From Kofleriaceae bacterium (lineage in GTDB: Bacteria > Myxococcota_A > Polyangia > Haliangiales > Haliangiaceae), in NCBI GenBank assembly GCA_046597055.1, contig JBKJLC010000105.1:1-29356 (forward strand): a DNA stretch of 29,356 bases, given 5' to 3'. Below the pieces are notes generated by a model. That model searched no databases and was not told where the DNA came from. It was given only the letters and a program-made list of their open reading frames with translations. Shown here piece after piece: positions 1 through 29,356 of this stretch. The position numbers were made by a program, and so were the translations under genes. Position 1 is the stretch's first letter; each line of letters begins with the position of its first letter.

Positions 1-1286
<1,286 letters not shown>

Positions 1287-1293
1287 TCGGGCA

Positions 1294-1299
1294 AAGTTA
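1294..1299 (-). promoter_or_regulatory. -10 element (TAACTT) of a probable leaderless uvrA transcript
   Basis: TAACTT lies 7 nt upstream of the uvrA ATG and no Shine-Dalgarno is present. Confidence 0.6.
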
Positions 1300-1318
1300 C
1301 TACAACGGTGTGACACCA

Positions 1319-1332
1319 CGAACACCTGTTCG
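1319..1332. promoter_or_regulatory. LexA (SOS) box, Actinobacteria/Firmicutes type
   Basis: CGAAC-ACCT-GTTCG (perfectly inverted arms) matches GAAC-N4-GTTC, 33-46 nt upstream of uvrA over the expected -35 region. Confidence 0.85.
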
Positions 1333-1379
1333 GATCGGGGCCGGCCTAAGGATTGGTCCTTTTCGCCCGATAGGACTCC

Positions 1380-2762
1380 GTGACCACCACCCGTCGCGCT
1401 GCGCTTGTTCTCGGGGCGTTTTGCGCGGTAGCGCTGGGCGTTCACCTCGCCGCCGGGCTCGCGTACCCCGTGCCGTGGGTTGACGAGATCGACTTCCTCG
1501 CACCCGCGCTTTCGCTCGCCCATCACGGCTCCCTCCGGGCTCCACAACTGGCGGCTCCGTCGGGCATGTTCTGGGTGTCCGACGCCTATTACGTGATCCT
1601 CGCCCCCGTCCTGCGAGTCTTTCCGGCGACGGTCGAAACGGGCCGCTGGGTGTCTTTCGTTGCTGTCCTGGCCGCCTCGGCTGGATTTTTCACCGCTGGG
1701 CGGAAGGCGGGCGCCCACCCGGTCGCGGCTGCCGCGGTCGCCGGGGTGTGGCTCCTTATGCCCAAGGTGGTCGTGGCCGCCAACGTCGCCCGACACGAGG
1801 GCATCGTTCTTGGCTGTGTCGCGTGGGCCCTCGTTGCGGTCTTCAGCGGGCGACGGGTCGCGGCCGTGACCCTCGGCGTGTTCGCCGCGGTGCTGCACCC
1901 TGCCGGCATCGCGTTCGCGGCAGTAATCGTGCTCGCCGTGCTCGTCTGCCCAGCGGCGAAGGCGACCACGAAGTGGGAGTGGGCCGGAGCAGCCGCGCTC
2001 ACCGCGTTCGTCGGCTTCGAGGTGGTGCACTTCGTCAGCAACTGGGGTATCGCCACCGAGCAGATCCGCTTTCAGCTGGCGCGTAAGGGCGCCCGGGTCA
2101 CCCCCGCCATCGACTTCGGTTTTGCCCTCGGATTGCTTGGTTCGCTGGGCCTGCTCGTGCGCCTCCGTCGGCACGCATCGCAGCCGGCCGTTGTGTTCCT
2201 CGGCGTCGCGTTTGGAGGTGCCGCGGTCTCCGCGTTCGGGCACGAAATGTGGTACGGCGTGTACGGCCTACCGACGGGCGCGCTCGTGCTCGCGCTGGGT
2301 GCGCTCGTCTTGGTGCCGCGCCTCGACGCGTCGTGGCAGCGCTCCGCTCAGCTCGCAACGCTGGCGTTCGCGACGCTGGTGGTGTTCGGCACCCAGGGCT
2401 ACGGCGTTGCCTTCTACGGCATGCGGATCGACCACGACCAAACCGAGCTCGCGACCTTCGTGGCCGACGTGCGCGCCCAACTGGTTGCGCTCGACGAGCA
2501 AACCAGCGAGCCCACCACCGTTGCTCTCAACGCGCTCAGCGGCCTGCCGTGGCCGTTGCAGCAGGAGCGCTTCGGCAACGTCACGCTGGTGAAGGAGACC
2601 GCCGTGTCGGCCGCGACCAACCCCGACTATCGGCTGTACGCCCGCACCGCGTGCTGCACCGGCAAGATCGAAGCGACCGAACCGCTCGGCGAGGTCGTTG
2701 CCACCGTCGCGTCGCCCCATGACCTGTTCGATGCCACGCTTTTCAAAACCACCCCTGAATAA
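1380..2762 (+). CDS. Polytopic membrane protein, probable GT-C (PMT/ArnT-like) glycosyltransferase
   Basis: Many hydrophobic segments; 'PWVDE' acidic motif after TM1 and an 'ARHE' loop typical of GT-C enzymes; soluble C-terminal domain. Confidence 0.6.
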
Positions 2763-2766
2763 CGCG

Positions 2767-4863
<2,097 letters not shown>

Positions 4864-4864
4864 G

Positions 4865-5530
4865 ATGGCGCAGCATAGCTCGACAAGTGACAGCGTCCCG
4901 TCAGCTTTGGCTCGCCGGCTCGGCGCGATCCGCGGCTGCTACGCGATGCTCGATCGCGACGACGAGGCGCTGGCGCGTGCGCTGATCGGCGGGGGCGCGC
5001 GGGTGCTGCAGGTGCGGCTCAAGCCAGCGACGACCCGGGCCACGCTGGCGGCCGCGCGGATGGCGCGGCGGGTGACGCGCGAGCTCGGGGCCATCCTGAT
5101 CGTCAACGACCGGGTCGACGTCGCCCTGGCGGTCGAGGCCGACGGCATCCACGTGGGCCAGGACGACCTGGCGCTGGCCGACGTCCAGCGGATCGCGCCG
5201 GGCCTCATCGTGGGGGTGTCCACCCACGATCTCGCGCAGGTGCGCGCGGCGGTGGCCGGCGGCGCTGACTACCTCGGGTTCGGACCGGTGTTCGCGACCG
5301 CGACCAAGCTCGACCCTGACCCGGTGGTCGGGCTGGACGGGCTGACCGCGGCCGTGACGGCGGCCGGGGCGGTCCCGGTGGTCGCGATCGGTGGGATCCG
5401 GATCGAGCACGCCGGTGCCATCGCGGCGACCGGGGCGGCCGCAGCCTGCGCCATCGGCGCGGTGAACCAGGCGCTGGATGTGGGTGCAGCGGCGCGGGCG
5501 CTCGGCCTTCCGTGGGCCACGCCGGCGTAA
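4865..5530 (+). CDS. thiE: Thiamine-phosphate synthase
   Basis: [48 protein letters not shown] and VVAIGGI motifs. Start uncertain (ATG 4865 or TTG 4907). Confidence 0.93.
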
Positions 5531-5641
5531 GGCCCTGATAGTGCGGGGGTCGGCGTGCTACCGTACGAGGGCGCGCGGCGGATGAATGGGCTCGATGGAG
5601 CCGCCGTCGAACCGCGACGTTCCGTACCTGCAGGAGAGATC

Positions 5642-5950
5642 ATGGCCAAGCTCGGGTTCTTCTCGCTCATCGCGGCGTTCGTGGGCACGCTCGCCATCGT
5701 CGGAGTGACGTCCCAGGACGCCTCCGCGGCCCGGCCGTGTGCTCGCAAGAAGTTCGAGAGCACGCTGGTGAAGGCGGCGTGCCAGAAGGGCGGGCAGGAC
5801 GAGGCCAAGAAGGTGATGAAGGCGTACCTGAAGGAGGCGAAGAAGAAGAACGCCTCGCTCGCCTGCGCCACCTGCCACAGCAAGGTCGGCGGCGACTACC
5901 CGCTCAAGCCCGACGGCCAGGCCAAGTACAAGTCCAACGGCGGGAAATAG
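5642..5950 (+). CDS. Small secreted, Lys-rich monoheme c-type cytochrome
   Basis: SD AGGAG before ATG 5642; signal peptide ending ASA-A; single CATCH (CxxCH) motif; Met in VMKAY as possible distal ligand; two extra Cys. Confidence 0.7.
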   Translation: MAKLGFFSLIAAFVGTLAIVGVTSQDASAARPCARKKFESTLVKAACQKGGQDEAKKVMKAYLKEAKKKNASLACATCHSKVGGDYPLKPDGQAKYKSNGGK

Positions 5951-6031
5951 CCCCGTCGCGGCGGCCCAGCGACTCCCGCGCGGCGCCCGGTGCGACCAGC
6001 GGAACGGCGAAGCCAACCGCCGTCAGTGACG

Positions 6032-6196
6032 GCTAGCAGCGAGCGAGGAGCCTCGGATGCGAGGCGACGGTGGGGCCCGACGAGAACCGGTATCCCTGAG
6101 CGCAGCGCGAAGCGCGGAGTCGAAGGGGTGCGCCTGGTCGTGACGAAGTCGGGAGGACCGGCAACGACGCCGGCGAGGCCCGCCCTCGCTGCTAGC
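6032..6196 (+). repeat. Structured intergenic repeat, copy A (MITE/REPIN-like long hairpin)
   Basis: Perfect 12-bp terminal inverted repeat GCTAGCAGCGAG / CTCGCTGCTAGC with CTAG at both ends; homologous to the reverse complement of 16957-17088. Confidence 0.85.
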
Positions 6197-7036
6197 TCAG
6201 GCGTTGCACTTGGACTTGTTCTTGGCAGCAGCCTTGAGGTCCTTGTCCTTGGCCTCGGCCTTCTTGAGGAGCGTCGACTTCGGGTGCTTCTGCTTGAGGA
6301 CGCCGAGGTAGGCGCGCGCCTCGGCGCAGTTTTTCAGGCGCTCGGCCGCCTCGGCGGCGCGGAACAGGGCGTCGTCGGCGAGCGAGCTGGTGGCGAACTT
6401 GTCGAACACCTTCTGGTACTCGCGGATCGCGAGCTCCCAGTCCGACTGCTGGAAGTAGGTCTCGCCGCGGAAGTACTGGGCGTCGTCGGCGCGGTCGTGA
6501 GTCGGGAAGCCGACCGCGAGCTTCTTGAAGCCCTCGCGCGCCTCGTCCCACTTCTTGAGGCCGAACGAGGCGGTGGCCGCGGTCCAGATCTCGTCGGGGT
6601 TGCCGCTGCCCGGGGCCCCGGCGGTGCCGCCGCGGCCCTCGAGCGCGAGCAGGCGCTGCTCGAGCCCGGCCAGGCGCTCGTCGTTGCTCGCCTTGTAGCG
6701 ATCGAGGTCGGCCTTGATCTCGTCGAGCATGTTCTTGGCGGCCGAGACCAGGCCGGTCGAGACCCGGATGTCGTTGCGCAGCGCCTCGAGGTCGGCCCCG
6801 ATGTCGGCGCTGTTGCGCTTGAGCAGCTTGGTCGCCTCGTCGAGCACGCGCTTGAGCTCGTCGACCTTGACGGTCAGGTCGGCCTCCTTCTTGGAGACGC
6901 GCTCCTCGAGCGAGGTGACGTCCTTGCGCAGGGACTTGCCCTCGCTCTTGGTGGTCGCCCAGAAGCAGCCGGTCGCGCCGCTGGCGAGCACGGCGACGAT
7001 GCCGGCCGATGACATCAACGTGAAGCGTGACTTCAT
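6197..7036 (-). CDS. cpoB: Tol-Pal system protein CpoB/YbgF (coiled coil + TPR), lipoprotein form
   Basis: Directly downstream of pal; SD GAAGGAG before ATG 7036; lipobox-like ATGC; coiled coil then TPRs (ADDAQYFRGETYF, LADDALFRAAEA). Confidence 0.85.
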   Translation of the reverse strand: MKSRFTLMSSAGIVAVLASGATGCFWATTKSEGKSLRKDVTSLEERVSKKEADLTVKVDELKRVLDEATKLLKRNSADIGADLEALRNDIRVSTGLVSAAKNMLDEIKADLDRYKASNDERLAGLEQRLLALEGRGGTAGAPGSGNPDEIWTAATASFGLKKWDEAREGFKKLAVGFPTHDRADDAQYFRGETYFQQSDWELAIREYQKVFDKFATSSLADDALFRAAEAAERLKNCAEARAYLGVLKQKHPKSTLLKKAEAKDKDLKAAAKNKSKCNA

Positions 7037-7046
7037 GACAGCTCCT

Positions 7047-7811
7047 TCATCGCCACGTGAACTCGACGCGGCGATCCTTGTCGGCACCCTGGCCGCTCAG
7101 CTCGGACTCGCCCTTGGGCACGACCTGCAGGCGGGCCGGATCGACGCCGAGGCGCGCCAGGTAGTCGGCGACGGTCTGGGCCCGGCGCTCGGACAGCGCG
7201 ATGTTGTACTCGTCGGTGCCGGAGTCGTCGGTGTGGCCGACCACCAGGACCGGCTTGGTGCCGTTCTTCTCGACGCAGGCGGCGTTGCCGTCGAGGCGGT
7301 CGCGCTCGCTGGCGGCGATGGCCGCATCGTCGTGCTCGAAGAACACGGTGGCCAGCTCGCAGGTGCCGGCGGTGCCGGCGCCCGACGGCTTCTGGCAGAA
7401 GCCGTCGAGGCAGTCCTCGTCGTCGGGGCACTCCTCGTCGGTCTTGCACGCCGTCCCGCGCTTGCAGGCGCCCGCCTCGCAGGTGCCACCAGGACCGCAG
7501 TCGCTGTTGCTGGCACATGCCTGGCACTTGCCGGCCTGGCACACCTTGCCGTCGGGACAGTCGGTGTCCTTGCTGCACTCGGCCGCGGCGCACGCGCCGT
7601 TCTTGCAGGTCTTGCCCGCACCGCAGTCGGCGTTCTTGGCGCACTGCACGCACTGCTTGTTGACGCACACGAGCCCCTCCGCGCAGTCGTCGTTGCCGTC
7701 GCACCCCGGGGGCTTCGGCAACTTCTTGCAGCTGGCGACCAGGGCGACCACGACGAGGCTGCACGCCAGTACGCACAGGTAGAACCGCACGCCCGCAGTC
7801 GAGGCTCGCAT
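7047..7811 (-). CDS. pal: Peptidoglycan-associated lipoprotein (OmpA_C domain) with five Cys-rich repeats
   Basis: Lipobox VASC; 5x C-x5-C-x5-C-x4-C units; OmpA-like domain (VFFEHD, GHTDDSGTDEYNIALSERRA, DRRVEF); pal-cpoB gene order. Confidence 0.82.
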   Translation of the reverse strand: MRASTAGVRFYLCVLACSLVVVALVASCKKLPKPPGCDGNDDCAEGLVCVNKQCVQCAKNADCGAGKTCKNGACAAAECSKDTDCPDGKVCQAGKCQACASNSDCGPGGTCEAGACKRGTACKTDEECPDDEDCLDGFCQKPSGAGTAGTCELATVFFEHDDAAIAASERDRLDGNAACVEKNGTKPVLVVGHTDDSGTDEYNIALSERRAQTVADYLARLGVDPARLQVVPKGESELSGQGADKDRRVEFTWR

Positions 7812-7817
7812 GGGTCG

Positions 7818-7846
7818 AAGCTACGAGCCCGGGCCCTGGGAGTCAA
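7818..7846 (-). promoter_or_regulatory. sigma70-type promoter of pal-cpoB (leaderless)
   Basis: TTGACT-N17-TAGCTT, 6 nt before ATG 7811. Confidence 0.7.
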
Positions 7847-7974
7847 ATTGCTGCGCACCCTTAGGCTGCGCTCGCAGCCCCGGAACCCGCCTCGGCGTGC
7901 GCTCGGTCGCCCCGGTGTTGCTGGCCCGCGGTCGGCCGCGGTCGCTGGGTTCCAGTGGTAGGGTCGCCCCGGCC

Positions 7975-9348
<1,374 letters not shown>

Positions 9349-9364
9349 TCGCCCGCGCCGCCGG

Positions 9365-11140
9365 TCAGAACCGGCAGCCGGACTCGGACCCGAGCGTCGT
9401 GCAGGTACCACCCCACGGGCACGCGGTCGCGCCCGACCCGGTGATGCACGTGCGGTAGCAGCGGGGCTGATCGTCGCTGCCCGGCATGCACACGTTGCCG
9501 GTGCCGCACTCGGGGCTGGCGGTGCAGCGTGCGCCCAGCACGCCCCGGGCGTCGTCGTAGGCCGGGTAGACGATGCGCGCGCGGATGCCGAAGCCGTCGC
9601 GATCGGGCGCGGCGCCGCTGGCGTCGCTCCAGGCCGCGATCAGCGCGCCGTCGGGCAGCCAGCCGACCGAGGGGTCGAGCTGGTTGTTGGCGACCGTGGT
9701 GTTGACCAGCCGGCTGGGGCCGACCGGCGCCAGCGAGGGCCGGAACACCTGCAGCCGGATGCCGCACGCGGCGCCGTCGCCCTCGACCAGGCACGACTCC
9801 CAGCTGACCGCGATCGCGCCGTCGGCTCGGGTCGCGATCGCGGCCGAGGGCAGCTCGACCGCGCGGGTGGCGAGGCTCTCCGCGATCCGGGTGCCGCCGG
9901 TGGTCACGCGCCGCACGACGATCTGACCGTCGACCGCGTCGCTGCCGTCGTCCAGGCTGCGGCGGGCGTAGGTGACGACCACGTCGCCCTCGACCCGCGC
10001 GGCCAGCGGCTCGCCGAGCCGGTCGGTGTCGCGGTGGCCCACGATAAGGAGGTCAGCCGCGCGGGGCTGGCCGGTCGGCGTGTAGAACCGCGCCCGCAGC
10101 GTGCTGCCGGTCCGCCAGATCACCGCGTGGGCGTTGCCGTCACCGAGCGCGACCAGCGCCGGCGGACCACGCTCGGCGAGCGGCGTGGTCGAGATCACGT
10201 AGGCATCACCGCTGGCAGAGACCGGATTGGCGCCGATCAGCCCGGTGGCCTCGACGTAGCGCGCCTTGACGACGAAGGGTCCGGGCACCGCGCTGGCCTC
10301 GGTCCATGCGACCACGAAGCGCCCGCCGGGGAGCGCGGTGACCGCCGGCGTCGACGGCGCGGTGGCGCTGGCGAGGACCGTCTCGGTGGCGGTGAGCGCC
10401 GCGCCGCGGCCGTCGATCGCGACCGCGAGCAGATCGGTACTGCTGGCCCACACCGCCAGGGTCACGCCGTCGGCGTTGGTCGCGACCGAGGGCTCGAAGC
10501 CGGTCGGATCGTTGGACTGGTTGATGTTGAACTGACCGTCGCCGGCGGCGCTCGCGGTGGCGACCGCGCGGCCGGTGGGATCGAAGCGGCGCCCGAAGAC
10601 GTCGCAGCGCGCGGCGACATCCTCGCAGGAGTCCGACCAGCCGATGGTGGCGACCCCGGTCGGGCTGACCGCGAGCTGGCGACCGGCGGCGTCGGGGCGA
10701 AACGCCAGCGCCTGATCGCCGATGAAGCTGGTGTTGACCGCGAAGTCGTTGGGCTCGAGCATGAGGTCGACGTCGAGCCGCAGGTCGGGCTGGATCGCGA
10801 CGGTCAAGGCGCCGGCGGCGATCGCGGCGCCGGCGAGGTCCTGGGCGGTGATGTCGATCGCCAGGTCGCCTGCGCGCTCGCGGGTCTCGACGCTGAACGT
10901 CAGGGGAAACCCCCGGCCGTCGATCGCGAGCCGCTGGGTCTGGGTCGAGTCGCCGTTCGACACCGAGACATCGAGGCGCTCGACCGTGCCCACCGCCGGG
11001 CGCGCCTGGACCGTGACCAGGGTGAGGCCGCCGGGGTCGGTGCAGGCCGCGGCCGCCGCGAGCGCGCTGACGAAAGCGCTGCTGCGCGCGGTCCGGCGCA
11101 GGGCGGCGAGGCTGCCGCGGCCCCGCCGCGTCCGCGGCAT
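9365..11140 (-). CDS. Predicted lipoprotein with beta-propeller-like repeats and a C-terminal Cys-rich domain
   Basis: Arg-rich N-terminus plus AAAAC lipobox from ATG 11140; repeated VNT...Q..P.V....DG....W units; Cys-rich tail. The 5' part of the 906-aa track ORF is a shadow of upstream genes. Confidence 0.7.
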   Translation of the reverse strand: MPRTRRGRGSLAALRRTARSSAFVSALAAAAACTDPGGLTLVTVQARPAVGTVERLDVSVSNGDSTQTQRLAIDGRGFPLTFSVETRERAGDLAIDITAQDLAGAAIAAGALTVAIQPDLRLDVDLMLEPNDFAVNTSFIGDQALAFRPDAAGRQLAVSPTGVATIGWSDSCEDVAARCDVFGRRFDPTGRAVATASAAGDGQFNINQSNDPTGFEPSVATNADGVTLAVWASSTDLLAVAIDGRGAALTATETVLASATAPSTPAVTALPGGRFVVAWTEASAVPGPFVVKARYVEATGLIGANPVSASGDAYVISTTPLAERGPPALVALGDGNAHAVIWRTGSTLRARFYTPTGQPRAADLLIVGHRDTDRLGEPLAARVEGDVVVTYARRSLDDGSDAVDGQIVVRRVTTGGTRIAESLATRAVELPSAAIATRADGAIAVSWESCLVEGDGAACGIRLQVFRPSLAPVGPSRLVNTTVANNQLDPSVGWLPDGALIAAWSDASGAAPDRDGFGIRARIVYPAYDDARGVLGARCTASPECGTGNVCMPGSDDQPRCYRTCITGSGATACPWGGTCTTLGSESGCRF

Positions 11141-11157
11141 GAGATCGGTGGGCGCGC

Positions 11158-11732
11158 TCAATCGAAGACCACGTTGCCGAGGTCGGTCGACGGGACGCCG
11201 TCGTCGCGCAGCACGAAGTAGGCGCCGGCGCCGGCCCCGGCGGCGGCCGCGATGCCGCCCCAGAACCACCAGCGGGCGTAGATCGGTTTGCGAGCCCTGG
11301 GTGGGTCGCGCTTCGGGGGAGGGTCGCCGCCGCCGAAGCGGGCGGCCTCCCGCCGGCGCGCGGCCTCGTCGGCGGCGCGCCGGCTGGCCTCGAGCTCGTC
11401 GATCAGGTCTTCGACCGCCTCCCGGTTGTCGGCGTCGGGGACCTGGCGCAGGTACTTCCGGAAGCTGAAGATCGCCTGCTCGAAGTTCCCGAGGTTGCGG
11501 TGACACTGGCCGATGTTGAAGAGAAAGGCGGGCAGCGGCCGCGCCTCGAACGCCTGCTCGTACTGTTCGAGCGCCTCGTCGAAGCGGCCGAGCGCAAACA
11601 GCTTCTCGCCCTTCTGGAAGTGATGGCGTGACGAGCGGGTCGCCGCGTCCTCGGCGCGGGCGACCGGGACCCGTCCCAGGCCCACGGCGAGCAGGGCGGA
11701 CAACGCGAAGATGGCCACGACGCGGAGGGGCG

Positions 11733-11736
<4 letters not shown>
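11158..11736 (-). CDS. Secreted TPR protein with C-terminal 'P.Y.RWWFW' hydrophobic segment
   Basis: ATG 11736 overlaps the kinase stop (ATGA); signal peptide; TPRs (FQKGEKLFALGRFDEALEQY, LFNIGQCHRNLG); KPIYARWWFWGG tail typical of myxobacterial TPR proteins. Confidence 0.85.
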
Positions 11737-13883
<2,147 letters not shown>

Positions 13884-13920
13884 GAGCCCACCGGGAATAC
13901 CCGGATCGCAGGAGCGCCCT

Positions 13921-13949
13921 ATTGTACGGAGGCGAAATTGCGTGGGCAA
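13921..13949 (-). promoter_or_regulatory. sigma70-type promoter of the kinase operon
   Basis: TTGCCC-N17-TACAAT on the minus strand, ~37 nt before ATG 13883. Confidence 0.65.
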
Positions 13950-14019
13950 CCGGTGTTTTCCACCGCGTTGGGTCGATCACGCTGCCGTCGCTCCCGGCCG
14001 CTCCCGGCCACTCCCGCGC

Positions 14020-14592
14020 TCAGGGGCAAACCGCCGCGATCGCGGCGTCGATCGCGAGCCTCACCTGGCTGCTGGCCTCCTGGCTCTGCCGAGCGCGCAG
14101 CGGGGCACAGGCACCGGGGGCGGCGGTCGCGCCCAGCGCGCGGGCGGTCGCCGCACGAAGGTCGCGCGCCGGTGCGTCCAGCAGGGGAACCAGCGCCCGG
14201 ACTGCGTCGGCGCCGCCGATCTGGCCGAGCCCCTCGACCGAGGCGATCAGGATGAGCAACTCGGTCCCGGCAGTCGCGGTCTTGCGCTTCTCGACCGAGG
14301 CCGCCAGGGCGCTCCGGGTCAGGTCGCTGTCGAGCAACCCGAGCGATCGGTAGGCGCGGATGCGGACGCCCGGATCGACGTCGGACTCGGCCAGATCGAC
14401 CAGCACCTGCAGATCGCCGCCGACCATCGCCGTCAGGTCGTCCGCCGGCGGCAGGAAGTCGACCCCCGACAGCGCTTCGATCAAGGCGGGTGACGCCACC
14501 AGCTGGGACTTGCCGGCCGACACGGTCGCGGTCAGGCCCGCGGCGGCCGCGAGCGCGAACAGCGCCAGGCGGGAGCGCAGCGGCGTGGTCAC
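14020..14592 (-). CDS. Exported HEAT-repeat protein
   Basis: GTG 14592 overlaps the upstream stop (GTGA); signal peptide; HEAT-like helices (VRIRAYRSLGLL, VEGLGQIGGADAVRALVPLL, LRAATARALG). Confidence 0.75.
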   Translation of the reverse strand: MTTPLRSRLALFALAAAAGLTATVSAGKSQLVASPALIEALSGVDFLPPADDLTAMVGGDLQVLVDLAESDVDPGVRIRAYRSLGLLDSDLTRSALAASVEKRKTATAGTELLILIASVEGLGQIGGADAVRALVPLLDAPARDLRAATARALGATAAPGACAPLRARQSQEASSQVRLAIDAAIAAVCP

Positions 14593-16145
14593 TCGAGCAC
14601 CGGGCTGGTCCGGAGGATCTCGCGCTGCCCGATCGAGAGGCTGGTCCCGCCGAACTCGCTGTAGTGCATCAGGTTGTCCGTGTAGGGCGGGCTGTCGGCG
14701 ATCGGATCCTCGCCCCCGTCGGGCTCCTTGTTGCGGAACAGGCCCAGGTGACGGGCGACCCCGTGCGCGGTCTGGCGCGCGAAGTGGCGCCAGTCGCGGT
14801 AGCAGAGCGAGTCGATCGCCAGCGCCACGCCCGAGCCGCGGGTCCCTGGCAGCGGCGCGCCGGGGGTTCCACCGGTGATGAGCTGGAGTCCGGCCGGCGC
14901 GATGGAGCGCACGAAGAAGATCGACACGCCCGAGCGCGCGGTCGACAGCTCGAACAGGCGGCCGGCGGTGTCGGCGTCGACCGAGTCGAGCTCGGGATGG
15001 CCGCTGACGTCCTGGTAGGTCACGGCGCCGATCGCGACGTTGGCGAGGTTGAAGATGAGGCGCAGCTCGGCGAGGAACTCGTCCTGGAAGCCGGCGAGCT
15101 GCTTGGCCGAGGTCGCGTCCAGGCTGGCCCCGATCGCGCCCTGGCAGGGATGCTCGGTGAGGTCGCCGAAGTGGAAGTGCAGGTCGAGCGTGGCGCCGGG
15201 GCCGAGCTTCTCGATCACGTACACGTGACGGCGCGTGCTCGGCAGCCCGACCCCGAGGCGGAACACCGCGAGCCGCAGGGTGTAGGCGCCCGGCTCGAGC
15301 CTGGTCTCGCTCGAGCTGGGCACCTTGATCACCGAGGCGCCGGGCAGGGGCTCGTGGCGGACGAGATTGTCGTAGTAGTCCGCGCGCGACTGGGGCAGCT
15401 CGTACAGGGTGCGGCCGCTGGGTGACTGCAGGCGGGTCGCGCCGATGAGCTGGCTCGGCTCCTCGACCGAGGTCACCACCACCATCGAGACCGCGTTGGC
15501 CGGGACCGGGATCTTCAGCTCGGGCTCGCGCACACGTGGGTCGAGCGGCAGCTCGAAGACGATCGAGCCGCTGTTGGGCAGGCACGCCTCGAAGTGACCG
15601 AGAAAGGCGGTGGCGTCGGCGGTGAGCCGCGGGATGCCCGCGCACGACCACCCACGCGCGCAGTCGTCGTCGATCGAGCACAGCTCGACGCAGCGGCCGA
15701 GCGCACAGGCCCCAGCCCGGCAGTCGCCGTCGAGGTCGCAGGCGTCGCCGGGGATCGCGGCCTGGGTCTGGGCCTGGCAGGTGCCCGGCGGGGTCGACAG
15801 CGCCGGCGCCAGCCGACAGGTCTGGCCGGGGCCACACTCGAGCTCGGACTCGCACGCGCCGCCGATCAGACTCTCGACCGGGGTGCAGGTGCCGTCGTCG
15901 CAGCGCCGCCCATCGCCACAGTCGACGTGGTGTCGGCAGCGCGGCACGCACTTGTGATCTACGCACTGCAGGTCGTCGTGGCAGTCGGCTACGATCGCGC
16001 AGTGCTCGCCGATCTCGCGACCGCCGGACGAACAGGCTGCCAGCGCCACGCTCGCCAGCAGCGCCGTGACCACGCGCACGCTCGCCGCCCGGACCGCGGG
16101 ATGCGGGGGCAGCTCGACGACGGCGGAGGGTGCGTGGACTGCCAC
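14589..16145 (-). CDS. Cys-rich lipoprotein with a degenerate metzincin (M43-like) peptidase domain
   Basis: Lipobox LAAC; several C..D.DC repeats; C-terminal QTAHGVARHLGLFR...DPIADSP...DNLM aligns to HExxHxxGLxH plus Met-turn. True start may be GTG 16079. Confidence 0.7.
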   Translation of the reverse strand: MAVHAPSAVVELPPHPAVRAASVRVVTALLASVALAACSSGGREIGEHCAIVADCHDDLQCVDHKCVPRCRHHVDCGDGRRCDDGTCTPVESLIGGACESELECGPGQTCRLAPALSTPPGTCQAQTQAAIPGDACDLDGDCRAGACALGRCVELCSIDDDCARGWSCAGIPRLTADATAFLGHFEACLPNSGSIVFELPLDPRVREPELKIPVPANAVSMVVVTSVEEPSQLIGATRLQSPSGRTLYELPQSRADYYDNLVRHEPLPGASVIKVPSSSETRLEPGAYTLRLAVFRLGVGLPSTRRHVYVIEKLGPGATLDLHFHFGDLTEHPCQGAIGASLDATSAKQLAGFQDEFLAELRLIFNLANVAIGAVTYQDVSGHPELDSVDADTAGRLFELSTARSGVSIFFVRSIAPAGLQLITGGTPGAPLPGTRGSGVALAIDSLCYRDWRHFARQTAHGVARHLGLFRNKEPDGGEDPIADSPPYTDNLMHYSEFGGTSLSIGQREILRTSPVLE

Positions 16146-16186
16146 GGTTTTACCGGGTGACGGGGTCGCGTTCGCCCAGAGATCTA

Positions 16187-16210
16187 TATAATCCCCGCCA
16201 GCCGGAGGAG
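16187..16210 (+). promoter_or_regulatory. -10 (TATAAT) and Shine-Dalgarno (GGAGGAG) of the beta-barrel gene
   Basis: Consensus TATAAT at 16187-16192 in very GC-rich DNA; GGAGGAG 3 nt before ATG 16214. Confidence 0.7.
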
Positions 16211-16213
16211 ACC

Positions 16214-16960
16214 ATGGTTTTTCGACTCACTTCGCGACGTTTGGTGACCCCCGCCGCGGCGGCGCTCGTGCTCGGCTGCGGCCTGGCCCAGGCCTCGGCC
16301 CAGGCCGCGCTCGACGATGACGACGACACCGAGGATGCGACCCCGACCTCCGCGGTCGAGGTCGCTGCCCCCCAGGCGACCCACATCGGGGTCGGGCTCC
16401 GGCTGCGCAACGTGCGCATTCCGGAGGGGCTCATCGAGGTGTTCGTCGGGGACGTCCCCGGCGGTGTCTCGAGCTTCGGCATCGGCGGCGAGCTGTCGCG
16501 CCGGCGCGGCGACTTCGAGGTCCAGTTCGGCCTCGAGTACGAGAAGCTGACCGTCACGCCCGGCCCCTGGGTCGAGAAGGGCAAACCAGTGATGGGCAGC
16601 AGCGTCGACGACGTCCGCGACGACGGCTTCGGCTGGATCACCGCCGAGCTGTCGTTCCTCTATCACACGCCGATCATCGACCAGGTGTCGGTGCGCTACG
16701 GCGGCGGCGCCGGCATCGGCATCCTGTTCGGCGACGTGCGTCGGACCGACCAGATCTGTCTCACCAACTCGCTCGATTCGTGCCGGGACGACGCGGGCGG
16801 CGAGAACCAGGACGAGCCGTACGACGTGCCGCCGGTGATGCTGGTGGTCAACGCGATCATCGGCGTGCAGATCCGTCCGACCGAGGAGATCTTCATCAAC
16901 ATCGAGGGCGGCCTGCGCACGCTGCCATTCTTTGGCGCGACCGCCGGCTACTACTTCTAG
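16214..16960 (+). CDS. Predicted small outer-membrane beta-barrel protein
   Basis: Signal peptide, acidic linker, amphipathic strands (VGLRLR, FGIGGEL, VQFGLEY, IIGVQIR, INIEGG) and a C-terminal aromatic beta-signal (AGYYF). Confidence 0.65.
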   Translation: MVFRLTSRRLVTPAAAALVLGCGLAQASAQAALDDDDDTEDATPTSAVEVAAPQATHIGVGLRLRNVRIPEGLIEVFVGDVPGGVSSFGIGGELSRRRGDFEVQFGLEYEKLTVTPGPWVEKGKPVMGSSVDDVRDDGFGWITAELSFLYHTPIIDQVSVRYGGGAGIGILFGDVRRTDQICLTNSLDSCRDDAGGENQDEPYDVPPVMLVVNAIIGVQIRPTEEIFINIEGGLRTLPFFGATAGYYF

Positions 16961-17088
16961 CGGAACGGGCTGCGGGCCCGGTCTGCTTCGTTGAGCGGTC
17001 CCCCCCACTTCGTCACGACCAGACGGTCGCTCCTCGTGGGGCCCCACCACTCGCCTCGCATCCCGGGCTCCTCGCCTCGTTCCGCAAG
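16957..17088 (-). repeat. Structured intergenic repeat, copy B (MITE/REPIN-like long hairpin)
   Basis: Terminal IR CTAGCGGAACG / CGTTCCGCAAG (10/11); its reverse complement shares GCGAGGAGCC, GGATGCGAGGCGA, GGTGGGGCCC, CTGGTCGTGACGAAGT and CAACGA with 6032-6196. Confidence 0.85.
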
Positions 17089-17118
17089 GCGACGGTCGAC
17101 GCAGACCAGGCCGTGCCG

Positions 17119-19023
17119 CTACCGGAGGCGGCGGATGTCGCCAACCCGGAGCGTCACCTTCACGGCATCGAAGTATTCGGCCAGCGGGATCGAGTACTTG
17201 CGCGAGGTCCCGGTCAGGTCCTTCCAGGCTTGCGGCGCGATCTCGCGGTGCGCAGCCAGGTAGGCGCGGAGCTTGGCCTCGAGCGCGGCGAGCACGCCAG
17301 CGTCGACGTAGAGGTCGGGCTTGATCTTGGCGAGCACGCGCGCGGCGAGCAGGTTGTCGAGCGCGGGCTTGACCTCGGCGTCGGGCCGTCCGACCGCGGC
17401 AGCGACCTCGCGCGGGCGCGGGGGCTCGAGCGCCCAGGCGTGAAACCGGGCGGCCAGGTCGGCCTCGACCGGCGACAGGGTCGCGCGGGGCGCGGTGGTC
17501 GGCCGGCGCAGGTGCTCGCCGTCCTGGATCAGCTCGCCGCGTCGGACCAGGTCGGCGGCGAGCGCGTCGAACGCGCGGGCGGGGAGCGCGGTCGACAGCT
17601 GCTGGCGGGCCTCCTCGCGCGGGAGCTCGCGCGGCGGCTGGGCACGGGCAGCGGTGTCGACCAGGCGGGTCAGCCCGCGCTCGAGCGCGGCGATCGCGTC
17701 AGCGTGCAGGTAGACCGCGCCGTCGCCGGTGCCGGCGCGGAGCAGCGCACCCTCGGCGATCAGCGCGTCGAGCATCGGGGCCACCTCGGCCGGCGGCAGG
17801 CCGACCCGGCGCCCGAGCTCGGCCGCGGTCGGCGCGGCGGCGTGGGCGGCCTTGACCTCGAGCGCGACCCGGTCGCGCGCGCGCGCGCTGGCGAACCGGG
17901 CGACCACCGCGGCGTGATCGGCGCGGGCCCGCGGTGCGTGGACGCGGACGACCTCGCCACCGCCGAGGGTGGTGCCGTGATCGGCCAGCGGCTGGAAGCC
18001 GCGCACGATGAAGCGATCGCCGGGCAGCGCGGCCAGCGGGGTCGCGCGGTCGACCCGGAGCTGCGCGAACGCCTCGGCGCCAGGGGCGAGCGACGAGGCG
18101 CCGACCAGCGCCAGGGTCGCCATCACCTGGGTCGCGCCGTGGTGGAGCAGGACCTTGCTCCGCGCCGGCAGCGGCCCGCGGGCGGCGGCGACGTGGCGAA
18201 ACCGGACGTCGAGCAGGTGGGCCGGCTCGAGGGCGTCGGGATGACCGAGCACGTCACCGCGCTCGAGCTCGTCGACCGCGACCCCGGCCAGGTTGACCGC
18301 GCAGCGCTGGCCGGCGCGGGCCGCCTCGACCGCGGCGCCGTGGACCTGGAGCGTGCGGACCCGGGTCGCCTGTCGCCGCGGCCACACCACCAGCTCGTCG
18401 CCGACCCGGATCCGCCCGCTCGCGATCGTGCCGGTGACCACGGTGCCGAAACCGCGCAGCGAGAACACGCGATCGATCGGCAGCCGCAGCACGCCGGTGT
18501 CCGGCCGCGGCGGCAGCCGGCTGACCGCCTCGGTGATCCGTGCGCGCAGCTCATCGAGGCCGGCCCCGGTCTTCGCTGACACCGCGACCCGCGGCGCGTT
18601 GGCGAGGAAGCTGCCCGCGAGGAAGCCGGCCAGCTCGGCGTCGACCATCGCCAGCCACTCGGCGTCGACCAGGTCGGACTTGGTCAGCACGACCAGGCCG
18701 TCGCGCACGCCGAGCAGGTGGCAGACGTCGAGGTGCTCGCGGGTCTGCGGCATCACGCCCTCGTCGGCGGCCACCACCAGCAGCACCAGGTCGAGCCCGG
18801 TGGCGCCGGCGACCATCGACTTGATGAACCGCTCGTGGCCGGGCACGTCGATCACCGCGAGCCGGTGGCCGCCGAGATCGACGTGGGCGAAGCCGAGCTC
18901 GGTGGTGATCCCGCGCTGCTTCTCGATCGCGAGCCGGTCGGTGTCGATGCCGGTGAGCGCGTGGACCAGCGCCGTCTTGCCGTGATCGATGTGGCCGGCG
19001 GTGCCGAGGACCAGCGCGTCCAT
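17119..19023 (-). CDS. selB: Selenocysteine-specific translation elongation factor
   Basis: From ATG 19023: [64 protein letters not shown]-terminal winged helix [21 protein letters not shown]. Confidence 0.96.
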
Positions 19024-20702
19024 CAGCCCGCCGGCTCCGCGGCCGCGGCGTCGCGCAGCTCGCGCTTCAAGATCTTGCCGGTCGGATTGCGCGGCAGCTC
19101 GTCGAGGAACACGACCTCGCGCGGGCGCTTGTAGTCGGCGAGCGCGGCGCGGCACCAGTCGGTGACCTCGGTCGCGGTGACCGTCATGCCGGGCCGGACC
19201 ACCACGAACGCGCGCAGGCGCTCGCCCCACTCGGCGTCGGGCACGCCGACCACGGCGACGTCGAGGATCGCCGGGTGGGTGGCGAGGTGGTCCTCGATCT
19301 CGCGCGGATAGATGTTCACGCCGCCGGAGATCACCATGTCGTGCTTGCGCGACTCGAGGTAGTAGAAGCCGTCGGCGTCGACCCGGGCCAGGTCGCCGAC
19401 CGAGAAGTAGCCGTCCTTCATCGAGCGCGAGGTCGCCTCGGCGTTCTTGTGGTAGCCGCCGATCAGCATCTCGCTCTGCGCGTACAGCTCGCCGATGGTG
19501 CCGGGCAGCACGACCGCGCCGGTGTCGTCGAGCAGGCGGATCCGGTTGCCGCGGACCGCCCGACCCACCGTGCCGGGCCGGCTGACATGATCGACCGGGC
19601 GGGCCAGGGTGACGATGCCGGTCTCGGTCGCGCCGTAGAAGTTCCACAGGACCGGCCCGAACTGCTCCTGGAACCGGCGCGCGACCTCGGTTGGCAGCGG
19701 CGCCGCGCCGCTCATGACCCAGCGCAGCGACGACGTGTCGTAGCGACGACGGACCTCGGCCGGCAGCGCGGTGATGCGGACCAGCATGGTCGGCACCACC
19801 AGCGCGCAGGTGATGCGCTCCCGCGCGATCATCGCCAGCGCGGCCTCCGGCTCGAACTGGTTCATCAGCACGCAGGTCGCGCCCAGCGACATCATCACTG
19901 CGACGAACGCCGGCGCCGCGCTGTGATAGAGCGGGCATGTCACCAGGTGGCGGTCGTCGTGGCGCATGCCGACCTGCAGCATCATGTCGGCGACTGCCTC
20001 GAGCCCGGTCTGCCGGTAGTTGCGGGTGGCGCCCTTGGGCTTGCCGGTGGTGCCCGAGGTGTAGACGATCACGCCGCCGCCGTCGCCGCCGGTCGGGGGC
20101 GGCAGCTCGGGGGGCTGGCCCGCGGTCGCGTCCTCCCAGCGTTCGCCGACGGTGGGCGCGGTGGTGGCCCCGGCGACGATCACGCGCGCGCGGTCCCCGC
20201 ACCGGGCCTGGGCGTCGGCAAAGCTGTCGACGAACGCGGCGTCGACCACGGCGACCACCGGCTCGGCGTTGGTGAGGATGTACGCGATCTCGGCCGGCTT
20301 GCACCGGTAGCCGATCTGGACCGCGACGCCGCCGATCCGCGCCAGCGCCTGCTGCGCGATCAGGTACGCGACGCCGTTGGGCAGCATGCACGCGACCCGG
20401 GCGCCGGCGCCGCCGCGCGCGGCCAGCGCGTGCGCGAGCCGGTTGATCGCGTGGTCGAGCTCGCGCCAGGTCAGGCGACGATCGCCGTCGACGACGCACT
20501 CCTTGTCGGGGTTCATCCGGGCGTGGAGCATCACCGCGAGGTGCGGGCCGAGCTTCGACGCGCGGGCCGCGCGGAGGAAGGGCGCCAGGCCCCCCAGGCG
20601 CATCGCGCCGGCCACGCCGGTGCTGCGCAGCACCCGGACGACCAGCGCGACCCGGGAGGCGCGGGCCTGGACACGCGCGCGCAGATCAGCTGGGTTCAGC
20701 AC
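19023..20702 (-). CDS. AMP-dependent acyl-CoA synthetase (FadD-like)
   Basis: YTSGTTGKPKG, PLYH, SGAAPL, YGATE, GDLA, RKHDMVISGGVNIYPREIE and LPRNPTGKILK motifs. Confidence 0.93.
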   Translation of the reverse strand: MLNPADLRARVQARASRVALVVRVLRSTGVAGAMRLGGLAPFLRAARASKLGPHLAVMLHARMNPDKECVVDGDRRLTWRELDHAINRLAHALAARGGAGARVACMLPNGVAYLIAQQALARIGGVAVQIGYRCKPAEIAYILTNAEPVVAVVDAAFVDSFADAQARCGDRARVIVAGATTAPTVGERWEDATAGQPPELPPPTGGDGGGVIVYTSGTTGKPKGATRNYRQTGLEAVADMMLQVGMRHDDRHLVTCPLYHSAAPAFVAVMMSLGATCVLMNQFEPEAALAMIARERITCALVVPTMLVRITALPAEVRRRYDTSSLRWVMSGAAPLPTEVARRFQEQFGPVLWNFYGATETGIVTLARPVDHVSRPGTVGRAVRGNRIRLLDDTGAVVLPGTIGELYAQSEMLIGGYHKNAEATSRSMKDGYFSVGDLARVDADGFYYLESRKHDMVISGGVNIYPREIEDHLATHPAILDVAVVGVPDAEWGERLRAFVVVRPGMTVTATEVTDWCRAALADYKRPREVVFLDELPRNPTGKILKRELRDAAAAEPAG

Positions 20703-20729
20703 GGCCGCAGGATAGCGCGCGCGCCGTCG

Positions 20730-23700
20730 TCAGCGCCCGCGCAGGCCCATCAGCTCGCGGCGGACCTCGGAGGCCTGCACCTTGTCGGTCGGCCCGCGCT
20801 CGAGATACGCCTCCCACGCGCGCACCACCGCGCGATCGTTGCGGCGCGCCAGCTCGGCCGCGCCCAGCAGCCAGTACGCGTTGGTGAGCCACGGGACGTT
20901 CACGCCCTTGTCGCGCTCCTCCTTGAGCCCGAGCTGGGTCGCCATCGACAGCGCGGCCGCGGACGGGCCGGGTCGGTTGGCCTCGTAGTGGAGCGTGCCG
21001 AGCCGGTAGTACGCGTCGGCGCGCGGCTGGGCCGCGACCGCCCTGCTCAGCCACCGGGTGGCCTCCTCGCGATCCTCGAGCTCGTCGTAGGCGACGCCGA
21101 TGCCGTACGGGATCACCGGGTCGTTGGGCGCGATCTTCTGGGCCGCCTGGTACGCCGCCAGCGCCTTGGGATACTCGCGGCGGGCCAGGTGCAGGCGGGC
21201 CCGGCCGAGCACCGGGTTGAGCATGGTCGGAGCCTGCTCGCTGGCCTGGATGTACGCGAGCAGGGCATCGTCGCGCTGCACGGTGTCGCCCGACGTCGCC
21301 GACTCGGCCTCGCCAGCGCGGCCCAGCCCGTCGAGGTACTGCGGATCGGGGTCGCCATCGACCGCTTTCTTGAACAGCCGGCGGGCCTCGGCCGGGCGGC
21401 CGTCGGCGAGCAGGCTCTCGGCGCGCAGGAACAGGCCGGCGGCGCTCTCGGGATCGACCTCGAGGATCTTCTCGCCCTGGGCGCGGGCGGCGTCGAGGTC
21501 GCGGATGCGCGCGAAGAATCGTCCGGCGCGCACGCGCACGTCCATCGAGACGTCGCGGCCGTCGAGCAGGCGCTTGTACAGCGCCGAGGCATCGGCATCG
21601 CGCCCGGCCGCCTCGAAGCTGCGGGCGAGCTCGACGCCGAGGTCGATGCGGCTCGGGTCGAGCTCGAACGCCTTCACCAGGGTGGCGATCGCCTCGTCCT
21701 GCTTGCCCTGGCGGCGCAGCGCCTCGGCCAGCTGGAAGTGGGCCTCGACGTCGCGCGGCCGCCGGGCCAGCGCCTTGCGCAGCCAGGCCTCGCCCTGCAC
21801 CGGCGCGCCCGCGGACAGGTAGGCCACGCCCAGGGTGACCGCGACCGAGGGATCGGCGTCGGCCGCGCTGGCCAGCCGGCCCAGCTTCTCGTCGGCGCGC
21901 GCGCGCAGCGCCTTGGCCTTGTCCGGATCCTTGGTGGCCTCGGCCTGACTCGCCATCCGCCCGAGCAGGGTGGCCGCGGCGACCACCGGGGCCACCTCGC
22001 TCTCGCCGAGCGACTTGACCGCCTGGTCGTAGGCGCCGAGCGCCGGCTCGAACTGATCGGTGGCCTCGAGCCGCATGCCGTCGAGCAGGTGCAGGCGCCC
22101 GAGCTGCTCGCCAGCGAGCGGCGGCGTGCGATCGCGCAGCGTGGTCAGCCGGGCTGCGGCCTCGGGCAAGCGGTTGCGCCGGATGTCGAGCTCGGCGGCG
22201 ATCAGGTTGGCGCCCGGATCGGCGGGGGCCAGCCCGAGCGCGCTGTCGGACACCGTGGCCGCCGCGTCGAGCTTGTTGTCGCGCAGCTCGAGCGCGGCGC
22301 TCGACACCAGCGTCGCGACGTCGCTCGGGGCCAGCGCGAGCGCCTTGCGGTAGCGCTCGCGGGCGGCATCGAGGCGGCCGGCGCGCCGGGCGTCGTCGCC
22401 GGCGATCGTCCACGCCCGCGCGATCACCGCAGGGTTGGCCTTGGCGATGTCCTTGCGCTGCAAGATCGCCAGGACCGCGGCCTCGCGCTGCACGAAGTCC
22501 CCGGCCGGCATCGCCTCGGCCTCGCCGACCAGCGCGCCGACGTGGTCCTTGTCGAGCTCGATCAGCGCGAGGAAACTGGCGCGGGCCGCGGCGCGATCGC
22601 CCTTGCCGAGCTGCGCGCGCGCGAGCCCGTACAGCGCCGGCACCGGCCGCTTCGGGGTCTCCTTCTGGGCCCGCTCGAAGCTCGCGATCGCGGCGTCCCA
22701 CTGGCCCCCGGCGAGCTGAGCCCATCCGAGATACAGGATCGCGCCGAGGTCGCGCTTGGCCACCAGGGCCTCGAGCCGCTTGCTCGATGCGTCGGCGTCG
22801 CCGTCGACCAGGAGGTCGAGCGTGGCCGCCCGTTCGATCGCGGGGAACCGCGGCGCCGCCGAGCGGACCGGGTCGAGCACGCTGCGCGCCTCCTTCACCC
22901 GCCGCTCGCGGTCGAGGCCCTCGTCGAGGGACTGCGCCAGCAGCGCCTCGGCGACCAGCCCGGCCGCCTCGGCGTGCTTGGGATCCTTGGCGAGCACGCC
23001 GCGCGCCGCGGCGATTGCCCGCACCCAGTGCTGGCGATCGCCGGCGAGCATCGCGTCGCGCGACACCCGGAGGCCGCGCGCGATGTCGACCGTGCGCTGC
23101 TCGGCCGCCGCGTGGCGTCGGTACAGGTAGAAGCCCCCCGTGCCCACGCCGGCGAGCGCGACCGCGGCCGCGAGCAGGACCCGCATGAGCCGGGGCGACC
23201 GGCCCTTCTTCGGCGCCTTCTCGGGCTTGGCCGGGTCGGTGGTCGACACCGCGGGCCCGACCGGACGCGCCAGCGGCTTGGCCGGCGGGTCCCGGCGCGG
23301 CGGGCCGGCGAGGTCGAGCGCCGCGGGATCGGCGGTCGTCAGCGGGCGCGCGGTGTCGAGCGGCTCGTCGGTGGCGGGCTTGAACGAGACCACGCCGCCG
23401 CGGGCGCTCGACGGCGACAGGTCGAGGCCGGGCAGCGCGTCGTTGTCGCCGAGCTCGAGCGAGGGCGGGTCGCTGTGCTCGGCCTGACGGATCGAGGTCC
23501 GGGTAGTCGCGGCGTTCGACTCGAGCTCGATCGCCGGCGAGCCGATCGGCGAGGCCAGATCGAGCCCGTCGAGGTCGAGCGGGCCCGGCCGCGAGCCGGC
23601 GGGCTCGCTGTGCCGACTCACCGGCGGGGTCGCGACCGGGGGTGGGACCGAGGGCGGCGCCGGGCGCGTGACCACCGGCGGCGAGGACGGCGCCGGTGGC

Positions 23701-25022
23701 GGGGCCGGCTTGCGCTGCGGGAGATCGTCGAAGAAGCCCGCGGGCGCGATGATGTCGTCGAGGACCGGCGCCGGCCCTCTGGGCTGCGGGAGATCGTCGA
23801 AGAAGCCCTTGGGCGAGGGGTCGGCGGCGGGCGCTGGCCCTTTGGCCTGCGGGAGATCGTCGAAGAAACCCTTGGGCGCGAGCTCCGCGCCGGCCGGGGG
23901 GCCCTTGGCCTGCGGGAGATCGTCGAAGAAACCCTTGGGCGCGAGCTCCGCGCCGGCCGGGGGCCCCTTGGCCTGCGGGAGATCGTCGAAGAAACCCTTG
24001 GGCGCGATCTCGTGGAGGGTCGCCGTGGGGCCCTTGGGCTGGGGGAGATCGTCGAAGAAACCCTTGGGCGCGATCTCGTGGGGGGTCGCCGCGGGGCCCT
24101 TGGGCTGGGGGAGATCGTCGAAGAAACCCTTGGGCGCGATCTCGCCCGGCGTGGGCGACGGTCCCTTGGGCGCCGGCAGCATGTCGGCGAGGGTCGGGCC
24201 CTCGGGCGCCGGCAGGTCGTCGAACAGATCTCCGGGCTTTGCGCTGGTTGCCCGCTTGGGCGCGGGCAGGTCGGGGAGGTCGGCACCGCGCTTGGGCGCG
24301 GGCAGGTCGGGCGCACCGGACGCTCGCTTGGGCGCGGGCAGGTTGGGCACCGAGGCACGCTTGGGCGCCGGCAGCTCGGGCAGATCGGAGGCGCGCTTGG
24401 GCGCGGGCAGGTCGGGGAGGTCGGCGCCACGCCGTGCGCCCGGCACCTCGGGCACCGAGGCCCGCTTGGGCGCGGGTAGCTCGGGCAGATCGGAGGCGCG
24501 CTTGGGCGCGGGTAGCTCGGGCAGGTCGGAGGCGCGCTTCGGGACCAGCAGGTTATCGCCGAACGCCGGGCGACGGTCGGGCGGGGCGCCGACCGCCGGC
24601 GGCCCCACCATCGGGCCGGTCCGGCCGGTCGGTCCCACCGGCGCGAGCAGATCGATGCTGTCGAGCGTGAGCGGCTCGACGCCGCGTGCCGGCGGCGGCC
24701 CCTTCGGCGCCGGCAGGTCGAGGCCGAGGTCGGTGGTCGACAGGCCCGACGGGACCGCGCCTCGCGGCGGCGGCAGGTCGATCGAGTCCATCTCGGGGCG
24801 CGGCGGACTTCCGCCGTCCGGCGGCCGCGGGGGCGACGAAATGCGTTTGGGCGCGGGCAGATCGGCGAGATCGATCTTGTCGCCGGCACCTCCGCCCGAG
24901 GCCCCGGGGATGCCGATTCGCGCCTTGCACGCCGCGCAAGACACGGTCTTGCCGCCCGGCGGGATGTCCCCAGGCGCGAAGCGGTACACGGCGCCGCAGA
25001 CAGCGCAGGCCACCTCCATCAT
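20730..25022 (-). CDS. Large membrane protein: MJ0042-type zinc ribbon, Pro-rich repeat linker, single TM, TPR array
   Basis: MEVACAVCGAVYRF...VSCAACKARI; LPAPKR and GFFDDLPQ repeat arrays; TM (LMRVLLAAAVALAGVGTGGFYLY); many TPRs to the C-terminus. Start among ATG 25028/25022/25019; the extension to 26585 in the track is antisense to serS. Confidence 0.88.
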   Translation of the reverse strand: MMEVACAVCGAVYRFAPGDIPPGGKTVSCAACKARIGIPGASGGGAGDKIDLADLPAPKRISSPPRPPDGGSPPRPEMDSIDLPPPRGAVPSGLSTTDLGLDLPAPKGPPPARGVEPLTLDSIDLLAPVGPTGRTGPMVGPPAVGAPPDRRPAFGDNLLVPKRASDLPELPAPKRASDLPELPAPKRASVPEVPGARRGADLPDLPAPKRASDLPELPAPKRASVPNLPAPKRASGAPDLPAPKRGADLPDLPAPKRATSAKPGDLFDDLPAPEGPTLADMLPAPKGPSPTPGEIAPKGFFDDLPQPKGPAATPHEIAPKGFFDDLPQPKGPTATLHEIAPKGFFDDLPQAKGPPAGAELAPKGFFDDLPQAKGPPAGAELAPKGFFDDLPQAKGPAPAADPSPKGFFDDLPQPRGPAPVLDDIIAPAGFFDDLPQRKPAPPPAPSSPPVVTRPAPPSVPPPVATPPVSRHSEPAGSRPGPLDLDGLDLASPIGSPAIELESNAATTRTSIRQAEHSDPPSLELGDNDALPGLDLSPSSARGGVVSFKPATDEPLDTARPLTTADPAALDLAGPPRRDPPAKPLARPVGPAVSTTDPAKPEKAPKKGRSPRLMRVLLAAAVALAGVGTGGFYLYRRHAAAEQRTVDIARGLRVSRDAMLAGDRQHWVRAIAAARGVLAKDPKHAEAAGLVAEALLAQSLDEGLDRERRVKEARSVLDPVRSAAPRFPAIERAATLDLLVDGDADASSKRLEALVAKRDLGAILYLGWAQLAGGQWDAAIASFERAQKETPKRPVPALYGLARAQLGKGDRAAARASFLALIELDKDHVGALVGEAEAMPAGDFVQREAAVLAILQRKDIAKANPAVIARAWTIAGDDARRAGRLDAARERYRKALALAPSDVATLVSSAALELRDNKLDAAATVSDSALGLAPADPGANLIAAELDIRRNRLPEAAARLTTLRDRTPPLAGEQLGRLHLLDGMRLEATDQFEPALGAYDQAVKSLGESEVAPVVAAATLLGRMASQAEATKDPDKAKALRARADEKLGRLASAADADPSVAVTLGVAYLSAGAPVQGEAWLRKALARRPRDVEAHFQLAEALRRQGKQDEAIATLVKAFELDPSRIDLGVELARSFEAAGRDADASALYKRLLDGRDVSMDVRVRAGRFFARIRDLDAARAQGEKILEVDPESAAGLFLRAESLLADGRPAEARRLFKKAVDGDPDPQYLDGLGRAGEAESATSGDTVQRDDALLAYIQASEQAPTMLNPVLGRARLHLARREYPKALAAYQAAQKIAPNDPVIPYGIGVAYDELEDREEATRWLSRAVAAQPRADAYYRLGTLHYEANRPGPSAAALSMATQLGLKEERDKGVNVPWLTNAYWLLGAAELARRNDRAVVRAWEAYLERGPTDKVQASEVRRELMGLRGR
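23710..24145 (-). repeat. Coding tandem repeat, 7 x GFFDDLPQ units (mostly 63-66 bp period)
   Basis: GGGAGATCGTCGAAGAA recurs 7 times on +, in frame with the 20730..25022 gene. Confidence 0.92.
24250..24550 (-). repeat. Coding tandem repeat, 7 x LPAPKR units plus degenerate copies (33-36 bp period)
   Basis: CGCTTGGGCGC(G/C)GG recurs on +; encodes DLP(E/D)LPAPKR(AS/GA). Confidence 0.92.
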
Positions 25023-25212
25023 CTGCATCGGATGATAGCGCGCGCGGCCGCGACTCGTTGCGCGGGAGCGGGCATTTCGACCGAGCGTCACCGCGCTCGG
25101 TCGCGGGGCCGGTCGCGGTCGCGGGCGACCTCGTCGTGTTCGGCTCACGCGATCGGCTCGCGCATGAAATGAACGTGGCCGCCCCCGCCGCCACGGTGAT
25201 CGAATCCGGCGC

Positions 25213-25241
25213 TTGCGGACGCGGTGGGGCGGCGGTAGGGT
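25213..25241 (+). promoter_or_regulatory. sigma70-type promoter of serS
   Basis: TTGCGG-N17-TAGGGT about 50 nt before ATG 25293. Confidence 0.55.
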
Positions 25242-25292
25242 CGGCGCCCCGCTTCGCCTGGCCAACTGCTCTCGATCGCTGGAGTTTCCGAC

Positions 25293-26600
<1,308 letters not shown>

Positions 26601-26603
26601 AGC

Positions 26604-26638
26604 TTTACAAGGTAGGCCTCATCCATATACTGCGCGTC
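26604..26638 (+). promoter_or_regulatory. Stable-RNA-type promoter of the tRNA cluster
   Basis: TTTACA-N16-TATACT followed by GC-rich discriminator GCGCGTC, 20 nt before the first tRNA. Confidence 0.75.
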
Positions 26639-26651
26639 ACCTCTGGCTCTC

Positions 26652-26735
<84 letters not shown>

Positions 26736-26836
26736 AAGGCTGACAACCGAATAGCTCGATCGTCGTTTCCCGTCCCGACCCTCATCCTGCGAGGGTCGGT
26801 GGCATGAAGGTGCATGGTCGCCCACGATCTCCGTCT

Positions 26837-26926
<90 letters not shown>

Positions 26927-26964
26927 CAAGGTTGGCTCACTAGTTAGATTTGGTGTGTTGTCAG

Positions 26965-27037
<73 letters not shown>

Positions 27038-27041
27038 CTAC

Positions 27042-27503
27042 ATGTCCGATCACGATCTGATGGCGTTGGCACTCGAAGAGGCACGTCTCGCCGGCCTGGC
27101 TGGCGATGTTCCGGTGGGCGCAGTCGTCATCGATGCCGACGGCGCGGTGATCGGTCGTGGTCACAATCGACGCGAAGTTGCGGGTGACCCAACCGCTCAC
27201 GCCGAGATCGAAGCGCTCCGCGATGCGGCGCGCGCGATCGGACACTGGCGCGTGGAGGCCACCTTGGTCGTCACGCAGGAACCATGTCCGATGTGTGCCG
27301 GCGCGCTCGTCAACGCGCGTGTTCGGCGGCTCGTGTATGGATGCGCCAACCCCAAGGCGGGCGCGGTCCATACGCTGTTCCAGTTGTGCTCGGATCCGCG
27401 CCTCAACCACCGGGTCGAGGTCGTCGCCGGCGTTCGCGCCGACGAGTGCGCCGCGGAGCTTCGGGCGTTCTTCGCGGCCTTACGCCGCGGCGGACAGAGT
27501 TAG
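27042..27503 (+). CDS. tadA: tRNA adenosine(34) deaminase
   Basis: VPVGAV, DPTAHAE, EPCPMC, NPKAGA, RLNH and FF..LR motifs. Confidence 0.96.
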   Translation: MSDHDLMALALEEARLAGLAGDVPVGAVVIDADGAVIGRGHNRREVAGDPTAHAEIEALRDAARAIGHWRVEATLVVTQEPCPMCAGALVNARVRRLVYGCANPKAGAVHTLFQLCSDPRLNHRVEVVAGVRADECAAELRAFFAALRRGGQS

Positions 27504-27510
27504 ATTTCAC

Positions 27511-27593
<83 letters not shown>

Positions 27594-27618
27594 CAAGCTG
27601 TGAACGTTCTGCGAACTT

Positions 27619-27704
<86 letters not shown>

Positions 27705-27761
27705 CTGCTCGGATCACGCTGATTTTTCTGGTACCAACGATCGAGCTATCGACCACGTTTA

Positions 27762-27847
<86 letters not shown>

Positions 27848-27931
27848 TTTTTTGAGCCGAGAGGCTATAGTGCCGGCGGCCCACGGGTCGCCGGCGCTGC
27901 TGTTTTCGGCGGGCTCGCGGGGCGCCGCCGC

Positions 27932-29356
<1,425 letters not shown>

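Follow-up and report, generated by a model that had tools for sequence, protein, structure and literature searches.

What kind of element is the long hairpin that stands twice at gene ends in this Kofleriaceae contig, and how might it have come to be there? The window (the whole stretch of 29,356 nucleotides analyzed) holds one copy at 6032..6196 on the plus strand and another at 16957..17088 on the minus strand, in each case the folded strand. Copy 1 (60.9 bits with R1, a covariance model of the family) has terminal arms at 6033-6043 / 6185-6195, with CTAG at both ends, a second stem at 6050-6055 / 6174-6179, an inner stem at 6076-6081 / 6148-6153, and loop motifs at 6044, 6056, 6140, and 6162. 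Copy 2 (118.3 bits with R1) has its arms at 17084-17078 / 16967-16961, the second stem at 17068-17063 / 16981-16976, the inner stem at 17041-17036 / 17008-17003, and an apical hairpin, GGAGC-N4-loop-N4'-GTGAC, at 17033-17012, the part in common with ERIC. All the stem and loop motifs that the initial annotation had quoted for the two copies are present at their positions.

The same annotation had described both copies as rods, which holds for the best fold of copy 2 only. The minus strand of copy 2 folds into one rod at -86 kcal/mol (z -7.2), a value that none of 200 shuffles equaled, and its opposite strand folds more weakly (-69 kcal/mol). The best fold of copy 1 is not a rod (z -3.06): its second stem is paired end to end in only one of 668 suboptimal folds, 2.3 kcal/mol above the best, and a nested palindrome of about 40 nt (about 6085-6127, plus strand), absent from the annotation and itself a separate abundant repeat, takes the place of the apical loop on its 5' side.

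The family in the home genome

The home genome (G000; 8.38 Mb, 72% G+C, by its gene content likely that of a myxobacterium) was searched with BLAST and nhmmer and then with R1, which was built from 36 copies in nine genomes. The model finds 24 copies there, 21 of them full-length, as the idea of a multicopy family had predicted; an early match at C105:53487, which belongs to the nested palindrome family only, was left out. Among 25 genomes of the taxonomic family, R1 finds 1-33 copies in 17 (range over all 25, 0-33), and in the phylum it has matches in nine of 151 genomes.

Stems covary and loops are fixed, as had been proposed from two copies. In the R1 alignment 87.4% of cells are paired and 24 of 36 pairs have changed on both sides, with a covariation score of 0.353 against 0.113 for shuffled and 0.04-0.085 for slid partners, controls that ignore relatedness; the loop words are invariant, and at two positions tandem G-A mismatches alternate with Watson-Crick pairs. 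The preference for a single strand is likewise borne out: the same strand folds better in all 21 full copies. Arms are short (8-11 bp) and differ by subfamily, although the copies are 89-95% alike, and CTAG is not supported as the boundary or target of the family: copy 2 has CTAG on one side and CTTG on the other, and CTAG is at both ends in only two of the 21 full copies.

Arm subfamilies recur at unrelated sites, which led to rejection of the idea that the arms are mainly copied from the tail of each adjoining gene; one shared site (C177 versus L013) does show a gene tail mirrored in the element. The nested palindrome occupies the same spot in nine element copies with different arms, so either modules have been exchanged between copies or this spot has been hit repeatedly. 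Its own family has 190 regular-expression matches in the home genome, and copies of it flank a GIY-YIG gene (C191:6300-7300; L043). At C140:1-180 and C91:13553-13678, two different element alleles, each with its own far flank, follow one and the same gene tail, which points either to a branch in the assembly or to recombination at the element.

Comparison with Rfam leaves the element outside the curated families, with no match to it at gathering score in the window and none at E ≤ 5 in eight loci from relatives. A likeness to SRP RNA was dropped for want of Rfam support, and a scan of 41 element translations against NCBIfam gave sub-cut-off matches only. The window also carries five tRNA genes and a small SRP RNA at 26652-27855, which are ordinary.

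Stop codons and empty sites

Copy 1 directly abuts the TGA stop (6197-6199) of a YbgF/CpoB-like TPR gene on the minus strand (6197..7015; TIGR02795, below cut-off), and on its other side is a small convergent gene (5642..5950, plus strand) with no assigned family. The end of copy 2 overlaps the TAG stop (16958-16960) of a plus-strand gene (16244..16960); its convergent neighbor selB (17119..19023, minus strand) is incidental, copy 2 facing the stop of the other gene. Both copies do therefore abut a stop codon between convergent genes, as first described, but the convergent setting is not a family rule: a convergent gene lies on the other side of 16 of 23 copies in the home genome, and behind the folded strand of the other seven there is none. 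The actual rule is one of polarity: the folded strand has its 3' end toward the stop of an antisense gene. By the analysis's own gene calls, and with C140 (at a contig end, with no called gene) left out, this holds for 22 of the 23 scorable copies: in 20 the antisense stop is within 21 nt of the element's 3' end, where random placement would give 0.06-0.24 copies, and in two it is 55-56 nt away, by way of a partial duplicate of the element's 3' part. In the remaining copy the distance is 639 nt. The same polarity is seen in 13 of 17 copies in relatives and in 14 of 17 copies in genome G191. It gives no support to the suggestion of a plain structured 3'-UTR RNA of the adjoining gene, to which the selected strand runs antisense.

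The insertions are lineage-specific. Orthologous sites, a check proposed at the outset, are empty for both window copies: the element is absent from all 14 congeners with the gene at the copy 1 site, and all 14 orthologs at the copy 2 site lack it and have the same terminal residues and a TGA stop. The stop is TAG at 16 of 22 copies in the home genome, against 21% of genes genome-wide. At two genes, where the home genome has a TAG joined directly to the element, all orthologs have TGA (14/14 and 16/16); four other genes are mixed and one further gene has a single ortholog, so a change from TGA to TAG upon insertion is suggestive only.

Junctions in the home genome have duplications of 0-4 nt, variable and apparently of no fixed length; no close empty allele was recovered, and sequencing reads gave no joint across the element. 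In contig C262 the original end of the gene turns up again on the far side of the element, and in C239 and C267 duplicates of the element's 3' part adjoin the gene. Some copies in relatives have ends that are conserved yet non-complementary.

A core in common with ERIC and repeats of other phyla

Copy 2 has the core of an ERIC-type superfamily as defined here, a single rod in which an apical GAGC/GTGA hairpin is accompanied by an AGGCG/CAACG loop at mirror spacing. In E. coli, the rpsB-tsf spacer shares this apical hairpin and the second loop, spaced almost identically. Searching a species collection for the apical-hairpin pattern gave at least 120 loci; the 80 titled records among the matches listed come from Desulfobacterota, Nitrospirota, Pseudomonadota, Bacteroidota, Chlorobiaceae, Bacillota, Planctomycetota, Acidobacteriota, Campylobacterota, Verrucomicrobiota, and Rokubacteria (phylum names assigned by the analyst from record titles), and named Kofleriaceae and Polyangiaceae records among them bear the same core. 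The pan-bacterial loci among the matches listed fold as the same rod. The second loop word, absent from the search pattern, is upstream in 103 of 117 listed loci, and 83 of these 103 have it at mirror spacing. The motif strand of these loci is enriched in G-T over A-C (131 vs 59) and in G-A over T-C (101 vs 30) oppositions. A scan of viral contigs gave 17 matches, only one of them a rod (ERIC-like), and a metagenome scan gave one match.

Core model R2 was built from 47 of 103 alignable scan matches, with records named as Enterobacterales or myxobacteria excluded and some unnamed deltaproteobacterial records kept. Its alignment is 79.5% paired, with a covariation score of 0.558 against 0.179 for shuffled and 0.11-0.20 for slid partners (controls that again ignore relatedness). 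R2 scores copy 2 at 38.9 bits, the E. coli rpsB-tsf ERIC at 39.1, the ERIC-like viral-contig copy at 48.1, and the next best at 15.9. It finds 11 matches in the home genome, all family members, and matches in 16 of 101 genomes of the home phylum; five distant genomes have 2, 15, 48, 30, and 20 copies. Copy 1 is missed because of the nested palindrome.

Is the element then an ERIC? The full-length model R1 gives ERIC copies only 14-19 bits, within noise, and the link rests on R2, whose seed pattern was chosen after the resemblance had been noticed; together these point to shared architecture and likely homology, the element not being ERIC proper. The ERIC-PCR primers, as found in the accessible part of the printed literature, have 10-11 mismatches of 22 with the window copies. 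ERIC/IRU/RU-1 (127 bp) is alike in the apical hairpin GGAGC-N4-loop-N4'-GTGA, the second internal loop, size, and rod fold, but the element has an extra outer loop and lacks the constant TA ends and short terminal inverted repeats (TIRs) that the accessible text of PMC2229807 gives for ERIC: its arms vary, and a single subfamily has TA at both ends. Antisense-stop polarity is also much stricter in the element than in ERIC.

In E. coli K-12 there are 14 R2 matches, of which eight fit an ERIC-PCR primer with 1-6 mismatches; three of these eight face an antisense stop within 8 nt. The other six (L237, L239, L240, L242, L245, L246) form a second class, which we take to be RSA, with the same apical hairpin and not ERIC by primer. 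ERIC itself is described, in the accessible text of PMC10969869, from Enterobacteriaceae and Vibrionaceae only, and the portions available of that paper and of PMC2229807 name no motif besides the TIRs. What appears to be new here is a core with invariant loops that is pan-bacterial, extending beyond enterobacteria and vibrios.

The pan-bacterial copies have ordinary core genes as neighbors. Just 3' of the element there is an antisense stop in 43 of 76 loci, and just 5' of it there is a sense stop in 18 of 77, compared with 110 of 3136 control positions. In two Pseudomonas species the element lies between nrdA and nrdB at equal distance with nearly all stems changed, one element site is common to G000, G003, and G009, and stems are very diverse within G191. 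Ribonucleotide reductase loci and GAPDH genes (L117, L181, L166, L177, L164, L321; L127, L150, L183) are recurrent host sites across phyla. Most copies in a Listeria genome (G190; L336-L355) abut an intrinsic terminator hairpin and have a conserved 5' tail of about 24 nt; in L355 the core has the reverse orientation with respect to both. Tandem core arrays occur at L139 (Rouxiella, five copies) and in G189.

Other known repeats invite comparison. Rickettsia palindromic elements (RPE) and Coxiella QMITE1/2 are presumably of a similar size class. One pan-bacterial copy has a weak RPE5 peptide match (E 0.0033, below cut-off). QMITE2 is noted to overlap stop codons in the accessible text of PMC5896051. 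Geobacter metallireducens Gmet_R1001-R1024, in the available part of PMC2700814, are intergenic multicopy rods of about 113 nt with similar loop words and a different apical stem, a likeness seen by eye; that part calls them “predicted short RNA elements” and proposes neither mobility nor a link to ERIC. In the literature searched, mostly openly accessible papers, none unites these repeats by a shared core. The description of the element as new holds as far as Rfam is concerned, and is weakened by the core shared with ERIC and by relatives that carry this core inside ordinary MITE ends.

How the element may spread

Two relatives have such ends. Genome G018 has an IS1182 (L369:1273-3091; 327 bits, above cut-off) in 13 CTAG-bounded copies, and some of its elements end in the right TIR of this resident IS1182 plus CTAG, with the same outer loop inside; others have a different IS-like end. 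The stop codon of the IS1182 transposase is the TAG of the terminal CTAG. In genome G005 the core is enclosed by long TIRs and 3-bp flanks in near-identical 180-bp MITEs, at least 11 of them, whose TIR has no matching IS end at 23 transposase loci; identical core-only matches in this genome, considered as an autonomous carrier, proved to be these MITEs of about 180 bp. A sister of the G005 repeat is found in the home genome (C168:1478-1638, two in C269, and C182, C121, C193, and C95), about 160 bp long, in which long TIRs and 3-bp flanks accompany a related but shortened core. It serves as an internal control: it lies at stops in both orientations (four sense, two antisense).

The explanation that best accommodates these observations, at a probability of about one half (0.52), is that the element is a non-coding hairpin with an ERIC-type core, placed with its 3' end at an antisense stop, that spreads as a folded single strand recognized by its loops, with its enzyme encoded elsewhere. 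The loops, not the arms, would be the heritable identity of the element, and arms would be captured or swapped between elements. Long-armed forms would be moved by DDE transposases, and the short-armed polar form by an end-anchored single-strand route, through DNA or reverse-transcribed RNA, in which the enzyme would recognize the folded strand by its loops and join it at gene ends. The several unrelated shells around one core, the contrast in polarity, the strand-specific wobble, and the variable junctions all fit such a module. Several observations count against it: no mobilizing enzyme was found beside any copy (transposases, reverse transcriptases, or HUH proteins are 0 of 89 and 0 of 40 neighboring ORFs, and none of 23 reverse transcriptase loci has an adjacent copy; one phage integrase is near a G191 copy), the nine copies in which the nested palindrome has displaced half of the apical motif still occur at many sites, a G-rich strand would fold better by composition alone, and the covariation controls are blind to relatedness.

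A somewhat unlikely alternative, yet a serious one, is a classical MITE that has eroded: it would stem from a CTAG-targeting MITE of the IS1182 type and be moved by a DDE transposase, with its stop-codon position and polarity due to post-insertion host selection, if one orientation harms mRNA, and its stems paired by template switching. Arm-to-arm switching could indeed pair stems without selection; orientation-dependent effects of ERIC on mRNA decay have been reported (PMC2229807, accessible text); the TAG enrichment is what a TA or CTAG target would give, and the TGA-to-TAG change is clean at only two well-sampled genes; and with the outer loop inside IS1182-matching CTAG ends in G018, as with the textbook MITEs carrying the core in G005, a plain DDE origin is at hand. 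Like a classical MITE, the element is multicopy and non-coding, with empty orthologous sites, and the G018 MITEs share its core, outer loop, CTAG ends in some copies, and insertion near stop codons. The home genome fits less well: the long IS-like TIR is lacking, no TIR of a resident IS from the three transposase families searched matches (one IS4-family gene has no ends like the element's), and a search of the 94%-complete assembly gave no DUF772, no DDE_3, and no IS1182. Short arms varying among otherwise similar copies, the apparent lack of a fixed duplication, the rarity of CTAG at both ends, and the indifference to orientation of the long-TIR MITE in the same genome also weigh against erosion, which leaves one core in unrelated TIR shells unexplained.

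An improbable though still serious reading is a host-useful structured RNA or single-stranded DNA site at gene ends, acting in cis in termination, stability, or protein binding, rarely copied and kept by selection. Core genes as neighbors, the Pseudomonas nrdA/nrdB copies, the site common to three genomes, and the diverse stems of G191 would suit it, but the empty orthologous sites, copy numbers from zero to 33 among relatives, and a selected strand antisense to the adjoining gene, with no convergent gene behind it in seven of 23 copies, would not. The REPIN-like link raised initially is very unlikely: there are eight RAYT-like Y1_Tnp genes in the home genome, the hairpin is long, and one subfamily begins with GTAG, but most subfamilies lack GTAG, and no copy or half-copy is near the eight genes (no copy within 1.5 kb of any locus), which have a different repeat. 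Those at C285, C119, C146, C48, and C259 have their own conserved upstream palindrome. Least credible of all would be dispersed copies of a retron msd hairpin: the one retron-type reverse transcriptase of the home genome (C157:46600-48328; L034) has a structured upstream non-coding region, but neither the family HMM nor the core model matches it, which largely refutes the idea for this retron.

To return to the loop-recognized single strand, a broader form of it is possible but doubtful: that ERIC, the second E. coli class, and many species-specific hairpin repeats from at least 10 phyla form a superfamily around one structured module, moving without terminal repeats via a single-stranded intermediate that is attached where a gene or transcript ends (the stop codon here, the terminator in Listeria) and repeatedly capturing IS ends to become ordinary MITEs. 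Apart from this, the findings show MITEs as modular, with one interior and several transposase ends. A core with invariant loops and freely varying stems, shared from myxobacteria to Bacillota, implies one conserved recognition partner or activity, and it provides a search model and targets for loop mutants in asking how ERIC-type repeats move and gather at gene ends. If the single superfamily is real, the enzyme or binding protein of the module can now be sought.
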